Program-made: the position numbers and the translations under genes
The notes under the pieces: model-generated
Seen by the model: the letters and a program-made list of their open reading frames with translations, nothing else
Databases searched by the model: none
What the model was told of the DNA's origin: nothing
Sequence record: NC_041994.1
Direction: 5' to 3' (one strand)
Length of the DNA stretch: 64,000 nucleotides
Shown here: piece by piece, positions 1 through 64,000 of the stretch
Position numbering within the stretch: the first letter of the stretch is position 1
How the letters are laid out: every line of letters starts with the position of its first letter

Positions 1-1
1 G

Positions 2-328
2 AAGCTCGCTCGCGCTAAAGAAGTCTTCAAGCGTGAAGAGCAGCCGGATGGTTCGGTGGCGATGATCTGGGGCGACGGTATCGAGCGTCACACTGCGCAC
101 ATCGGTCTGGACAGCTTCACCATCGTGACCAGCAATCTGGAAACCGGTGCAGAGACCCAGGTCACCGAGCACATGTACACCCACGAAGACCTGCGTATCG
201 GCAAGAAGTTCGGCGACTACGTCATCGACGAATACACCGGCCAGATCGTACACCGCAAGAACCGTACCCGTGATCCGATCAAGCCGTTTGCTCTGAGCGA
301 CTTGTCCTGGGCACCTAAAAGCGTTTAA
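2..328 (+). CDS. 5'-truncated hypothetical protein (C-terminal part only)
   Basis: Frame is open from position 2 (KLARAKEVFKREEQPDGSVAMIW...) to TAA at 326-328, so the tracked GTG at 56 is probably internal. Confidence 0.7.
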   Translation, partial: KLARAKEVFKREEQPDGSVAMIWGDGIERHTAHIGLDSFTIVTSNLETGAETQVTEHMYTHEDLRIGKKFGDYVIDEYTGQIVHRKNRTRDPIKPFALSDLSWAPKSV

Positions 329-337
329 GGAGCTGCC

Positions 338-463
338 ATGAACTACCCATTCAAGCTTACCGATCAACATGGTGGCTGCGGTGTTGTCTGCAAGGTAACG
401 CCACCGCGTACCATCAAGCCGTTCAAGCTGTCCGATATCCCGGGTGCACCTAAACGCACCTAA
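338..463 (+). CDS. 41-aa micro-protein MNYPFKLTDQHGGCGVVCKVTPPRTIKPFKLSDIPGAPKRT (not in ORF track)
   Basis: AAGGAG Shine-Dalgarno just upstream of ATG 338; followed by a terminator; C-terminus repeats the upstream gene's IKPFxLSDxxxAPK motif. Confidence 0.7.
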   Translation: MNYPFKLTDQHGGCGVVCKVTPPRTIKPFKLSDIPGAPKRT

Positions 464-472
464 GCCGTAAGG

Positions 473-513
473 CGACATAAAACCCCTCCCTTAACGGGGA
501 GGGGCTTATGCCG
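473..513. terminator. Hairpin-family member between convergent genes
   Basis: ACATAAAACCCCTCCC-ttaac-GGGGAGGGGCTTATGCCG followed by a T-tract. Confidence 0.8.
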
Positions 514-529
514 TTTTTCTTTTGTTCGT

Positions 530-985
530 CTAGTGCTTATCGCCTTGCATTTGTTTGTCGAGTTCACGCTGTGCTTTATCAGCGGCGGTGTCTCTTTGTC
601 GGATGGCGTCTTCTGCCATCTCGATAACAAACATTGCATGAGGATAAGGGAGTTCGCAGAACACGTCCCAAGAGTAACCTTGTTCGTAGATGCGGTAAGT
701 ATGATAGCGACGGATCAAACTGAACATCGGCCCACCTTCCCAACTGTTCTCCTTTGGATGGAGTGCCATGATGGCCAACGGTCGGTTAGGGTCTGGGTTA
801 TGGATGTGGTCGTAGATACCGTAATCGGTTTGATAGGCCATGAGGCTGAGCTGTGCCGCAGCCGTTGGTCTTACGGCCGGGGAGTCTCGCAGCATCTGGT
901 CAATGATCCCATGACGCTGCGCTTGCTGTAGTCCGAACGTCTTAAACAGAACGTGCCCGTTAGGATCGTCGTCGTCAATAGACAA
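530..985 (-). CDS. Conserved small protein, T4 gp51-like / tail-assembly-chaperone 'T'-type; start uncertain (TTG 985, ATG 895, or -1 frameshift from upstream gene)
   Basis: C-terminal GYSWDVFCELPYPHAMFVIE plus a charged helix resembles gp51/GT-type tails; lies directly behind a gp26-like gene. Confidence 0.5.
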   Translation of the reverse strand: MSIDDDDPNGHVLFKTFGLQQAQRHGIIDQMLRDSPAVRPTAAAQLSLMAYQTDYGIYDHIHNPDPNRPLAIMALHPKENSWEGGPMFSLIRRYHTYRIYEQGYSWDVFCELPYPHAMFVIEMAEDAIRQRDTAADKAQRELDKQMQGDKH

Positions 986-1008
986 GCGACTGTAACGGGA
1001 GTCGTCGT

Positions 1009-2691
1009 TTACGACAGGATACGGTTGAGCTTCCGGCTTGCCAACATGAAAAACTCTGCCAATGGATCGACCGGTACGATGTTCTCGAATCGCTTCTTGA
1101 ACTCGGTCGCCGCTGGGCTGTTGCACACTGGGCAGTTGTAGGAAGTGATGCCGGTCATCGCAACGAGGTTCTCGTCGATGTAGGCTTCAACCTTCTCGTT
1201 GAATTCAGTGATCAGCTCGTCCGAGGAATACACATCGGAAAGCATGTCGGCGATGAACTCCTTCTCTTTCGAGAGGATCACATAGCCTTCTGGTGTTGAC
1301 TCGTCGATATCGACGATGGCAGTAACCCAGTGAGCGTATTCACGCGCCGCGGTGGATTCGGCCAGCTGTTCGATAAAGGCTGCGCGGTTGCGGCCTTCTG
1401 GTGGTTCGTTGAATGCACCCTGCGACATCTCGATGATGCCGTTGAGCCAGGTGCGACCCAGGTCTTCGTGCTCGTAGACATCCGGGCAACCCAACAGGAA
1501 GCCCATCTGACCTACTTGGATCAGCTTCTCACGACCCAGGACGTGATGACCTTTGTAGGTATCGATGTCGTCTTTGGTGCGTGGTGCACGGGAGTCGATA
1601 CGATGCGACATATGGCGTTTCTGCCATGGCGTCAGCGCGTTGGTGTCAACCCACCAGAAGTTCACCACCTGGAACAGCTCTTTGGTGATGTGGTCGCATT
1701 TGCCGAGATCGGCAACGCACGGGTTGGCGTAGACGTAACCGGCTGGATACAGCGTAGCAGCCAGACCGATAATGATGCCCGGGATGTCACGGGTGTCGAT
1801 CATCGGCTTGAGGTCAGTCGGGGTAGTAAAGGCCACGTTGGCATTGGTGACGTGCTGGAGGGCAAAGTCAACCACGATGGTCTTGATGAAGTGCGAGACG
1901 TTGGAGAACGCCAGACCACGGGTTTCAGAACCCACGTTAACCTTGACGTTAGCCACGTCTTGGTTCATGGACGTCAGTGCGATCAGCGATGGTGCCTTGA
2001 AGCGCAACCAGATGCCCGAGTGCCACAGTGGAATATCAACAGTACCACCGACACCTGCTTTACGGGTGACGTAGGACTTGAGCTCTTCCATGGTGTACTT
2101 GCCGGACGGGTCCAGACGCTGTACAGGAATACCACCGCCGACTTGCTTACCGTCAACGTCAACGGTCTGAGACCAGAAGGCGCCTTCACGGTGCAACGAA
2201 GCCAAGTGCAGGTCAGCAGGATCAAGCATACGCGACAGCGCACCCAGGATCAGACGCAGGTGTGGGTTACCCTGGTCATCTGGGATAGTGTCGTGCGTAC
2301 GGGACAGGGTGTTGGCCAGTTGCTTCTCGGACAGGATCATGCGATCCATGACCTGACTGTTCTGTTCCAACACCTGCTTGATCACGCCGGTGGTTTCCCG
2401 GATGATCGCCAGACACTCGCTCAGCGAAGGCTCTTCACCTTCGATGGGTTTGGTCTGTGGACGACGGTTCGGGTTGATCTGTTGCTCTGGGGTAGTCGGT
2501 GTGAACGGTGCTACCTCAGGCAAAGGTTCAGCGTAGAAGTCTTCAGCCGGTGCAGCAGGATCAGCGGGTGCCACAGGCGGCGCAACATCACCTACGACGT
2601 TGGTATCACCCAACGCCGCTTCAGTTGGCTGTTCGGCAGGAGCCGCTGGGGCTACGCCTTCTTCCTTACCCTGATCTTCAGGCAGTTGCAT
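1009..2691 (-). CDS. Baseplate-hub/tail assembly protein, T4 gp26-like
   Basis: 560-aa ORF with acidic Pro/Ala N-terminus and C-terminal CPVC...EFF motif like T4 gp26 ends; coding-like codon usage. Confidence 0.55.
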   Translation of the reverse strand: MQLPEDQGKEEGVAPAAPAEQPTEAALGDTNVVGDVAPPVAPADPAAPAEDFYAEPLPEVAPFTPTTPEQQINPNRRPQTKPIEGEEPSLSECLAIIRETTGVIKQVLEQNSQVMDRMILSEKQLANTLSRTHDTIPDDQGNPHLRLILGALSRMLDPADLHLASLHREGAFWSQTVDVDGKQVGGGIPVQRLDPSGKYTMEELKSYVTRKAGVGGTVDIPLWHSGIWLRFKAPSLIALTSMNQDVANVKVNVGSETRGLAFSNVSHFIKTIVVDFALQHVTNANVAFTTPTDLKPMIDTRDIPGIIIGLAATLYPAGYVYANPCVADLGKCDHITKELFQVVNFWWVDTNALTPWQKRHMSHRIDSRAPRTKDDIDTYKGHHVLGREKLIQVGQMGFLLGCPDVYEHEDLGRTWLNGIIEMSQGAFNEPPEGRNRAAFIEQLAESTAAREYAHWVTAIVDIDESTPEGYVILSKEKEFIADMLSDVYSSDELITEFNEKVEAYIDENLVAMTGITSYNCPVCNSPAATEFKKRFENIVPVDPLAEFFMLASRKLNRILS

Positions 2692-3220
2692 TGGCCTTCT
2701 CCTCCAGAACCGGCAGGTATTCCTTTTCCAGGGTCGCTGCCAGCGACTGCATCAACGGCTGGATGCCGTCTTCATAGTGGGACGACAGTTTGCTGTAGCC
2801 GTCAGCCAACAGCAGCACGTCGCTGTGGTCTTCAGGTGCCGGAGCGCCGGTCTTGTCTTTGTGCGCAGCGTACAGCGAACCCAGGTTGCTGTTGTAGTTG
2901 CTGATGTCTACGCAAAGGGTGTTGAAGCCCTTGTTGAAACCTTCCGGGTCGGTCAGGTGTTGTTTGATGTCGGTCATATCGCGCTTAACAGGGATAACCC
3001 ACTGCGCGGTATTCAGGATCAGGCCACCGCAGTTACGGTAGAGCTCCTTGAGGATGTCGTAGCCCATATCGGACTTCAGTGCTTCGTCGGCAGCAACGGC
3101 GCCCATGTCGGCGACTTGAGCTGCGACTTCTTGTTGTTCGGCTGGAGCCAGTGTTGCAAATTGTTCCAGTTTCTGTTGGTCCGGTACGACGATAGCGTTA
3201 CCGGCGATCAGCTCGCTCAT
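2678..3220 (-). CDS. Hypothetical protein (180 aa)
   Basis: GGAG/AAGG SD before ATG 3220; overlaps the next gene's start. Confidence 0.7.
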   Translation of the reverse strand: MSELIAGNAIVVPDQQKLEQFATLAPAEQQEVAAQVADMGAVAADEALKSDMGYDILKELYRNCGGLILNTAQWVIPVKRDMTDIKQHLTDPEGFNKGFNTLCVDISNYNSNLGSLYAAHKDKTGAPAPEDHSDVLLLADGYSKLSSHYEDGIQPLMQSLAATLEKEYLPVLEEKANATA

Positions 3221-3330
3221 CCTTATCTCCCAAGGCGTAAATGCACGATGACATATATATTGCTTAACTAGGTAAAAACCCACGGAGGTGTAAAACTTTA
3301 TGAGTATCTCTATTTTGCGGAAGGTGTAGC

Positions 3331-4182
3331 ATGCAAGACATGTTCAAAGAACGTCTCGGTAACCGGATGCCAATGGAGCAACTGGAACAAGGCCTGAGTA
3401 TCATCGCATTGTTCGAGGACGTAGGCTTTACCGCGCCATTCGAACCACTTCAAGAGATTATGGAAGTCGGTACTTCTGTGATCGATAACGAGCAGTACGT
3501 TTCGCGGGTACTGACGTGCCTGTCTGACAGCTGTGACGATCTGCTCAAAGCCTTTGGTGTGGAAGTCACTGAGTCCACCCCACTTCAGTTCAAACTGGAC
3601 TGCGGCTTGACCCTGATCAAACTGCCTAACTACTACCTCCCGGTGGAAGTACTGGCTATCATCGAATCGTCTAACGACAAAGAAGCCACACTGGCTGAGT
3701 TGATTGAACTCACCCAAGGCGTGATCGTTGAAGAGTCGTTGGAATACATCTACGACGTCAATGACGCACTCATTCCAAAGCTGGCCGCTGAGATGCGTAA
3801 GAAGTACGAACTCGAAGAGGCGTTGAACCTCAGCAACGAAGAGATCGTGATTGACCGCAATCGCATCACCAACATCAACCGTCTGTTGCAGGACTTCCGG
3901 GCCAAGGATCACCTGACCTGTTTGACCGAACTGTTGGATGCTGGTGCCAAGATTGGCGCCGACTACATGTCGCTGGTGAACCAGTACGTCACACCACTAA
4001 CGTTCATGCCAGCGGATCATATGACCATTGAACTGCTGGGCTTGGCCCTCTTCAGCAATCTGCCTGCTGAGGAATGGGCACCTGCTGCCCAGAAAGCCGC
4101 CGGCGAGTTCACGGATCTATTGTCCGACCATCGCAAGATCGAAATGGCTCTCAACGAGTACAAGGTCTTCTTCGAGATGTGA
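3331..4182 (+). CDS. Conserved hypothetical jumbo-phage protein
   Basis: 283-aa ORF with GAAGG SD; abuts the vRNAP gene. Confidence 0.75.
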   Translation: MQDMFKERLGNRMPMEQLEQGLSIIALFEDVGFTAPFEPLQEIMEVGTSVIDNEQYVSRVLTCLSDSCDDLLKAFGVEVTESTPLQFKLDCGLTLIKLPNYYLPVEVLAIIESSNDKEATLAELIELTQGVIVEESLEYIYDVNDALIPKLAAEMRKKYELEEALNLSNEEIVIDRNRITNINRLLQDFRAKDHLTCLTELLDAGAKIGADYMSLVNQYVTPLTFMPADHMTIELLGLALFSNLPAEEWAPAAQKAAGEFTDLLSDHRKIEMALNEYKVFFEM

Positions 4183-4184
4183 AC

Positions 4185-5570
4185 ATGAACAAGCGTGAGT
4201 TCTTTCTCAAGGGGTTACTGTCCGGGGCGTGCAAAAAGCGCGCCTGGGTCATGGGGTGCTTCAGCTACATCGTCAAAGACGGTCCGCGGCATCTGTTCCC
4301 CGATTACCCTTACCGGCTGTTTAAGGTCGGTGAGGAGCTCCACTTCCTCAACCCCGACGCCGTCGATACGGTACCCGCGACTGAGTCTTACCCAGCGGGC
4401 TTGACCAAGATCGAGGACTACGTTCCCGGCGAGCCATTGTTCGAGTGGCTTGAAGAGTTCACACTCAATCCTCGGGACATCGCCAACGCGGACTTCAGTG
4501 CGCCAGTAGTGACCACACCCGGTAACATACTGGTGAATCACCTGTGCTTCTGTTTGCCCTTTGGCGACATCATTCCTTATCAGCTTGGCAACATCAATGC
4601 GGGTAAGATCAACGACCAGATTCTCAACCTGCTGGTGGATGACCCAGATCCGGATGACGGTGAGTCGTTTCACCCTGAAGGCAAGATCTACGTTCGGCAG
4701 ATGTTGATGTACAACGAGTATGCCCTAAGCTTGACGGCATGGTCCGAAGACAACGTCACCTCGATTACACCGAAGTCGATCACTGGCCACCCTGACCGTC
4801 ACAAAGTCAAGGCTGAGTTGATGGAGCAATACAAGGATCAACTCGACGATCCTTCAATCATTGCCCGTATCGGTAATATCCTGGAAGAGCTGGACATGGA
4901 GTACCTGAAGGACGACCCTTCATTTAACTTCTATATGTCTAAGCGCGCCAAGATGTTCTCCGGTTCGCGTAAGAAACAATTCTACATGTTCGGTGGTGAA
5001 GACCCCTTCGGCGACGGTACGTCTGTGACGTTCATCAGTCGTTCGCTGGAAGAAGGGATCGACATCAACAACCTACCGACGATGATCAACGCACAACGTG
5101 CGGGTTCCTTTAACCGTGGTTTCCAGACTCGTCTGGGCGGTGAGGTAACCAAGACCATCTACCGGATGCTGGGTACGACCAAGATTGAAGTGGGCGACTG
5201 TGGCGCCAAGATCGGTATCCCTGTGTTCATCAATCCACTTTATACCAAACGCTTTGTGGGTCACTACTACGTGGAAGCCGGTGTTACACATCGGATCGAC
5301 GAGCAGAAGTCTCAAGCGTTAGCAGGCAAATGGGTAGACATGCGTGAACCCATGGCCTGTAAACAAGACTCCAACCGTGTCGGTGATGAACCGGGTAAAG
5401 GGAAGAACATCTGCTCAATCTGTGCAGGTGACGCCCTCTCGGAAATGCCCGACGGTATTCCTGCTGCTTCGGCAGCGGTCGGTGGTCGCTTCTTGACATT
5501 GTTCTTGAAGAAGATGCATGCCAGTGCGTTGAAGACCACCAAGTGGAACTTCATGCAACACATTCACTAA
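4185..5570 (+). CDS. Virion RNA polymerase beta' subunit, C-terminal part (phiKZ gp80-like)
   Basis: Bridge-helix-like SLEEG...QRAGSFNRGFQTRLGGEVTK, DCG motif, Zn site REPMAC...ICSICAG, trigger-loop-like FLTLFLKKMH; ATG at 4185. Confidence 0.9.
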   Translation: MNKREFFLKGLLSGACKKRAWVMGCFSYIVKDGPRHLFPDYPYRLFKVGEELHFLNPDAVDTVPATESYPAGLTKIEDYVPGEPLFEWLEEFTLNPRDIANADFSAPVVTTPGNILVNHLCFCLPFGDIIPYQLGNINAGKINDQILNLLVDDPDPDDGESFHPEGKIYVRQMLMYNEYALSLTAWSEDNVTSITPKSITGHPDRHKVKAELMEQYKDQLDDPSIIARIGNILEELDMEYLKDDPSFNFYMSKRAKMFSGSRKKQFYMFGGEDPFGDGTSVTFISRSLEEGIDINNLPTMINAQRAGSFNRGFQTRLGGEVTKTIYRMLGTTKIEVGDCGAKIGIPVFINPLYTKRFVGHYYVEAGVTHRIDEQKSQALAGKWVDMREPMACKQDSNRVGDEPGKGKNICSICAGDALSEMPDGIPAASAAVGGRFLTLFLKKMHASALKTTKWNFMQHIH

Positions 5571-5613
5571 TTTGGCCATGCTATGTGGTCTTTGTTAATA
5601 CCGAGGATATGAC

Positions 5614-6927
5614 ATGAGTGATCCAACCCAACCGAATCAGGAGCAACAAGATGCCCCTGCACCAGAAAGCTTCGGCTCTACCACTACCCCAGCTGACATC
5701 TCGACTGAAGTCAAAGGCGCTGAAACTCCAGCCGGTGATCAACCTGACGCTGGACCTGCTGCCGCTGATAGCGCCGCAGACCAGACTGGTGCGACTCCTG
5801 CCGAAGGTGCTGCTGGCGGTGAAGATGGCCCAAATCCTGACGCCAATGTTCCGCCGGAAACTCCAGAAGAAGTCGACGTCGTAGGTCTGGCTCGTACTTC
5901 CTACGAAATCCCGGCTGACGTCACTGACGGTCTGGTTGTTGAATTCCTGCAAGCCTACGGCGGTGGTGCCAACGAGCTGCGTCTGGGTGAGTGGTCCACT
6001 GAGCTGTTGCTCGCTGTACTGCAAGGCAAGTTCCGCTTCCCAGAAGCCGAGCTCAAGAACCTGATCGTGGTCTATCGTCAACGCGTAGAACTCCCAGCCG
6101 CGTGGAACGATCAAAGCGTGATCAACTTCCTGCGCACTGGCCAAGAGCCGAAGCTGACCTCCACCAACGTGTGGCTGGTTGACGTGACCCGTAGCGGCCG
6201 TACTCCGGCCGAGTGGTCGACTGCTGAACTCGAAGCCTGGGCCAAGGGCGAAATCCAAGCCGGTGGCAAGTCCCACGACAACGGCATCGCGCTGGAACTG
6301 AAAGCCCGTCTGGGCCTCAAGTCCGAAGACTCGCCGAAGTCGGTACGCAAGGCCTATCGCGCCCTGTCGCCAGAAGACCTCATCAAGATCGCAGGCGCTG
6401 AAGCTTCTACCCCTGTGGTGGTTGATGCGGCCAGCGACGAAACCGAACAGCTGCAACAAGCGAAAGCTGTTGTGGCGAAACTCGAAACCGTAGAAGGACT
6501 GAGCTCCGTGGACGTAGCAATGATCGACGACGGCCTGAAGCGCTTCATCGAAGCCACACCGCCGAACCGTAACATCCTGGAAGACCGTGCCCTCAAAGCA
6601 CAGAACGATCTGGACACCCTGTTCCAGTACATCATCAGCCGTGAGCCTCAGGGCATGGTGGCTGGCCTGGAGCGTTTGAAGGTGACCTTCAAGCAGCAAA
6701 TGGTCAAAGGCGGTGTGTTCGACTTCAACAACGTCTTCCGCTTCACGCACCTGATGCGCAGCGATAACAAGCGTCAGCAGCGCCACGTCGGCCTGCTGGA
6801 ACTGATGCGTGTGTACTTCGCTGATGCGAAAGAAGCCCGCAAACAGTGTGAACCGCGTCAACTCCTGCAATACCAGGACGCCGACAAAGTACCGCTGTTG
6901 ATCGAGTACTTTACTCAGGTCGCCTAA
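5614..6927 (+). CDS. Probable virion structural protein with acidic low-complexity N-terminus
   Basis: 437 aa, GAGG SD, highly expressed-type codon bias, TATG just upstream; function by synteny only. Confidence 0.65.
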   Translation: MSDPTQPNQEQQDAPAPESFGSTTTPADISTEVKGAETPAGDQPDAGPAAADSAADQTGATPAEGAAGGEDGPNPDANVPPETPEEVDVVGLARTSYEIPADVTDGLVVEFLQAYGGGANELRLGEWSTELLLAVLQGKFRFPEAELKNLIVVYRQRVELPAAWNDQSVINFLRTGQEPKLTSTNVWLVDVTRSGRTPAEWSTAELEAWAKGEIQAGGKSHDNGIALELKARLGLKSEDSPKSVRKAYRALSPEDLIKIAGAEASTPVVVDAASDETEQLQQAKAVVAKLETVEGLSSVDVAMIDDGLKRFIEATPPNRNILEDRALKAQNDLDTLFQYIISREPQGMVAGLERLKVTFKQQMVKGGVFDFNNVFRFTHLMRSDNKRQQRHVGLLELMRVYFADAKEARKQCEPRQLLQYQDADKVPLLIEYFTQVA

Positions 6928-6965
6928 CGGTCGAGCCCCTTCCTTCGGGAGGGGGCTTTATGCCG
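6928..6965. terminator. Hairpin-family member
   Basis: GAGCCCCTTCC-ttcg-GGAGGGGGCTTTATGCCG. Confidence 0.7.
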
Positions 6966-7040
6966 CATCAACTGTATGTATCGTGTCCGCCCATAACTAG
7001 GGTGCTTCCACAACTATCTAGAAGGTATTACGGAGCAACC

Positions 7041-9146
7041 ATGCTCGAACTGTTAATTGGCCTAGGCCGTAAGCAAGGAGCTGCCGACGACTCGGATGTA
7101 CCCTTTCCTGCCGGCACACCGTTCAAAGGTGTGGTGCCTTCCTCTTCCTTTATTTCAGGCCCGTCCTTAGCTTCGGCTATTGGGCTGTCTGCCGGTGGGG
7201 CTTTGAACAACACCCCGGGTTGGCTGCATTTCATAGAAGCCAACGGGTTGGAGCTGTACATCGCCAAGAAGCCTTTGCGTTATGCGGCAACGGCTGAGCA
7301 GATCAATCAGGCATTGGGTAATGGCAGTAAAGAAGTCACTATCAATGGCGACGTCTATATCTGCCGTAACATGACGGGTGCTATCTCAAGTGGTGCTGCC
7401 GCTGTACCATCGAACGCCGGTGGTGAGTGGAACCGCTACATGTACAACGTGTACGATCAAACAGATCGTGCCGGGATTCCTGATGCTCTGCTCTGGGGTA
7501 ATTACACCAAAGCGATGCTCGGTATTGCACAAGCTCCAGCGGGTACGAATGACCTAGGTGATGGCGTGTTCACCATCTGTGCTGAAAGCGTGACCAATGG
7601 TTTCTTGCTGCGTGGTAACGACTGGCAATCGGCCAGTGGCGGTGGTCAACACATCAAGGGCATCTGGAACATGCCTGCGAACAACCCTCAGACCTACTAC
7701 GGTTGGCGACCTATCCTCATCAAGAAGTCTACGTTACCACCTTCTGTGTTTCGTGGCGAGGTTGCACCTGCTGACCTGATCACAGGCCCAGCACTGGTGG
7801 CGGCCGTCGGCGTGACTACAGGGGCGGCATTCGAAGACGGTAACCCAACATGGTTGAAGTTCGATGAAAACGGCAAGGTTTTCTATATCGCTAAGAAACC
7901 ACTGCGCACCGGTGTGACGTGGGAAATCCTTAACGGGTTTGGTGCGGTGTATGGTTCGAAGATCATCACGATTGGAAACAAGCGTTATCGCGTTCGCTTG
8001 ATGACGGGCGGTACTTCTGATCCGATGACCACGGGCGGTGGCGAGTACGATGCGTACTTCTCACGCTGTACGCAGTTCTACAGCGGTGTTGCCTCAGACC
8101 GCTTCGCTAGCTACACGGGCCCTGATGTCGGTTGGGTTTCGGGTACAGGCAATGGCCAGTTGTGCTTGGTGCAGGAATACTACAGCACCAGTGGTCCCGG
8201 CACACGTGGTTACCCAGGCTTCTTGGGCGTGTGGTATCAGATCGCTAACACCACTCACGCAGGTTATGCTTGGCGTCCTGTGTTGGAAGAGTTGCCACCT
8301 GCCCCAACACTGAGTGACACATGGGCACAGATTGCCACATTGCCAGCCGGCGTCAACGGTGCATCGGCTTGTGTGATCGGCGACAAGATGTACGTGTTCG
8401 GTGGCCAAGATGCCGCCTTTGTGGTGAAGGGAACTCTTTATGAGGTCAACCTCACCACGGGCGAAGTCCTGACCAAGGCAAGTGACCTGCCGCGACGCTA
8501 TCATCAAGCCGTTAACATCGGCGGTAAGATGTACGTCTACGGTGGCTACACTTCGGCCTACACGGGCGACGTGCGTATCTATGATCCAGCAACTAACCTA
8601 TGGACAGGTGGGTTGAGTGGTGTGAACAGTGACCGACATGCCTCTTTCGCTTACAACAACAAGATGTATATCTTGGGTGGTAACGGCGGATCGCAGCTCA
8701 CCCAAGCACGGACCTATACACCGGCTGGTAACACCTGGACTAACTACACCGCAACTGGTGTAGCGGCAGCACCTTGTTACTTGGGTTCGGCCGACGTCTC
8801 TGACAACACGGCCTACACACTGACGGGTTACAACACCCAGAAGGAGTTCCGCTCCATCAACCTGCTCACTAACGTGGGTAAGACAATGCCAGCCCCACCA
8901 CACGGTGTGTACGGTCATGCACATGGTTCGATGAAAGGCGGTATCTACGTCTTCGGTGGTACAGTCGACACGGCGAACAAAGACAAAGTCACTCTGCGTT
9001 ATGACATTGTCACCGGTGTGTGGTCTTACCTCGGTGCGATTCCGTACACGATCGGCGAGCGAGCAGCGTCTGCGCAGGACGGCACTAACATCTACCTGGC
9101 AGGTGGTGTAGGTTCACCTACCGCGGTCTGGAGGTATACGCCATGA
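7041..9146 (+). CDS. Tail-fibre/receptor-binding-like protein: two C-type-lectin-like repeat domains plus a C-terminal Kelch beta-propeller
   Basis: Two copies of ITGxxLxxAxG...WLxF..NG..xYIAKKPLR...WRPxL; about six Kelch repeats (KMYVFGG, KMYVYGG, KMYILGG, IYVFGG, IYLAGG); GGAG SD at ATG 7041. Confidence 0.7.
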   Translation: MLELLIGLGRKQGAADDSDVPFPAGTPFKGVVPSSSFISGPSLASAIGLSAGGALNNTPGWLHFIEANGLELYIAKKPLRYAATAEQINQALGNGSKEVTINGDVYICRNMTGAISSGAAAVPSNAGGEWNRYMYNVYDQTDRAGIPDALLWGNYTKAMLGIAQAPAGTNDLGDGVFTICAESVTNGFLLRGNDWQSASGGGQHIKGIWNMPANNPQTYYGWRPILIKKSTLPPSVFRGEVAPADLITGPALVAAVGVTTGAAFEDGNPTWLKFDENGKVFYIAKKPLRTGVTWEILNGFGAVYGSKIITIGNKRYRVRLMTGGTSDPMTTGGGEYDAYFSRCTQFYSGVASDRFASYTGPDVGWVSGTGNGQLCLVQEYYSTSGPGTRGYPGFLGVWYQIANTTHAGYAWRPVLEELPPAPTLSDTWAQIATLPAGVNGASACVIGDKMYVFGGQDAAFVVKGTLYEVNLTTGEVLTKASDLPRRYHQAVNIGGKMYVYGGYTSAYTGDVRIYDPATNLWTGGLSGVNSDRHASFAYNNKMYILGGNGGSQLTQARTYTPAGNTWTNYTATGVAAAPCYLGSADVSDNTAYTLTGYNTQKEFRSINLLTNVGKTMPAPPHGVYGHAHGSMKGGIYVFGGTVDTANKDKVTLRYDIVTGVWSYLGAIPYTIGERAASAQDGTNIYLAGGVGSPTAVWRYTP

Positions 9147-10480
9147 TTGAAATGATGATGGGTACCGGACCTAAAACCGATGGTCCGTTTGTACCACCTG
9201 ATGTGGTGGCAGGGAAAGCCTTTAAGGGGTGGGTACCTGCCGCTAGCTTTATTACTGGCGATGCTTTAGCCGAGGCTATCGGCCTTACGGCGGGCACACC
9301 ACACAACAGTGATGCCGGTTGGTTGCATTACATCGATGGTGCACGGGAGTTCTACATCGCCCGTACCACATTGCGTTATGGTCTTACATGGCGGGTTATT
9401 GAAACCGCCAATGCTAACAACACCAAGGCAATTAAAATCGGTAACGATTGGTGGATGGTTAAGCAAATCACTGGCATGTCGGTAAACCCCTTCAGTAACA
9501 TCAACTCTGATAACGGTGGTGGTGACTGGGATAAATACATTTACCCACTGATTGCAGGTCCTGCTCGGGCGCAGATCACGGCTGAGGTTTGGTCGTACTA
9601 CACCGAAAAGGATCTGGGCTTGTCACCGATCTGGGGTACACAGCCAAACGGCTCGATCACCCACACGGCGGATAAGCACACCACGCTACAGGCGCGGGCT
9701 GCTCGTGGACGTAATTACAACGGTGGTGTCAGCGTATCGAGTGTGACGGGTCGCACGGTGTACAACGAAGCGAACGCTGCTGAAGGTAACGCCGGTACTG
9801 GTCTGAATCAATACGGTTGGCGACCGATACTGGAGAAGACCACTGAACCCGCTACACCTAACGAATACCTTGGTGAGTTCGCAGCAGCCAGCTTGATTAC
9901 AGGGGCTGATCTCACTACGGCAGTCGGTGCTGGTGGTATCGGGGCTGACTTGGGCGCGATGGACGCTTGGTTGGGTTACAAGATCAATGGTAAGACCCTT
10001 TACCTTGCGAAGAAACCTATCCGTTACGGTGTGACCTGGAACCAACTCAATGCGATCGGCTGTGTGTTCGGTGTCAAAACCGTGGTCATCGGTGGTAAGA
10101 CGTATAAAGTGCGTCTGCCTACGGGGGCTAACAAAGTCAATCCGGGATGGTTTGCCAACGATGCTGGCGGTGAATTCAACGACATGCTCTACCCTGTCTA
10201 CAATGGTGTGGCTGCGGCACAACCGCAAGTCCAAGCCTACCCACGTTGGGCAGCTTTCACAGATGCTCAACTGAACCTCAGTATCAACAAGAGCACCAGT
10301 GCTAACCCAGGTGTAATGACGCTCTGTCAAGAGCAGACTTCGGCTGGGGATTATCTGGTCCGTGGTTACAACGACGCGGACAACGCAGGCAATGCGCAGA
10401 TCCTTGCGGGTTGGCACGTAGGCCCTAATGCGGTGTTTAACTACACTGGCTGGCGTCCGGTCCTCGAACTCGTTCCGTAA
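9143..10480 (+). CDS. Tail-fibre-like protein with two C-type-lectin-like domains
   Basis: Two domain copies ending YGWRPIL and TGWRPVLEL; ATGA overlap with the upstream gene. Confidence 0.7.
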   Translation: MIEMMMGTGPKTDGPFVPPDVVAGKAFKGWVPAASFITGDALAEAIGLTAGTPHNSDAGWLHYIDGAREFYIARTTLRYGLTWRVIETANANNTKAIKIGNDWWMVKQITGMSVNPFSNINSDNGGGDWDKYIYPLIAGPARAQITAEVWSYYTEKDLGLSPIWGTQPNGSITHTADKHTTLQARAARGRNYNGGVSVSSVTGRTVYNEANAAEGNAGTGLNQYGWRPILEKTTEPATPNEYLGEFAAASLITGADLTTAVGAGGIGADLGAMDAWLGYKINGKTLYLAKKPIRYGVTWNQLNAIGCVFGVKTVVIGGKTYKVRLPTGANKVNPGWFANDAGGEFNDMLYPVYNGVAAAQPQVQAYPRWAAFTDAQLNLSINKSTSANPGVMTLCQEQTSAGDYLVRGYNDADNAGNAQILAGWHVGPNAVFNYTGWRPVLELVP

Positions 10481-10522
10481 CGGCATAAAGCCCCTCCCTT
10501 TACGGGGAGGGGTCTATGTCCG
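10481..10522. terminator. Hairpin-family member between convergent genes
   Basis: CGGCATAAAGCCCCTCCC-tttac-GGGGAGGGGTCTATG. Confidence 0.75.
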
Positions 10523-10523
10523 C

Positions 10524-11369
10524 TTAGAACGTTTTGTATTCACCACGTTCGGTGGAGACATGTCGGCCGGTTCTCAGATCAGTCTTGATGATGTCATAGT
10601 GTTCGACCTGTACGTGGAGGTGTATCCGAACACCGTCCTTTCTATCGCACCAGCTGTAAACTTGAGTCCCATCGGTGTTTTGAGATTTGTGCGCCTCTTC
10701 TTTGTTGACCGGGTCCCATTCTGCCTCGATCAACTGACAGTTGAGCTCAATGGCGTTCTTCATCCGGTGGACGCATTCCTGCAAAGTACCACCTAGGTTA
10801 ACAGTAACCGGTGCCAGCGCATTACGGGCATCAGCCATCGTGTTCGCCATGTGCAGGGTCGCACCCATGGATCTCGCCAAAGCCACATCAGCCGGCGGAT
10901 CAATGATCGTGTCACGGTAATAGCTACCGATACCGGGCTCACGGAACACGATACCGTCCGCAGAGCGGTCATCGCCACGGTGGTGTTGATCCGCTTTGCG
11001 TTTAACCAGGTCGAACTCTTCCCGAGTCAGACTCAATGTACCGGCCTGGTAGTCGATCAGGGCGTAGAAGCACAGACGCAGCATTTTCCGATGGGTGATG
11101 TCGTAATGATCATCGTCCTGACACACGTCGTGTCCAGTGACCGGGTTGATGTGGAACTCACGCAAGGCGCTCTGTACGTCCTTACGCTCTTCCAACATGT
11201 CGATCACGGCCATGAGCTCCAAGAACTCATTGCGCAGCTCCATGATGGCGTTGCGGCCTTTGTATTGGCTGGCTACACCATGCTGCTGACACTTGAGCGC
11301 TTCTTTAGTGACTTCAGAAGCTTCTTCTGCCAGCTTACCCAAAAGGTACTGCGTCCAATTCATACTCAT
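10524..11369 (-). CDS. MazG-like nucleotide pyrophosphohydrolase domain plus unknown C-terminal domain
   Basis: N-terminal KLAEEASEVTKEALK...ELRNEFLELMAVIDML fits the MazG ExxE...ExxD helix pattern, with the last D replaced by E. Confidence 0.65.
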   Translation of the reverse strand: MSMNWTQYLLGKLAEEASEVTKEALKCQQHGVASQYKGRNAIMELRNEFLELMAVIDMLEERKDVQSALREFHINPVTGHDVCQDDDHYDITHRKMLRLCFYALIDYQAGTLSLTREEFDLVKRKADQHHRGDDRSADGIVFREPGIGSYYRDTIIDPPADVALARSMGATLHMANTMADARNALAPVTVNLGGTLQECVHRMKNAIELNCQLIEAEWDPVNKEEAHKSQNTDGTQVYSWCDRKDGVRIHLHVQVEHYDIIKTDLRTGRHVSTERGEYKTF

Positions 11370-11815
11370 TCTGGTTTGTCCTTTGGTTCGTGGGGAACGG
11401 TAATGGTGCGATAGTACATTTCATGCGCGCGTTGCTGGGGGTCGGTAACGGTGCGGTAGCCCTGTTCAAGCACGCAGTCTGGATTCAATGCACTGACGTC
11501 GCGCTCTAAACCCAAGCTACGGATTGACGCTTGGACTTCACGCAGTGGTTCAGGGATAATGCCACCCAGTGAGTTACGGCAGGAATGCAGGTGCTGTTCT
11601 TTGAGCTCTGCTGCCCGAGCATGGGTTACGAACGTCAACGTAACCTTACCGTCACCGTTAGTACGGTTGGTGGCGTACAGACTGTGTCCGGTGAGATCCA
11701 TTGACTTTTCTAACAGTGTTCTCATCACCTGTTCGTCAAGCATGGTGATGTTGATGTACCCGTCGGATTCCTTGAACATCTCGTAAGAGTCAAAGTTTAG
11801 GTGTTCAGGCTGCAT
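11366..11815 (-). CDS. Hypothetical protein
   Basis: 149-aa ORF coupled by short overlaps to both neighbours. Confidence 0.65.
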   Translation of the reverse strand: MQPEHLNFDSYEMFKESDGYINITMLDEQVMRTLLEKSMDLTGHSLYATNRTNGDGKVTLTFVTHARAAELKEQHLHSCRNSLGGIIPEPLREVQASIRSLGLERDVSALNPDCVLEQGYRTVTDPQQRAHEMYYRTITVPHEPKDKPE

Positions 11816-12203
11816 TGAGTAGCTCCGCTAGTGCCCGTGCTTGAGACACAGGTGTGGTTGCAAAACGGTCTGAGAGCACGCTGCCGGCCTCTTCGGCTAA
11901 AACACGTAGCTCTGCGAACAACTCTGGGTTCTCTTGCACCCAGACACACCACAGCTCCTTGTAGGCGGCATATAGATCCACGCCGGGATCTAATGGTGGT
12001 TTACCCTTACCTATTCGCCAATCATTACCCTGACAACGATAGCCTTTGATGTCTAGCTGGTAGGCTTCCTCGATAGTACGCCCGTCACGAAGACGGGCTA
12101 CCAATGCCGAGAAACGACGATCCCCTTTGGTTGAGCATTCATAGCCACCAAAGCGGGCAAAGGTTACGCTACCTGTTTGAACTCGGGTTGATTGGCCGCT
12201 TGC
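11805..12203 (-). CDS. NADAR-like (YbiA/DarG1, T4 gp30.3-like) domain with no canonical start; possibly the -1 frameshift extension of the DNA polymerase subunit
   Basis: YECSTKGDRRFSALVARLRDGRTIEEAYQLDIK...YKELW...NPEL...VLSDRF matches the NADAR pattern (FS.F...G...xExxYQxxK...W...NP.L..L...L.D). No in-frame ATG/GTG/TTG lies near the domain N-terminus. Confidence 0.6.
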   Translation of the reverse strand, partial: ASGQSTRVQTGSVTFARFGGYECSTKGDRRFSALVARLRDGRTIEEAYQLDIKGYRCQGNDWRIGKGKPPLDPGVDLYAAYKELWCVWVQENPELFAELRVLAEEAGSVLSDRFATTPVSQARALAELLNAA

Positions 12204-14080
12204 TTTTTTGCTTTGTGGGCCAAGTAAGCATCGAGCATGGTGTCGAAGGCTGGAGCACCCAGAACCTTCTGTGCGATCTCGACCGAGTTCACACGACCAC
12301 CCGTCAGGTTTACGCCAAGCTCTCGACGTATCGCTTCCGTAATCCCCTGAATCTGGCAGAACTCCATGACGCAGGTTTCCCGTGCGATGTTGAGAATCTG
12401 CGAAACGTTGGGGTAGGTTGATACAATGTCGAGGTCGGCTACGTGCGTAAAGATCAGCGTGAGATAAGACTGCATCTCCGCCACACACGCAAGCCCTTCT
12501 GCCGCCGCCATATACGACGGTAGCGTGACGATCCAATCATCGTGTCCAATAACAAAGCGATCGAGTTCATGCGACATCTGGTCAGAGGCTGTACCGATAA
12601 CCGATTTGTTCGGACGGTTCAGATACCAGAAGTGCATGTCGTCAGTCAGACGTTTCGGGTTGGAGTTAAAGTTCTTGAAGTCCGAGTTCTTCGAATACAT
12701 CGTAATCGACGAGGCCAGGTCTTTAGTCTTTTCGTCCAACTGCTCCAGACGCACACTGTCGACGATGTTGTAAACACCGTAGACGATCTTGAAGTCTTTC
12801 TGCATGACTTCGTGCCAGCGCAGACCCGTGTACTGATCGGTCTCAGGGATCTTAAGCTTACCGAAGTCCAGCTTCACTTCAACCTCATCACCGATCTTGA
12901 TCTGGTCATGGGTGATGGTTTGGCCAACGAACTCCTCGTTGACGTAGTAGTAGATGAAGCCGCCTTTGTTCTTGGTCATGTCATTCGCCCGGTCCAGGAA
13001 CGCTTGAATGTCCCCCGGGTGTTTGATCACAGTGTCGTAACTGTCGTTGAGTTCCTTCTTGAGAATCGCATCGAGGGCATAAGACGGATCTTTACCGTTC
13101 GCCAGTCGAGTAATGCGATATACCGTCATGGCATCAATACACTGGAAAGTCGCCGGATGGGTTACCCAGTTCCAACGGTCTTCCACGTTGATCGACATGA
13201 CCTTACCGGACGCTGTCGTCTTCTGTGTGTTGCCCTTACGGTAATCGAAGAACTTGTACTTGGCTGGGATTGTAGGATCGCTGAACACGATCGCAGGATC
13301 AATCCCCTCGTTCTGTAAGGCACGGATGATTTTGCTAATGTCGAAGTCCATGTTCCAGAAGGCAAACCAATCTGGCTTCCATTCGTGGAGCTTCTCGATG
13401 CAACGCATAACAACTTGAGCAGGGGTGTCAGCAATCAACACTTCAATGTTCAGTTTGCGCTCGGCAATCAAACTCGGAATAAGACGTTCTGCTTCACGCT
13501 GTGTCTCACCCACCGGATCATCAATGTCAGCGATCCAGCGTTTTAAGTACACTAAGCGTACCTGGTCCTTGTGGCTTACCGACATGCAGATGATGTCGTC
13601 CTTAGGACCACCGTCAATGCCGATTACGTCGGTCTCGATATCACCCCCAGCTACCGTGTTGAAGCTGATGGTGTCAGGGTACTTGGTGCGGTACTCAGCT
13701 TTCTTACAGCAAGCGGAGTTAACGTCAGCACCATAGACGTAAGGTTCGCGTTGAATGACACGTTGCTGTGGACGGAACCCCGGATTGATGTTCAGGGTAC
13801 GGGCGATGTTGTGAACCAGGTCCAGCTGGGTCGAAGAATACTCTTGCAGGTTACTGGCCAGCTCGTAGTCTTTCTTCTCTTTGTGGTTACGACGACCTTT
13901 GTGCGTAATCCAGAACGGACGTTTGTAGTTCTCTTCCAGACGCAAGCGCGGTACACGGCGGCCATCGTCTAGGTGTACGACTTCCTTGATTACCAGCATG
14001 TCGTTCGTACCTTTCTCTTGGTCGACGACATACGTAATGTGTTTAGCTTCAAAGCCTGTGGGTTTTACAATCGTGCTCAC
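12164..14080 (-). CDS. Split family-B DNA polymerase subunit (3'-5' exonuclease plus motif A), phiKZ gp82-like
   Basis: ExoI DIETD, ExoII FWNMDFD, SYALDAIL, ExoIII YNIVD and polymerase motif A DLDIVSTYP. Confidence 0.9.
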   Translation of the reverse strand: MSTIVKPTGFEAKHITYVVDQEKGTNDMLVIKEVVHLDDGRRVPRLRLEENYKRPFWITHKGRRNHKEKKDYELASNLQEYSSTQLDLVHNIARTLNINPGFRPQQRVIQREPYVYGADVNSACCKKAEYRTKYPDTISFNTVAGGDIETDVIGIDGGPKDDIICMSVSHKDQVRLVYLKRWIADIDDPVGETQREAERLIPSLIAERKLNIEVLIADTPAQVVMRCIEKLHEWKPDWFAFWNMDFDISKIIRALQNEGIDPAIVFSDPTIPAKYKFFDYRKGNTQKTTASGKVMSINVEDRWNWVTHPATFQCIDAMTVYRITRLANGKDPSYALDAILKKELNDSYDTVIKHPGDIQAFLDRANDMTKNKGGFIYYYVNEEFVGQTITHDQIKIGDEVEVKLDFGKLKIPETDQYTGLRWHEVMQKDFKIVYGVYNIVDSVRLEQLDEKTKDLASSITMYSKNSDFKNFNSNPKRLTDDMHFWYLNRPNKSVIGTASDQMSHELDRFVIGHDDWIVTLPSYMAAAEGLACVAEMQSYLTLIFTHVADLDIVSTYPNVSQILNIARETCVMEFCQIQGITEAIRRELGVNLTGGRVNSVEIAQKVLGAPAFDTMLDAYLAHKAKKQAANQPEFKQVA

Positions 14081-14168
14081 GGGGTTTCCCTTCAGGTCTG
14101 TCTTCGTAGAATAGTGGCGGAAAGTATTCTTATGAATATGATTACAACGTCCTGCTTAGGATAGCATC

Positions 14169-15515
14169 ATGGCCAAAGAAACCGTTTCGCTTGAACTGCT
14201 GAATGTCAAAGCCAAACGCCGTTTGGGTATACGCATTGAGGCGGTGGTGGAGAAGTGGATCGAGCGACGCGAGTTCGGTTCGTTTTACACCAGCGAGCAA
14301 CTGCTCGAATTGCAAAAGATCGTCAAAGACGAGATGGGTGTGAACGTTGAGTTTGTTATCAACAACTCCCCTTACATCAACGCCTGTGTAGGCGTGGTCA
14401 GTATTCCCGGTCACTCGGGCAGTACCTATCGCGGCCCCGGCACCAAACCTGTCACGATGATCGGTGCTTCACTACCACAACAACTGCGGACCATCAAGAT
14501 CGACCTCGATAAGGGCAAGATCACGGGTTCGATGACGGACGACTTCAAGAACCGCATGACGCTGTACGCCGGTTTGATTACCGACAACGACGTACGTTCT
14601 ACTGCGGGTGAAATCACGTCGGTGATCCTGCATGAACTGGGCCATGTTTGGAACCAGTACTTCGCACTCGGCGATTATGTCTGGCTCAACTACTACCTCC
14701 AAGAAGGGGTAGATGTGGTGATGGGCAAGAAGCCTAACATCTATAAGCTGGAGATCCTGACCGAAGCTGGTTTGGAGAAGTACGGCGATAAAGATGCACT
14801 GGCTGCCGTCAAGGCTGCACCTACTGCCAAGAACGTACGTCGCGCTATCCTGATGGCGTTCCAGAAAGCACCGCGTCATCACCTTATCTCCACAGACGTG
14901 GATGTCTCCCGGCTGCGTGAAGAACAGCTCGCTGACATCTTCGCTTCTCGCATGGGTTATGCCCGTGAGTCGATCAGCTTCCAAGTGAAGATCGGCAAGA
15001 AGTTCGGTAACCGTTATATGGTCGGCTCCACTGCATTTGTATTCAGCGAGATTTCCAAGGTCTTGTTGAACATGGGTGCACTGGCAGGCTTTGGTGGTGC
15101 TGTCGCAGCCGGCGCTGCTATCGGTGCTTACGCCATTGCCCCGATCGCCATCATCGCCATTGCTATGCGTCTGGTGGCCCTGTCCATGGGTTACGATTCG
15201 GACAGCAAGATCTACGATAACGACATGGAGCGTTGCGCTAAGTTCCGTCTCGACCTCGTGGCTCAGCTTAAGGTCTTGGGTACCGACCCATTGGTACGTG
15301 AGCAGTTGCTTGAAGACATCAAAATGTCGGATGAGTTGACGGCCATCTACCGCAAGAACACCACCCTCTATGAAGCCATGCAGTTGGTGCTCCAACCAGA
15401 GTCCCGCCGCAACCGCCATCAACGGGCGCGTGAAGAAGATATCGAAAGGCTACTCAACAACGATCTGTTCGTTGCTGCTGCCAAGTTCAACACCCTGTCG
15501 GAGAAAATCAAATGA
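14169..15515 (+). CDS. Probable virion protein with zincin/M48-like metallopeptidase motif
   Basis: ILHELGH followed by EEQLADIFASRMGY; first gene of a structural block. Confidence 0.6.
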   Translation: MAKETVSLELLNVKAKRRLGIRIEAVVEKWIERREFGSFYTSEQLLELQKIVKDEMGVNVEFVINNSPYINACVGVVSIPGHSGSTYRGPGTKPVTMIGASLPQQLRTIKIDLDKGKITGSMTDDFKNRMTLYAGLITDNDVRSTAGEITSVILHELGHVWNQYFALGDYVWLNYYLQEGVDVVMGKKPNIYKLEILTEAGLEKYGDKDALAAVKAAPTAKNVRRAILMAFQKAPRHHLISTDVDVSRLREEQLADIFASRMGYARESISFQVKIGKKFGNRYMVGSTAFVFSEISKVLLNMGALAGFGGAVAAGAAIGAYAIAPIAIIAIAMRLVALSMGYDSDSKIYDNDMERCAKFRLDLVAQLKVLGTDPLVREQLLEDIKMSDELTAIYRKNTTLYEAMQLVLQPESRRNRHQRAREEDIERLLNNDLFVAAAKFNTLSEKIK

Positions 15516-15955
15516 CCACCGCGTATCAATTCGCTCAACAACTCAAAGCCATTGAGCCAGGTAACACCAACGTGCGTCTGGCACGTAGCCTGACCCTGGT
15601 GCATGCTTTCGCCATGGCGATCCCGGTGGGCAACTACGCCAACGCCGATCAGGCCGCTGAGGCTTCTCAGGATTTGCTGAAGAAGCTGATCAACGACGTT
15701 AACGAACACGTCACCATCGACACCCGTCTGTGCATGGGCCTGCTGTTGCCAACTCTGAAGCTGCGCTTCGAGCTGATCAACGGCACGACCGACCCTGCGC
15801 TGATCAAGATGGTGCTGTCCTCGGAAGCTGCTGCCGAGATCAAAGGTCCTGATGACCTCGCCATGACCGAGTACCTGACTTCCCGTCCAGGCTATGCCAA
15901 AGAGCAGTTGCTCATCAGCGAATCTGTGCGCGAGCTGATCGCGGACAACGCGTGA
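15512..15955 (+). CDS. Hypothetical (probable virion) protein
   Basis: 147 aa, ATGA overlap, strong codon bias. Confidence 0.7.
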   Translation: MTTAYQFAQQLKAIEPGNTNVRLARSLTLVHAFAMAIPVGNYANADQAAEASQDLLKKLINDVNEHVTIDTRLCMGLLLPTLKLRFELINGTTDPALIKMVLSSEAAAEIKGPDDLAMTEYLTSRPGYAKEQLLISESVRELIADNA

Positions 15956-15959
15956 GGCA

Positions 15960-16295
15960 ATGGCGATGCCCTCCGAAACCCTGGGTGAGGGTACGTTGGT
16001 TTACCCTCGATTGACCACGGAGTATTTAAAGTCGCTGATCAAGACCACGACGTTCAGCCATGTCCCTGAAGCACGCACCACCAGCTGCACCGTTATGCTC
16101 CACATTGACTGGGCCATCACCGAATCGGTAGTGTGTCCTAATCCGGAGCTGTACGATCCAGAGGTGGGTGAGCGTCATGCCATGAACAAGGTCTTGGCCG
16201 CGATTCGGGAGCGTGAGTATTACTTGCTGCGCTACCTACTCCACAAAGAAAAGCAGTCCAAGACCGGAGTCGACGATGGACGAGGAAATCAGTAA
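15960..16295 (+). CDS. Divergent N4 gp49/Sf6 gp66 family protein (PF13876-like; possible Acb4-type nucleotide sponge)
   Basis: PRLT..YL..LI.....TTSCTVML.....TES.VCPNPELYDPEVGERHA......REYYLL follows the family pattern. Confidence 0.55.
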   Translation: MAMPSETLGEGTLVYPRLTTEYLKSLIKTTTFSHVPEARTTSCTVMLHIDWAITESVVCPNPELYDPEVGERHAMNKVLAAIREREYYLLRYLLHKEKQSKTGVDDGRGNQ

Positions 16296-17517
16296 CATCC
16301 CCGAGCTCGAAAAAGCTCTGGAAGAACAAGTCACCGGCGAGATCAAAGACCTGCCTCAGGTTGATGAGCCTGTGATCGACAACCTCAAGCTGGCCTCGGA
16401 TGGCTTGAGTGAGCTGGTGATCATTCAGGACACCATCCTGAAAGAGGGCGTGTCTCAAGAAGACGTGCGTTCGGTGTTCACCATCATCAAGCGTCTTAAC
16501 GATGCCGGTATCGAAGTCGGTATCTCTCCTTCGCTCGAAGAACACGACATTGGCCACTACACGCCTAACCGCAGTATGGTCAACCAAGTGATCTCCAACG
16601 AAGGCGTCGGTGAAACCATCGTCAAGGTGATTCGCGCTGTGCTGGAGAAACTTGTCGAGTACGTGATCGGCACGGTGCGTTGGTTCAAGCTGCTGTCTGT
16701 CAAAGACAAAGCCATGGACGCCGCTTTTGACCGGGCCAAGGCTAAGGCCAAAGACGTACAGGAAGCGATCGCTCTGTTCCGTCGTTACAGCATGGCCGAT
16801 AACGGCACTGTTGAAGCCGACGCAGCCAAGTACGCCACTGAGCTGCTGACCCACGGCAGTCTGCCACGCAACTACCTCACCTTGGCGGCTCTGTTCCACA
16901 AGCCATCGGTTGATGAGATCCAGACCATCCACAAGAAGACCGAACGTTCGTGCATGTTCCTGCGCTCGTCCGTGAAGTCGCTGAAGGTGTTCCTGGCCAC
17001 CCCTGACGCGGATCTCAACGTCGACGTGACCATGATGGAAGATCTGGCCACTGTACGCCAGCAGATCGCTGACATGCAGACCATCGATCCGGACGTGAAG
17101 TTCTTGAGCCTGTTCATCAAGCCTGAGATCTTCGCTGATTCCACTGTACGCAAGCAGGCTGAACCACTGGCCAAGTACGAGTACATCCTCAAGGCTTACT
17201 TCTCGGTAGCCGATGAGCTGCGCTCGATCCGCAAGATCAATCTGGAACAGTACGACGACGAAGGCATTCGCTTCATCAACGAAGTGATCGCTGAACTCAC
17301 CACGGCGTTTGAAGATCTCGGTTTGATCGTGAACTTCTTCGCTGCGGTCAAGGCTACCCAGATGCAGGTGTTCAAGCTTCAGCTGCAATACCTGAACCGT
17401 TACGCTTCGCTGCTTTACCTCCAAGCGCGTGACACCGCGGTCCATGAAGCCACCAAGAACAAAGTTCAAGGTATCTTCGACGACCTGGAGAAGAAGCTCA
17501 AAGGCTACGGTATCTGA
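16276..17517 (+). CDS. Probable inner-head/virion protein
   Basis: GGAG SD at ATG 16276; acidic N-terminus with S-x-E head-protease sites (PSLEE, ISNEG). Confidence 0.7.
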   Translation: MDEEISNIPELEKALEEQVTGEIKDLPQVDEPVIDNLKLASDGLSELVIIQDTILKEGVSQEDVRSVFTIIKRLNDAGIEVGISPSLEEHDIGHYTPNRSMVNQVISNEGVGETIVKVIRAVLEKLVEYVIGTVRWFKLLSVKDKAMDAAFDRAKAKAKDVQEAIALFRRYSMADNGTVEADAAKYATELLTHGSLPRNYLTLAALFHKPSVDEIQTIHKKTERSCMFLRSSVKSLKVFLATPDADLNVDVTMMEDLATVRQQIADMQTIDPDVKFLSLFIKPEIFADSTVRKQAEPLAKYEYILKAYFSVADELRSIRKINLEQYDDEGIRFINEVIAELTTAFEDLGLIVNFFAAVKATQMQVFKLQLQYLNRYASLLYLQARDTAVHEATKNKVQGIFDDLEKKLKGYGI

Positions 17518-17556
17518 CGGCATAGAGCCCTCCCCTAGCGGGAGGGCTCTATGCCG
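17518..17556. terminator. Hairpin-family member, perfect 17-bp stem
   Basis: CGGCATAGAGCCCTCCC-ctagc-GGGAGGGCTCTATGCCG between convergent genes. Confidence 0.85.
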
Positions 17557-20442
17557 TTAGGCGTGACGCAAGAAGTTGATCGTGAGATCGTCTTCAATCA
17601 TCAGTTCTTCGTTGGACAGTACCGTTGGTTTCTTACGGATAGACAAGCGCACGGAATCATCGCTCAACGTCAGAATACCAAAGTCTGATGTACCACCCAG
17701 ACCCGAGACCTCCACACCCTCGACGTCATCACCCGCTGCCATTTTAAGCGCAGCGATAATGTCCGAGCGAACAACCCGAGTTTGACCCAGTTGTTGTGTG
17801 ATGATCTTCTTGGTGGTTTCGATCAGGGTAGGGCGCAGGCTGGTGTTGCGATAGCTGGTCGCGTCCATGTAGTAGATGATGTTCAGCGATTGATCCAGGG
17901 TGATGTCTGAAGTCAGACCATCACGCACTTTCGCTGTGGTGTTCCCGAACGTGGTGATCGGGTAGAAGTAGATCTCGGATTCATCCAGCAACTGCTTACG
18001 GATCACCGCGATGTCGCCCTGTACCCAATCCACAACCTGCATCGGGATCTCGTCACGGTAAGCCGCAGACGATGCCTCGGTAGCGAAGTAGTACATGCCG
18101 TCCACCAAGAACATGGTGAACTCACGATGGATCTTGCGGGGCTCTACCAATACTGGCAGACCTTCAGCGTTCAGAACCGTATCGCCTTTGCGGTACTGCG
18201 CAACCGGTTGACCATTTTCATCCAGTACCGGATCACCTTGACGATGCAGGATGTTGTATTCCAACTCCCCGTTCACCAGCTCAATGATTCGGTTACCGTC
18301 AGCATCACGCTCGAAGATCGTTTCCGACCAGACCGCCGGGATGTCCGCTTCGTACTTGAGGTAAGACTCTTCCGACAACACCGTACGGTTACGACGCCAC
18401 AGATCCGTCAGCTCGTAACCAAAGCGAACCGTCAACCGCTCACGCATGACGCACATGAACGTATTAGACAGCAGGTGGTCTTGAACCATCTCGTCGATTT
18501 CGTTACTGATGTAACCAGGCGATTCGACTTGATCGACAATGATCGTGAAGTCAACGTCGTGCTCCATGGCCAAAGCAAAGTGCAACTGCATGGCATCGAA
18601 CATCGACATGTTGGTGGTGTAGAGGTTATTCGCCGAGTCAACGTCAAAGTTGGTATTGATGTCGAACTGGAACACACGTTCGTTATTGTCCAGACCGAGC
18701 AGTACGCCGTTGATACTGGCGTAGTTGTTCTCACCGATTGGCTTGTAACCCATCTGCACTACAACCAGTTCGTCTTGCAACTTCTTGAACTGATCATCGG
18801 TCTTGAGTTTGATCTGAAGACGGTAGCCTGCTGTGGTGCGCACAATCGAGTACGTGTCGATCGTCGCTTGCAATTGGCTGGAGTCGTTGTCACCGACGAA
18901 GGTCTTACGTACAACCTTCGGCGCACCGAAGTAGTAAGGCCGTACGTCAAAGTTCGCACTGGCGGCATCAAGCACATAGTGGAACGGCGTGTACAGGTAG
19001 TCACCATCGAGGATCATACGTGCTTGGGTTTCAGGCGAGGCTGCACGCAGCGCAGCAATACGACCATCGTCCAGCGGTGTGATAACCCCATGGTTGTAAT
19101 CGTAGAGCATCGTAGGCAGCAAGGTGATGCGATCACCGTTGTCTTTGACGTGAGCACTCAGCGCGAGTTGTTCCATCGAAGCTTGTGCTTGCGCCATCAT
19201 CGTCCCGACGGCCGAGGCTACCGAGTTGTTGGTGGGTGCTGGCAGTCGACGGCTGGCCAAGAACTGACGGTGCGTGATGTTGTTGACGTTGGACACCAGC
19301 CCGTAGCCTTTACGCTCCAGGTAGTAGTTGACCTGTACGTCAGTGATCGGGAACTCAGCCCCATCAATCACACCGTCGATAACTGCGTTACGCAGGGTCT
19401 CGAAGTCCACCGCATTACCACCACCGCGTACACGGTTAGGGCTCAGGCAGGCGAACTCACCGATGTGGTTCATCGGATCGGTGTAAGTCTTGTCATCATC
19501 GATCGAGATGAAGTTAACGTCGAAGGCTTCACGCTGGTAGCTACCCAAGTCAACGTCGATCTCACCTTTGGTGGTGAATACGTCAACTCGCAGCTCACCA
19601 CTGGCCGTACCGTTCGTGGTGTACACCAACGGGAACTCACAGAAAACCTTGCCGTTGAGCACCTTCAGACACAGCGTCAACCGCGTTGGGTCAAATGACT
19701 GATCACTGTGGGTCGTGTGGATCTCAGTCCAACCACCCTTGCCATCGGAGACATAAGCACGGACGTGGAGGAACTGATCAGTGAACGTGTAGGTGCCTTC
19801 GAACGGCGTCGAGGGGTTGAGGGGCTCGACGTAGGACTTGACCATGAACTGATAGATCGGCACTTGCAAGAACAGATACCACTGTCCTTTAATAGCCAGT
19901 TCCTTGGCGGTCACCAAGTTACTGTCCATCGACTGCAATGGCGATGGTTCATCAAGGTCGTAGATAACCTGCAAACCACCGTGACGCATCTGACGGATGA
20001 TGATCGGGTACTGCATGGTGAAGACGTGACCAGCCACCGTGATGGTGGTGTTGCGCGGGATCACGACTTGCTTCACGCCGTCGTTACCGATCGGCACCAT
20101 CCGGGAGATGATCTCAGCCTTGTTGATGTAGAACTCAAAGTTCGTCAACGCCGGTGTAGCGAAGCGGTTCAGGTAATCGTCATCGCTCATGTGCAAGTAC
20201 AGGTCTTCTGCCGTGATGGCATTGTTCCGGTACAGACGACGCACCAACGATTGTCCTTCCGACATCCCCATGGCTGCTACGAGGGTGCCTTGTTCGATCG
20301 CATACACAAACGGATGCGTACCGTCCGGGACTTCGTAAGAGCCATTGCCATTCACCTGACGTTCCAGCTCATCCATCGCCAGCTGAATCATCAGGTTTGG
20401 GTTGGTCAGGATCAACCCGAGGTTATCTTTATATTCGCTCAT
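17557..20442 (-). CDS. Baseplate wedge protein (T4 gp6/baseplate-J-like; phiKZ gp87 region)
   Basis: 961 aa; VIPRNTTITVAGHVFT and RVRGGGNAVDFETLRNAV resemble baseplate-J motifs; synteny. Confidence 0.7.
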   Translation of the reverse strand: MSEYKDNLGLILTNPNLMIQLAMDELERQVNGNGSYEVPDGTHPFVYAIEQGTLVAAMGMSEGQSLVRRLYRNNAITAEDLYLHMSDDDYLNRFATPALTNFEFYINKAEIISRMVPIGNDGVKQVVIPRNTTITVAGHVFTMQYPIIIRQMRHGGLQVIYDLDEPSPLQSMDSNLVTAKELAIKGQWYLFLQVPIYQFMVKSYVEPLNPSTPFEGTYTFTDQFLHVRAYVSDGKGGWTEIHTTHSDQSFDPTRLTLCLKVLNGKVFCEFPLVYTTNGTASGELRVDVFTTKGEIDVDLGSYQREAFDVNFISIDDDKTYTDPMNHIGEFACLSPNRVRGGGNAVDFETLRNAVIDGVIDGAEFPITDVQVNYYLERKGYGLVSNVNNITHRQFLASRRLPAPTNNSVASAVGTMMAQAQASMEQLALSAHVKDNGDRITLLPTMLYDYNHGVITPLDDGRIAALRAASPETQARMILDGDYLYTPFHYVLDAASANFDVRPYYFGAPKVVRKTFVGDNDSSQLQATIDTYSIVRTTAGYRLQIKLKTDDQFKKLQDELVVVQMGYKPIGENNYASINGVLLGLDNNERVFQFDINTNFDVDSANNLYTTNMSMFDAMQLHFALAMEHDVDFTIIVDQVESPGYISNEIDEMVQDHLLSNTFMCVMRERLTVRFGYELTDLWRRNRTVLSEESYLKYEADIPAVWSETIFERDADGNRIIELVNGELEYNILHRQGDPVLDENGQPVAQYRKGDTVLNAEGLPVLVEPRKIHREFTMFLVDGMYYFATEASSAAYRDEIPMQVVDWVQGDIAVIRKQLLDESEIYFYPITTFGNTTAKVRDGLTSDITLDQSLNIIYYMDATSYRNTSLRPTLIETTKKIITQQLGQTRVVRSDIIAALKMAAGDDVEGVEVSGLGGTSDFGILTLSDDSVRLSIRKKPTVLSNEELMIEDDLTINFLRHA

Positions 20443-20451
20443 CGCGCACCT

Positions 20452-21516
20452 TTATTGCGGCTGGGTGGTTGTGGTGGCAGAAGCCGGAAGCTCAATGCGC
20501 AGCACACCACCTTTCTGGGATTCGTAGAGCTCTTTGAACACCCACCACTCAAGCTCCATCGTCGAGGGTTCGATTCGTGGGTAAGCACCCTTGTGGTTAA
20601 AGTACTCGCGTTCCCATGGCTTCAGTTTCACCATGTTGCTAGCACGAGACTCATCACGCATCGCAGGGTTGAAGTCTTCTTGCAGTTCATTGAACTCGTA
20701 GATGAGGATGTGATCGTAGTAAGTAAACCCTACGGCCTTAAAGACGAAGGTGATGTTCTCACCCACACCTGGGAACGGGCTGTTGTTACCCGAGGCATCG
20801 AAGTCAGCAAACTGAGCCAACGACGCTGTGATCGGATACGAAGCACCACAGGCAAACAAACGGGTCACGTACGTCCGGGTCACGTCAGTCACCAAACGGT
20901 AGACGCGTGTGTTGTAGTCAAGGACGTTGTACATCACGTTGTCCGGGTAAGGCAGGATGCGTCCTTCCCGTGCCAAGCCCTGATACCGCTCCCACATCAA
21001 CATCATGAATGTTATAGGGTCACCGATAAGGTTCTTAAAGGTGCACTGCAAGTCGTAGCTGCCGTACATGTACGGAACGTCATCGACATAGCTGTAGACC
21101 TCACGGTACATACCGGGATCAGAGGTAAAGGTCCCGAGTGCGAAGTCTTCCCAACCCGAAATAGAAACGAGGTTGTTGCCGAGCAGCGGAATAAATGGAT
21201 TGAGAGGGTCCACGTTTTCGCAGGTCAATCCTTCCCGGTGTGCCTCTGGATCGAGGTACGAACGCAGTACCCGCTGGATGCCGCTAGGCGCTTCCATCAG
21301 CAGGTTGGACATCATCCGGTCGATCTGTAAGTTATCGTATGACAAATTCAAATCGGGTTTCGTGAAAAACGTGAAGCCGTGGTTCTCCGTATTCAGTTGA
21401 GTCGGGGAGAACCGGCCCACCATGTTGTTCCCGTACAGGGTATCGGACAGAACCCGATCCGCAGGGGAAAAACCACTATTCTGTGTGATCTGATTTAGAT
21501 AGTTCTCATATGCCAT
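20452..21516 (-). CDS. Baseplate/tail-tube-initiator-like virion protein
   Basis: GFTFFTKPDLNL and beta-rich tube-like pattern; ATG 21516; synteny. Confidence 0.55.
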   Translation of the reverse strand: MAYENYLNQITQNSGFSPADRVLSDTLYGNNMVGRFSPTQLNTENHGFTFFTKPDLNLSYDNLQIDRMMSNLLMEAPSGIQRVLRSYLDPEAHREGLTCENVDPLNPFIPLLGNNLVSISGWEDFALGTFTSDPGMYREVYSYVDDVPYMYGSYDLQCTFKNLIGDPITFMMLMWERYQGLAREGRILPYPDNVMYNVLDYNTRVYRLVTDVTRTYVTRLFACGASYPITASLAQFADFDASGNNSPFPGVGENITFVFKAVGFTYYDHILIYEFNELQEDFNPAMRDESRASNMVKLKPWEREYFNHKGAYPRIEPSTMELEWWVFKELYESQKGGVLRIELPASATTTTQPQ

Positions 21517-21549
21517 GCCGAACACCACTTGTGTAAAAGGAATATAGCC

Positions 21550-22704
21550 ATGCCGCTACCCGCCGGAGCCATTCCGCTCGCAATGTCGGTCGCCAAGTCG
21601 ACCGGCGCTGCAATTGCCGCCAACGCAGCAACTTCTGCCGTCGGCGCACTCGTGCAAGCCGTCCGCAACGGTACCGATATCAGCTCTCTGGCGGACCTGT
21701 CTCGTCCAGCGCGGGTTGAACCATTGGTGCTGGTGGAGCAGACTCTGCAAAACCAACCCTACATGGAAAACGTAATGAAGTTCGGTCTGACCAACTTCAC
21801 TGCGTACTACCTGCAAGCGTTCAACATGCTGATGAACGTCGGCCGTATCGAGACCCTCAAGGTCTTCGACAGTCTGAACCCGAACCGTAACTACGGCATG
21901 GGCCAAGGCGCGCTGCTGCAAGGCACCATCCTGTCCAACGAACACTTTGATAATGGCCTTCCATCGCTGGAAGACTACGATCAACCTGTGGTGCCGGGCC
22001 TGATCGGTACGGTGTCCATCGAAGACTTCGATGGCGTCCAGGGTAACGCAAAAGTCGACAAGCTTTATGAGGTCGAAAGCCTCTCCGTCGGTAAGCTGGT
22101 CAACGTCGAACTGAAGGACGGCGATAACACCGCCAAGATCCCTGTGCTGATTCGCTTGCAGTCGACCACTGTCAAGACCGATATCATGTCACATATCTTT
22201 ACCGCTGGTGGCCGCGACAGCTACGGCGAGCGCTTCCAACTGGCCCGTGCTGGTCTGATCCGTCCGATCCGCGACCTGATCTTCGGCATCGATCTGCTCG
22301 ACGAACACCGTCGTGCTTTGATGGGCGATACCTCGGGTGCCTACAAGGCCATCACCGACCGTCGTCGCAACAACGTCAAGAAAGCCGCTATGTCTGGCGT
22401 GGTCTCTGCTGCTGACGCGTCGAACATCGCCGTGATCACCAAGTCGACCGCCAAGCTCATCGGCCAGAAGCTGTACGGCAAACTGGAAACCCAGGCTGTC
22501 CGTAACCGCATCTTCGACAACAGCTACCTGCTGCTGCTGATCGTTGTTGACGAGCAATACGAAAACATCACCGTCTACCACCGCGGTCTGGACATTCCAG
22601 GTCAGCACACCTTCAAGGAAATCGCGAGCGCCGAGAAGGGTCGTGGCCAAGACATCACCGAGGTGTACAAGATGATTCTTGGCGCCATGGGCTCGAACGT
22701 CTAA
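21550..22704 (+). CDS. Head structural protein (phiKZ gp89-like)
   Basis: S-x-E sites (LSNEH, PSLED, VSIED); strong codon bias; synteny. Confidence 0.65.
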   Translation: MPLPAGAIPLAMSVAKSTGAAIAANAATSAVGALVQAVRNGTDISSLADLSRPARVEPLVLVEQTLQNQPYMENVMKFGLTNFTAYYLQAFNMLMNVGRIETLKVFDSLNPNRNYGMGQGALLQGTILSNEHFDNGLPSLEDYDQPVVPGLIGTVSIEDFDGVQGNAKVDKLYEVESLSVGKLVNVELKDGDNTAKIPVLIRLQSTTVKTDIMSHIFTAGGRDSYGERFQLARAGLIRPIRDLIFGIDLLDEHRRALMGDTSGAYKAITDRRRNNVKKAAMSGVVSAADASNIAVITKSTAKLIGQKLYGKLETQAVRNRIFDNSYLLLLIVVDEQYENITVYHRGLDIPGQHTFKEIASAEKGRGQDITEVYKMILGAMGSNV

Positions 22705-22717
22705 GGGGCTGAAATAA

Positions 22718-23632
22718 ATGAAAGCAATCATCGACTACCTGAAGAGCCTCGTGCCGGTTTGCGAACGCTCCGACATGCTCAAGATCGTGTCGGGTCTGCG
22801 AGATGAGCACAACGACTCGTTGATGCCCGTTCTGCAAACCATCCGCGAAACCCTGGGCGACAAACCCCTGACCTCGAAGCTCTATAAGGACTACGAGATC
22901 CGTCTGCGTCGTTATGTGAACTACGGCAACAACCAGTCGGCCTTGGGCCTGCTGTTGAAGTCGCTGGAAAACATGCAGGCGTTGTTCCCGTTCGTGGAGA
23001 AAGAAATCCGCGAACACTTCGGTCCTCAGGTGGCTACCGCGAGCTTGACCTACGACAGCGTTAACGTGCTGCGTTTCCTCGACTCGATGGCGCTGTACAT
23101 CCGCTATGGCCGTAAGTTCCTGCTCAAAGTGATCGCTGATGAATCGGCGGCACTGGGTGGTACTCGTCCTGAGCTGGTGCGTGGTGAGCAGGAATACCTC
23201 GACAACAACCTCGACAACTTCGCTGGCCTGTTCCCGGCCATGCTGAAGACCGAAGGCGAGTTGCGTGCGATCTTCCGTAAGGTCTCCACGGCGATGGTGG
23301 ATGAAGCCACCAGCGATCTCGCTTACTCGTCCCTGGGCGGTGAGAAGATTGACCCACTGCGTCTGGCGAACTTCTCCCCACAAAAGAACTGGCTCATGGG
23401 CCTGGGTCGTGCGTGGGTTGAATGGCAGGTGGCTCGCCACCGTTCGGCCAAAGAAGACCTGATCGCTCTGCAAATGCGTTTGCAAGAGCTCAAGGAACTT
23501 CAGGACTCCGGCAAGGCCAGCCCTGCTGTGCAGAAGATGATCGGTAACCTTCAGGACCGTATCACCAAGATGGACAGCAAGCTGAACAAGGTCGAAGAAG
23601 ACGCACTGGAAGATCGGAGCGTACTCGTATGA
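22718..23632 (+). CDS. Head/inner-body structural protein (phiKZ gp90-like)
   Basis: 304 aa with C-terminal coiled coil; synteny. Confidence 0.65.
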   Translation: MKAIIDYLKSLVPVCERSDMLKIVSGLRDEHNDSLMPVLQTIRETLGDKPLTSKLYKDYEIRLRRYVNYGNNQSALGLLLKSLENMQALFPFVEKEIREHFGPQVATASLTYDSVNVLRFLDSMALYIRYGRKFLLKVIADESAALGGTRPELVRGEQEYLDNNLDNFAGLFPAMLKTEGELRAIFRKVSTAMVDEATSDLAYSSLGGEKIDPLRLANFSPQKNWLMGLGRAWVEWQVARHRSAKEDLIALQMRLQELKELQDSGKASPAVQKMIGNLQDRITKMDSKLNKVEEDALEDRSVLV

Positions 23633-24156
23633 TGCCGAACGTCGTCAAAGAGATGCGTGCGAATCCTGGCTACCATGGTGGTCAGGCAGACTCGCTGCCG
23701 TTGGTGGCGTTCCGTGATGGGCAGCCAGAAGTGGTTGCCTTGTTCAACGAGTTCTGCGCACCCGGCGCTGCTACCGCTACCTGGGCCTTCCGTCGCCGGA
23801 TCGTCCGCCTGGCCAAGAAGATCTTCTCCAGCCAATCGAACTGGTTCATCGGCGTTGACGATGACAAAACCATCCAGCACTACAACTACGAGTTCATTCT
23901 CGATACCGTGCGCTATATCGCCACAGGTCAACGTCGGATCTCGGTCCACAGCTGGCCTGATCTGATTGGCCACAACCAGCCGAATCTGGTCGCCAAAGAA
24001 CACACCGCCGTCCGTGCTCTGTTCAAAGAGCTGGCTCTGGTGAATGACATGGTTGCTCTGATCCAGCGCTGGTGTTCGCACAAGGGTGGGGTTGAGGACA
24101 TGATGTACACCCTCAACATCCTCTTCGGCGATCGCGTCGTTCAGGTAAACCAATAA
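23629..24156 (+). CDS. Hypothetical virion-associated protein
   Basis: 175 aa, ATGA overlap. Confidence 0.65.
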   Translation: MMPNVVKEMRANPGYHGGQADSLPLVAFRDGQPEVVALFNEFCAPGAATATWAFRRRIVRLAKKIFSSQSNWFIGVDDDKTIQHYNYEFILDTVRYIATGQRRISVHSWPDLIGHNQPNLVAKEHTAVRALFKELALVNDMVALIQRWCSHKGGVEDMMYTLNILFGDRVVQVNQ

Positions 24157-24159
24157 ACT

Positions 24160-24184
24160 GAGGGAGGGCAACCTCCCTCTTTTT
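24160..24184 (+). terminator. Intrinsic terminator
   Basis: GAGGGAGG-gcaa-CCTCCCTC followed by a T-run. Confidence 0.8.
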
Positions 24185-24204
24185 GACAGTTAAAGGAGTT
24201 GGCC

Positions 24205-25455
24205 ATGCGCCATTTGAAAGCTCACGTTGAACGTGTCAGCCTGGAAGAGGCTGGTACTACTGCTGTAGAGATCCCGCCAAAGGACCCTGTTGTTGAACAA
24301 GTGGAGTCCGAACCGGAGCCGGTCGAAGAGCTGATCTCCGACATGATCGTTGAGCCGGACCCGGCTGCTGATAGCGCTCGCGCTGAACTCGACGAGACCA
24401 TGCAGATCCAAACCTCGATCGAGCACTATCAAGAGCTGCTCCGTGGCGCTGAGGCCCGTGGTGGCCTGCGTCCTGTCGAAGGCGCACTGCTGGGCGTATC
24501 CACACGTCACTTCCAAAAGCGTCTGGGCATGGACGGAGGCGTCCTGTCGATGGAAGACTTCGGCGGCAACATGTCCCGTCTGAAAGCCACCACCGTTTCG
24601 CAAGAAGGTCTGGCAGATATGGCCAAAGCGGCCGGTGCCAAGATCCTGGAACTGATCAAGCGCTTGGTCGAAGTCATGAAGACCCAGATCCAGCGTTTTG
24701 ACGTCCAGGGTCAAAAAGTTGCTGCTGTCGTTACTGACATGAAGAAGCGCATCGGTGCCTTCGTGTTGGGCGAAACCACCTATGAGTGGGACGGCAACCA
24801 GTACCTCAACGCCCGTGACTTGGAAAACCCCAAGACACTGATCGAAGCCGTGTCGAAATTGACTGCGGCCAACGATTACCTCAGTAGCTTCTTCAAAATG
24901 ACCAGCGGTGCCATCGTTGCTGCTGTGCGTAATCCAGAAGACGAAGGTGCCGCGACCGAGTTCAACAAGACCATCGAAAACTGCTGGGTCCGTACCAACC
25001 CATTCGCTAACCTGTTCCGGGACAACATCGGCTATCCATTGAGTTCGGTGGGCATTGCACACCTGGCTTATAAAGGCAACGACAATGGTCCGGTCGGCGT
25101 ACACAGCATGCAGATCGACCGCAAGGAAACCAGCCCGATCAAGGTTACCATCACTAAACAACAGTTCAAGACCTTGGTGGATTCGCTGCACACCTACAAC
25201 ACCGCGTTGACGAAACTGATCCAGGAAGCCTCTGCGAACAGCGGCACGATTGGTGGCATCAATGGTATCCAGAACCAGCTGGGTCAGTTGCCGCAGGATC
25301 TACAGTCGGCAATCACCAAGGCCGTCAATGGCATGGTCATCAACATGGAAAGCGACATCATGCCGATGGTCAGCTACATGTCGTCCTGCCGTGGTGAACT
25401 GGCGTACATGGTCGCACACATCGGCCGTGCATTCGGCAAGAACGTTAAAGCGTAA
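24205..25455 (+). CDS. Inner-head (ejection) protein, phiKZ gp93-97 family paralog
   Basis: AAGGAG SD; acidic propeptide with VSLEE, LSMED, VSQEG sites. Confidence 0.75.
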   Translation: MRHLKAHVERVSLEEAGTTAVEIPPKDPVVEQVESEPEPVEELISDMIVEPDPAADSARAELDETMQIQTSIEHYQELLRGAEARGGLRPVEGALLGVSTRHFQKRLGMDGGVLSMEDFGGNMSRLKATTVSQEGLADMAKAAGAKILELIKRLVEVMKTQIQRFDVQGQKVAAVVTDMKKRIGAFVLGETTYEWDGNQYLNARDLENPKTLIEAVSKLTAANDYLSSFFKMTSGAIVAAVRNPEDEGAATEFNKTIENCWVRTNPFANLFRDNIGYPLSSVGIAHLAYKGNDNGPVGVHSMQIDRKETSPIKVTITKQQFKTLVDSLHTYNTALTKLIQEASANSGTIGGINGIQNQLGQLPQDLQSAITKAVNGMVINMESDIMPMVSYMSSCRGELAYMVAHIGRAFGKNVKA

Positions 25456-25466
25456 GGAGCACTACC

Positions 25467-26768
25467 GTGCAAAAACTCGGTCGCTACATTGAACGCGTCA
25501 GCCAAGAAGAGGCTGCTGCATCGGACGTGGATCTGACACCCAAGGACCCTGTGGTTCCTGAAGCGATCTCCGAACCCGAAGAGATCAAAGATCTCGACGC
25601 TTCCTGCTTGGTAGACGCAGAAGGCGAAGGCCAAACCCGCGAGTTCCAGATCAAAGAGATCAAGAACATCCAGGCTGCGCTCGAAGAGTTCGAGGAGGTC
25701 CTGGAAGGCGCTGAAGAAGCTGGCGGTCTGCACCCTGAAGAAGCAGAAATGCTGAACGTGGGTATGGAGCACTTCGCTGAGCGTCTGGGCGTGAAGTTCA
25801 CCAAGACTCTGCCATCGCTGGAAGATTACGCCAACGGCATGACTCGCAAAGGCGCCTTGACGGTATCGCAGGAAATGCTGGTTGTGGTCGACAAGGCCCT
25901 GATCGACAAAGCCATCGAGATGGTCAAGAAACTGATCGCCAAGGCCAAGGAGTTCATCTCCAAGCTTGACCTGCAAACCGGCAAAGTCGACAAGCTGCTG
26001 GGTGACGTGAAAGCGCGTTACCGCAAATGGAGAACCGGTGAGGTGACCTTCAAGTCGCGCATGGGTGCCATGCTGCGCGATGAGGATCTGACACCAGAAG
26101 GTTTGAAGGCAGTCGCCGAGGCCGGTCAGTTCTCGATGAACCTACTGTACCACTTCTTGGCGGCTGCAAAAACCGCCACGCGTCTGCACGCCAATGTTCT
26201 ATTGGGTAGTGCCGGTGAAGAAGACGACATCAACAAGTTCAAACAGAATGTCAGAGAAGTCTGGGGCGAGCAGCATAGTCCCTTTGTTCTGGCATTGGGT
26301 CAGGGACGTAAGGAAATCAAGATCGGCTCGGCTACCACGGGTCGTCTGAAGGTTGAATTCCCGAATGGCACCGCTGATCAGTACGCGATGGAATTCATCA
26401 CTGACTACGGCGGTGGTCGTGCCTCGGGTGAAGCCGAAGTCACCATGACCAAAGCTGAGTTCAGCAACTTGCTCAATACGTGCGAGACACTGAACAACGC
26501 GGTCAAGAAGAACACGGTGAATTACAAGGCGATCATCACCGCTGCGGTCGAACTGACTCAGATGGCCGCTAAGGCGCCATCGCAGAACGCCGCACGAGCG
26601 ATAGCCAATGTGGGTGATGCTATCAACTACATGGCCACAGTCGAGCTGGAGAACGTTGTTCGCAAAGTTTCGACGTTGCGTAACGGTATCGGCGTGTTCC
26701 TGCTGTTGGCTGGCAGTGAATTCGACAAGGCCGGTGCTTCGGTCGATGTTGCAAACAACAAAGCTTAA
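25467..26768 (+). CDS. Inner-head protein paralog
   Basis: AAGGAG SD, GTG start; N-terminus aligns with the previous gene (ERVSxEEA...PKDPVV); PSLED and VSQE sites. Confidence 0.75.
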   Translation: MQKLGRYIERVSQEEAAASDVDLTPKDPVVPEAISEPEEIKDLDASCLVDAEGEGQTREFQIKEIKNIQAALEEFEEVLEGAEEAGGLHPEEAEMLNVGMEHFAERLGVKFTKTLPSLEDYANGMTRKGALTVSQEMLVVVDKALIDKAIEMVKKLIAKAKEFISKLDLQTGKVDKLLGDVKARYRKWRTGEVTFKSRMGAMLRDEDLTPEGLKAVAEAGQFSMNLLYHFLAAAKTATRLHANVLLGSAGEEDDINKFKQNVREVWGEQHSPFVLALGQGRKEIKIGSATTGRLKVEFPNGTADQYAMEFITDYGGGRASGEAEVTMTKAEFSNLLNTCETLNNAVKKNTVNYKAIITAAVELTQMAAKAPSQNAARAIANVGDAINYMATVELENVVRKVSTLRNGIGVFLLLAGSEFDKAGASVDVANNKA

Positions 26769-26802
26769 CGGCATAGGGGTGCCTCACGGCACCCCTTATG
26801 TC
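26769..26802. terminator. Hairpin-family member (variant stem)
   Basis: CGGCATAGGGGTGCC-tcac-GGCACCCCTTATG. Confidence 0.7.
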
Positions 26803-26816
26803 TGTACGAGGTGACT

Positions 26817-28052
26817 ATGTCCGAGCATTTGGGTGAAGCTAAAGACGAGCAGTATGTCATGGATGGCGACAGCGATATTGAGAAACTTCATAATCGCTTG
26901 AATCCACCCGGCACACTGGCGCTGGCTAACAACTTCTTCGGTGGGATGAGCCAAGGCTATTATTCCGGCGAAGACTTCAACGTACTGACCGATGACCAGG
27001 TGAGCAACAACGCCAAGTACATCGCTGAGCTGCTGTCTACCGATAACGAGAACGCTTTGAGTGTTCTGCGTCTGGTGGATAGCACTGAAGACTACCACTC
27101 GCATCCTCCGATTGATCCCAACCTGTTCTCGGTTGAGGTCTCGCAGGAAGACATGGCTCAGTCGAGCCTGAGTGCCCTGAAGACGATCTTTGGCTGGACC
27201 AAGTCGGTTGCCAAACAGATCTTCAACGACATGACCAACTACGAGTTGATTGCTCGTTACCTGTCGTTCCACGCGGCCAACATTCAAACACTGGCGCGTG
27301 ATCGCCGTAAGACCACCCAGTTCACCAATGCACCGTTGGTGGTCAATACACGGATTGCGAACCTGTCCATTCGTTACGAACCTGTTAAGGATGTAGCGGG
27401 GTTGTTGACTGCCCTGCGTATCCTGTCCAACGTAACCAAGGACTACTACAGCTACAACGACGATAACCTGCTTAAGGTTGCCGATCGTTTGCCAAGCATG
27501 ATCCACGATGCCGACATGCTGCAAGGGGCTTTGGTTAATGCCAGTCCAGCACAGTTGATGCGCACCACCAGTTTCTATCCGGGTAATGAACCCGATACTC
27601 ACGTCACGGCCCACATGCTGGGTTGCCACCGGGTGTCTATCAAAACCCAATATGGTACGGGTGTGCTGGATCAGCGCTTCACGGTTCGTCTGGTGCCTTC
27701 GGACACCACACCGCGACCACTACCTGACAAGATCGAGTTCAAGCGCTTCACCATCCAAGCCATGGATCAGGTGTTGCGTCAGGTGCAAGACATCGCTGCT
27801 TATTTGCAGGAAGTCAACACACCGATGATTCGTCAGCGTCGTATGGCCCGTATCGAACGCATCTCTCTACTCACTACCAAAGTGGCCAAAGAGATCCAAA
27901 CCACCGGCTTTGATTCCGAGCGTCACCGCAAGGTCATCGCTTTGGTCAACCAATACAACGACTGGATCACCAGCCCGTATAAGGAACTATATGGGTTAGT
28001 TTGTCGTGACCTTCGTGCAGTTCTCAACGTTTGTGAGCTGAACGCGCAGTGA
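26817..28052 (+). CDS. Inner-head/virion protein
   Basis: GAGG SD; YSGED and VSQED processing motifs. Confidence 0.7.
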   Translation: MSEHLGEAKDEQYVMDGDSDIEKLHNRLNPPGTLALANNFFGGMSQGYYSGEDFNVLTDDQVSNNAKYIAELLSTDNENALSVLRLVDSTEDYHSHPPIDPNLFSVEVSQEDMAQSSLSALKTIFGWTKSVAKQIFNDMTNYELIARYLSFHAANIQTLARDRRKTTQFTNAPLVVNTRIANLSIRYEPVKDVAGLLTALRILSNVTKDYYSYNDDNLLKVADRLPSMIHDADMLQGALVNASPAQLMRTTSFYPGNEPDTHVTAHMLGCHRVSIKTQYGTGVLDQRFTVRLVPSDTTPRPLPDKIEFKRFTIQAMDQVLRQVQDIAAYLQEVNTPMIRQRRMARIERISLLTTKVAKEIQTTGFDSERHRKVIALVNQYNDWITSPYKELYGLVCRDLRAVLNVCELNAQ

Positions 28053-28148
28053 ATCATATAGGCTACATGCACGTGCATGGGTCATCATTACCTGGCTGAG
28101 CTGATCCCCCAGCCGGCAACTATTCTGTACAGAAAAGGTTGGAAACAC

Positions 28149-29546
28149 ATGAGCAGCAAACTCGCAAAATACCTGGACCAGCGTTCCCGCGTCTCGAACG
28201 AAGAGTTCGAAGAAGGCCAAGCCGAACTGTCTCCTGTTGAACAGGAACAAGCGGCCATCGTCGAAGAAGAGCAGCTGGATGTTCCGGCTCCTGCTGAAGA
28301 CGTGACCGAAGAGCAGATCATCGAAGCGACCGACGATGCCGACATCGCTGCCGACGAAGAAGAAGAACTGCCAGAAGCCGTTGAAGAAGTGGCCGAAGTC
28401 GAAGCCGACGTGGGCGACGAAGTCACCTCGATCGAAGAATTCTGCCAAGTGCTGCGCCACGGCCTGAAAACCAAAACCTTCTCGCCACAACTGGCCGCTG
28501 TTGCTCAACAGCGCATCGAGCGCCTGTCCGGCCTGTTCGACGAAGAGAAGCCTGCGGTCTCCCTGGAAAACTACGGCGGCGACAGCCTGGAAGACTACTA
28601 CAAAGTCTCCCTGGAAACCTTCTCGGGTTTCACCAAGCGTCTGCACGACGTGCTGTTCAATGCGACCAAATCCCTGGCCGACAAACTGAACACCAAGTGG
28701 GGCCACGAGAGCTTCATCAAGAAAGCCAAAGAGCTGAACATGCGTGCTGACGCTGTGCTCTCCGGCAGCGCCAAAGCTGAGCCATTCGTGGCCAAAGGCA
28801 AGTCGGTTGCTCACGACTTCCAAATCGGCGGTCAGTTCGGCGGTGACCCGCTGGCTTCGATCACCCACGACCTGCGCTTCCTGTCGAGCGTTGGTGGCAA
28901 GCTGGTTCGCAACATCGACGTGTACCTGGGCAAAGTGATGGACGTCGTTGAAGACGCTGTCAAGAACGGTGGTGTCGGCAAGACCGGCGACATCGTGGCC
29001 AAGGTCCTGGACCTGAAGCGTCCTGTCGACGAGCTGCCTGAAGAAGCCTTCACCGGTGCAATGGCCGGCGGTCTGGTTCTGACCAAGGTCGAGAACAAGG
29101 CCAAAGAAGGCGATCGTCGCGCTGCGTACAAAGACATCACCCGTGGCGCCATCCCAGGCATCAGCGGCGTGAAGTTCAAAGGCGAAGCTGCCGACGTTAC
29201 TGTCGACAAAGCCGCTGCCGACAAACTGGCCAAAGCGGCCAAGACCCTCGTCGCCATGTCGATGAAGGTTCTCGAAGCGAACGGCATGAAGTCCCTCCAG
29301 ACTTTCTACCGTCGTATCGAAACCCAACAGCGCGCCGTCAAGTCCGCGAACGCTACCTCCTGGAGCGAGAACAAGGACCTGAACACCATCGCCGGCAAAC
29401 TGCTGGAAATGGGCTGGCAGCAATTCAACGTCTACTACACTCTGCTGCACACTGCGCTGGACAACGCGCAGGAAGCAATCAGCCTGGCTGAGAAAGCAGT
29501 AGGTAAAGCAGAAGCTCCGGCTGCTGCTCCAGCCGCTGCCGAGTAA
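28149..29546 (+). CDS. Abundant inner-head protein (phiKZ_IP family-like)
   Basis: Very strong codon bias; long acidic propeptide; VSNEE, VSLEN, VSLET sites. Confidence 0.75.
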   Translation: MSSKLAKYLDQRSRVSNEEFEEGQAELSPVEQEQAAIVEEEQLDVPAPAEDVTEEQIIEATDDADIAADEEEELPEAVEEVAEVEADVGDEVTSIEEFCQVLRHGLKTKTFSPQLAAVAQQRIERLSGLFDEEKPAVSLENYGGDSLEDYYKVSLETFSGFTKRLHDVLFNATKSLADKLNTKWGHESFIKKAKELNMRADAVLSGSAKAEPFVAKGKSVAHDFQIGGQFGGDPLASITHDLRFLSSVGGKLVRNIDVYLGKVMDVVEDAVKNGGVGKTGDIVAKVLDLKRPVDELPEEAFTGAMAGGLVLTKVENKAKEGDRRAAYKDITRGAIPGISGVKFKGEAADVTVDKAAADKLAKAAKTLVAMSMKVLEANGMKSLQTFYRRIETQQRAVKSANATSWSENKDLNTIAGKLLEMGWQQFNVYYTLLHTALDNAQEAISLAEKAVGKAEAPAAAPAAAE

Positions 29547-29562
29547 TCGGTAAGCGACGTAA

Positions 29563-29597
29563 ACATAAAGGAGCCCCTCGCGGGCTCCTTTATGCCG
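29563..29597. terminator. Hairpin-family member
   Basis: ACATAAAGGAGCCC-ctcgc-GGGCTCCTTTATGCCG. Confidence 0.75.
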
Positions 29598-29640
29598 TGT
29601 TGACCAGATCTTATAGTCAGACTTAAAACGAGGACAAGTC

Positions 29641-31320
29641 ATGCCTAAGGCCCTTATCCCCGTGGCTGCTTCTAACACTTCTGTTAGCCGTCGCGTTGCC
29701 GTAAGCATCATCCAGCATCTCACTACGCTGATGGGGTTGCCGGAAACCACCGAAGTGTTCTTGCCCGGGAATACCCAAGCCGTCCCGCTGAATAATGCGG
29801 AGTTCGGTAATTGCTGTAAGTCAAACCTGACGTTCCCTGGCCAAAGCCGGATGACGGTTACGGTGGTCGAGGACGCTGAAGAAGATCATGCGTTGACGAC
29901 GTCGGTAAACGACAAGCAGAACCGTCCAATTCTACACGACAAGATTCACAACGTGACAGTCACCCCGGTGTACCGTTACGTAAAGATGACCTGCAACATC
30001 GAGTTCGTAGCCGCCAGTACCACCCAAGCCCAACGGTGGCTGGATGATCAGCGTGCTATGTTCTCGGCCGGTCGTACGGAGAACATGCACGATCTGGAAT
30101 ACTACTTCCAACCACCCGACGGTTTGATCTTCACCCTCAAGGCACTACACGATGCCTTGATGAAGTCGCCATGGCCTATTACTGAAACATTCGAGGAGTG
30201 GGTAGCGGGTAAGATGGTCGGTGGGGCTTACATCAAAGACCTGACCACACTCGCCGGTATGCACCACACGTTGGCCATCGCCGAACACCAGTACGATGTA
30301 CTGGGTTGGTTTGATTGGACCACCACACCTGATACGCCTGAACGCAGTGGTGATGGTTCCGGTACATTCACGGTGAACCTCAACTACCAAATCGGTTACG
30401 GTCGTCCAACGCATGTGCACATCGACTACCCGATGGTGATGAACCAGTTCCCGATCTCCAAGAAGTTCCGTCATACGGAGCCCTATTGGTTCTACCGGGA
30501 TCGTAAGCGTAAGGTGTCGATCACCAAAGAAGCATTCGATGAGTTCCGTTTTATCGAGGACATGGCTGGCCACGTGCCGTACGTGCATTACCCAAACACC
30601 GATGACTGGTACCCGAATCCCTTGCAGTCGCTGGGACAAGTTGTACCGCTGTTCACCGGACTGGTCATGCTGACGGGGGATGACCAACAGTCGCTGATGG
30701 ATCTGTCGGAGTTGGGGGAATGTCGGTTCACGCCACACTTCCTTGAATACTTCTACGCCATGGGTAACGCGGCATTGGATTCGTTGACGGGGTTGTTTGA
30801 GTTCCGGCTCTGGCGTAACGATGAATACATGCGGGGCACCAAGCTTCAGTTCAAACCGGGTACGCTCACACTCCAAACGGTGGAGCCACTCGACCCGCAG
30901 TACATGTATCACATCCAGATCTGCGTTAAACGCAACTGGGCGTCCGTAGGGCGTAATGTCGTGCAATGCCTGCGTAACTGGCCTACCGTGGCTTGGACGC
31001 TGCTCAGAGCGCTTGGTGTGCGCTTAGGCGGTGCTGAGCTGCTGACGGATCTCGATCTGATCGCAGCCAACCACCCACGTCGCAACATGGTGCCTTGCTA
31101 CGGCGAGGGTTATCTGTTGCCTGAGACCACGCCTCCTGAAGTTAAGTGGGGCCTGCGTCCAGATGACGTGTTCATCAAGAACGGCATCGTGCGTCAAACC
31201 GATCTTGATCAAGCCGTGCGTGATACAGACACCATCGCTGAGAACTACATTAACTACAACACCATCGGTCCGCTGACGGTGATGTTCTTCTCTATCCTGA
31301 CCTTCCGTAACAAAGGGTGA
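29641..31320 (+). CDS. Virion structural protein (neck/tail completion region)
   Basis: 559 aa, GAGG SD; synteny with phiKZ gp98. Confidence 0.55.
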   Translation: MPKALIPVAASNTSVSRRVAVSIIQHLTTLMGLPETTEVFLPGNTQAVPLNNAEFGNCCKSNLTFPGQSRMTVTVVEDAEEDHALTTSVNDKQNRPILHDKIHNVTVTPVYRYVKMTCNIEFVAASTTQAQRWLDDQRAMFSAGRTENMHDLEYYFQPPDGLIFTLKALHDALMKSPWPITETFEEWVAGKMVGGAYIKDLTTLAGMHHTLAIAEHQYDVLGWFDWTTTPDTPERSGDGSGTFTVNLNYQIGYGRPTHVHIDYPMVMNQFPISKKFRHTEPYWFYRDRKRKVSITKEAFDEFRFIEDMAGHVPYVHYPNTDDWYPNPLQSLGQVVPLFTGLVMLTGDDQQSLMDLSELGECRFTPHFLEYFYAMGNAALDSLTGLFEFRLWRNDEYMRGTKLQFKPGTLTLQTVEPLDPQYMYHIQICVKRNWASVGRNVVQCLRNWPTVAWTLLRALGVRLGGAELLTDLDLIAANHPRRNMVPCYGEGYLLPETTPPEVKWGLRPDDVFIKNGIVRQTDLDQAVRDTDTIAENYINYNTIGPLTVMFFSILTFRNKG

Positions 31321-31323
31321 TCC

Positions 31324-32730
31324 ATGGCCGGTCTATTTCGTGAGCTTGAAGAGGACGAGCTGCCCCCAGCTCCTGAACCCGTCAAGGTACACATCGAACC
31401 CAAGAACTATTCGGGCATCACAGTTGATACCGAATACGTCCCTTCCTCGGCAATCCTGGTGTGGGGTCAAGGCTCCACGTGGAACGTTGACTACTACTCG
31501 CAGATCCTCGGTCGTTCGGTAGAACCCAAACCGCTTGACCTGCATCTGTCTCCGATCGAACAGCAGTATCGCTTGCTGCGTAAGATCCCGCTGAAGGTCA
31601 CTGAACCACTGCAATGGTCGGTTCAAGACCCACAGACGAACGTGCGTGTGGGCACAGGTGGTGGTTACACCTACCCGTTCCTGACGGCTAACGTCGGTGA
31701 CATGTTCCCAGCCAACATTGGTGACGGACAAATCGGCCTGTTCACCATTACTTCCTCGACTCCGGCCACAATCCTGCGGGATTCGGTGTACAAGGTTGAA
31801 TGGATCTGCGTAGGACTCGCTGACGCGCTCCAGATGGAGAACTTGGCCTCGAAGGTACAGCAGACACTGTATTTCTCGATGCGCAGCCTACAGGGCGGTT
31901 GTGGGCCGTTTGTGACCACAGAGCAAGCCGCCAAGATTGAGTCGTATGAAACGATCCTGGCACAGCTGATCCAGCACTACCTGACTGACTTCCTGTCGCT
32001 CGACCACTTCACGTTGCTGGTGCCTGACCAAACCCGTCAGACCTACGACCACTGGGTGACGCGTGCACTGCTGATGATGGTGGGACCTGAACACGATCCA
32101 CGCATGCGCAAGGTCCGTGAGCAGAACGTCATGGGTGATTCGGTAATGAAGCAACCTACGTTCTGGGATGCTTTGTTGCGGGCTGATCCAGCACGGCTGT
32201 ATGGCGGTACTGAGCGGGTACATCTTGTGTCCACGCGTGAATTCCGTGGCTCACCTTTACTGCAAGCGCTGGGCTTCACCGGGATTCCATACGTGGCCTA
32301 CCCAATCGAACCCCCGACCGACGTCGATGCGCAATACGCAGGGCGTGACGTTTACGTACCGTGCGGTCTTCCATTCCGGGAAGGTCGTCCACGTCGTCCG
32401 TTGCCGGGTGAGTTCAAATCACAAGCTGAACGAAACCTGCCGTTCTTCCAAGTCATCCCTGATGATGTTGAGGACATTGAACCATGGCGTCGTCCGGCTG
32501 ATATCCATCCGGTGGTGAAAGACAACTACTATGTGCTGTCCGAAGCGTTCTATTTGGAACAACCCGGGCAGTCCAAACTGGAGTTGTTGGTCCGCCAGTT
32601 CCTGAACCGTGAAGCGCTCCACCCGGAACAGTTCGATGCCGTGCTTGCACGTATCTACGACTGGGATAACCTCGAACGGTATTACTACTACCCGATCGTT
32701 ATCGCGCTTCTGAAAACCATGTTGAGGTAA
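31324..32730 (+). CDS. Virion structural protein (neck/head-closure-like)
   Basis: NVGDMF..IGDG.IGLFTIT beta motif; synteny. Confidence 0.55.
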   Translation: MAGLFRELEEDELPPAPEPVKVHIEPKNYSGITVDTEYVPSSAILVWGQGSTWNVDYYSQILGRSVEPKPLDLHLSPIEQQYRLLRKIPLKVTEPLQWSVQDPQTNVRVGTGGGYTYPFLTANVGDMFPANIGDGQIGLFTITSSTPATILRDSVYKVEWICVGLADALQMENLASKVQQTLYFSMRSLQGGCGPFVTTEQAAKIESYETILAQLIQHYLTDFLSLDHFTLLVPDQTRQTYDHWVTRALLMMVGPEHDPRMRKVREQNVMGDSVMKQPTFWDALLRADPARLYGGTERVHLVSTREFRGSPLLQALGFTGIPYVAYPIEPPTDVDAQYAGRDVYVPCGLPFREGRPRRPLPGEFKSQAERNLPFFQVIPDDVEDIEPWRRPADIHPVVKDNYYVLSEAFYLEQPGQSKLELLVRQFLNREALHPEQFDAVLARIYDWDNLERYYYYPIVIALLKTMLR

Positions 32731-32733
32731 GTC

Positions 32734-33291
32734 ATGTACGCCCCAGAGGCCAGTGCAGCAAACCACATCTTCACCAATCGCTATCACGTGATGATCCCCC
32801 GCAGTTTCATGTTCGGCCCTAAGTACATCGCTAAGGTCGGCTATGGCTCCAGTGGGGATCAGATGGTTGATCGCATGCAAAACACTGACCTTGTGAACAT
32901 GCACCAGACCATCGCTGGTTTGGCTGTGCTCTACAGCCAAGGTGCTGAACCTCTGTTGGGCGTTGAGGCCGACTGTGTGCCGATCTACAAAGCCATTGTC
33001 AAACACCTCAATGACTGGCGTGACTTCTCCTATCAGGGCCTGAACCCTGACTACTGCCCACCGATGGTGGATTTCTGGGCATTGGAGAAGTTGGCGCATT
33101 ACTTCCACTATAAAGCCCAAGCATTACAACCCACCGCGCAGTCGCACAGTCAACTGCGTGATTCGGTGATGAACATGAACCGGGGTGGTTCTCGTGCCGT
33201 GAACCGTGCTGCGGGACCACAGCAAGAACAAGAGATCCTGCCCTTCGTCTCGATTGCTGATGACATCGAGAGAAACCTCTTCGGAGATTAA
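32734..33291 (+). CDS. Conserved hypothetical protein
   Basis: 185 aa, GAGG SD, operonic spacing. Confidence 0.65.
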   Translation: MYAPEASAANHIFTNRYHVMIPRSFMFGPKYIAKVGYGSSGDQMVDRMQNTDLVNMHQTIAGLAVLYSQGAEPLLGVEADCVPIYKAIVKHLNDWRDFSYQGLNPDYCPPMVDFWALEKLAHYFHYKAQALQPTAQSHSQLRDSVMNMNRGGSRAVNRAAGPQQEQEILPFVSIADDIERNLFGD

Positions 33292-33294
33292 TCC

Positions 33295-34662
33295 GTGTCC
33301 ACAGACGCTACGCTTATTAACAAAGAGATGTCGGAGGTGCGTACCACGGGTACGGGTGCGCACTACCTCATCCAAGTTCAGTTGCTGGTGAATAAGCAGT
33401 GGCTGAAACCGATCAAGCTGGATACCTACACCGTCGACCGTGACTATGAAGGCGGCTACGCTGATGTTCGCGTGCTGTCGTTCATGATGTTGCTCGGTGT
33501 GTACACCTTCGACATGTTGCCTTACCGCAATGACATTCAGGTGGATGTGACGTACATTCCGCTGGGTGAGAACGGCGGTGGACAGCGTTCTGACAAACGT
33601 AGCTTCACTCGTCGTTACCGTGGGATGTTGATGGACCCCTCGGATGCGTCGATGACTACCAACGTCAGTAACCAAGGCAGCAAGACCCAACTCGATAACC
33701 AACCGCCTAAGCAGGTGGAGATCCAGTTGATGGAGGAATACGTCTACGATCTGCAAATGCGCAGTGTCGGGGGCAAGTATCGCAATATGACGGCCTACGA
33801 CGTCCTCCTAGCCGTTTTGAACAAGTCAACGACCTACATGGAAGCTAAGGATGAGAAACGCATCCTAGGCGTCCACCCAGTTGGTATAGCAAACGCTGAA
33901 CGACGTACCCAAATCGTTATCCCACACGGCACAAAGATCGGCAAAGTGCCGACCGTTTTGCAGGAGGATGAAGGTGGGGTGTTCTCGGCAGGTCTTGGCT
34001 GTTATCTGCAAGACCAGTATTGGTTTGTGTTCCCGTTGTATGACACAGCCCATGCGTCGAAGAAGAAGCGTACCGTGACGATCTACTGCGTACCGAGCGA
34101 TCGGTTTGACGGTAGTGAGAAGACCTATCGGGAAACCGATAACCGTCTGGTGATTCTGGCCTCAGGCGATGCGGCGTCGTTGAACCTGACGGATAACACC
34201 CACATCCAGTCCGGTAATGGTCTGCGTTTCTTGGATGCCCGTAAGATCCTTAACGGGTTTGCCGTGAACAATGGCAACCGGATGTTGATTGACAAAGCTT
34301 CCAACCTCTTTGAGATGGCGGCCAAAACAATCACTGAGGGTGTTAACAATATACAATGGTCTGCCAAGCCTGTAAGCGGTAACCCGTTTGTTCACTACAG
34401 TGCGATGGCCCGGATGAACGGGCGTATTCAAACGGTCCAGTGGCGACACGGTGACGGGGACCTGATCCAACCCGGTGAACTGGTCGACTTCTATGCAATC
34501 GCAGAGGGGAAGATCAATCTGTTCAAAGGGGTGGTGCTTGGTACCCAAGAATCGCGAGCAGCCGCAGAACCCGGTATGGCGGTGACGCGTCACCACGGTA
34601 TCGTGAGCATTAAACTGTTTCTGGAAAACCCAACTCCAACACCAGCGACCACAGGGGCTTAG
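33295..34662 (+). CDS. Baseplate hub protein (T4 gp27/VgrG-like; phiKZ gp101 region)
   Basis: 455 aa, beta-rich, hub-like GxYLQDxxWFVFPLYD segment; synteny. Confidence 0.55.
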   Translation: MSTDATLINKEMSEVRTTGTGAHYLIQVQLLVNKQWLKPIKLDTYTVDRDYEGGYADVRVLSFMMLLGVYTFDMLPYRNDIQVDVTYIPLGENGGGQRSDKRSFTRRYRGMLMDPSDASMTTNVSNQGSKTQLDNQPPKQVEIQLMEEYVYDLQMRSVGGKYRNMTAYDVLLAVLNKSTTYMEAKDEKRILGVHPVGIANAERRTQIVIPHGTKIGKVPTVLQEDEGGVFSAGLGCYLQDQYWFVFPLYDTAHASKKKRTVTIYCVPSDRFDGSEKTYRETDNRLVILASGDAASLNLTDNTHIQSGNGLRFLDARKILNGFAVNNGNRMLIDKASNLFEMAAKTITEGVNNIQWSAKPVSGNPFVHYSAMARMNGRIQTVQWRHGDGDLIQPGELVDFYAIAEGKINLFKGVVLGTQESRAAAEPGMAVTRHHGIVSIKLFLENPTPTPATTGA

Positions 34663-34688
34663 GCCCCTGCGGTACTTATGGCCCGCCT

Positions 34689-35099
34689 ATGTCTGAACCC
34701 GGTAGCATCTTCATCAAGATAACGCCTGAATGGTCTTACGCTTTCGTAGGGGCCATGAAGGAGTTTTTAGAACTCGACACACTGGTGATAGCCAAGCTTT
34801 ACAACGTCGCTACTCACTACCTCGTGCTCCGTCACAATTTCATCTGGGGGCACATCGACAACGTTCGCTACACCAGCCTGGTCAACGCGTTGTTCTCACC
34901 GTACGCTCATTGCCGCATGCAGCATCACGTAATGAATTACTACGCTGAGGACCTATATAGACGTTGCCGTCCGGTGCTGGACATCCACCGGAACATGCTG
35001 CGCAACACGCTCTTCTATAATGACGACAAAGGCGAAGTGATTGGTACGGTGTTTCAGTACGTACAGCCCTTTCCGATCTCAACACTGCAATTTGCTTGA
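34689..35099 (+). CDS. Hypothetical protein
   Basis: 136-aa ORF after a CAGGGGC-ttag-GCCCCTG hairpin at 34652-34669. Confidence 0.6.
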   Translation: MSEPGSIFIKITPEWSYAFVGAMKEFLELDTLVIAKLYNVATHYLVLRHNFIWGHIDNVRYTSLVNALFSPYAHCRMQHHVMNYYAEDLYRRCRPVLDIHRNMLRNTLFYNDDKGEVIGTVFQYVQPFPISTLQFA

Positions 35100-35155
35100 A
35101 TACACTTAGTTTAAAACCTATATAGTGCTTGCGAATTACAGCAGGAGTAATCACC

Positions 35156-35533
35156 ATGGGTAAGTTAGGAGGCTTCTTCTTATTCGCCATCATTGTCCTT
35201 GGCCTGGTTGTTGCAGGTGGCCATGTGATCCTGAACGGCTTCAAGAACTTCTTCAACCGCGGTAAGAACAAAGTGAAGTCCAACGAACAACTCGGACAGA
35301 TCTTTAACCAACTGGATAATGAAGGCTTCTTCGATACCTCGGAGTCGCCTAACCATATCCGCAACCGGATCATCTCTGAAGCACTGTCTGAATGCTCTAA
35401 GCAGGAAGGCTTCTTCTGGGGTGTGTCCAAACGCAACATCTTCATCAAGGAGAACCACGCTGGTGAAGCCTATGACTCGATGTTAGTCTATGGCAACAAC
35501 AGCATTGGCTTCCATTGGCGTGGGCGGCTGTAA
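35156..35533 (+). CDS. Small N-terminally membrane-anchored protein
   Basis: AGGAG SD; hydrophobic FFLFAIIVLGLVVAGG. Confidence 0.7.
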   Translation: MGKLGGFFLFAIIVLGLVVAGGHVILNGFKNFFNRGKNKVKSNEQLGQIFNQLDNEGFFDTSESPNHIRNRIISEALSECSKQEGFFWGVSKRNIFIKENHAGEAYDSMLVYGNNSIGFHWRGRL

Positions 35534-35556
35534 AGCTGCCTTTATGCCGTGAAAAC

Positions 35557-35587
35557 TTGATTGCAAAAAGATTGAGATATATATAAC
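35557..35587 (+). promoter_or_regulatory. Putative early (vRNAP) promoter, copy 1
   Basis: TTGATTGCAAAAAGATTGAGATATATATAAC; 24/31 ungapped match to 38835-38865; TATAT.AC core resembles the phiKZ early consensus TATATTAC. Confidence 0.6.
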
Positions 35588-35645
35588 TTCGGTGAATTAG
35601 CAGCAATAATGCTCTAATCATCTTCCCCTGTTAAGGAGTAATACC

Positions 35646-35873
35646 ATGTCCGTAATCAAAACCGCTTTCGCTAAAGTCAAGCCATTCGCTAAAGGCGCTG
35701 GCATCGTTCTGGGCGGCACTGTAGTTGTCGCTGGTGGTTGGTTGGCAATCCAGGCCCTCAAGGGTACTGGTGCTGAATCCGCTGCCGCTGCTGTCGGTGA
35801 TGCTGTGGCCGATGCGGCTACCGCTGTTGCCGATACCGCAGCTACTGCTGTAGCAGCCGCCTTCCGCGGCTGA
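35646..35873 (+). CDS. 75-aa Ala-rich membrane peptide
   Basis: AAGGAG SD; Lys-rich N-terminus, one TM segment, Ala-rich tail; own promoter and terminator. Confidence 0.75.
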   Translation: MSVIKTAFAKVKPFAKGAGIVLGGTVVVAGGWLAIQALKGTGAESAAAAVGDAVADAATAVADTAATAVAAAFRG

Positions 35874-35884
35874 TGTAATTGGGA

Positions 35885-35923
35885 AGTGGGGGCTTCGGCC
35901 TCCACTCTCCCTTTTCCTTTTTT
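35885..35923 (+). terminator. Intrinsic terminator with cUUCGg loop
   Basis: AGTGGGGGC-ttcg-GCCTCCACT followed by a pyrimidine/T-rich tract. Confidence 0.8.
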
Positions 35924-35942
35924 GTTGTACAGGAGTGTTAGC

Positions 35943-36320
35943 GTGTCCGAACAAAACCAAGAACAGCTCCAGCAAGCTGAGCAAGACAAACTGGTCATGG
36001 CTGATCTAGCTCAGGTCTACGGCGAAATGCTGATGCGCCAGACCAAGATCAAACCGGGCGTGTTGCTGCGCGTCACCCGTGACTACGGTAATCCACATGC
36101 CGTGCCGTACGAACCCAACCTCCAGTCACAGCTTGTTATCGTTGGCGAGATCCAGCCAGACTTCGTCAAGGTGATCGAGCGTCAGCGTGGTATCACTGCC
36201 GAGCTGCTCAAGTTCGAAGAACGCATTATGGTTCTTGAACGCGAAGGTCGTGCTGTGCTACTCTCCCAGTACGACAGCTGGGAACTGTACGTGTCCGATG
36301 CAGCTCCTGCCGCATTGTGA
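35943..36320 (+). CDS. Hypothetical protein
   Basis: AGGAG SD before GTG 35943; good codon bias. Confidence 0.65.
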   Translation: MSEQNQEQLQQAEQDKLVMADLAQVYGEMLMRQTKIKPGVLLRVTRDYGNPHAVPYEPNLQSQLVIVGEIQPDFVKVIERQRGITAELLKFEERIMVLEREGRAVLLSQYDSWELYVSDAAPAAL

Positions 36321-36771
36321 CCTGTTTGAAACCCCCGGTGATTGCCGTGTCATTACGGTGAATTGCCTCGGTGCGATGGGTCTTGGTATTGCTGAGACCT
36401 TTCGTGACCGATACAAAAAGCAGTACTGGGAATACAAGCGTCGTTGTAAGCAGGGACAAGTCTGGCTGGGTGTCCCTGAGTTGATTCAAACCGATGACGG
36501 TTTGCGTTGGCTGTTGTTTCCAACCAAACACAACTGGCGTGAGAGTTCCCAATACAGCTGGATACAGTGGGGGCTGCAATACCTCATCGAGAATATCGGT
36601 GAGCCTGACTACGTTCAACACGACTGGACTCTAGTGTTCCCGCCTTTAGGGTGTGGACACGGCAACTTAGATTTCCAGCACATCGCTAGGCTCATGGACA
36701 TGTTTGATGGACATGTGCCTAATGACATTATCCTCATCGCACCACAGGAATACGAAATATGCGTCCTTTGA
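36298..36771 (+). CDS. Macrodomain ADP-ribosylhydrolase, DarG/TARG1-like
   Basis: DLF...[18 protein letters not shown]...Y...C..G...[14 protein letters not shown]...L...[13 protein letters not shown] is the DarG-macrodomain signature. Confidence 0.85.
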
Positions 36772-37199
36772 AACAAGCTGTCTACTCTTCGCGCACTGCC
36801 GATAAATTCGTTGTACGTCTGCCTGATGGCATGCGTGAAAAGATCGCAGAGCGTGCCCGTATCCATCACCGTTCGATGAACTCTCAGATCATCTCGGTTC
36901 TGGAAAAGGATCTGGCAATCGAGCTCACTGACGATGAGCGCGCACTGCTGGAGTTGGAATCCCACACCAACCCTGACGTGAAAACGCCTTTGCAGGTTGG
37001 CATGGCGGCGTACTACGACTACCTCAATGACGGCAAACTCGCCGTGGGTGTGGTCACCGGTATTGCCATCTCAATGGACGACGACGTCTTCGTGACATTT
37101 GACATCGTTAAGAATGCACCGACTCTGATCATCGGCAGTCGTGCTGACGATAAGCGTAAGTGGTTCCCTGTCGCTCAAGTCAAACCGTATTTGATCTAA
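36759..37199 (+). CDS. amrZ: AmrZ (AlgZ) ribbon-helix-helix domain fused to an unrelated SH3-like C-terminal domain
   Basis: [45 protein letters not shown] is nearly the recalled Pseudomonas AmrZ N-terminus; sequence diverges after [10 protein letters not shown]. Confidence 0.85.
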
Positions 37200-37215
37200 C
37201 CAGAAGGGGCGTTGA

Positions 37216-37581
37216 ATGGATCAGCTAATGGCTGTCTACGGGCAGCTACTTGCTGCCTACGATGCGATGCACAACTTGGCCCAACAGAACCTTGGTGTCA
37301 TCCTCGTTACCAACGCCCTAACCACCTTTGCCTTAGCCTTCGCTAAGGCATTCCAGTCACGGAACATTGTGCTGGGACACTACTGGGCTGCGTACGTTAC
37401 GTCTTGGGGTGTTACGACCCTTGAGGTAACGAACATCAGCCTTGTGGTGGTAGGCGGTTGGTGGTTGATCATCTCCGCCGGTTTCGGCGGTTCCCTAGGT
37501 TGCGTGGTCGCTATGGTCATGCACGAAAAATACTTCATGAAGCGAAAGCTTGCCGAGGAGGCAAAACATGAAACGCACTAA
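37216..37581 (+). CDS. Small multi-pass membrane protein
   Basis: 3-4 hydrophobic segments in 121 aa; AAGGGG SD. Confidence 0.65.
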   Translation: MDQLMAVYGQLLAAYDAMHNLAQQNLGVILVTNALTTFALAFAKAFQSRNIVLGHYWAAYVTSWGVTTLEVTNISLVVVGGWWLIISAGFGGSLGCVVAMVMHEKYFMKRKLAEEAKHETH

Positions 37582-38422
37582 AACTACTGGCGTTGTATTC
37601 TCCACTCCGTTCAGCTCGCTGATCGAACCTTTGAAGCAGACCGATCTGGTCAACCTCAAAGCTATGCCGATGGAAAGTATCCCAGCCGGCGCTAACCCGT
37701 TCCACCACGATGCGTCCAACATGGGCACGACGCTGTCTCGTGGCTGGATGATGATGCACCAAGGCGAGTTCTCGGACCATGGCCTGACGCAACCCTACCT
37801 GGTCAACACTATCACTGGTCAGCGCTTCCTGCTGAACTTCGAGGCGCAAGAAGAGACTTACCTCGACGCTGTGTGGTGTGGCGATCTGGACATCGACGAA
37901 GGTGAGCTGTACGTCTGGTCTCGTAGCTATCAGTTCGCTGAGTTCTACACGCTGATCGACCACCTGCGTATCAAGGCCATGGGTAAACAAGGCCTGGTGC
38001 GTGGTTACAAGCATTCGCCGGTCTATGTCTACGTCGTTAACCACTTCGTGCGTTTCGATGTGGTGTGTGACGGTGAGGCCTTCGACAAGTGGTGCAAAGA
38101 CGAAGAGATCATTGTCGACATCAACCACCCGGCCGTACTCGCTGCCAAGCGTTATGAGGCAGCGCAGTTGATGGTGGCTGCTACCAACGAACAGGTCGGT
38201 CCTGTTGTGATCATCGACGAAGACGCCGTACGTAAGCGTCTGGTGATCGAAGACCTGCAAGCGGAGAATGAGTTCCGTGCTGACGAGCACGTTCTGGATA
38301 CTAAAACCAAACACTACCCCACTAACCTGAACCAGAATGCTGACTTCACCGACACCACGGTGCTGGACCGCAAGCACGGTGATAAAGGTGTTCATGTCCA
38401 TGTTGTTAAGGATGGCGAATAA
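37568..38422 (+). CDS. Hypothetical protein
   Basis: GAGGAGG SD before ATG 37568; 284 aa. Confidence 0.7.
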   Translation: MKRTKTTGVVFSTPFSSLIEPLKQTDLVNLKAMPMESIPAGANPFHHDASNMGTTLSRGWMMMHQGEFSDHGLTQPYLVNTITGQRFLLNFEAQEETYLDAVWCGDLDIDEGELYVWSRSYQFAEFYTLIDHLRIKAMGKQGLVRGYKHSPVYVYVVNHFVRFDVVCDGEAFDKWCKDEEIIVDINHPAVLAAKRYEAAQLMVAATNEQVGPVVIIDEDAVRKRLVIEDLQAENEFRADEHVLDTKTKHYPTNLNQNADFTDTTVLDRKHGDKGVHVHVVKDGE

Positions 38423-38799
38423 TGTTCGAGTTAGCCGTCCCTCTCAGCAAGGTACATGAAACCCCTGTCGAGATGCCACCGGGGTTTCGTGATCGTCACA
38501 TTGACTTTGCCAACATGTGGGTGCATGCATGGGACCATCGTGCTCCGTCTGTACCCAATGGCGAAAGCAGTGGTCACAACTACCGTCTGTATCCGCTGGA
38601 ACACACTCACGCGGTGGGTGTCTATGTTTTCGGTGTTAAGGAAGACATGACGCCACAGTGCTATGAGCCATCGTTCCGTATCGTGCTCGACATGCACCAC
38701 GGCACGTACCAAGTCACCGATGTGAGTCTGCATTGGGAAAGCTTGGTAGAAGATCTGGAGCCTAGCGAACTCCCTGTAGCGATCTTCAACTTCCTCTGA
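38422..38799 (+). CDS. Hypothetical protein
   Basis: TAATG overlap with upstream stop; 125 aa. Confidence 0.65.
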   Translation: MFELAVPLSKVHETPVEMPPGFRDRHIDFANMWVHAWDHRAPSVPNGESSGHNYRLYPLEHTHAVGVYVFGVKEDMTPQCYEPSFRIVLDMHHGTYQVTDVSLHWESLVEDLEPSELPVAIFNFL

Positions 38800-38835
38800 C
38801 GGCATAGCGCCAGCCCTTCGGGGCTGGCCTATGTT
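38800..38835. terminator. Hairpin-family member (variant stem)
   Basis: CGGCATAGCGCCAGCCC-ttcg-GGGCTGGCCTATG. Confidence 0.7.
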
Positions 38836-38865
38836 TGATTGGAATAGATTTGAGATCTATATCAC
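38835..38865 (+). promoter_or_regulatory. Putative early promoter, copy 2
   Basis: TTGATTGGAATAGATTTGAGATCTATATCAC; matches 35557-35587. Confidence 0.6.
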
Positions 38866-38919
38866 GCACGTGAGTTATGAAGCTTCACCTATTTCAAACC
38901 TGACCCTTGGGGACAAACC

Positions 38920-39105
38920 ATGAAAAATATTAAAGCGCTGTTCAATGCTGTGGTAGTTGCTGTTTCGGTAGCAGGTTCTGTGTCGGCTGTCGCTGTGATG
39001 GTTAAGGTTGGACAGCTGCCGAACGAACAGGTCACTGACTCGCGCACAGTCATTGGCCACCGGGTTACCCCCATGGGCGAGGAAGTTCTCGTCTACGCTA
39101 ACTAA
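38920..39105 (+). CDS. 61-aa protein with N-terminal hydrophobic helix
   Basis: GGGGA SD; first gene after promoter copy 2. Confidence 0.6.
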   Translation: MKNIKALFNAVVVAVSVAGSVSAVAVMVKVGQLPNEQVTDSRTVIGHRVTPMGEEVLVYAN

Positions 39106-39132
39106 AAAACAAATTCGTGTAAGGTAAAAGTC

Positions 39133-39354
39133 ATGAGTGACTTCTTTGAAATGCGTGAAGCACTGGAACGTAAGAAAGCAGACGACGCAGACCGTCGACT
39201 GCATGGCCGCATCTACCAGGCCATTCTTGTTCTGATCATTGGTGCCGGTGTCGGTATCACTGATGGTATCCGTCAACTGGAACAACCGGTTGGCCAGGTC
39301 ACCCACGTTTCCCAAACCAGCGTAACGTACACCATGCTGGCCAAGAGCAACTAA
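39133..39354 (+). CDS. 73-aa single-pass membrane protein
   Basis: AAGG SD; IYQAILVLIIGAGVGI. Confidence 0.6.
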   Translation: MSDFFEMREALERKKADDADRRLHGRIYQAILVLIIGAGVGITDGIRQLEQPVGQVTHVSQTSVTYTMLAKSN

Positions 39355-39378
39355 CCCCACCCCCGCAGGAGTTCTACC

Positions 39379-39708
39379 ATGTCCGTTAAGATCGGCGGCT
39401 TTGCCGCATTCATGATTGCAATCGTTGTAGCTGGCGGTATCGAACGCGTTGTCCACACTGTGGTCAATCGTCCGAAACCAAAGCGTAAGTCTGATGCACA
39501 GGAAGCGTTCTGGAAAGCCCTGCACGCAGCCATCGTGGAAACCCGCAATGGTCCCAACTACCAGACCACCGAAGACTTCCGCGAAGTGGTCAACAACAAG
39601 GTCGCAGCTGCCTTTACAGCGGCAACGATCGACGCCCGTGATCGCAAGGAGCTGGATGATTTCCTGTCCCTGCTTCAAGCGAAGTGGGACGTGATCAACG
39701 CCGGCTAA
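39379..39708 (+). CDS. N-anchored membrane protein (109 aa)
   Basis: AGGAG SD; IGGFAAFMIAIVVAGGI. Confidence 0.7.
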   Translation: MSVKIGGFAAFMIAIVVAGGIERVVHTVVNRPKPKRKSDAQEAFWKALHAAIVETRNGPNYQTTEDFREVVNNKVAAAFTAATIDARDRKELDDFLSLLQAKWDVINAG

Positions 39709-39714
39709 GCACTA

Positions 39715-39742
39715 ACCCTCCCCAGACGGGGAGGGATTTATT
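39715..39742 (+). repeat. Hairpin subfamily B, copy 1 (terminator-like)
   Basis: ACCCTCCCC-agac-GGGGAGGGATTTATT; 27/28 identical to 40164-40191. Confidence 0.75.
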
Positions 39743-39789
39743 TTCTGTCCCGCTGTACTTTTTATCTAACCAAACCCGTGAGGTGTAAC

Positions 39790-40149
39790 ATGTCATCTGT
39801 ACTAGCTCTTACCGCAGGCATTAAAGAAAGCGACGATCTCATCGGTCGACGCATGCATTTGGTCACCGTCACTATCCGAGACCGTAAGGAACTCAAAGAC
39901 CTTCACAGCAATACCGAGTATGTTGCTGCTGTGGCAGCTTATAACACGCTCTGTGATGGGCTGGTCAAGTTCAGTGGTGATATGGTCGGACTCTCCGAGC
40001 ATGTTGCTAAAATCCGTACGCAGGCCCGGGTTGTTGCACAGCTGGTCGAAGACTACTATGCCAAAACAGAAACGCCCGATACCGCCTTTGGTATGGCCCG
40101 CGTGCAGATGTTCTACCCACCAGCTGGGTTTGACCGTCCGATCATCTGA
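39790..40149 (+). CDS. Hypothetical protein flanked by direct-repeat hairpins
   Basis: GAGG SD, ATG 39790. Confidence 0.65.
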   Translation: MSSVLALTAGIKESDDLIGRRMHLVTVTIRDRKELKDLHSNTEYVAAVAAYNTLCDGLVKFSGDMVGLSEHVAKIRTQARVVAQLVEDYYAKTETPDTAFGMARVQMFYPPAGFDRPII

Positions 40150-40163
40150 TCCACACCATAACC

Positions 40164-40191
40164 ACCCTCCCCAGCCGGGGAGGGATTTATT
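40164..40191 (+). repeat. Hairpin subfamily B, copy 2
   Basis: ACCCTCCCC-agcc-GGGGAGGGATTTATT. Confidence 0.75.
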
Positions 40192-40229
40192 ATCTGTGTG
40201 GCTTTTCTTTTTTACGCAGGAGGTTTTAC

Positions 40230-40577
40230 GTGGAGATTTTCTATAAGCTGTTGGAGTCGGCTAAGGCTGACAAGATCAATGGCATTGATCGCAAGATGCG
40301 TTTGCTGTGGCTGACCATCGGTCGTGAACCACAGTTCAAGCCGCTGTCTGATTCGCTGGAGTACGCCACGAAGTATGAAGAGTACTTCACCTTGGTTGCC
40401 AAGAACCAAAGCCAGATGAACATGCAAGAGATCCTCACGCATACTGGCGAAGTTCAGAACAAGGTCGGGGAAGTCCTCGACATGATCAGCACGTTCTGCA
40501 CCAAGAACAAAAAGAAACTCAAGGTGACCACCATCACCCAAACTAAAGACATCGATAACCTGTTGTCGCATTCCTAA
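40230..40577 (+). CDS. Hypothetical protein
   Basis: AGGAGG SD, GTG start. Confidence 0.65.
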   Translation: MEIFYKLLESAKADKINGIDRKMRLLWLTIGREPQFKPLSDSLEYATKYEEYFTLVAKNQSQMNMQEILTHTGEVQNKVGEVLDMISTFCTKNKKKLKVTTITQTKDIDNLLSHS

Positions 40578-40598
40578 TCTAACTAAGAGGTAGTAGCA

Positions 40599-41000
40599 AT
40601 GTCCGAGAAACGTAGCCAACTGCTGCAAGGCCAAACTCTGAAAGAGATGGCTGAACATGCTTGTACCCTGTCCGCACTCGACGAAGGTCGATTCCATCGT
40701 TGGGAGTTCGGTAAGAACCAGGGTATGGTGTATGCCACCGAAACCTATTGCGTGTTCTTCAACGCAAAGGAAGAAGCATTCACCGGCAGCTTCAGTGTGT
40801 TCGCGGATCGTGAATACAAGCGCAAGTTCATGGAGGTTGCTACCCTCTTGTACAAACGGCGGTTCTCCATGGAACACCTGTTCGAGATGATGGACAACCT
40901 CAACATGGTGTCGCCTCAGGTCAAGCTGGATGTCCAGGAGCTGATCGATTACGAGACCAGCTTCAACGCACACATTGCCGCAACGGGAGGTGTGCTGTGA
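40599..41000 (+). CDS. Hypothetical protein
   Basis: GAGG SD; 133 aa. Confidence 0.65.
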   Translation: MSEKRSQLLQGQTLKEMAEHACTLSALDEGRFHRWEFGKNQGMVYATETYCVFFNAKEEAFTGSFSVFADREYKRKFMEVATLLYKRRFSMEHLFEMMDNLNMVSPQVKLDVQELIDYETSFNAHIAATGGVL

Positions 41001-41311
41001 CGCTGCATGACTTGGCGATGTGGATACTGTACAGTGCTTGGAGCAATGCGATACTGTGGGTGCTGGTGCTGTTGACGCTGTACATGGAGTTCAGGTACTG
41101 GCGTGCCCACACTCAGTACAACACCGCCATCGACGCTTCGTACATTGACCCAGACGACCCTAGTCCGGATCGAACGCTTGAGTTGATGCAGGAAGAGTTT
41201 GCTCGGATGCGGGTGCTAACTCGTAAATGGGTGAAACGCTTTTACTGGGCGATAGCAGGTGTGCTCATATACGCTCTCCTTATTACCGCTGCTAGTCACT
41301 ACCTCCGTTAA
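40997..41311 (+). CDS. 104-aa two-TM membrane protein, paralog A
   Basis: GGAGG SD, GTGA overlap; two hydrophobic helices. Confidence 0.65.
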   Translation: MTLHDLAMWILYSAWSNAILWVLVLLTLYMEFRYWRAHTQYNTAIDASYIDPDDPSPDRTLELMQEEFARMRVLTRKWVKRFYWAIAGVLIYALLITAASHYLR

Positions 41312-41319
41312 GGACGACT

Positions 41320-41634
41320 ATGAACTTCTACGCAATGTTGTTGTTTATTCTGTTCTCTCCCTGGGCTTGGCTGATCATGGGTGTGTTGGCGTTGGTGTTT
41401 ATCTACGCTAACGTCAGGTTCTCAGTGACCAACGCGGTTAACCGCCGGTTACTCGCCCCCAACCTAGAGAACCCAAGGACACCCCAGCAACAGGCGGACA
41501 TGGTTCTGTACCTGAAGTCGATGTCACGCAAACATAAGCCAGGGTTCTGGTTCGTGGTCTTGCTGGTATCGGGTATAGCGCTGATTGTAATGATCGGTTT
41601 GCCCATGCTCTGCACTTACGCAGTACACTGCTAA
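41320..41634 (+). CDS. 104-aa two-TM membrane protein, paralog B
   Basis: AAGGA SD; same length, topology and IL[YF]SxW motif as A. Confidence 0.65.
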   Translation: MNFYAMLLFILFSPWAWLIMGVLALVFIYANVRFSVTNAVNRRLLAPNLENPRTPQQQADMVLYLKSMSRKHKPGFWFVVLLVSGIALIVMIGLPMLCTYAVHC

Positions 41635-41635
41635 G

Positions 41636-41676
41636 CGTCATAAGGCCCCTCCCGCTCTGGGAGGGGCTCTATGCCG
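41636..41676. terminator. Hairpin-family member between convergent genes
   Basis: CATAAGGCCCCTCCC-gctct-GGGAGGGGCTCTATGCCG plus T-tract. Confidence 0.8.
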
Positions 41677-41685
41677 TTTTTTCTT

Positions 41686-42747
41686 TTACTTGAGGACAAC
41701 CTCAAGGTAAACGATCATCGCTTCACCTAGGCAGGCGATGCGCTCTTCGAGCTGTCGAATGAAGTAGTAGCCGAACTCGTCGTAAATCTCCATACCCCAC
41801 AAGGCGTTACTGAGCACGTCGTCGACTTCAGGGTAGTCGTAGTAGCCACGGATTGGAGGATCGGTGAAATCCAAGCCCATCAAGCCACCGTCATCGTTGT
41901 ATTGCTCAACGACAGCGTAGACTTCACAGAGGGTCTTCAGCTCACGGACCATGGCGACCAGTTCAGACTTCGATGGTCGTGGCAACGTGATCGGACCAGA
42001 CTCGTTAGGCAGACCCGGATCATAGTAGAACATCTTCTTGCCGGTCGATGGCGACACCGACAGGAAGGGTTCCTTACCCCAACCCAGATAGTTGTAACCA
42101 GTGTCTACCCATTTGTCAGCCAGACCACGGGTGCACTTGGCATTGATGCCTTGCAACACCTTGGCAAACTGTACGGCCTTCTCATCAGTCGGCTCACCGT
42201 AGAACGGCTTGAACTGACGTTCGATGTCAGCAAGGAATGCCTTCATGCGATCGAGTTCAGGCTTAGCCTTGGTGAAGGCGCTCTTGTACTGAGTCGTGTC
42301 GGCCTTAAGTGCAGCAGCCAGCTTACCATTGGCTGGAAAGAAAGGAGCGTAAGACTTCGGAATGGTGATCTGACCCGAGCCGTCTTGATAGGCTTCAATC
42401 AGGCCTTCAACTTCTTCATCCAACCAAACCAGGCGTTGCCAGAAAGGAACGTTTTCTTTTTTGGCTTCAGCTTCTTTCTTACCGCCGAGGATGAACCGCT
42501 TGATGCTGTCGAGCAGACCTTCCAGCGACACCACGCGTTTCCCGATGTCTTCACCAGACTTGTAGTCCTCCAGCGAGACGCTTGGGTATTCCGCCAATAA
42601 CGAATCAGCTACAGCATTGAAACGGACGACCTGTCCGTATTGTTCCATCCCCAGATTAGGGCGACGCAGTTTATATCCATGCAACAGGCAGCGTCTTACC
42701 CGTTTCAGTTGGTCTTCAGCGACAGCAATGTCGGCGGCGGTTAACAT
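41686..42747 (-). CDS. Probable proteolytically processed head protein
   Basis: GGAG SD at ATG 42747; VSLED and VSLEG motifs. Confidence 0.65.
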   Translation of the reverse strand: MLTAADIAVAEDQLKRVRRCLLHGYKLRRPNLGMEQYGQVVRFNAVADSLLAEYPSVSLEDYKSGEDIGKRVVSLEGLLDSIKRFILGGKKEAEAKKENVPFWQRLVWLDEEVEGLIEAYQDGSGQITIPKSYAPFFPANGKLAAALKADTTQYKSAFTKAKPELDRMKAFLADIERQFKPFYGEPTDEKAVQFAKVLQGINAKCTRGLADKWVDTGYNYLGWGKEPFLSVSPSTGKKMFYYDPGLPNESGPITLPRPSKSELVAMVRELKTLCEVYAVVEQYNDDGGLMGLDFTDPPIRGYYDYPEVDDVLSNALWGMEIYDEFGYYFIRQLEERIACLGEAMIVYLEVVLK

Positions 42748-42780
42748 GGTAGCTCCGTGTGTGTTGGTCAACATACGATG

Positions 42781-42813
42781 CGGCATAAAGCCTGCCCGAA
42801 GGCAGGCCGTATG
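42781..42813. terminator. Hairpin-family member (variant stem)
   Basis: CGGCATAAAGCCTGCC-cgaa-GGCAGGCCGTATG. Confidence 0.7.
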
Positions 42814-42814
42814 A

Positions 42815-43273
42815 TCAGTTGTAATCGGCGTAGATGACACTGTCGGCTTTTGCCGTATAGCGCACATAGTTGTTGGCTTCGTTAAACAGGATCTGGTAGC
42901 TGACCACCACATTCAAGCCGCACTTCTGCCACCATGCCTCGAATGTACCCCAATGATCAAACGTGAGTTCGGGGTACACCACACTGGCTTGAGCTTTGAA
43001 CTCAGTCATGAAGTGCAACATGTTCTCACGACGGATGTAGATGTAGATCGGCTTGCGCTGCTCAGGGTAGCGAAGCTGATGTTGCAGGGTGACCAAGATC
43101 TCCCGTACGAAGTTCTCGTAGTTTTTGCTTTGAGCCGGGGTCAGCTTAAGACAAGCCTGATAGAAGTAGTCGGCATTAACCCGACACTCTTCCAGGATCA
43201 TGCCTTTCTGTTCGAGCGTCAGTTCAGGGTCAAATGGATTGACCCCTTCCAGCTTTGGGTTGTTCAGTATCAT
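42815..43273 (-). CDS. 152-aa protein beginning with a large-terminase N-terminal-like motif
   Basis: PKLEGVNPFDPELTLEQKGMILEECRVNADYF resembles the recalled phiKZ-type TerL segment P.L.GVDP.DP.LT.EQK..I..EC..N.WYF; no ATPase motifs follow. Confidence 0.55.
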   Translation of the reverse strand: MILNNPKLEGVNPFDPELTLEQKGMILEECRVNADYFYQACLKLTPAQSKNYENFVREILVTLQHQLRYPEQRKPIYIYIRRENMLHFMTEFKAQASVVYPELTFDHWGTFEAWWQKCGLNVVVSYQILFNEANNYVRYTAKADSVIYADYN

Positions 43274-44808
43274 GCTGCGTCCCACCATGGCATTTCGTCC
43301 TCGGTACCCATCCGGCCACCACCTGGTGCTGCCACACTGCGATCTTCACCATCGACGTCCCACGGGATCGTACCGATGACTTCGAACGGCAATACGCAAT
43401 ACTGGTCTTTGGACGGGGTTACGTTGTTACGGTGCTTACCGCGAGCAATGGTCAGGTACTTCTTGCCATTGACTTCAACGATGTGGATCATCAGTTCCAG
43501 ATCCGGTTCTTGGCCCAGACGCTTACAGCCGTCATAGTAGCCTTTGTTGGCGACGTTACGGACAAAGTCATCGACGTTGTCACGGATCAGCAGCAGCGCC
43601 TCAGAGGACAGCTGATGCGGAGTAAGGAAGGTGATACCGCGTGGCGAGGTGAAGTTACGCACACGACGGAATAGTTGACGAATGTCGTCACCTGCAACCT
43701 TGGCCTCCAGCCCGGTCTTAGGCAGCATGTTCAGGTAGTCGACGATCAACATCTGGATTTCGTAGCCTTCAGCAATCAGGCCTTCCAAATGTTGAGTCAA
43801 TGCCGCAGCAGAGAACTCCGTCGGGTCAAAGCGGTCCATGCGTACTTCAAAGCCTGTCTCACGCAGTCGTGCAGAGACATAAGCAGAAGCTTCCTGGACG
43901 TTGATCTGATCTTCGATAACCGGTTGACCGGTCTCGTTTTCCTTGAGGTACTTGTAGACCCACAGCAGGTTATCCGCCACCTCGTTCTCAAACGAGATGA
44001 ACTGGATGAGGGGTTTACGGGTTACGTCCCGCATCACTGGCTTGTTGAACAAGCAGAAGTGAACGAACAGAGACATCATAAAGCCAGACTTGAACTGGTG
44101 CTGCAAACCGCCGACGATACCAAACTCGCCACGCTTGACTGCACCGATCTTGCCCAGCATCCGGTTAAGGCATTGCCAGCCTGTACGGAAAGCACCTTCG
44201 GTCGACAGCAAGTCTTTCACTGCACCGAATTGCTCTTCGAGCGCCGAGAGATCCGAGAAGTCCATCCCACCCATTTGGGCTGGGTGGTTCATCCGTTCCC
44301 GAGCGGCGACATAAGGCTCAAGCTTCATGCCCATCTCAGCGATCTCTGTTACCACGTCGGCTACAGAGGAGCGCTTGAAGGTCAGCTTGTGTTGGTATTC
44401 TTTGAGGATGCTGACGATTTTCTCTTCATTGAGATAACCAGACAGCTTACGGCGATACGAGTGAATGCGTTTAACGATCTCAGTCGTATCAGTAAAGGTT
44501 TCAGTCAGCGCAATAGCCAACGCTTCGTAGAGGTACTCTTCCTCACGGCAAGCGACCCGGAGCTGTTGCAGGATTTCTGTGTCGGTCGGGAAGTCTGGTC
44601 CATGCAGGGAGCACAACCAGATAACGATCTTGTAGATCTCGGTGAAGATCTGACGGCCACTGTCAATATCAATCGTGGCTTCGGGCTGCGGTAAGGCGTT
44701 GACGATCTCGGTGATAATGTTGGTGGACGGAGAAGTCGCCACCCCAGGTCGGTGTTCTAGGCACAACAGGCTAATGCACTGGATCAGTAGCTGTTTAGGA
44801 GTAAACAT
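43270..44808 (-). CDS. dnaB: Replicative DnaB-like helicase (phiKZ gp118-like)
   Basis: TGWQCLNRMLG, Walker A-like GGLQHQFKSG, FISFEN, Walker B LIVDYL, TPHQLS, IARGKHR arginine finger. Confidence 0.9.
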   Translation of the reverse strand: MFTPKQLLIQCISLLCLEHRPGVATSPSTNIITEIVNALPQPEATIDIDSGRQIFTEIYKIVIWLCSLHGPDFPTDTEILQQLRVACREEEYLYEALAIALTETFTDTTEIVKRIHSYRRKLSGYLNEEKIVSILKEYQHKLTFKRSSVADVVTEIAEMGMKLEPYVAARERMNHPAQMGGMDFSDLSALEEQFGAVKDLLSTEGAFRTGWQCLNRMLGKIGAVKRGEFGIVGGLQHQFKSGFMMSLFVHFCLFNKPVMRDVTRKPLIQFISFENEVADNLLWVYKYLKENETGQPVIEDQINVQEASAYVSARLRETGFEVRMDRFDPTEFSAAALTQHLEGLIAEGYEIQMLIVDYLNMLPKTGLEAKVAGDDIRQLFRRVRNFTSPRGITFLTPHQLSSEALLLIRDNVDDFVRNVANKGYYDGCKRLGQEPDLELMIHIVEVNGKKYLTIARGKHRNNVTPSKDQYCVLPFEVIGTIPWDVDGEDRSVAAPGGGRMGTEDEMPWWDAA

Positions 44809-44924
44809 TTCTTATGGAGTCCGTAACCGAGTGTTTTAACTAACGTATGATGAACAGCGTCTGTATTAGTTTGTATATTTGTATGATGGTTTTGACAGCT
44901 GTATTCCCCGCAGGTGAGCGCGAT

Positions 44925-45434
44925 ATGACTACGTTAGTGGTAGTACCGAAGGACGTCGCCGCAGTCATCGAGGGTCAAGGTCTTAACTTTGACCTGTTCA
45001 AAGATACCAACAGTATGTTGAAGTATCTGTCCGCTGCTGACGTAGCCGACATCGTGATTGCGTCGAACGACTTTCCGTTTGACTACGGCTCCATGTTTAC
45101 TATTGATATGGAGCAAAACCTGCATGCGTTCATGCAGGCCAACGAACTTGCCGATAAAGCACGTCGAATCCAAAGCCGTCTTGAAACCGCCCAGCTGAAG
45201 TTTGCTGCGGAGGTAGATAGCTTTGTGCCGGCGTATAAGCTTTATTGTGTAGACGAGAAGCTATGGGTTGCGGTGCAGCAGAGGCAGCACGTCGGTGATA
45301 GCGATCCTAAGCGGCTTCTTTTGAAAGTGAACAGCGATTTCTTCGATTCGCTGCTTGCACAAGCGATGCATACTACATCTTTTGAGAAAGTGTGCACCAC
45401 AAACCTGTTCAACGATTATTTGAGCTCGCTCTGA
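44925..45434 (+). CDS. Conserved protein preceding the major capsid protein (phiKZ gp119-like)
   Basis: AGGTG SD before ATG 44925; synteny. Confidence 0.65.
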   Translation: MTTLVVVPKDVAAVIEGQGLNFDLFKDTNSMLKYLSAADVADIVIASNDFPFDYGSMFTIDMEQNLHAFMQANELADKARRIQSRLETAQLKFAAEVDSFVPAYKLYCVDEKLWVAVQQRQHVGDSDPKRLLLKVNSDFFDSLLAQAMHTTSFEKVCTTNLFNDYLSSL

Positions 45435-45444
45435 TGTTTACACT

Positions 45445-45454
45445 TATGTGTATG
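45445..45454 (+). promoter_or_regulatory. Candidate late (nvRNAP) promoter, tandem TATG
   Basis: TATG at 45445 and 45451 in the 5' leader of the capsid gene; TATG is the known phiKZ late consensus but is short. Confidence 0.45.
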
Positions 45455-45522
45455 GGTTAGAACGCGTTTAGGTAGCCCTGCTTAAGCAGCAAACAGAAAA
45501 CTCCTCTATAGGGAACCGCTCC

Positions 45523-47739
45523 ATGGAAAACATCAAGCAACTCTTTGACAAACGTGCGAACGTTTCCAAAGGCTTCACTGTACAGGCTCTGGTTAAGGAC
45601 CTGGAAGACAACATCAAAGGCGCCGGTTCGACCCTGCGTATCAACGAAGCGATCGCTGAACGCGTATCCAACGAAGAATTCGGCAGCGCCGACGTTTCTG
45701 ACAAAATGCAGAACGTCTACGAAGAACTGGACCGTGCCCTGAGCACCCTGAGCTTCGAACACTTCAACGCCGACCGTAAGGGCGACGCTGGCCGTGTTGG
45801 CGAGAACATGAAAGCCGCTGCTGCCATGGGTCTGTTCGGCGCGTCCAACGAAACCGCTTACAAGAAGGCGCTGATGGCGTCGACTCGTTCGCTGACTTCC
45901 AGCGATGCCAACATCATCACCGTTCGTGGCAACATGGTCGGCGCTCACGGCAGCATCCCTGCTTTCGGCGAAAACGTTTCCCTGGAAAACTACAACGAGA
46001 AGTCCAGCCGTGACTTCCGTGTCGTGACCGCGGCTTACAACCTGACCTCTTCGCGTCAGGATGCGTTCGCTGAAGCGATCTACCGCACCACCCTGGTTAA
46101 CGCCCAAGAAGGCGGCGCCGTTCAGATCGTGCCATACGTGGCGCTGCTGAAAGACGTGTACCACAAAACCACCGGTGCGAAGTGGGACACCAAGGAAATC
46201 AACGTTGTCGATGCGTACCGCGACCCGTCGATCCTGGACCAAGGCGCTACCCTGCTGTTCCCGGCCGTTCAAGCTGGCAACCAGCAGCACTTCGTCGCTG
46301 CGGCTGACGTTGCTGTTGAACCGAAAACCGACGAGCGTGGCCACACCTACAACACCGCTCCTCTGAAGTTCGGCGCCAAGTTCGACCTGATCGGTATCTC
46401 GAACTTCAACGCCCTGGTTGCTGGCGGCGTGCTGGACCTGTCCGACACCCTGGACCCAGCCGGTTCGATGAAGAACCTGTACATCAAGGTTGCTGGTAAC
46501 GGCACCGAGACTGCTCAGGTCATCAAGTTCAAGACCGACAAGCTGCAAACCGCCACCTTCGTTCCGAAGCTGATCGGCGACACCCGCGGCATCGCGGTTT
46601 CCTTCGAAACCGAGAAGCTGAAGATCCACGGTCTGACCCGTGGTGTGGGTGGTGCAAGCCTGGAAGCGATCGACAGCCTGGCTGCTGCAAAATACAGCCT
46701 GTTGCTGAGCATCAAAGTCGACGGTACCATCTCGGTATCCCGCGGCAGCTGCCAGTTCATCTCCGGCCCGGTTACCGTTGAAGGTATCCGCGACGAAGAC
46801 GGCGAAGTGATCGACCACACCACTGGTGCTGGCGCGGCCATCGTTGCCAAGCTGGGTGCACTGACCGCTCTGGGTTACGACCTCGACGCTCGCTTCACCA
46901 ACACCAACAAACGTAAACGCGGCCAGCTGATCCAGACCCGTGCGGTGCAATTCCGCTACCCAATCTGGATGCACTCCCCTGTTACCCTGCCACTGTCCGT
47001 AATGGACGAGCAAGGTCCAGGCGAAGTAGCCAAGGCCCTGACCGTAGTGACCGACATCCGTAACAGCGCCAACGCCGTTACCGCTGCTCTGAACTACGTG
47101 GCACAGCTGAAAGAAGTGGTCGGCGATTCCGCTGCCATCGCCGAGTTCGGCGACGTAGAAGGCGCACTGAGCATCATGATGCGTCCTACCTACCGCTACT
47201 TCAAGCTGGACCTGACCGGCCGTCTGGATACCATCCGCTCCGGCGACCGCTGGAACGACGTGACCAGCGCCATCCTCAACACCATCAAGGCCCTGCTGTT
47301 CCCGGCCTACCGTGATTCGAACATCGAATCCGTGTTCCAGGTGGTATCGGGCAACATCGACGAGAAGCCGAAGTTCCTGATCGCAACCGATCGCGAGATC
47401 GCGAACTACCTGATCGAAGTCGGCGACAACCGTACCCTGGGTGCATACCTGAAGTACGACGTTGTTGCGACCAACAACAAAGACATGGACGGCAAGATCC
47501 TGGTCCTGCCGACCCGCGAGAACCCATCCGAAAACGACGTACTGTCGTGGGGTCAGTTCTTCTTCGTACCTACCATCGTCGGCGACATGCCGATCGCTCG
47601 CGACGGCCAGACCTCGCGCGAAATCACCGCGGTTCCATTCAACCGCCACGTCAACAACATCCCGTTCGCGATCGAGATCGACGTTACCGGTCTGCGCGAT
47701 GTGATGACCAGCTCCATGTACAACGCTATCCTGGCCTGA
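45523..47739 (+). CDS. Major capsid protein (phiKZ gp120-like)
   Basis: 738 aa, extreme codon bias, VSLENY maturation site followed by typical ..DFR...AYNL..SRQD.FAE motif; synteny. Confidence 0.9.
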   Translation: MENIKQLFDKRANVSKGFTVQALVKDLEDNIKGAGSTLRINEAIAERVSNEEFGSADVSDKMQNVYEELDRALSTLSFEHFNADRKGDAGRVGENMKAAAAMGLFGASNETAYKKALMASTRSLTSSDANIITVRGNMVGAHGSIPAFGENVSLENYNEKSSRDFRVVTAAYNLTSSRQDAFAEAIYRTTLVNAQEGGAVQIVPYVALLKDVYHKTTGAKWDTKEINVVDAYRDPSILDQGATLLFPAVQAGNQQHFVAAADVAVEPKTDERGHTYNTAPLKFGAKFDLIGISNFNALVAGGVLDLSDTLDPAGSMKNLYIKVAGNGTETAQVIKFKTDKLQTATFVPKLIGDTRGIAVSFETEKLKIHGLTRGVGGASLEAIDSLAAAKYSLLLSIKVDGTISVSRGSCQFISGPVTVEGIRDEDGEVIDHTTGAGAAIVAKLGALTALGYDLDARFTNTNKRKRGQLIQTRAVQFRYPIWMHSPVTLPLSVMDEQGPGEVAKALTVVTDIRNSANAVTAALNYVAQLKEVVGDSAAIAEFGDVEGALSIMMRPTYRYFKLDLTGRLDTIRSGDRWNDVTSAILNTIKALLFPAYRDSNIESVFQVVSGNIDEKPKFLIATDREIANYLIEVGDNRTLGAYLKYDVVATNNKDMDGKILVLPTRENPSENDVLSWGQFFFVPTIVGDMPIARDGQTSREITAVPFNRHVNNIPFAIEIDVTGLRDVMTSSMYNAILA

Positions 47740-47743
47740 CTGC

Positions 47744-47823
47744 CGGCGGCGCCTTCTTCGAGGAAATTCGAGGACGGAAGCCTTCGGTCTACTGAAGGGG
47801 GCGTGCCGAGGACGCTGGAAAGC
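47744..47823 (+). ncRNA. Putative structured 3'-UTR element of the capsid mRNA
   Basis: 47744-59 pairs with 47794-808 (15 bp, one bulge), enclosing an inner hairpin; followed by GCT-GGAA-AGC with a GNRA loop. Folded by eye. Confidence 0.35.
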
Positions 47824-47831
47824 TAGCAACA

Positions 47832-47871
47832 ACATAAAGCCCAGCCCAGCAATGCGCTGGGCTTTATGCCG
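47832..47871. terminator. Hairpin-family member
   Basis: ACATAAAGCCCAGC...GCTGGGCTTTATGCCG. Confidence 0.75.
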
Positions 47872-47948
47872 TGTTCCAAATATCTAGGAATATATATCAT
47901 ACCCGTGACCCTCTGCCTGTAAACGGCATCAACTTAAGGATCGCTCAG

Positions 47949-48395
47949 ATGAAATTCTTCCTTAATGTAGTGGCTGTCTATCAGGCAGTTAGATTCGTGG
48001 CATTATTATGCCGTGAAGCGCAACAGATCGAACAACAAACAGCTCTTTCGGAATCCCCAGCCGAAGTTGCTCCAGTTGTCGATAGTGGCAATCTGGAATT
48101 GGCTGAAAAAGAAAATACTCTGGACTCTAATAAAGTAGGTGTCAGCGTGTTGGCTGGCTCTATACCTGTTAGCGATGCGCCTGGTTTTATTCCGGCAGCT
48201 GTCGAGGAGACTGATCCTCGAAAATTCACAGGGCGAATCGGAGTCGATCGAGACTGCTCCGCCGGTTCGCCTCCTGTGGAGCAGCAGCGTGGAAAAAAGA
48301 AACATAGGCCGGGCAAGAAGCGGCCGCGTTTTCGTGAGACGCTCCCCCGATTCACCATAGTCGAACCGACGTTGGTGAACGTTGAGTTTCGTTAA
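47949..48395 (+). CDS. Orphan protein: hydrophobic N-terminus, basic C-terminus
   Basis: TAAGGA SD; preceded by an ATATATATCAT promoter-like tract (about 47890); atypical codon usage. Confidence 0.5.
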   Translation: MKFFLNVVAVYQAVRFVALLCREAQQIEQQTALSESPAEVAPVVDSGNLELAEKENTLDSNKVGVSVLAGSIPVSDAPGFIPAAVEETDPRKFTGRIGVDRDCSAGSPPVEQQRGKKKHRPGKKRPRFRETLPRFTIVEPTLVNVEFR

Positions 48396-48407
48396 CAGGA
48401 TAGAGCT

Positions 48408-49628
48408 ATGAGCCGTGACCTAAAGCACCTGTTCGGGTCAGTCGTAGCTGATCCACAGGAAGAGCCTAAAAAGAAGAATCCTAATTGCGCAACGAATGTC
48501 CGCTATGAGTTCTATAGCACGATGCGTAAGAAAGTGTTCTGGCGAGATTCACGTGGGGTTGTGGCTGTCGAAGGTCCTAACTCTGCCACCAGCGGTGAAG
48601 CGTTCTACATCACTGTTGAGTATGATCTACAAACCAACGTCGAGTTGGATGCTCGCGAGCTTTTTGCCGCCTTCAATCTACCGGACAACTCACCGCTGCG
48701 TAAGGAGCTGTATCAGCGCATCAACTCGCTGGCCAACACCGTAAGCTGGAATGCCAACCGGCGCTTTCGCTACACGGTCGCTGTGACGGCTGAGCAGATA
48801 GATGCAGCAGGTGGTGTGGTGTACCTGCGAGACTTCGATCTGATCGTAGGGTACGATCACGTACGTGAGCAAGCCCTGCATCCGTATTCGCAAGAAGGCC
48901 AACTGGCTAGAATGCGTCAACAGATCAACTACGGTAACGAAGGCGCTAACCTTCGTTTTGTGCTGATTGATAACTCAGGTCGGGTTGAACCAGTCTGGTA
49001 TAACAACGGCATTGTGGTAGTCGAAATAAAACCCCAGCGGGATTCCCAGCTGGCGGATGGTCTTTATGTCTTCTATCAATACGGTGAAGGCGAAGAAGTT
49101 CAAGTGGAGTTTCTGCCACTCAAGGACTCTAAGACCAAGTACCATCTCTTTGATACCCGGATGGAAGCCATTAACCTGGGTAAGCTCGACAAGATTATCG
49201 AGCGCATCAAGTACGACAATGAAGCAGATCTGCTGGAGAAGAAACAAGCGTTGGCTGTGCTGGAGAATGACATCCGACGTGAGAAGGCAGATCTGGATCG
49301 TGAGAAGCAACGCATAACAGCAACTCGCGAGGAAGAGGAGCGCCGTCGTAAGGATGAGCAAGCGGAAATAGATGCCAGAGAGCGTCGTTTCCAGGAAGAC
49401 CATGCCAGACAGATGGCTAATATAAAAATGGATCGAGAGCGGTTAGAGTGGGAACGGAACCAGTGGAGCGACCGGCAACGTTTCGACATGGACATGCGAT
49501 CGAAAACACAACGAGACAACAGCGATGCAGTAAAGAACTTCTTTGAGGTATTGAAGATCGGAGTGGGGCTTGTCGGACCACTAATATCCGCGTATCTCCT
49601 TTATAAAGGAGCTACCGGGAAGAAGTAA
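48408..49628 (+). CDS. Conserved protein (phiKZ gp122-like) with long coiled coil and C-terminal TM helix
   Basis: E/R/K-rich helix followed by IGVGLVGPLISAYLLY; synteny. Confidence 0.65.
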   Translation: MSRDLKHLFGSVVADPQEEPKKKNPNCATNVRYEFYSTMRKKVFWRDSRGVVAVEGPNSATSGEAFYITVEYDLQTNVELDARELFAAFNLPDNSPLRKELYQRINSLANTVSWNANRRFRYTVAVTAEQIDAAGGVVYLRDFDLIVGYDHVREQALHPYSQEGQLARMRQQINYGNEGANLRFVLIDNSGRVEPVWYNNGIVVVEIKPQRDSQLADGLYVFYQYGEGEEVQVEFLPLKDSKTKYHLFDTRMEAINLGKLDKIIERIKYDNEADLLEKKQALAVLENDIRREKADLDREKQRITATREEEERRRKDEQAEIDARERRFQEDHARQMANIKMDRERLEWERNQWSDRQRFDMDMRSKTQRDNSDAVKNFFEVLKIGVGLVGPLISAYLLYKGATGKK

Positions 49629-49648
49629 TTTATTGCTGGGGAGCAGAC

Positions 49649-51298
49649 ATGCACGACAAATTGGTTGAGCGTATCATTGGCCGTACGGCACCCTTCACGA
49701 AGACCATTGCTGAGGGGCTCGCCTATGAGCACATGATGGGCAAGTCAATCATTGACGGGAGGGTATCATCAATCAACAACACGATGGCCTACAACGAACG
49801 TGTGATCAAGGTGAACCAGGTTCTGTTTCCACCGGGGTTACATTTCGAAGGAAGCCGGATGTGCACGGCGAACGAGCACTTCGACAAGATCACCCATGAG
49901 TACCAAAGCAAACGCACAGCCAACATCGCTCCTCACTCTACCTACATGGTCGAGTACAACTTCAGCTACGACGCTGGGGATGGTAAAGGGCGTGTGATGC
50001 TGATGCCTCGCTATGTGCTTTTGCCGTTTGTAAGGCCGGGTGGGTTGATGGACCTCAACGGAGCTACCTACGTCATGTCGCCGATCCTGGCAGACATTGG
50101 CTATTCGGTAAGCCGCAACAGTATCTTCGTACCATTCCGTCGTGCGAAGCTCACCTTTAACCGGGTGGACTACCGCTACATGAAAGACGGGAAGCTGGAG
50201 ATCGTTTACATCATCTGGTCTACAGTGCACCAAGAAATGCACAACCGCAAGAACTCTGACCGCAACGATCGACAGCATGTCGAGAGCTGCATGGCGCATT
50301 ACTTCTTCTGTGAGTACGGCGTCAAGGAAGCGTTCAAGCGTTGGGGCAAGGCTGATGTAGAGATCGTGCATCGTTCTCAGCTCAAGGATTACCCGAAGAG
50401 CAAGTTCCATCACTACGAGTCCTGCGTGACCCGTGGTCGTCACCCTGCTGGTGACACGTGCCTGGTCCTGCCGAAAGAGCAGACCTCCAAGTTCACAGAC
50501 ATGCTGGTGGGTGGCTTCTTCTACGTAGCCGATGCCTTCCCAGATCGTTTCGTGAACATGCAGTATGTGGACGGTCGTGCCTTGTGGCGCACCATCCTCG
50601 GCATGATGGTATTCGGTGACTTTGAACACGTCGGGAAACTGACGGAGAACATTGACAACCACATGGTGGGCTTCAACAACTACCTGGATGAGATGACAGC
50701 TGACGACCTCAAGAAGGCCGGCATCCACGTCAGCAACATCTGGGATCTGTTGTTCCACATCATGACCGAGCTCTCGCACCACTTCTACCAAACCAATCGC
50801 GAAGAAACATCCATGTACGGGAAACAATTGACCGTACTGCGATATGCGATGGAAGAGTTCAACAGTGCGATCTCGCTCCTGACATACGGCTTCCAAGGTC
50901 GTCGGGACATCGTGTGGAAAGCCACAGCGATCGAAGACATGCTGAAGAAGTATCTCAAGCTCAATACCTGCGTGCGGTTGTTGACCAGCAAGCACAACGA
51001 GCTGAGTACTGTGAACTACCCAGGGGACAACAAGATCATTCGGATTACTTCGATGATCGTTCCGCAAGACCAAGCACGTGCGGCTAACACGCACAACCGG
51101 GGTTTGATCAATGACTCCAGCCGCTTGCTCGACGCGTCGATTGCTGAAATCGGGCAATATAAGAACCAACCAAAGTCAGCGCCCGATGGACGGGCACGAA
51201 TCGGTACTCACGTGAAGCTGGACAAGGATGGTGTAATCATCCGACGTGATGACTGTCGTGCTCTGATCGACGAAACCCAAAGACGTATTCAACGCTAA
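49649..51298 (+). CDS. Non-virion RNA polymerase beta subunit, N-terminal part (phiKZ gp123-like)
   Basis: YVLLPFVRPGGLMDLNGATYVMSP matches the beta N-terminal 'iPf...g.f.inG..y' region; C-terminal GRARI; position after the capsid gene. Confidence 0.8.
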   Translation: MHDKLVERIIGRTAPFTKTIAEGLAYEHMMGKSIIDGRVSSINNTMAYNERVIKVNQVLFPPGLHFEGSRMCTANEHFDKITHEYQSKRTANIAPHSTYMVEYNFSYDAGDGKGRVMLMPRYVLLPFVRPGGLMDLNGATYVMSPILADIGYSVSRNSIFVPFRRAKLTFNRVDYRYMKDGKLEIVYIIWSTVHQEMHNRKNSDRNDRQHVESCMAHYFFCEYGVKEAFKRWGKADVEIVHRSQLKDYPKSKFHHYESCVTRGRHPAGDTCLVLPKEQTSKFTDMLVGGFFYVADAFPDRFVNMQYVDGRALWRTILGMMVFGDFEHVGKLTENIDNHMVGFNNYLDEMTADDLKKAGIHVSNIWDLLFHIMTELSHHFYQTNREETSMYGKQLTVLRYAMEEFNSAISLLTYGFQGRRDIVWKATAIEDMLKKYLKLNTCVRLLTSKHNELSTVNYPGDNKIIRITSMIVPQDQARAANTHNRGLINDSSRLLDASIAEIGQYKNQPKSAPDGRARIGTHVKLDKDGVIIRRDDCRALIDETQRRIQR

Positions 51299-51319
51299 CA
51301 CGAAGTACGGAGATGTACC

Positions 51320-53425
51320 ATGCAAGTCCAGACCGCAGGCGTAACACTACCAGTCTCACCGACGCAGGTGGATGGTAGCTGTTTCAATCAACAACTACCG
51401 CAGGGTAACGATGCCTGGCCGCAGGTGCAGTTCCCACAAGGAGCTGATACCAACATCGGCAGCTATGCGATCGCCCTGTTCCGTTCCTACGCACAGTCGC
51501 GAGCTCAGAAGTCGAACATTCACTGCTTCTGCTATAACTTGCTGCAACAGAACCGTTTCCAGAATCAGTTCTGGCAAGGCTGGTGTCAGTACGTGGTTGA
51601 CTTTGCTGACTTCCTGCACCGCGGGCAGCAGAACCAACCGAACGCAGCAGCAGACAAAGCCGCAGCGCGTATTTACCAGGCGATGCTCGCCACGGTAGCG
51701 CAGCAGTATCCAGCGGTGAAACAACTGGTAGCGAACGCCGGTGATGCGGCGACGCTCAACGGTCTGAATGATGCGGCCAGTGTGGCCAACAACATTCAGA
51801 ACGACATCAACCAATGGAAGGCCCGCCTGCAAGGTGGTGTCGGCATGGGGGGTGGTGGTATCGGAGTAGGTGTTGGCGTCGGTGTGGGTGGTGGCGTTAG
51901 CCATACTCAACACGTCAATGCCTTTGCTGTGTCTGGTGTTGGTCAGCCAACCAGCAGTGGTTACAACAACCCTACCGGCCCTGCTACAGTGGGCAGCTCG
52001 GGTCTGTTGTTGGGTAGCGATAACGTGGCACCAGCTAAACCTACGTCAAGTTGGCAAGGAGGTGGAACCGTGAACTCGAACATTCAACAGCCGTCGGCTC
52101 AAGGTCTTGCACCTCAGCCTGGCGCAGCCGCTACCCCGATCCAGAAAGCAGCCGCTTCCGATGTGATCGACCATATCCACAACGCACCGATCTCGACTGA
52201 CGATGTCAAAGTCGATCCGAAGTTCTACATTCCGCAAGGCTTCAAGCCGGTAGACGGTCGTCCGTACGACGTGATCCGTAACCCAGGTGGTGTAGAGATC
52301 CGTCCAGCCTACCAAGCGCTCAAAGGCGCCGACAAGGCATCGTGGAAGCGCACCGTCGGTAGCGACAAGCCGTACGCCGCTGTTGTCAATCCAAATACGC
52401 ACATCGTCTTCCTTGCGAAATGGGTCGATGGCATCGTGAAGGAAGTGATCGTGCAAATCGAACCAGAAATGGACTACCTCAAGCATGAGATCAACGAGGA
52501 GCTGCGCCGTAAGGCCATGCGTCCAATCGGGATCTCGGTACCGCTGCCGAAGTATGCCCTGTCTGAAGACACCAGCGTCAAAACGATCGAAGTCACTCGC
52601 CAGGCTCTGGCCGATGGCTTGGTCAAACCAGAACTGCTGAGCCCGGTAGCGCTGGATGGTTACATCACTGGCACCACTGATCTGGAAAACGAAACCATGG
52701 CGCGCAACGCCGTGATCTCTCAACTCGATCTGCCGGCCGATGCACCAGTACCACCGCACGAGTACATCACCGTTTGCATGCATGAACTTCAGATCAGTGA
52801 AGAATGCTTCAACGACCTGTTCGCGTTCGAGAAGTACACCACACCAACTGAAGTTGTGGCTGGTCTGAAAGTGCTGGTTGAATCCGGCAAGCTACCACTG
52901 CGTTACTACACCTTCATCAACGAGCGTCTGACCCGGGCAGTCAATGACTTCCTGGCCGATTCGTTGGCGTTGGAGAAAGTGCGCATCACCGACTACTTCG
53001 CTGACGCCGTCGAGCTGGGTCCATACCTGGCTGCGAAACGTGGCGACGAATACCAGCAGGTCTATCTGGGTAACACCCAGTCGATCGTAGCACGCTGCAT
53101 GTCGGTAGCCAGTGAAGAAACCCCGCCAGACGTCGAAGGTGGTGAACCCATCAAGACCTACGGCATCGTTGATGAATACCTGAACTTCCAACTCGGCCTG
53201 CCGAGCGAAGAACTCTCCACCCTGAACCTGACCAACGAAGCATGCCTGGTTTCCCCAGCCAGCCATCCGAACATGGTCAACGCGCTGCACGCGATGATTG
53301 CACGAGCCAAAGAGCTCGACAATGCTCGCCGCATGCGCATGCGTCTGATCACCAGCGACGGCTTCTACTACATCGTGGTAGTCGGCAAGCTGATCAAGAA
53401 CGCACTGCTGCTCAAGCGCGTCTAA
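51320..53425 (+). CDS. Large conserved hypothetical protein with Gly/Val- and Q/P-rich linker
   Basis: 701 aa, GGAG SD, strong codon bias. Confidence 0.75.
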   Translation: MQVQTAGVTLPVSPTQVDGSCFNQQLPQGNDAWPQVQFPQGADTNIGSYAIALFRSYAQSRAQKSNIHCFCYNLLQQNRFQNQFWQGWCQYVVDFADFLHRGQQNQPNAAADKAAARIYQAMLATVAQQYPAVKQLVANAGDAATLNGLNDAASVANNIQNDINQWKARLQGGVGMGGGGIGVGVGVGVGGGVSHTQHVNAFAVSGVGQPTSSGYNNPTGPATVGSSGLLLGSDNVAPAKPTSSWQGGGTVNSNIQQPSAQGLAPQPGAAATPIQKAAASDVIDHIHNAPISTDDVKVDPKFYIPQGFKPVDGRPYDVIRNPGGVEIRPAYQALKGADKASWKRTVGSDKPYAAVVNPNTHIVFLAKWVDGIVKEVIVQIEPEMDYLKHEINEELRRKAMRPIGISVPLPKYALSEDTSVKTIEVTRQALADGLVKPELLSPVALDGYITGTTDLENETMARNAVISQLDLPADAPVPPHEYITVCMHELQISEECFNDLFAFEKYTTPTEVVAGLKVLVESGKLPLRYYTFINERLTRAVNDFLADSLALEKVRITDYFADAVELGPYLAAKRGDEYQQVYLGNTQSIVARCMSVASEETPPDVEGGEPIKTYGIVDEYLNFQLGLPSEELSTLNLTNEACLVSPASHPNMVNALHAMIARAKELDNARRMRMRLITSDGFYYIVVVGKLIKNALLLKRV

Positions 53426-53488
53426 GCGTTCCGTACGGCATCACTGTCGGTCTGGGCGGTGGTGCCATTAGTGGCTGTTATTAGTCAC

Positions 53489-53523
53489 ACCCCTCCCCCT
53501 AAAAAGGGAGGGGATTTATTCCG
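53489..53523 (+). terminator. Hairpin subfamily B member, preceded by two further hairpins
   Basis: ACCCCTCCC-cctaaaaa-GGGAGGGGATTTATT. Confidence 0.65.
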
Positions 53524-53557
53524 TCCTCTATACCAATCCTTTTAGGAGTAATACAAG

Positions 53558-54460
53558 ATGAACATCAACCAAACCTTTTCCTTTGCAGACCTCGGTAAAA
53601 AGCTTCGCCGTCCATCCAGTATCTTTGCGGATGCACGTAGCTTTGGCTGCCCGATGGCCTACGAAAAACCAGACGGTATCGACTGGTTGTCCAAAGATGA
53701 CGTTATGGGTTTCCTGACCAAGAAGCGTCCTGATCATCCATTGGACAAGTTCATCATGGCTCCACCAGAGCCACGCCATTCACACTTCGCTGGTGGTAGC
53801 GGCTTCGTGGACTTCCCTGATCACTCGGCACTACACCCTATCGAACAGTTCGGTCATGGAGATGGTCAACCGGGTGAGTGGGGTGATATGTATGGTGCCT
53901 GGAGCGCCGAGCACCTCATGGAGGAATACATGAAAACACAAGAAGGCAAAACGCCAGATCCAGTAGAAGCGGTTGAGCAGACTGAAGCCGAAGTGGCTGA
54001 CGTCCTGCAACTGGAAGACGAGCGTGTGCATCAGCTCATCAACACACCTGATCCAGTGCAGCGTGCAGTCGTCCTGCTGCGTTTGCTGGAAGAGGATGTG
54101 TACATGATGGAACGGGTGCAAGGCATTGACATGCTGAACCTTTCAACCGACATCTTGGCTAACGAAAACAGCCATGCCAAATGCGTACTCAACCGAAGCC
54201 GGTCCGAAATCCGTGAAATCATGACTGAGCGACATGTTAGCTTCGTGGAAGCGAAGTTCGACAACAAGCTCAACGCACTGGCTCACACCAGTCACGTCAT
54301 GCTCATTACGCAGCTGCATCGCTGCCGCGAAGTAGATCGTCTGATTGGTCTGTGTACTGCACTGACCCGTATGCAGTACACGTACTGGATCGAAGAAGGT
54401 ACCGGCCATCTGCACCTGCGTCACAAGTCTCACCACAAGTACGGGGCGATCATCGTTTAA
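53558..54460 (+). CDS. Hypothetical protein
   Basis: AGGAG SD; 300 aa. Confidence 0.7.
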   Translation: MNINQTFSFADLGKKLRRPSSIFADARSFGCPMAYEKPDGIDWLSKDDVMGFLTKKRPDHPLDKFIMAPPEPRHSHFAGGSGFVDFPDHSALHPIEQFGHGDGQPGEWGDMYGAWSAEHLMEEYMKTQEGKTPDPVEAVEQTEAEVADVLQLEDERVHQLINTPDPVQRAVVLLRLLEEDVYMMERVQGIDMLNLSTDILANENSHAKCVLNRSRSEIREIMTERHVSFVEAKFDNKLNALAHTSHVMLITQLHRCREVDRLIGLCTALTRMQYTYWIEEGTGHLHLRHKSHHKYGAIIV

Positions 54461-54471
54461 CTCGTCATACT

Positions 54472-54509
54472 CGGCATAAGCCCCTCCCGTCTGGGAGGGG
54501 CTGTATGTC
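54472..54509. terminator. Hairpin-family member between convergent genes
   Basis: CGGCATAAGCCCCTCCC-gtct-GGGAGGGGCTGTATG plus T-tract. Confidence 0.8.
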
Positions 54510-54518
54510 TTTTTCTTT

Positions 54519-55247
54519 TTACCACGACATGAAGGGTGGCTTAACAAACTCTTCCATCGAGAGATATTCTTTCGGTGGTACGTAGTCGTATTCAGCCCGA
54601 GAGATCTGTTTGACGGTGTAGAGTTTATCGGATTCCCACGAACGCACATTCCCGGTAGGTTCTGGTCCACGGATCTCCCAGAAGCCTTTGGTCAGTTTGA
54701 TGTTCTTACTGAATAGCAGGGTGTCTTCCAACACCTCAACCAATACCGTCATGATCTTGAACGGTACTTTGTCAGGACGCCCCACCAGTAACACGTCCTT
54801 ATAGAAGCCACGTGCGGTTTTGATCGGTGTGTACGACATGGTGTCAGAGGAATAACCCACCAACCAGCGTTCATCAGTCTGCTTCTGATCGAAGAGTAGC
54901 TTGGTGTTAGGCAGCAATGACAGCGGAGTATCAAAGCGGTAGACCGTCCACTTCTGCAAGAGGGAGCCATTCTTCTTGGCTTCAGGCCAATAGAAGTTAT
55001 CCCATCCCTGTACATAACCGATCAGACAACCCAGCAACGTGGGTGCTGTGGAAACCCGAGCCACGGAGCGGTTCTCGGTTAACCCAGTACGCTGTGTTAC
55101 CGAAGGAACAAACGCTTTAATGTTCGGGTTAGTTGAAACATGCAACAGTGGTCCCGGCAGTTCGTCCTGCCCCACCACAATAACGCCTGTTTGGATATGC
55201 GCGGGCTGTAGGCGCATGAACACATCCATTTCTCTACGTGTGGCCAT
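54519..55247 (-). CDS. ADP-ribosyltransferase-like protein with C-terminal head-protease site
   Basis: LLHVST (strand-1 His), RVSTAPTLLGCL (strand-2 S/T), TDERW (acidic catalytic-type position); ends LSMEEFVKPPFMSW. Confidence 0.45.
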   Translation of the reverse strand: MATRREMDVFMRLQPAHIQTGVIVVGQDELPGPLLHVSTNPNIKAFVPSVTQRTGLTENRSVARVSTAPTLLGCLIGYVQGWDNFYWPEAKKNGSLLQKWTVYRFDTPLSLLPNTKLLFDQKQTDERWLVGYSSDTMSYTPIKTARGFYKDVLLVGRPDKVPFKIMTVLVEVLEDTLLFSKNIKLTKGFWEIRGPEPTGNVRSWESDKLYTVKQISRAEYDYVPPKEYLSMEEFVKPPFMSW

Positions 55248-55285
55248 CTCACACCCAATGGTAAGTTACGAATCATAAAATACGA

Positions 55286-55322
55286 ACATAACCCCTCCCA
55301 CTAGGGGAGGGGCTTTATGCCG
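55286..55322. terminator. Hairpin-family member
   Basis: ACATAACCCCTCCC-actag-GGGAGGGGCTTTATGCCG. Confidence 0.75.
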
Positions 55323-55324
55323 TC

Positions 55325-55756
55325 TTAGCCTGCAAAGGGGATTGCGAACGTGAGGTTAGGCACAAACATCAAACTGGTGTTACGCCCTTGCAGTGTCGCT
55401 GTGGTAGCGCCGGGCGTTAACGTGTAGCTGACAATGTCGTCAGGATCGTAAGGCAGGTGATACTTACTGTAGAAAGCAATGAGTGCTTCCTTCAGTGTAC
55501 TGTAGTCGGCGGCTTTACCGGGCAACTTATGACCTGCGAAGTGATCGTAGATCCGCACCCGGTTATAGTAGTGGGTATCACTACCGGTGTAGTTGGCATC
55601 GTTGGTGGACACGACCACCCGCGAGTTGGTCGAACCCTGAATCCAAACCTCAGGATTACCGAACACTACCTTACTGACATCCAGCGGTGGACTCAGTAGG
55701 TTGTTAGCGTTCATGGCCCGTACCAAAGCGTTCTTTGGGGATTCTAAATAGAGCAT
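55325..55756 (-). CDS. Virion structural protein (baseplate/fibre adaptor-like)
   Basis: YTGSDTHYYNRV motif typical of phiKZ-like tail adaptors; GAGG SD. Confidence 0.55.
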   Translation of the reverse strand: MLYLESPKNALVRAMNANNLLSPPLDVSKVVFGNPEVWIQGSTNSRVVVSTNDANYTGSDTHYYNRVRIYDHFAGHKLPGKAADYSTLKEALIAFYSKYHLPYDPDDIVSYTLTPGATTATLQGRNTSLMFVPNLTFAIPFAG

Positions 55757-55763
55757 GCGCGCC

Positions 55764-56636
55764 TCAATCGTAATGCAGTAGCAAGAAGCCTGTAAGCGCC
55801 GTACAGCGTGTTTGGTCCAAACGGAGTACTACGAGGTTCCGTTTGTTCATACGTAGCGTATACGGCGTGATAGGAGGTCCTGAGTACATAACTTCGAACT
55901 CCAGCTCCCCTAGCCTTTTATCACAGCAGAAATTGTAAGGTGCAGACTCATCCTGGAACACCCAGTCATTCCCTGTGACCTTGCGCAGTATCCACTGCAA
56001 ACGTTCAGCCCCCAATCCGTTAGGGCTGTTAACCATGGCTTTGAGATCGTAACGGTACTGACTGAAGTCATGATCCGCCGCGTACACAAAGTCAGCCGTA
56101 CGACCGACCATCCCCAGTGGTTTGAAGACCTCAGGGGATGACTTCACTGAGAGTGCAGTAGCAAGGCTGCGCTGTAGGCTATTGGTGACTGTCAGGGTCA
56201 GTGGTCCTTTCCAGCGCAAACTGTCGGGCTTACTCTGGATGGTTACGACGCCGTAAGCAGTCACATCAACCTGTTCGAAATCATCGACATCAAACACATC
56301 GCCTTTGATTACCGACAACCGTTGCAGAATCGCTTCGGTGTTGGTTGGCAGTCGCAGGTTATCGACCAGCAGTGGTGTAGTGCCGGTCTTGTAGTAAGCG
56401 TTGGGGTCAAGCCGTGTGAAGGTGTACTCCAGCTGCTTGGGGAGTGGCTCCATCAGTTGCGCACTGGATTCGCCCCGGTTGGTGTTGATGGTGATCCGAG
56501 TGGACAAGCCACCCAGATCTTCCATGGAGGCCAGCGTGCAGGTAGTGGGTTCCAAGCCTAAGTACGTACGATCAGAGATCATCGTAATCAGGCCTGCCCA
56601 CGGGTCCATGCTCAGATAGCGGTGAACGTCAAACAT
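55764..56636 (-). CDS. Virion structural protein (baseplate-associated)
   Basis: 290 aa; related LEYTFTRLD adaptor motif; AGGA SD. Confidence 0.6.
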   Translation of the reverse strand: MFDVHRYLSMDPWAGLITMISDRTYLGLEPTTCTLASMEDLGGLSTRITINTNRGESSAQLMEPLPKQLEYTFTRLDPNAYYKTGTTPLLVDNLRLPTNTEAILQRLSVIKGDVFDVDDFEQVDVTAYGVVTIQSKPDSLRWKGPLTLTVTNSLQRSLATALSVKSSPEVFKPLGMVGRTADFVYAADHDFSQYRYDLKAMVNSPNGLGAERLQWILRKVTGNDWVFQDESAPYNFCCDKRLGELEFEVMYSGPPITPYTLRMNKRNLVVLRLDQTRCTALTGFLLLHYD

Positions 56637-56660
56637 TCCTATATCCTTCGCCTATGACCG

Positions 56661-58796
56661 TCAGGGTTTATATTGATCCATCTGCCCATCGGTAATCGGT
56701 GTCTCGTCCCATACGAAACTGAAACCACGAATCCCTACAGACGCCCCGTCCAAGCGATATGCGCCTTGACGGTCGTAGATCTCCTTCACTTCGATCATCG
56801 GATCGTAGTGGTACAGAGCGCCGGTCTCGGCCCCGTACGTAACGGTCGGATCGATTACTTCAGCAGGCAGTGCAAACTCTACCCGCGTTTCGGTGTGCAT
56901 GTGCCGCACCGTCCAGTCATCGACAATCACCACCTTCGAGTCGGAGGTCTCAGCCCAGTGATCACCAAAGCGTGTGTCCAGCAAACCCAACACGGTAAAG
57001 TCTGTGAAGGCTACGTTGGACATGAACTGAAGTGGGTAGGACGAAAGACCTGCGATCAGAGACAGCAGTTCACGCTGAACTTCACCCAGCGTTACCACTT
57101 TCACCAAGTTAGAACCAGTGGCGATGTTGATGCAGTCGGTGAGGAGTTGTTCGAGTTCGAATTGATCGAGGTCAGCGATCTCGAATTGGTTGTCCTTGAA
57201 GTATTGCTCGAAGCTCAACTGCTCTTCGATCAATGGGCAACGCACGTGCATGAAGTGACGACGCACGACTTGCTCGGCGTAGTTCCGTGCCATGTAGTGT
57301 TCCTGGAAGCTGTAGAGCTCCCAGAGCTTCAGGTACTCTTTGTGCAATTGCGCACAGTCAAGGTAGAAGCGTTCGGTGGAGATGTATTCCGACAGCGGAG
57401 TCACCCGATCCATTACCGCTTGGATCATGCCTTCACGCAGGCCACCCTTAGGGACGATCGACTGGAGCTCATCAAACGTCGGTAGGGGTGAACGCAGAAC
57501 GTCGTAGGCGTGCATCACCGGAATCTTCGGGAAATCGTAGCCGTAGATCTTGCCGACAGCAAACAGTGAGCAGATCAGAGCGTCCTTGACCGTCATGGTC
57601 ATGTACTCACCGCTGCGGGGGTGTGGGATCGAGACGTAGGCACGGTAGCGCCCGTGTGTCGACAGATACACCCAGTGGTTCAGCAGGACGTTGAGCAGGT
57701 TACGGATCGAGGAGTTACTGCGGTCCACGACTTCAGAGTCAAGGATCTTGGTCGGCATGCTGGAGAAGCCCGACATCTTGACCTTCTCTTCGATCTCAAC
57801 TTCAGCGTCGTAGGCAACCTTGGGGTTGTCTCGTGCCAAGAGCGATTCCCGGTCGAGGATGTTCGCCACCGTGGTCTTCTCGTTACCCGGTGCAATCGAC
57901 TTCATGTTGATGTCGTGCTTAACCATCTCCACCTTGGAGTAGAGTTCGGTTGGCATCTCGTCGGTGTTCTGGTTCAGGGTGTAGCGGATCAGCGGGATAC
58001 CACGTGGGGTCAGCAGCTTATCCACCAGTCGGTCAAAGATCTCTTGACGCCCTGGGTTCGACTTGATGAAGACAATGTTGCGGTACAGCCAGAGCTGTTG
58101 CGACTTCGTCAGGTAAGGCAGGTAACGGTCCAGACGACCGTGGGATGCCAGCCATTCACGGATGTGGAAGCTGTGTGCTCGGCGTGTGTTGCAGTTACGC
58201 CAACGCAGGTTCTCGATGGCCTTAGGCAGTGCCAGATACAGCTGACCAATGTAGTGCTGCAAATACAGATCGTCGGTCAGCAAGTAGCCTTGGTTGAACC
58301 AACGCAGTTGATACGCATGCACCCAGCCTTGCAGCTCACGGATCAGATTGTCTTCGTTGCCTTCTACCAGCGAGGCATCGTAGTACAAAATGTCTCCATT
58401 ATTTGAGTTTATAGCCGTCTGGATGTTGACAGGCGCAATGATCCCTTTGATCAGGTCGACTTGTGTCGGGTATTTCGCCACAAGGTTGTTGTAGTAAACC
58501 GTCCCGTAAAGATACTCACGAGCGGTGGCACGGTGGTAGCGCAGGTTCTCGACCGTGAAGTCGATCATCTCTCGCGTGTCCATCGAACGCACCTGCATCA
58601 TCGTGTCCGAAGCGTGATACACCCCAGCCAGGTTCAGGTAATACTTCCAGGTGGTGGGGTCTTCAAGATCGACCACAATGTTTCGACCAATGAGGTCGGC
58701 ATTGATGACGTCGGATACGTGACTGGACTTGATAACGATCGACCTGACCAACCGAAAGATTTCATTCCGATACGAAATGTAATTAAACTGACTCAT
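56661..58796 (-). CDS. Baseplate wedge protein (phiKZ gp128-like)
   Basis: TWKYYLNLAGVYH, HSFHIREWLASHG, LWLYRNI motifs; divergent from portal as in phiKZ. Confidence 0.7.
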   Translation of the reverse strand: MSQFNYISYRNEIFRLVRSIVIKSSHVSDVINADLIGRNIVVDLEDPTTWKYYLNLAGVYHASDTMMQVRSMDTREMIDFTVENLRYHRATAREYLYGTVYYNNLVAKYPTQVDLIKGIIAPVNIQTAINSNNGDILYYDASLVEGNEDNLIRELQGWVHAYQLRWFNQGYLLTDDLYLQHYIGQLYLALPKAIENLRWRNCNTRRAHSFHIREWLASHGRLDRYLPYLTKSQQLWLYRNIVFIKSNPGRQEIFDRLVDKLLTPRGIPLIRYTLNQNTDEMPTELYSKVEMVKHDINMKSIAPGNEKTTVANILDRESLLARDNPKVAYDAEVEIEEKVKMSGFSSMPTKILDSEVVDRSNSSIRNLLNVLLNHWVYLSTHGRYRAYVSIPHPRSGEYMTMTVKDALICSLFAVGKIYGYDFPKIPVMHAYDVLRSPLPTFDELQSIVPKGGLREGMIQAVMDRVTPLSEYISTERFYLDCAQLHKEYLKLWELYSFQEHYMARNYAEQVVRRHFMHVRCPLIEEQLSFEQYFKDNQFEIADLDQFELEQLLTDCINIATGSNLVKVVTLGEVQRELLSLIAGLSSYPLQFMSNVAFTDFTVLGLLDTRFGDHWAETSDSKVVIVDDWTVRHMHTETRVEFALPAEVIDPTVTYGAETGALYHYDPMIEVKEIYDRQGAYRLDGASVGIRGFSFVWDETPITDGQMDQYKP

Positions 58797-58823
58797 GTCT
58801 ATATCCGTAAGAGGTGGAAAGTA

Positions 58824-61598
58824 GTGGACTCACGCTATCCGCGCATCCAGGCACAAACGCCGCTGGGGGATGCCAACCGTTCGGTGTTGAGTAAGCTTGT
58901 CCGGGACACTAATACCCCGGGAGCTACCAACACCAATCGTCATTACATCCTGACCGACCCGTTGTCGATGAACCGGATTTCCCGGAACACGGCACAAAAC
59001 GTCGTCGACTCTGATGCGATCATGCAAGTGCTGCCAGAAATGGAGCACGTGATCCAAATCATCGTCGGTACGGTGTTGAACCCGAAGGACATGTCCAACA
59101 CTGAGCTGAACGTCGGGATCGACGACAGCTTCAACAGTGAGATGAATCGCCAGCTTCTTGACGTGGTCGCCGACTACTTTAAGAAGGACTATAAAATGGG
59201 GGATCGTCTGGAAAAAGTTTTGGAGGATATCGTCGCTCGTAAGGGTGCGTATATCCAGGCCATCATTCCAGAGAACGCCCTTGACCTCATCATCAACGGT
59301 GCTCGCCGGATCTCCTCGGAAGACTTCGACAAGTACGCAGACCGCTATGACCAAGGCCGCCCATTGGGTATCCTCGGTGTGGCGTCGTTGCCTGAGTCCA
59401 TGGCTAAGACCCACCGTGTGGATCGTGTGTCTATCGAGGACTTCAGTCCTAACGATCAGAAGCTGGTGGCGGTGGTCGGTTTCCAAGACTCCGGTATGAC
59501 GGTCAGCGACAACTATCACCTGCTCAAACAGCACACCCACAACCGCAAACGTTCCCGGTCTCTGGTTAACCAGATGATCCGCCGTGAAGCGGTGTCGATG
59601 GAGAACCGCGACAAACAGCAACAAGGTCTGACCCCAGATCAGGTTGAAGAACTGTACCGTCGTGGCCAAGCGCAGTTCCAGCAGACCATCATCGTTGACA
59701 AACCAGAGTTCATGGAGCGTCCTTCGGTCGGTCACCCTCTGGTACTGGACCTCGATCCGACTGCGGTGATCCCGGTGTACCCGCCTGGCCGTCCATACGA
59801 GCAGGTTGGCTTCTTCGTTCTGGTGGACATGTATGGTCGTCCGGTTTCGACTGACTTCTCGTCTGACTACTACAACGAACTGCGCACTGACTTTGACAAG
59901 AAGTATGGTTCGTCCGACAACTCGTCTGAACTGCTGCGCATTACCCGTGAAGCCATGGGTGGTGGTGATACGCAGAACAAGTACGAGATCGAACAGATCC
60001 ACATGTCGTACAACAGCATCATGGAAGCCGACCTCAAGAAGCGTCTGGTTAACGGTGCTTACCGCGAAGACTTCGAGCTGGGCTTCAGCGAAGAAATCAA
60101 ACGCATCATGTTCAGCCGTCACCTGAAACAGCAGAACACCCGGATGATCTACATCCCGGCAGAGCTGATGGTGTACTCGGCGTTCTACTACGACTCCAAC
60201 GGTGTTGGTCAGTCCATGCTGGCGAGATCCAAAGTGCTGGCCAACATGCGCTCTGTGCTGCTGTTCGCTGAAACCATGGCGGGCGTACGTAACGCCGTAG
60301 GTCGCAAGAAGGTCAACATTAACCTTGACCCGGGCGATCCTGATAAAACCGCAACGATCAGTGACATCCAACAACTGATCTTGGAATCTGGCCGTCGGGG
60401 CTTCCCGATTGGTGCACCAGACCCTGCTTCTATTCTCGACTATTTGAACCGTGCTGGTTACGACTTCAGTATCAACGCCAACGGCTCCGAAGACTATCAC
60501 CAGATGTCGGTTGATTACGACGACTACAACACCAACATTCAGGCCGGTAACCCGGAACTGCAAGAGCGTCTGCGTAAGATGCACATCTCTTCGATGGCGG
60601 TGCCACCGGAGAAAGCAGACCCTGAGAACGGCGCTGAGTTCGCCACCAGTATCGTGCACAACGACCTGCTGTTCGCTCGTCGTGTGAAAACCATGCAGAA
60701 GGCTTTCACTGATAGCCTGACCAAATTCGTACGTGTCTATACCTTGAACTCCTCGATCCTCGTCAACTTGCTGCTTGACGTGGTACGTGAGCATCCTGAT
60801 TCGATTCCTCCCGAATACAGCGAACGCCCTGGTATGGAACTTATTGAAGACTTCATCAACGCACTGGTCGTTAAACTCCCAGAGCCAGACACCAGCCGTA
60901 CTACGCTGATGCTGGAGATGCTGGAGCAACACGGTCAGCTCGTCGACAAGGTCCTCGAATCTTACATTACTCCCGATCTGTTCCCAGACGAATTCCTCGT
61001 CAAAGGCGGTTCGGTCGAGAAAGCGATCTTCGCGATCAAGGCGCACTTCATGCGTCTGTTCATTACCGACAACAACATCCTGCCTGCCATCGGTCAACTC
61101 TACGAGATGCAAGAAGGCAAGCCGGTGTTCAGTCTGCTCGATGGTCAAGCTACTGCCTTCGAGTCGCTGGGTACGGTCGTACAGGAATACATCGTCCACC
61201 TTGAGAAGTCCCGTAAGGAATGGGGCAAGCGCTTCGTACCGACTGACGGTATGGGTGGCGGTGATGGCGGTGATGCCTTCGGTGGGGGCGGCGGTACTGA
61301 CGACACCTTTGGTGGTGGCGGTGGTATGGACGACGACTTCGCTGGTGGCGGTGGTGGCATGGATGATACCTTCGGTGCTCCTCCAGCTGATGAATTCGGT
61401 GGGTCACCTGCCGATGACGACACTGCACCCGTCGATCCATTGGCGCCGGCTACAGAACCTGAACCCACCGACGCTGACGTTCAGCTTGATGCTGAACCCG
61501 GCGATGCCCCACCTGAGGAACCTGCTGAGGAGTCCGCTCCAGACGCAGAACCGAAGGAAGGCGGTGAGGAAGAAGAGGAAGAAGTCAAACCTGAGTAA
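58824..61598 (+). CDS. Portal protein (phiKZ gp129-like), 924 aa, with Gly/Asp/Phe-repeat acidic tail
   Basis: GAGGTG SD before GTG 58824 (tracked start 58461 overlaps the opposite gene); portal-like YFVLVD..G.P, AYY...GVGQS.L, EFATS motifs; synteny. Confidence 0.85.
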   Translation: MDSRYPRIQAQTPLGDANRSVLSKLVRDTNTPGATNTNRHYILTDPLSMNRISRNTAQNVVDSDAIMQVLPEMEHVIQIIVGTVLNPKDMSNTELNVGIDDSFNSEMNRQLLDVVADYFKKDYKMGDRLEKVLEDIVARKGAYIQAIIPENALDLIINGARRISSEDFDKYADRYDQGRPLGILGVASLPESMAKTHRVDRVSIEDFSPNDQKLVAVVGFQDSGMTVSDNYHLLKQHTHNRKRSRSLVNQMIRREAVSMENRDKQQQGLTPDQVEELYRRGQAQFQQTIIVDKPEFMERPSVGHPLVLDLDPTAVIPVYPPGRPYEQVGFFVLVDMYGRPVSTDFSSDYYNELRTDFDKKYGSSDNSSELLRITREAMGGGDTQNKYEIEQIHMSYNSIMEADLKKRLVNGAYREDFELGFSEEIKRIMFSRHLKQQNTRMIYIPAELMVYSAFYYDSNGVGQSMLARSKVLANMRSVLLFAETMAGVRNAVGRKKVNINLDPGDPDKTATISDIQQLILESGRRGFPIGAPDPASILDYLNRAGYDFSINANGSEDYHQMSVDYDDYNTNIQAGNPELQERLRKMHISSMAVPPEKADPENGAEFATSIVHNDLLFARRVKTMQKAFTDSLTKFVRVYTLNSSILVNLLLDVVREHPDSIPPEYSERPGMELIEDFINALVVKLPEPDTSRTTLMLEMLEQHGQLVDKVLESYITPDLFPDEFLVKGGSVEKAIFAIKAHFMRLFITDNNILPAIGQLYEMQEGKPVFSLLDGQATAFESLGTVVQEYIVHLEKSRKEWGKRFVPTDGMGGGDGGDAFGGGGGTDDTFGGGGGMDDDFAGGGGGMDDTFGAPPADEFGGSPADDDTAPVDPLAPATEPEPTDADVQLDAEPGDAPPEEPAEESAPDAEPKEGGEEEEEEVKPE

Positions 61599-61637
61599 CG
61601 ACATAAGGCCCTCCCCTAGCGGGAGGGCTCTATGCCG
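61599..61637. terminator. Hairpin-family member, 31 nt identical to the copy at 17518
   Basis: Shared GCCCTCCCCTAGCGGGAGGGCTCTATGCCGT. Confidence 0.85.
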
Positions 61638-61638
61638 T

Positions 61639-62532
61639 CTAGAACTGAAGCTCTAGAACAGGTCGATAGCTGTAGCTGCCGTTAGAGCCGGTCAGGCCAG
61701 AGCCACTGGCTGAGTCAAACTGACCCGCACCACGGAGCAACCCCAAGTTACCGGTGTAGCAGTCTTGGGTGAAGAAGTACATGCCCGTGTTGTGTAGGTA
61801 GTCCGACATCGCACCAGGATAGGTCGCAAGGTTGGTTCGGTTGGTGTACGCCATACCAAAGGCAATATCGAGTTCACCACCAGCCAGTGTCAGGTTACTG
61901 GTGTCACGACGGTCTACCCGGGCAATCGGCATTCGAGGAACGAATACATGATCGCCTTTGGTGTATGGGCGGACTTGGTTGATCGTACCGGAACCAGACT
62001 TCAGCGTTGGCCAGTAGAGTGTGTCGTCGTTAGTACCGTACATCAGTCCAGCCTGGTAGATCTGGGTGGCCGATATGTTGACGAAGAACCCACCGTTATC
62101 TGGCCAGAACAGAATCTTTCCGTCCACCACGAACTTCAACCATGCGGTTGGTCTGACCGAGGCGAGGCCCCAAGTCAGACCGTAGAATGTTTTGAAGTCA
62201 TCCACACCGATGATGTCATCCAAAGGTACCTCACCAAAGAACCCGGCCTTGTAGTCACCACGAAGCAGTGTCTGGGGACCTGGTCCTGTGTAAGGTAAGA
62301 ACGCCAATGGACGGTTAGGGGAGTTGACCTGATCGGACCCTAGGTAGGAACCGATCTTGTAGTAGTAGAGGACATTACGCTGTGCGGTCGTGTCGGTGTA
62401 TTCAAACACACTCGGTCCGACCGTAGCCAAAGGCGTTGGTAATGCGGCATCGTCGATCGGACTGGTGCTGCGATAGATGCGGAAACCATCCACCGTGACA
62501 TTGCGGTCAACCCATTTTAACTTAATGCTCAT
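61639..62532 (-). CDS. Tail-fibre-like protein: FN3/Ig-like plus C-type-lectin-like domain
   Basis: IKLKW...GFRIYRS...YTDTT...YYYKI (FN3 pattern); C-terminal YRPVLEL; GAGG SD at ATG 62532. Confidence 0.7.
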   Translation of the reverse strand: MSIKLKWVDRNVTVDGFRIYRSTSPIDDAALPTPLATVGPSVFEYTDTTAQRNVLYYYKIGSYLGSDQVNSPNRPLAFLPYTGPGPQTLLRGDYKAGFFGEVPLDDIIGVDDFKTFYGLTWGLASVRPTAWLKFVVDGKILFWPDNGGFFVNISATQIYQAGLMYGTNDDTLYWPTLKSGSGTINQVRPYTKGDHVFVPRMPIARVDRRDTSNLTLAGGELDIAFGMAYTNRTNLATYPGAMSDYLHNTGMYFFTQDCYTGNLGLLRGAGQFDSASGSGLTGSNGSYSYRPVLELQF

Positions 62533-62540
62533 GATTGACC

Positions 62541-63449
62541 TCAGTAAATCAGTTCGAAGAAAGGGAACCAACTGGCAGTCGAGCTACCACCACTACCGGT
62601 AGCGATCTGGCCATCTGCGTCAGAGACCGTACCACCTACCAAAAGTGCAGCGGCAGTGGTTCCAAGATGCTGACTACGGGCCTGTAGGTAACTCGACCCG
62701 GCGATGTCGTCGAAACGACCGCGGGCATCAGGTCGTGCTGACGAGATGCTGACCCGTGCCATCGTTTCGAACCACTCACCCCCCAACATCTGCGCTGCTG
62801 TGGTGATCAGTGTCGTGGTGGGGAGTGGGCTGGCTTTGGGTTGGCGCACCAAGAAGTTATAACCCTTTACCGCGACCTGCTTCTTCTGGTTCACGGTAAA
62901 GGGACCACCCCCAGCGCCGGCCGGTACAGCACCATTGTCATCGGTGCCGTACATCAATCCCAACGAGTAGAGATTTATCCACGAAAGGCTGCCAGTCAGG
63001 GAGATACACGGCGCAAACAAGATCTTGCCGTTGAAGATGAATTTGTACCAGTGTGTAAGGAGGGACTCAGCTGGTACTGAACCGGTGGTCACCCCACACA
63101 ACGTACGGGCATCAGCGACAGTCAGGAACTCATCAACCGTCAGACGACCAAAGAACCCCGAGTTCCAATCACCACGCAACAGCTTCTGTGGTCCCGGTCC
63201 CGAGTCCGGGAAATAACCGTGGGCTTGGTTGTCAGAGAGAATGAAGTCACTGCCCTTAACTGCCGCGATGCGGTAGTAATACACCGTCCCCCGAACCGCT
63301 GTAGCGTCGTCATAGCTCGTGGCACTGGCGGCTAAGGTAACGAGTGGTGATGGCAATGTATCGGCTGGAATTGGTGCTGTAGCTCGGTAGATGACAATAC
63401 TGTCAGCCAACGCAGCATTGACATTCCGCCATGCTAAACGAATAGACAT
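62541..63449 (-). CDS. Tail-fibre-like paralog: FN3 plus C-type-lectin-like domain
   Basis: Same layout; shares GPGPQxLLRGDxxxGFFG; ends WFPFFEL. Confidence 0.7.
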   Translation of the reverse strand: MSIRLAWRNVNAALADSIVIYRATAPIPADTLPSPLVTLAASATSYDDATAVRGTVYYYRIAAVKGSDFILSDNQAHGYFPDSGPGPQKLLRGDWNSGFFGRLTVDEFLTVADARTLCGVTTGSVPAESLLTHWYKFIFNGKILFAPCISLTGSLSWINLYSLGLMYGTDDNGAVPAGAGGGPFTVNQKKQVAVKGYNFLVRQPKASPLPTTTLITTAAQMLGGEWFETMARVSISSARPDARGRFDDIAGSSYLQARSQHLGTTAAALLVGGTVSDADGQIATGSGGSSTASWFPFFELIY

Positions 63450-63460
63450 ATCAGACCACC

Positions 63461-64000
63461 TTAGACCGCAGTGTCGATCAGTTCCAGAACAGGCCACCAG
63501 CTAACTGTGGCTGTCTGGGTGGAAGGTACGTTACCCCGATTGGAAACGTTTTGCCGACCTGCGACGTTACTGCCTCGCACGATGTTGTTTGTTGTGCTGC
63601 CACGTTCCTGCACATGGCAGTAGTAGTTGGAGTTAAACCCCATCAAAGCAGCCGTGTAGTTCGCCGTGTTGATCAGACGCTGTTTGTTTGGCACATACTG
63701 GAACAGTGGATAGATCAGATCTTCCCACTCACACAGGAATGCGTCGTTTGGTTCAGCGGTGTTTTCAGCGGCCGGTGGTACGTCAGTCACGACATCGCTA
63801 TAACCGGTCATCAGACGCACGATGAACGTGTCTGGACCAATCTTCACCGTACGTTTCTGGTTGACCGTCGGTGTAGGTAGGAACGTACCCTTACCGTTGT
63901 CGTCAGTACCATATACCAAACCTAGGTTGTACAACTGTACCCACGTCACACCGGAGACCAGTGCCTGTTTAGGCACGATCAACACTTTACCCTTACGGGC
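63461..64000 (-). CDS. Third tail-fibre-like paralog, 5'-truncated
   Basis: Open to the window end; GKVLIVPK...W..LY.LGL.YGTDDNG...WWPVLEL. Confidence 0.7.
   Translation of the reverse strand, partial: ARKGKVLIVPKQALVSGVTWVQLYNLGLVYGTDDNGKGTFLPTPTVNQKRTVKIGPDTFIVRLMTGYSDVVTDVPPAAENTAEPNDAFLCEWEDLIYPLFQYVPNKQRLINTANYTAALMGFNSNYYCHVQERGSTTNNIVRGSNVAGRQNVSNRGNVPSTQTATVSWWPVLELIDTAV

What the first reader, a model, noticed from the sequence alone, without database searches (positions are those of the whole stretch)
11805..12209. Candidate -1 ribosomal frameshift fusing the DNA polymerase subunit to a NADAR (guanine-ADP-ribose eraser) domain
Seen: on the minus strand the polymerase ORF reads GCA AAA AAG, giving the heptamer A_AAA_AAG (plus-strand 12203-12209), 14 codons before its stop. 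A -1 slip enters the open frame KKASGQSTRVQTGSVTFARFGGYECSTKGDRRFSA..., a NADAR-like domain ending at 11805. That frame has no ATG/GTG/TTG near the domain start; its tracked start lies about 370 nt inside the polymerase gene. Established: A_AAA_AAG is the dnaX-type bacterial shift site. NADARs (DarG1, T4 gp30.3) remove ADP-ribose from guanine, and DarT1 modifies ssDNA guanines and stalls phage replication. Inference: a fraction of polymerase (about 758 aa instead of 638 aa) carries an eraser to the replication fork, a replisome-tethered anti-DarTG1 enzyme I do not know to be described. No obvious upstream SD-like stimulator or well-spaced downstream hairpin was seen.
Basis: partly seen in the sequence, partly recalled or inferred. 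Interest (0 to 1): 0.85.

Follow-up and report, generated by a model that had tools for sequence, protein, structure and literature searches.

The report
Frameshift extends jumbo-phage DNA polymerase
In Pseudomonas jumbo phage Noxifer and its phiKZ-like relatives, a conserved slippery sequence at the end of a DNA polymerase subunit gene very probably makes some ribosomes slip back one base and attach a small, uncharacterised enzyme-like domain to the polymerase, a product that current annotations and a 2026 structural preprint on the phiKZ enzyme do not mention.

Summary
The window is Pseudomonas phage Noxifer. Its 638-aa DNA polymerase N-subunit (DNAP-N, homolog of phiKZ gp82) has A_AAA_AAG in frame at 12209-12203 (minus strand). 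The -1 frame is open for 134 codons and encodes a conserved 120-aa domain with no usable start codon.

Comparative evidence strongly supports programmed -1 frameshifting. All 17 distinct relatives with the domain in the -1 frame carry A_AAA_AAG, C_CCA_AAG or G_GGA_AAG inside the short overlap. These are the three most efficient bacterial -1 motifs. Chance is 0.001-0.04 per locus, and 13 loci have no start codon for the domain. Other lineages join the same domain to DNAP-N through a +1-frame overlap, a single in-frame TAG, or a plain in-frame fusion (two lineages). The fused protein (758 aa in Noxifer) is therefore the likely functional product.

The NADAR identity is not established. Pfam and profile-profile tests fail, although a positive control works. 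The PDB fold search finds nothing. Only weak fold hits enriched in NADAR proteins hint at a remote resemblance. Fusion partners (DUF4326, SLOG, AlkB, RNase H) and NAMPT neighbours suggest nucleic-acid or NAD/ADP-ribose chemistry. The anti-DarT role is untested. No description of this frameshift was found in the literature searched.

The parts
12164..14080 (-). Zero-frame ORF of the DNA polymerase N-terminal subunit (DNAP-N, 638 aa; RefSeq FDI21_gp083; homolog of phiKZ gp82, which carries the N-terminal domain, the exonuclease, part of the palm with motif A, and part of the palm-insertion domain).
   Evidence: ORF. (annotation). (phrog_3011 DNA polymerase, E 6.5e-227). (54.6% identity to phiKZ gp82). 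(published phiKZ DNAP-N/DNAP-C structure).
12203..12209 (-). Slippery heptamer A_AAA_AAG in the polymerase zero frame (codons GCA AAA AAG, residues A624 K625 K626). This is the proposed site of tandem -1 slippage of tRNA-Lys.
   Evidence: It is the only in-frame X_XXA_AAG in 17,846 codons of the window. The same heptamer is conserved in six other diverged relatives (L008, L009, L010, L013, L016/17, L022). It is one of the three most efficient -1 motifs in E. coli (PMC4066793).
12168..12203 (-). Linker in the -1 frame (ASGQSTRVQTGS, 12 codons) between the shift site and the conserved domain. It overlaps the last 12 sense codons of the polymerase ORF.
   Evidence: It contains no ATG/GTG/TTG and no stop. 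Linker length varies from about 2 to 14 residues among relatives.
11808..12167 (-). Conserved 120-aa enzyme-like domain of unknown function (PHROG 9995 family), followed by TGA at 11805-11807.
   Evidence: phrog_9995, E 3.7e-51. (154+ homologs; 21 invariant columns including R5, Y9, E10, S12, D16, S20, R30, E33, Q37, K41, K54, Y69, D100, Q109). (AlphaFold2 pLDDT 98). (862 representative clusters).
11805..12209 (-). Whole transframe segment: the -1 frame from the heptamer to the stop. It gives the 132 residues added after K626, so the product is 758 aa instead of 638.
12102..12104 (-). TTG used as the start of gp082 in RefSeq (99 aa). I reject it as the real N-terminus.
   Evidence: annotation. 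(it would remove seven invariant residues). (homologs and the PHROG profile begin about 21 residues upstream).
10524..11815 (-). Downstream co-oriented genes overlapping by a few bases: gp081 (11366..11815, 149 aa, no family match) and gp080 (10524..11369, MazG-like NTP pyrophosphohydrolase). Context only.
   Evidence: phrog_4856, E 5e-11.

Best explanation
A minority of ribosomes translating the Noxifer DNAP-N gene slip back one nucleotide on A_AAA_AAG (both Lys-tRNAs re-pair with AAA). They miss the polymerase stop 12 codons later and continue for 132 more codons. The result is a 758-aa DNAP-N carrying a 12-residue linker and a 120-aa accessory domain at its C-terminus, next to the palm-insertion domain of the split B-family replicase. 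The same fusion is made across the Pseudomonas phiKZ-like jumbo phages with whichever top-efficiency heptamer the lineage has (A_AAA_AAG, C_CCA_AAG or G_GGA_AAG). In a few lineages it is made by other routes: a +1-frame overlap, an in-frame TAG, or a direct gene fusion. These steps are shown here: the heptamer, the frame, the absence of a start codon, conservation at the nucleotide level, and the existence of natural in-frame fusions. These steps are inferred: that slippage occurs, and at what rate. The rate is probably low, because no stimulator was found. The domain is a compact, confidently folded module rich in invariant polar residues and does not belong to any curated family. From its fusion partners and neighbours I infer that it acts on nucleic-acid adducts or on NAD/ADP-ribose-derived groups, and that tethering brings this activity to the replication fork. 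My probability that the recoded fusion is real is about 0.85. My probability that the domain removes ADP-ribose from DNA is about 0.2.
For: (1) The heptamer is in the zero frame and the -1 frame is open for 134 codons. (2) The domain has no ATG/GTG/TTG near its start in Noxifer or in 12 further loci, phiKZ included. (3) All 17 polymerase-adjacent -1 loci carry X_XXA_AAG inside the open overlap. Chance per locus is 0.0007-0.039, and only two other X_XXA_AAG occur elsewhere in these polymerase ORFs. (4) In nine C_CCA_AAG loci the codon before CCA always ends in C although the amino acid varies (N, N, S, V, N, A, P, S, L), which is a nucleotide-level constraint. (5) The three heptamers seen are exactly the three most efficient -1 motifs measured in E. 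coli (PMC4066793). (6) The polymerase tree shows the arrangement kept across two deep clades (48-57% polymerase identity) with at least four changes of recoding type. (7) Natural in-frame fusions exist. P0332/L088 is a distant DNAP-N homolog plus the domain in one 698-aa ORF. P0273/L089 is a C-terminal DNAP-N fragment with motif A plus the domain in one 236-aa ORF. L064/L067 have the domain in the polymerase frame behind a single TAG. (8) The domain model has pLDDT 98 and many invariant polar residues. (9) Context: the domain is fused to DUF4326 in 17 of 70 mid-size members, to SLOG in 7, to RNase H in 3, to AlkB-type oxygenase in 2, and to an SF1 helicase. It is embedded in giant multi-domain phage proteins and lies next to NAMPT in four contigs.
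Against: There is no direct evidence for the transframe protein (no proteomics or ribosome profiling available here). No conserved SD-like element or well-spaced hairpin or pseudoknot was found. Heptamers without a stimulator gave only 2-10 times a 0.055% background in E. coli reporters (PMC4066793), so the fusion could be very rare unless a stimulator was missed. In the phiKZ type, the stop codon directly after the heptamer may help. PhiPA3, 201phi2-1, Viktualia and PS119XW also have an ATG or GTG at or near the domain N-terminus, so a free domain can be made there as well. The 2026 cryo-EM preprint on phiKZ DNAP-N/DNAP-C cloned only the annotated gp82 CDS and mentions no extension. That design could not have detected one.
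Confidence: 0.82

Rival explanations
1. The domain is made only as a free protein by non-canonical initiation, or by termination-reinitiation at the polymerase stop, without any fusion. In Noxifer the stop TAA overlaps the GTA codon that corresponds to the N-terminus of stand-alone homologs. The heptamers would then be coincidental or serve another purpose.
For: The polymerase stop lies within a few nucleotides of the homologous N-terminus in many loci (the 'stop-res1' column). Some relatives have ATG or GTG there (PhiPA3, 201phi2-1, Viktualia, PS119XW). Most homologs elsewhere are stand-alone genes with an ATG.
Against: Noxifer, L008 and L009 have not even a near-cognate start (ATA, ATT, CTG) between the heptamer and the invariant R5. 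This does not explain the 17 of 17 conserved top-efficiency heptamers or the invariant third-position C. In L013, L016 and L022 the polymerase stop lies 64-76 nt inside the domain, so reinitiation at the stop would truncate it. Natural in-frame fusions show that the fused form is viable and selected.
Confidence: 0.08
2. The RefSeq model is right: gp082 is an independent 99-aa protein starting at TTG 12104.
For: It is the first canonical start codon downstream in that frame. Annotators made similar truncated calls in Psa21, D6, PS119XW and phiKZ.
Against: It removes 21 residues of a confidently folded domain, including seven invariant residues. The PHROG profile and all homologs extend upstream. 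No SD-like sequence precedes the TTG. The inconsistent calls across genomes (38 aa in phiKZ, no gene in many records) look like failures of gene finders on an ORF that lacks a start codon.
Confidence: 0.03
3. The frame change is made by transcriptional slippage of the phage RNA polymerase on the A-run, not by the ribosome.
For: The Noxifer-type site has six consecutive A residues. Transcriptional slippage gives the same kind of products in some bacteria (established knowledge, for example Thermus dnaX).
Against: Six A is shorter than the runs (about 8-9 or more) usually needed. The C_CCA_AAG and G_GGA_AAG sites of the sister clade have only three A and fit only the tandem-tRNA slippage rule X_XXY_YYZ in the correct frame.
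Confidence: 0.04
4. The arrangement is a decaying gene: the domain lost its start codon, and the heptamer is a chance lysine-rich polymerase tail.
For: None beyond the missing start codon.
Against: The domain is under strong purifying selection in all start-less loci (55-87% identity, all invariant residues kept). The frame is kept open precisely from the heptamer onward. The arrangement persists across genera.
Confidence: 0.02

Closest known systems
E. coli dnaX tau/gamma programmed -1 frameshift
   Same: Identical heptamer A_AAA_AAG read by tRNA-Lys, and the gene encodes a subunit of a replicative DNA polymerase machine. Two products are made from one gene at a set ratio.
   Different: In dnaX the shifted ribosome terminates almost at once, so the minor product (gamma) is shorter. 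An upstream SD-like element and a downstream hairpin drive about 50% efficiency (established knowledge). Here the shift extends the protein by a whole extra domain, and no stimulator was found.
Phage -1 frameshifts near the 3' end of a gene that make a C-terminally extended minor product (lambda G/GT tail chaperone, T7 capsid 10A/10B)
   Same: The slippery heptamer lies shortly before the stop of the upstream ORF. The downstream ORF lacks its own start. The arrangement is conserved across diverged phages even where sequences differ.
   Different: Those cases concern virion assembly proteins. This one concerns the catalytic subunit of the replicase and appends an enzyme-like module.
IS3/IS911 OrfAB transposase frameshifting
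   Same: Uses X_XXA_AAG-class heptamers (PMC4066793) to fuse two overlapping ORFs.
   Different: IS elements use defined stimulators (SD, stem-loop, pseudoknot). The function is transposition control.
Phage NADAR proteins (AdfN, T4 gp30.3) and the DarG1 antitoxin
   Same: Small phage-encoded domains of similar size. They remove ADP-ribose from guanine in DNA and so rescue phage replication (PMC11543638, PMC11825919). There are weak fold-level hints and a similar order of secondary-structure elements. An invariant Glu on the core helix and an invariant Asp after a strand recall the NADAR catalytic residues.
   Different: No sequence or profile relationship, although the positive control works. 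No match to solved NADAR structures. The E-to-K spacing is 8, not 7. About 40 residues shorter than YbiA (120 vs 160). AdfN acts as a free protein.
Q-beta coat/A1 stop-codon readthrough
   Same: Relevant only to the L064/L067 relatives, where the domain follows the polymerase in the same frame after one TAG.
   Different: Not the mechanism in Noxifer, and readthrough in L064 is itself only inferred.

Membership tests
Bacterial-type programmed -1 ribosomal frameshift site | X_XXY_YYZ heptamer positioned in the zero frame of the upstream ORF | tested here: met
   GC A_AAA_AAG at 12209-12203 in the frame of the 638-aa ORF.
Bacterial-type programmed -1 ribosomal frameshift site | The -1 frame is open from the site and encodes a conserved, functional-looking polypeptide that has no initiation codon of its own | tested here: met
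   134 open codons. The domain matches PHROG 9995 at E 3.7e-51 and its model has pLDDT 98. No ATG/GTG/TTG for 321 nt upstream.
Bacterial-type programmed -1 ribosomal frameshift site | The shift site is conserved among diverged relatives beyond what the protein sequence requires | tested here: met
   17 of 17 loci have X_XXA_AAG. Three different heptamers all belong to the top-efficiency class. The third-position C is invariant before CCA_AAG while the amino acid varies.
Bacterial-type programmed -1 ribosomal frameshift site | Stimulatory element: an SD-like sequence about 10 nt upstream, or a hairpin or pseudoknot 5-9 nt downstream (common but not obligatory) | tested here: not met
   No conserved element. 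Downstream folds have z-scores from +1.0 to -3.7 with no common position. In the phiKZ type a stop codon follows the heptamer directly or after one codon.
Bacterial-type programmed -1 ribosomal frameshift site | The transframe protein is observed | not testable with these tools
   Needs proteomics, tagged expression or ribosome profiling.
NADAR superfamily (Pfam PF08719 NADAR / PF08010 Phage_30_3) | Match to the family HMMs | tested here: not met
   The Noxifer domain and 46 homologs were scanned at E<=10, with no NADAR or Phage_30_3 hit.
NADAR superfamily (Pfam PF08719 NADAR / PF08010 Phage_30_3) | Profile-profile similarity to NADAR subfamilies | tested here: not met
   hhalign probability is 0.1% against the YbiA family and 0.13% against the T4 gp30.3 family. 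The control YbiA vs gp30.3 gives 97.8%, E 8e-13.
NADAR superfamily (Pfam PF08719 NADAR / PF08010 Phage_30_3) | YbiA-like fold (helical core flanked by two small sheets) | tested here: inconclusive
   Foldseek against the PDB gives nothing below E=2 and no NADAR entry. Against BFVD, at least 9 of the 42 weak non-family hits (E 0.6-7.5, TM 0.26-0.61) are proteins that a YbiA model hits at E<=3e-5. The order of secondary-structure elements is similar.
NADAR superfamily (Pfam PF08719 NADAR / PF08010 Phage_30_3) | Catalytic Glu and Lys seven residues apart on the core helix, plus Asp/Glu/His after a strand (E88, K95, D171 of E. coli C7 NADAR; PMC11543638) | tested here: inconclusive
   Invariant E33, K41 and D100 occupy topologically similar places, but the E-to-K spacing is 8. 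The equivalence rests on my reading of secondary-structure order, not on a superposition.
NADAR superfamily (Pfam PF08719 NADAR / PF08010 Phage_30_3) | ADP-ribosyl-guanine glycohydrolase activity | not testable with these tools
   Needs a biochemical assay.
PHROG 9995 (phage protein family of unknown function) | Full-length match to the family profile | tested here: met
   E 3.7e-51; residues 15-133 of the -1 segment match profile positions 2-121 of 124.
Chimallivirus/phiKZ-like split B-family DNA polymerase, N subunit (phiKZ gp82, DNAP-N) | Full-length homology to gp82, same length, conserved synteny with phiKZ structural genes | tested here: met
   phrog_3011 at E 6.5e-227. 54.6% identity to phiKZ gp82. 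638 aa in both. Neighbouring virion genes as in phiKZ.

The most novel reading that the evidence does not exclude
The appended module is a minimal, highly diverged NADAR-like (or functionally analogous) glycohydrolase that removes ADP-ribose or a related adduct from template DNA. Phages of the phiKZ group use translational recoding (-1, possibly -2/+1, readthrough) to put it on a set fraction of replicase molecules. This would be a lesion eraser travelling with the replisome, and a counter-defence against DNA ADP-ribosylating toxins such as DarT. It might also explain the Pseudomonas-specific 'little finger' insertion in DNAP-N, which Basu et al. propose binds an unknown partner.
Probability: 0.15. 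Interest if true: 0.9.

Novelty: new member of a known kind. Interest (0 to 1): 0.72.

Why it matters
phiKZ-like nucleus-forming phages are a major model for phage cell biology and are used in therapy cocktails, and their replicase has just been solved. If the frameshift is real, that replicase has an unannotated fourth component, made from the same gene as its catalytic N-subunit, which the structural work did not include. Dozens of GenBank records mis-annotate or omit the gene, including phiKZ, PA7, KTN4, OMKO1, Psa21, D6 and Noxifer. It would be a rare case of recoding used to attach an accessory enzyme-like domain to a replicative polymerase. It would also be an unusually clear evolutionary series, in which the same fusion is reached by -1 slippage on three different heptamers, by a +1-frame overlap, by an in-frame stop and by direct fusion. 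The domain is widespread (862 clusters at 50% identity), has no match in the PDB, and recurs in giant multi-domain phage proteins, so assigning its activity would annotate many genes.

Tried and rejected
- Pfam, NCBI-style names and PDB sequence search for the domain gave only noise.
- Foldseek against the PDB gave no match.
- A faint Pfam hit to DUF488-N3i over the domain's C-terminal half in one giant protein (E 0.005, below the cutoff) was not reproduced in 47 + 70 other members. I dropped it.
- DUF4326 and DUF488-N3a hits in fusion proteins map to a separate neighbouring domain, not to this one.
- A search for stimulatory RNA structure found nothing conserved. A CGGAGGA...TCCTCCG hairpin about 20 nt downstream in four C_CCA_AAG loci is absent from phiKZ and is explained by the conserved peptide RRGGYECSS.
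- The promoter and terminator scan of the junction was at chance level.
- Pfam scans of three giant proteins gave no domains.
- Literature searches for phiKZ/201phi2-1/chimallivirus plus frameshift, and for PHIKZ082.1, returned nothing relevant.
Full report
**Identity of the window and check of the observation.** The region is 100% identical to Pseudomonas phage Noxifer (NC_041994, a 278-kb jumbo phage of P. fluorescens SBW25; record coordinate = window + 62,000). On the minus strand, ORF 12164..14080 encodes a 638-aa protein that matches the phage DNA polymerase family phrog_3011 (E 6.5e-227). It is 54.6% identical to phiKZ gp82. A 2026 preprint shows that gp82 is the N-terminal subunit (DNAP-N) of a split B-family replicase, with gp50 as DNAP-C and gp155 as Rhc (PMC13648687). 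The ORF ends ...GCC CAC AAA GCA AAA AAG CAA GCG GCC AAT CAA CCC GAG TTC AAA CAG GTA GCG TAA. The -1 frame reads KK ASGQSTRVQTGS VTFARFGGYECSTKGDRRFSA... and stops at 11805-11807. The transframe protein would be 626 + 132 = 758 aa. In that frame the nearest upstream start codons are 321 and 369 nt inside the polymerase gene. The next downstream one is the TTG at 12104 that RefSeq uses for gp082.

**The downstream segment is a real, conserved domain whose N-terminus lies upstream of any start codon.** Residues 15-133 of the -1 segment match PHROG 9995 (unknown function) over the whole profile (E 3.7e-51). The 5.8-billion-protein search found 154 homologs at 55-85% identity, none with a Pfam domain. 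In an alignment of 47 of them, 21 columns are invariant. R5, Y9, E10, S12, G15, D16 and S20 all lie upstream of the RefSeq TTG. AlphaFold2 folds the 120 residues with mean pLDDT 98. The annotated 99-aa gp082 is therefore a truncated call.

**Comparative evidence for recoding.** tblastn found the domain immediately downstream of the polymerase gene in the Pseudomonas phiKZ-like jumbo phages, with erratic annotation. phiKZ has a 38-aa 'PHIKZ082.1', many records have no gene there, and others have truncated ORFs.

- *First junctions read.* phiKZ, PhiPA3, PS119XW, 201phi2-1 and Viktualia all carry C_CCA_AAG in the polymerase frame, zero or one codon before the polymerase stop. The -1 frame opens exactly there and runs into the domain.
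- *Wider sample.* I extended this with 80 IMG/VR loci and a script that records the upstream ORF, frame relation, start codons and heptamers for every locus.
- *All -1 loci have a heptamer.* All 17 distinct loci with DNAP-N upstream and the domain in the -1 frame carry X_XXA_AAG inside the open overlap. A_AAA_AAG occurs in the Noxifer clade at 31-103 nt before the stop (7 loci). C_CCA_AAG occurs in 9 loci and G_GGA_AAG in 1.
- *Start codons.* Thirteen of these loci, Noxifer and phiKZ included, have no ATG, GTG or TTG for the domain.
- *Chance.* From base composition, the chance of such a heptamer in the available window is 0.0007-0.039 per locus. Only two other X_XXA_AAG occur in the rest of these polymerase ORFs.
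- *Within the window.* In the 64-kb Noxifer window this is the only in-frame X_XXA_AAG among 17,846 codons of 39 long ORFs.
- *Nucleotide-level constraint.* In the C_CCA_AAG group the preceding codon always ends in C while its amino acid varies (AAC, TCC, GTC, GCC, CCC, CTC).
- *Motif efficiency.* Sharma et al. measured all 64 heptamers in E. coli and found C_CCA_AAG, G_GGA_AAG and A_AAA_AAG to be the most efficient (PMC4066793). These are exactly the three seen here.

**Other ways the same two modules are joined.** A DNAP-N tree has two deep clades. The A_AAA_AAG clade contains a nested lineage (L064/L067). There the last polymerase exon, downstream of an intron-like insert, runs in the same frame as the domain and is separated from it by a single TAG. 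That domain again has no start codon. The other clade has G_GGA_AAG at its base, then C_CCA_AAG, and a nested group (Psa21 = L059, D6, L014, L049, L054, L070) in which the domain is in the +1 frame. All of that group conserve GAA_AAG_AAG in the polymerase frame. The codon at the homologous start position is GTG, GTG, TTG, CTG, ACG or TTC. This group is unresolved. It may use its own start in some members, or a -2 slip of tRNA-Lys from AAG to AAA.

The exhaustive profile search (862 clusters) also turned up two natural in-frame fusions on phiKZ-like contigs:

- P0332 (L088, next to a PhiKZ major capsid gene) is a 698-aa ORF made of a distant DNAP-N homolog (23% identity over 594 aa, E 5e-33) followed by the domain.
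- P0273 (L089) is a 236-aa ORF in which a separately encoded C-terminal DNAP-N fragment, carrying polymerase motif A, continues directly into the domain.

Together these show that a polymerase-domain polypeptide is what selection maintains. The recoding device is interchangeable.

**Stimulators and efficiency.** I found no conserved SD-like element upstream and no consistently placed hairpin downstream. In the phiKZ type the heptamer is followed directly or after one codon by the stop codon. By the classical 'shifty stop' effect (established knowledge, not tested here) this may favour slippage. In E. coli reporters, heptamers without a stimulator gave only 2-10 times a 0.055% background. The fusion may therefore be a rare species unless a stimulator escaped detection.

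**What the domain is.**

- No NADAR (PF08719) or Phage_30_3 (PF08010) hit in 47 members at E<=10.
- hhalign probability is 0.1% against a YbiA-family profile and 0.13% against a T4 gp30.3/AdfN-family profile.
- The positive control, YbiA against gp30.3, gives 97.8% (E 8e-13).
- Foldseek against the PDB returns nothing below E = 2 and no NADAR entry.

Some signal at the fold level remains:

- In the viral structure library, beyond four family members, the domain's weak hits (E 0.6-7.5, TM 0.26-0.61) include at least nine proteins that an AlphaFold model of YbiA itself hits at E<=3e-5. Only 72 library entries reach E<=0.001 with YbiA, so this overlap is far above chance.
- The order of secondary-structure elements is the same in both models.
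- The invariant T-x-E33-x-x-Y-Q helix and the invariant D100 after a strand recall the NADAR catalytic Glu/Lys helix and the strand-end Asp/Glu (PMC11543638). The Glu-to-Lys spacing is 8 rather than 7.

I therefore rate NADAR membership as not met by sequence and inconclusive by fold.

**Context of the domain elsewhere.**

- Among 70 mid-size family members, 17 are fused to DUF4326, 7 to SLOG domains (YAcAr, cpYpsA), 3 to RNase H, 2 to AlkB-type 2OG-Fe(II) oxygenase, and single members to an SF1 helicase and to guanylate kinase.
- Many members sit inside 2,000-6,000-aa multi-domain phage proteins.
- In four independent contigs the free-standing gene lies just downstream of nicotinamide phosphoribosyltransferase.
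- Aravind and colleagues place DUF4326 and SLOG in NAD/ADP-ribose-linked conflict systems that interface with DNA replication and modification (PMC9503650, PMC7824862).
- Phage NADARs are now known to rescue replication by removing DarT1-made ADP-ribose from DNA. T4 AdfN appears to need another phage factor, 'possibly by stabilizing or localizing' it (PMC11825919).

A role in clearing nucleic-acid adducts or ADP-ribose-derived groups at the fork is thus a reasonable inference, but no more than that. One consideration against an anti-DarT role: if these phages replicate inside a protein shell, as phiKZ does (established knowledge; not checked for Noxifer), host enzymes should have limited access to the DNA.

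**Novelty and verdict.** Ten full-text searches and the most recent structural preprint gave no mention of a frameshift, of the small ORF, or of an extension of DNAP-N. The mechanism, -1 slippage on X_XXA_AAG, is a known kind, so this is a new member of that kind. It is unusual in its target (the catalytic subunit of a replicase), in its cargo (a domain with no match in the PDB), and in the range of alternative joining devices seen among relatives. Confidence that the recoded fusion is real is about 0.8-0.85. Confidence that the domain is a remote NADAR-like fold is about 0.4, and that it erases DNA ADP-ribosylation about 0.2.

Noticed in passing
L059 (= phage Psa21), L090 (phage D6), L014, L049/L050, L054, L070; junction about 30 nt before the polymerase stop: A sub-clade has the domain in the +1 frame relative to DNAP-N. 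All members conserve GAA_AAG_AAG at the nucleotide level in the polymerase frame. The codon at the homologous start position is GTG, GTG, TTG, CTG, ACG or TTC, so half lack a canonical start. A -2 slip of A-site tRNA-Lys (AAG to AAA) would reach the domain frame. Unresolved.
   Followed up: partly
L064:2860-3060 and L067 (IMG/VR contigs of 150 and 117 kb): The domain lies in the same frame as the last DNAP-N exon, separated only by one TAG (...DSVMED*LTFQWERFGGYEVS...), and has no start codon before its invariant residues. This implies stop-codon readthrough or suppression in this lineage.
   Followed up: partly
L036:2402-2707 (phage PhiPA3); L064:2215-2650: The PhiPA3 DNAP-N gene is interrupted by a group I intron (Rfam RF00028, 71.7 bits) just before polymerase motif A, between residues equivalent to Noxifer 551 and 552. 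L064 has a structured insert of about 400 nt at about the same place that does not reach the Rfam threshold.
   Followed up: partly
L089:2550-4711 and L088:4001-6097: In L089, DNAP-N is split once more into 482-aa and 236-aa genes, and the second carries motif A fused in frame to the domain. L088 encodes a very divergent DNAP-N plus the domain as one 698-aa gene, next to a PhiKZ-type major capsid gene.
   Followed up: yes
L057, L068, L071, L086 (also L061, L063): The free-standing domain gene sits 0-600 nt downstream of a nicotinamide phosphoribosyltransferase (NAD salvage) gene in at least four different contigs. L086 also has adenylosuccinate synthetase upstream. In L069 the domain follows a PhuZ tubulin gene.
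   Followed up: partly
GenBank/RefSeq records of phiKZ, PA7, KTN4, OMKO1, PS119XW, Psa21, D6, Viktualia, Noxifer (window 11805-12104): The domain gene is annotated inconsistently: 38 aa in phiKZ (PHIKZ082.1), three fragments in Viktualia, truncated ORFs in Noxifer, PS119XW, Psa21 and D6, and no gene in many phiKZ-like records. This is consistent with gene finders failing on an ORF without a start codon.
   Followed up: yes
L005, L006, L038, L046; about 20 nt downstream of C_CCA_AAG: There is a 7-bp hairpin CGGAGGA...TCCTCCG (z about -0.6 to -2.5). It coincides with the conserved peptide RRGGYECSS, is absent from phiKZ itself, and is farther from the heptamer than usual for a stimulator.
   Followed up: partly
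phiKZ DNAP-N residues 350-415 (literature, PMC13648687): Basu et al. report a 'little finger' insertion in DNAP-N found only in Pseudomonas-infecting chimalliviruses and suggest it binds a partner restricted to that subset. In the phage collection searched here, the polymerase-adjacent hits I examined were all Pseudomonas jumbo phages; hits in phages of other host genera were not inspected.
   Followed up: no
window 10524-11815 (minus strand): Directly downstream of the domain, with overlapping start and stop codons, lie a 149-aa ORF with no family match and a MazG-like NTP pyrophosphohydrolase. 201phi2-1 and Viktualia have two small ORFs in the same place.
   Followed up: no

Follow-up and report, generated by a model that had tools for sequence, protein, structure and literature searches.

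What does a virulent jumbo phage gain from the DNA-reading head of a host global regulator, and what has it placed behind that head? A gene of Pseudomonas phage Noxifer, a 278-kb virulent jumbo phage with P. fluorescens SBW25 as its isolation host, raises both questions. We analysed a 64,000-nucleotide stretch of its genome (hereafter the window; window position = record position − 62000 in NC_041994.1), in which FDI21_gp106, a RefSeq 'Arc-like transcriptional regulator', starts with ATG and encodes 146 residues exactly as the original prediction had described. That prediction had read the gene as host AmrZ captured and re-fused to a new C-terminal domain. What it had observed, a ribbon-helix-helix (RHH) domain followed by a foreign tail, holds; the remnant of a host helix that it saw between them does not, and its interpretation is partly supported by the results below. 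The gene and its parts are as follows.

36759..37199 (stop included), + strand: gp106, AmrZ-like RHH protein with a beta-barrel tail, 146 aa (open reading frame list, ATG start; RefSeq CDS FDI21_gp106)
36759..36914, + strand: gp106 aa 1–52, AmrZ-type RHH (Pfam Arc, AmrZ 3QOQ, conservation, dN/dS)
36915..36986, + strand: gp106 aa 53–76, variable acidic linker with a predicted helix at aa 58–69 (AlphaFold2 secondary structure, pLDDT 56–76)
36987..37196, + strand: gp106 aa 77–146, predicted small beta-barrel (Tudor/SH3-like) with a clade-specific insertion (AlphaFold2, Foldseek, hhalign, dN/dS)

The N-terminal half matches Pfam Arc (PF03869) at E=9.8e-18 over aa 11–52, and a phmmer search of the PDB returned AmrZ (3QOQ) at E=3.5e-19 over aa 1–55, with P22 Mnt as the second match (E=0.027). 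Against fluorescens-group AmrZ (P. fluorescens PS918 and nine other Pseudomonas or Stutzerimonas genomes), 44 of 52 residues are identical (85%), bearing out the proposal that the first ~50 residues are an AmrZ DNA-binding domain. The domain had further been called fluorescens/putida-type, as a hint at the host. P. aeruginosa AmrZ has two extra residues after KQA that are absent from gp106 and from three non-aeruginosa AmrZ proteins, in agreement with that form; the form is, however, common to all 80 canonical-tail matches and hence hints only weakly at the host.

We compared the RHH across three groups of phage proteins (A, the Noxifer-like clade, and B and C, from other phiKZ-like jumbo phages; 12, 16 and 12 proteins) and 80 canonical AmrZ. 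The N-terminal arm of gp106 is unchanged relative to AmrZ, and the stretch aa 9–27 in gp106 numbering, with the DNA-contacting strand in it, shows little or no variation (conservation of at least 91% in each group). K16, V18 and R20, equivalent to K18, V20 and R22 in P. aeruginosa numbering, are invariant in all groups compared. K18 and V20 were reportedly assigned as DNA-contact residues of AmrZ by Waligora and co-workers in 2010 and by Pryor and co-workers in 2012. Changing R22 (R22A) yields a DNA-binding-deficient AmrZ (PMC3946381). Three helix residues are specific to group A, namely R32 (V in all others), V47 (R in all others) and D51 in place of S; none is seen in any canonical AmrZ, and they could alter dimerisation or specificity, a point that weighs against simple mimicry of AmrZ.

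The DNA coding for this domain is only 65–73% identical to bacterial amrZ, and the same codon is used at just 13–22 of 44 conserved residues. Synonymous sites are therefore saturated, and the capture was not recent, contrary to the view that the gene was taken lately from the present host. Together with a low dN/dS in the RHH (0.06–0.11), this saturation indicates that the AmrZ-like DNA-reading surface has been actively maintained in the phages.

Behind the RHH, no relation to AmrZ was found when group A tails were compared by hhalign with 13 canonical AmrZ tails; the best match covered 10 columns at a probability of 0.6% (P=0.09). Judged by these profiles, the C-terminal half of gp106 is a different domain, unrelated to the AmrZ tetramerisation tail, and stands in its place as had been proposed. 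Where AmrZ carries a 56-aa tetramerisation tail, gp106 has a linker helix and a 70-aa beta-barrel. The short match also fails to reach significance for the supposed remnant of the host AmrZ helix at aa 55–64. That motif lies within the linker (aa 53–76), which is poorly conserved in the Noxifer-like clade; it is about 15 residues out of register with AmrZ, and roughly half of the clade's members do not have it.

Pfam, NCBIfam, PHROGs and PADLOC gave no match to gp106 outside the RHH. A phmmer search with the tail alone against 1.84e9 representatives returned its own clade and two repeat-protein artefacts, a word-seeded search with the tail alone returned close orthologues only, and the BFVD viral fold library returned the Noxifer protein itself followed by unspecific matches. 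AlphaFold2 predicts a helix at residues 58–69 and seven short strands at 83–143 (barrel pLDDT 83–90), with the same tail topology in two models. The best PDB matches found by Foldseek were Tudor domains (6hq9: TM 0.73–0.74 on target, E 7e-3 to 1e-2, rmsd ~5 Å), and predicted residues 77–146 superpose on Tudor, chromo and SH3-like barrels including the ERCC6L2 Tudor (6hq9), the 53BP1 tandem Tudor and the MRG15 chromo domain (TM 0.53–0.74 on target, Foldseek probability ~1.0, E 7e-3 to 0.1, identity 11–18%). Because the predicted strands and the Tudor matches both point to an SH3-like barrel, the description of the tail as beta-rich and SH3-like is supported, if weakly, at the fold level. Pfam and phmmer searches detected no sequence-level relation to the Tudor, chromo or SH3-like families, and the barrel bears no sign of methyl-lysine or methyl-arginine reading; Tudor/SH3-like is here a predicted fold class, not a family assignment. 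The tail dN/dS is 0.27–0.38, and as modelled the tail is a folded domain under purifying selection. Purifying selection acts on both domains of gp106.

The fusion domain had been taken for a novelty of Noxifer, which its distribution contradicts. We found 11 full-length homologues of gp106 (59–82% identity), with syntenic orthologues in ~11 Noxifer-like metagenomic phages (group A), and profile comparison ties the group A tail to those of ~28 more AmrZ-like proteins, which belong to groups B and C. The hhalign probabilities for the tails were 89% for A against C (E=2e-6), 97.8% for B against C and 54% for A against B alone; A against B and C combined gave 92.3% (E=5e-7) with a score of 38.9, which none of 200 column shuffles reached (9.6±1.9). 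On this profile evidence the barrel tails of the three groups are homologous, and the relationship extends to a 126-aa protein of 93-kb phages considered below.

All 28 tail-profile matches carry PF03869, two very large protein searches found the barrel tail in no protein lacking an RHH, and a pattern scan of 185,579 bacterial species genomes found it in none. The contexts of barrel-tail proteins were phage-like in 9 of 9 cases examined (phiKZ_IP, head-tail joining or jumbo-sized contigs). In these searches the barrel tail thus occurs on phages only, always fused to an AmrZ-like RHH; since it is absent from the bacterial genomes scanned and from non-RHH proteins, it is not a common part of chromosomal AmrZ variants. 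The architecture of gp106, its conservation, the spread of its family and the restriction of the tail to phages are direct observations. gp106 is most likely a genuine host-mimicry gene, though not a unique one, and its design is common to many Pseudomonas phages. Many virulent Pseudomonas phages, several phiKZ-like jumbo lineages among them, carry AmrZ copies in which the DNA-reading head is almost unchanged and the oligomerisation tail has been swapped for one common phage-only barrel. They form a defined, testable family with a constant DNA-reading part and differing tails.

Three other phage tails, those of PaBG gp184, HRDY3 and EL gp163, were considered as relatives of the barrel, and hhalign detected no relation. 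The coverage of 90% that tblastn gave on HRDY3 is therefore no evidence of a common tail.

That AmrZ copies carried by phages adjust the immunity and physiology of the host is already established. Of six mobile AmrZ homologues tested, five could complement an amrZ deletion in P. aeruginosa, and three, from phages, lowered Csy complex levels (bioRxiv 10.1101/673095), which documents the earlier statement that such homologues can repress P. aeruginosa CRISPR-Cas. Like gp106, these proteins (PaBG, phi3, JBD68; Borges et al.) place an AmrZ-like RHH with conserved DNA-interacting residues on a mobile element, and PaBG, like Noxifer, is a jumbo lytic phage. By contrast, phi3 gp09 has only 81 residues against the 146 of gp106, the tail of PaBG gp184 (138 aa) is not detectably related, and the Borges et al. 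homologues were assayed for CRISPR-Cas repression in P. aeruginosa whereas gp106 is known here from its sequence. In the running text of that preprint, as distinct from its 14-element list, which is an image, the name Noxifer does not occur.

A closer parallel is Gp53 of the P. aeruginosa phage PhiPA1019, an early 126-aa AmrZ-like RHH protein that binds and represses ftsZ, fleQ, pslA and amrZ and requires R15, R21, M35 and N36 (PMC13650114, Commun Biol 2026). These four residues correspond to the invariant R20, R26, M40 and N41 of gp106, and both are phage AmrZ-like proteins longer than the RHH alone. The two differ in that Gp53 comes from a 94-kb P. aeruginosa phage and lacks the first five arm residues, and the gp106 barrel has an insertion and a linker helix. 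We identified FBPa45_0026, a 126-aa protein of a 93-kb Samunavirus, one of the 93-kb P. aeruginosa phages with such a protein, as the probable Gp53 orthologue from its length, the similar phage size (93 against 94 kb) and the key residues, of which R15, R21 and N36 are present as printed and M35 is deduced from its flanking residues; the Gp53 sequence itself did not enter this assignment. Its tail matches those of groups B and C at hhalign probabilities of 87–93%. Compared directly with group A the tail gives 0.5%, so that the link to gp106 runs through groups B and C only; this, and the indirect identification of FBPa45_0026 with Gp53, count against the mimic reading set out below.

The same comparisons bear on whether gp106 might instead be a dominant-negative partner of host AmrZ, pairing with its monomers or blocking its operators without forming a tetramer and so switching off the AmrZ regulon. 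An RHH 85% identical to that of the host would suit such a role, as would the missing tetramerisation tail, since AmrZ can neither tetramerise nor function without its C-terminal domain (Xu et al. 2016, as cited in PMC10146422). We nevertheless consider it quite improbable: the reciprocal residues R32/V47 against V32/R47 in the RHH-core helices may disfavour mixed dimers, purifying selection maintains the tail as a conserved, folded domain and not as a mere truncation, and Gp53 represses promoters directly, with effects that amrZ overexpression neither copies nor rescues (PMC13650114).

We lean towards the reading that the phage uses gp106 to imitate AmrZ, a global regulator of its host, at AmrZ-type operators of the host. 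For gp106 itself, the DNA sequences it recognises, the host genes it targets, their repression and the function of the tail are inferred. Its RHH would form the usual RHH dimer, and the unchanged strand residues K16, V18 and R20 with the unchanged arm would read AmrZ-type operators; if so, gp106 would occupy host promoters of the AmrZ network during infection, namely those for motility and fleQ, exopolysaccharide, c-di-GMP and amrZ itself, perhaps with cell-division or defence genes as well, and would mostly repress them. Since AmrZ depends on its own C-terminal domain, whatever replaced it can be expected to mediate oligomerisation or to bind a partner. RHH proteins need such a contact to hold their operators stably, and the barrel most likely provides it, between dimers or with another partner; this is the least certain step. 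Such a contact would free gp106 from host AmrZ, with a partly different target set. A bolder version, which we hold to be doubtful, makes the barrel a phage-invented module that re-wires the AmrZ copy, either as an insulated oligomer in which R32/V47 block mixed dimers or by docking, whether to some partner of phage or host origin (RNA polymerase, for example) or to the nuclear import route of the co-encoded AdfM-like enzyme. SBW25 is widely used to study how phages and their hosts coevolve, mucoidy and motility being important phenotypes in that model, and gp106 is nominated as a gene that may act on those pathways. To our knowledge SBW25 has no CRISPR-Cas system, although a literature search turned up no support for this.

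The neighbours of gp106 are quite unlike those of a canonical chromosomal amrZ locus. The gene lies in the genome of a virulent jumbo phage, between an AdfM-like and a holin-like gene, in the following setting.

35885..35906, + strand: terminator-like hairpin upstream of gp104, the inferred 5' boundary of the gp104–gp109 block (consensus scan, 9-bp stem, 6 GC pairs, T-rich tail)
36298..36771, + strand: gp105, DarG-like macrodomain (AdfM-like) (PADLOC DarG E=2.9e-33; PDB 5m3i E=1.4e-20)
37216..37581, + strand: gp107, holin-like membrane protein directly downstream of gp106 (phrog_7045 'holin' E=3.3e-28; RefSeq product 'holin')
38809..38828, + strand: terminator-like hairpin after gp109, the inferred 3' boundary of the block containing gp106 (consensus scan, 8-bp stem, 7 GC pairs)

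The stop of gp105 overlaps the start of gp106 by 13 nt, and a block of virion genes precedes the region. gp105 is 40% identical to PhiPA3 gp108 and by its sequence matches is an AdfM-like anti-DarT macrodomain. AdfM is an anti-DarT enzyme, and its homologues are nuclear, being imported into the phage nucleus (PMC13309987).

This setting lends itself to a different explanation, in which gp106 would control genes of Noxifer itself, as Arc and Mnt control those of P22, through operators in Noxifer DNA and possibly inside the phage nucleus with the AdfM-like enzyme, its likeness to AmrZ reflecting common RHH ancestry or a re-used specificity. The domain is Pfam Arc, as in P22 Arc and Mnt, and Mnt, like gp106, consists of an RHH and a separate C-terminal module. 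The Mnt module is a helical tetramerisation domain, in contrast to the predicted beta-barrel of gp106, and the sequence similarity is weak (the E=0.027 match). gp106 also lies in a compact block flanked by two terminator-like hairpins, overlapping a gene whose homologues enter the phage nucleus, and its syntenic position is kept across the clade, as expected of a core regulatory gene. A phage operator was nevertheless not found for gp106: the AmrZ ChIP consensus, a P. aeruginosa motif from which that of gp106 may differ, was not enriched in the window (23% of the genome, 64 of 278 kb), where 2.78 matches with ≤2 mismatches were expected and 4 were found, none of them near the gp106 gene block. 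The strand and arm, moreover, are near-identical to host AmrZ in several unrelated phage lineages and at different genome positions, which is more easily explained by selection for host operators. The related phage DT01 lacks a group C gene at the syntenic site, so these genes behave as accessory rather than core regulators. Regulation of the phage's own genes thus seems unlikely to us.

Aligning the sequences downstream of four terminator-like hairpins was uninformative as to a common promoter motif, and a sigma-70 scan found fewer sites than expected, with a model that is not appropriate for phiKZ-like phages.

We also weighed an RHH protein working outside transcription, as an adaptor in DNA segregation in the manner of ParG, for example, or as the antitoxin-like partner of a gene close by. 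Weak Pfam matches to FitA-like, ParD-like and HicB RHH antitoxins hint at it, as do PHROGs 2685 and 795, labelled 'partition protein ATPase', and the adjoining DarG-like antitoxin domain. The Pfam matches, however, all fall below curated thresholds and reflect a generic RHH, with the AmrZ match far stronger; PADLOC has no match for gp106; none of the neighbours was recognisable as a toxin or ParA-like gene; and an ATPase label cannot fit an RHH protein of 80–160 aa. We give this reading very little credence.

For the mimic of host AmrZ that we favour, two features of phage biology are awkward. Noxifer is treated as a chimallivirus; in this group replication takes place inside a protein nucleus and the cell is rapidly taken over, so that there may be less to gain from adjusting host promoters. 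gp106 is also translationally linked to the AdfM-like gene, whose homologues are nuclear, and follows the virion block, so its early action in the cytoplasm is not assured. An overlapping upstream gene of the gp105 type recurs in three further loci of the clade, and the gene pair is conserved, which points for Noxifer-like phages to a conserved pairing of the putative AmrZ mimic with an anti-DarT AdfM.

Noxifer, a phiKZ-like jumbo myovirus from compost (PMC5543642), is counted among the chimalliviruses (nucleus-forming phages) by a recent preprint, and its sequence record gives a genome of 278,136 bp and P. fluorescens SBW25 as host. Over 2 kb around the gene discussed here the DNA is 100% identical to Noxifer (MF063068 / NC_041994), and window coordinates are those of the record less 62,000. 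It is already known that phages carry AmrZ homologues and that these act on host promoters, and one Noxifer gene already bears an annotation as an Arc-like regulator:

36759..37199, + strand: gp106, CDS FDI21_gp106, annotated 'Arc-like transcriptional regulator / putative DNA-binding protein'

The best-supported reading of this 146-aa protein, which we consider somewhat probable, is that of a phage AmrZ mimic in which a barrel would stand in place of the tetramerisation domain. Pfam Arc matches gp106 at aa 11-52 (E=9.8e-18), and the sole strong PDB match is AmrZ 3QOQ over aa 1-55 (E=3.5e-19), a match that takes in the N-terminal arm, starting at Met1. Of 52 RHH residues, 44 are identical in comparison with ten bacterial amrZ loci, P. 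fluorescens PS918 among them, which bears out the N-terminal AmrZ DNA-binding domain of the original prediction. AlphaFold2 places the RHH helices at ~25-36 and 40-51; its low confidence in the monomer is normal for an obligate dimer. The head also has the predicted fluorescens/putida-type form, in that gp106 and non-aeruginosa AmrZ do not have the two extra residues found after KQA in P. aeruginosa AmrZ; the hint at the host drawn from it is only weak, because the form is common to all 80 canonical-tail matches and says little about host.

At the DNA level, the RHH-coding region is 65-73% identical to bacterial amrZ, with the same codon at just 13-22 of the 44 shared residues. These values argue against a recent capture from the host; the protein likeness to AmrZ has therefore been kept by selection, not recency. 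Estimates of dN/dS for gp106 against two orthologues are 0.06-0.11 in the RHH, 0.12-0.33 in the linker and 0.27-0.38 in the barrel, values that are approximate because dS is at or near saturation. Purifying selection acts on both the RHH and the barrel halves.

Sorting the 120 best RHH matches by the sequence that follows the RHH gave four classes: the canonical AmrZ tail (78 proteins, mostly 108 aa); group A, made up of the 12 Noxifer-clade proteins; group B, with 16 members of 126-161 aa; and group C, with 11-12 members of 121-130 aa. When profiles of the tails alone were compared (hhalign), B was related to C with a probability of 97.8% (E=1.2e-12), A to C with 89% (E=2e-6) and A to B with 54% (E=1.3e-4), while any phage group against canonical AmrZ tails reached at most 0.6%, so that the tail is, as had been claimed, different from the AmrZ oligomerisation tail. 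Group A against merged B+C tails gave 92.3% (E=5e-7) and a score of 38.9, compared with 9.6±1.9 (maximum 18.7) in 200 column-shuffled controls. A ten-tail profile searched against 5.8e9 proteins matched 28, with an Arc domain in 28/28, and the Noxifer tail alone, searched against all 1.84e9 representatives, recovered its own clade only. Tail peptide patterns, which detect close relatives only, had no match among 185,579 bacterial and archaeal species, sampled at one genome per species. The tail is thus not a common feature of chromosomal AmrZ: in these searches it always accompanied an Arc domain and was never found alone or in the bacterial genomes searched. On profile similarity, the group A, B and C tails form one wider phage-only family.

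Both other groups lie on phage contigs at genome positions different from that of group A. Group B genes adjoin genes for phiKZ inner-body proteins and thymidylate kinase/synthase, and group C genes occur on contigs of roughly 120-277 kb related to phage pPa_SNUABM_DT01. In DT01-like metagenomic jumbo phages a group C gene (locus L009:3930-4424) is flanked by a gene for 223-285 aa and a reverse gene for 155 aa, and it is absent at the matching site of pPa_SNUABM_DT01 itself, where there is only about 50 bp (locus L015:3283-3335); such genes are therefore gained or lost as accessory cargo.

Two AlphaFold2 runs of gp106, on alignments of 11 and 37 sequences, both give a linker helix at 58-69 followed by seven short strands at 83-143 (pLDDT 83-90). 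Foldseek against the PDB returned AmrZ for the head and Tudor domains for the tail, the best being ERCC6L2 6hq9 (TM 0.73-0.74 on target), with further matches to a trypanosome Tudor, 53BP1 and the MRG15 chromo domain; all tail matches have E of 7e-3 to 0.1. The earlier description of the tail as beta-rich and SH3-like thus holds at the level of fold, on weak evidence, and a predicted folded Tudor/SH3-like barrel is new here. A supposed remnant of the AmrZ helix at aa 55-64 was rejected: nowhere else do phage and canonical AmrZ tails match better locally, yet this match spans 10 columns (probability 0.6%, P=0.09) and lies ~15 residues out of register, and the motif is missing from about half of the clade.

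Nor is the fusion a Noxifer one-off. A search of 5.8e9 proteins found ten full-length homologues (P0002-P0011; 144-149 aa, 59-82% identity), most of them on contigs of 268-284 kb. In 3/3 contexts examined the orthologue occupies the same genomic place, 3' of a virion-gene run and small ORFs, its start overlapping the stop of an upstream 131-157-aa gene and with a small membrane-protein gene downstream. A more distant homologue, P0052 (128 aa, 42% identity), fills the same syntenic slot, and its tail matches the clade profile at E=1e-5 in a small database. Within the Noxifer clade a linker helix precedes the barrel, which has a ~15-20-residue insertion relative to groups B and C. RHH position 32 (codon 36852-36854) has R in 11/12 proteins of group A and V in 105/108 of B, C and canonical AmrZ; position 47 (codon 36897-36899) is V in 10/12 of group A and R in 108/108 others; and at position 51 group A has D in place of S. 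With R32/V47 against V32/R47, the RHH helices show a reciprocal change specific to the clade, and these comparisons newly show the clade to be a divergent branch that carries helix substitutions of its own. The changes at positions 32 and 47 may compensate for one another and shift dimer compatibility, and so may bear on mixed dimers with host AmrZ. An action of gp106 as a dominant-negative partner of AmrZ appears improbable to us, and a non-transcriptional RHH role very improbable.

Borges et al. (10.1101/673095) described AmrZ homologues carried by 14 mobile elements of Pseudomonas. Five of the six tested complemented an amrZ deletion, and those of PaBG, phi3 and JBD68 lowered CRISPR-Cas (Csy) expression, in line with the original prediction. 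These three have tails other than that of gp106: PaBG gp184 (138 aa) has a tail without detectable relation to the barrel family, and phi3 gp09 (locus L013:1501-1746) has 81 aa against 146 aa. SBW25 is not known to have CRISPR-Cas, which makes CRISPR-Cas repression less obviously relevant for gp106. In phage HRDY3 (314 kb; locus L002:5998-6615) an AmrZ-like RHH belongs to an Arc-like protein of 205 aa whose long, different tail has no detectable barrel-family relation, and EL gp163 (locus L030:1159-1506; 115 aa) has its own tail. Several unrelated tails have been joined to AmrZ-like heads in jumbo phages. RefSeq labels phi3 gp09 and EL gp163 'partition protein ATPase', apparently inherited from PHROGs 2685/795, a label that cannot be right given their size and fold.

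The 94-kb phage PhiPA1019 has an early RHH protein of 126 aa, the AmrZ-like Gp53, by which ftsZ, fleQ, pslA and amrZ are bound and repressed; Gp53 requires R15, R21, M35 and N36 and is not functionally interchangeable with AmrZ (PMC13650114, 2026). The counterparts in gp106, R20, R26, M40 and N41, are invariant. A 126-aa protein of vB_PaeS_FBPa45 (93-kb Samunavirus) has R15, R21 and N36, with M35 inferred from flanking residues, and is probably the Gp53 orthologue. Its tail matches the group B, C and merged profiles at 87-93% (hhalign) and gave no match to group A directly (0.5%). New here is a phage-only family, defined by the barrel, that extends across several jumbo-phage lineages and probably includes the Gp53 type. 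If gp106 is an AmrZ mimic, its RHH dimer would use the unaltered recognition strand and arm to bind operators of the AmrZ type in the host chromosome. The barrel, as a new oligomerisation or partner-binding module, would take the place of the tetramerisation domain, which AmrZ requires for function (Xu et al. 2016, cited in PMC10146422), and the swap would yield a regulon that overlaps the AmrZ regulon but also differs from it, as has been reported for Gp53.

The surroundings of gp106 contain the following features:

35885-35906, + strand: strong terminator-like hairpin, 5' bracket of gp104-gp109
36298-36771, + strand: gp105, annotated hypothetical, DarG-type macrodomain; its last 13 nt overlap the start of gp106
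37216-37581, + strand: gp107, PHROG 7045 'holin' (E=3e-28), directly downstream of gp106
38809-38828, + strand: strong terminator-like hairpin, 3' bracket of gp104-gp109
39716-39735 and 40165-40184, + strand: two nearly identical GC-rich hairpins (one loop base differs), 450 bp apart

PADLOC identifies gp105 as DarG (E=2.9e-33, macrodomain part only), PDB 5m3i matches at E=1.4e-20, Pfam Macro matches marginally above its cut-off, and identity to PhiPA3 gp108 and phiKZ-group proteins is 40%. By these matches gp105 is a stand-alone macrodomain of the AdfM (anti-DarT factor macro) family, recently described in chimalliviruses, which is imported into the phage nucleus and removes DarT2 ADP-ribosylation from phage DNA (PMC13309987). 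Noxifer-like phages from metagenomes have retained the overlapping gene pair, and this coupling of an AmrZ-like to an AdfM-like gene in the Noxifer clade is new here. The two bracketing hairpins suggest that gp104-gp109, six tightly packed genes including the AdfM-like, AmrZ-like and holin-like ones, are one transcription unit. Regulation of phage genes by gp106, possibly inside the nucleus, is an unlikely alternative, though the foremost one: the published 13-nt P. aeruginosa AmrZ ChIP consensus has 4 matches in the 64-kb window against 2.78 expected, which is not an enrichment, in a weak test, and none of them lies near the gp104-gp109 block. The product of gp107 looks like a multi-pass membrane protein and is oddly placed for a holin, among what look like accessory or counter-defence genes and with no recognised endolysin near. 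The hairpins at 39716-39735 and 40165-40184 lie after successive small genes, and each is followed by the same ATTTATT tail, as a repeated terminator-like element.
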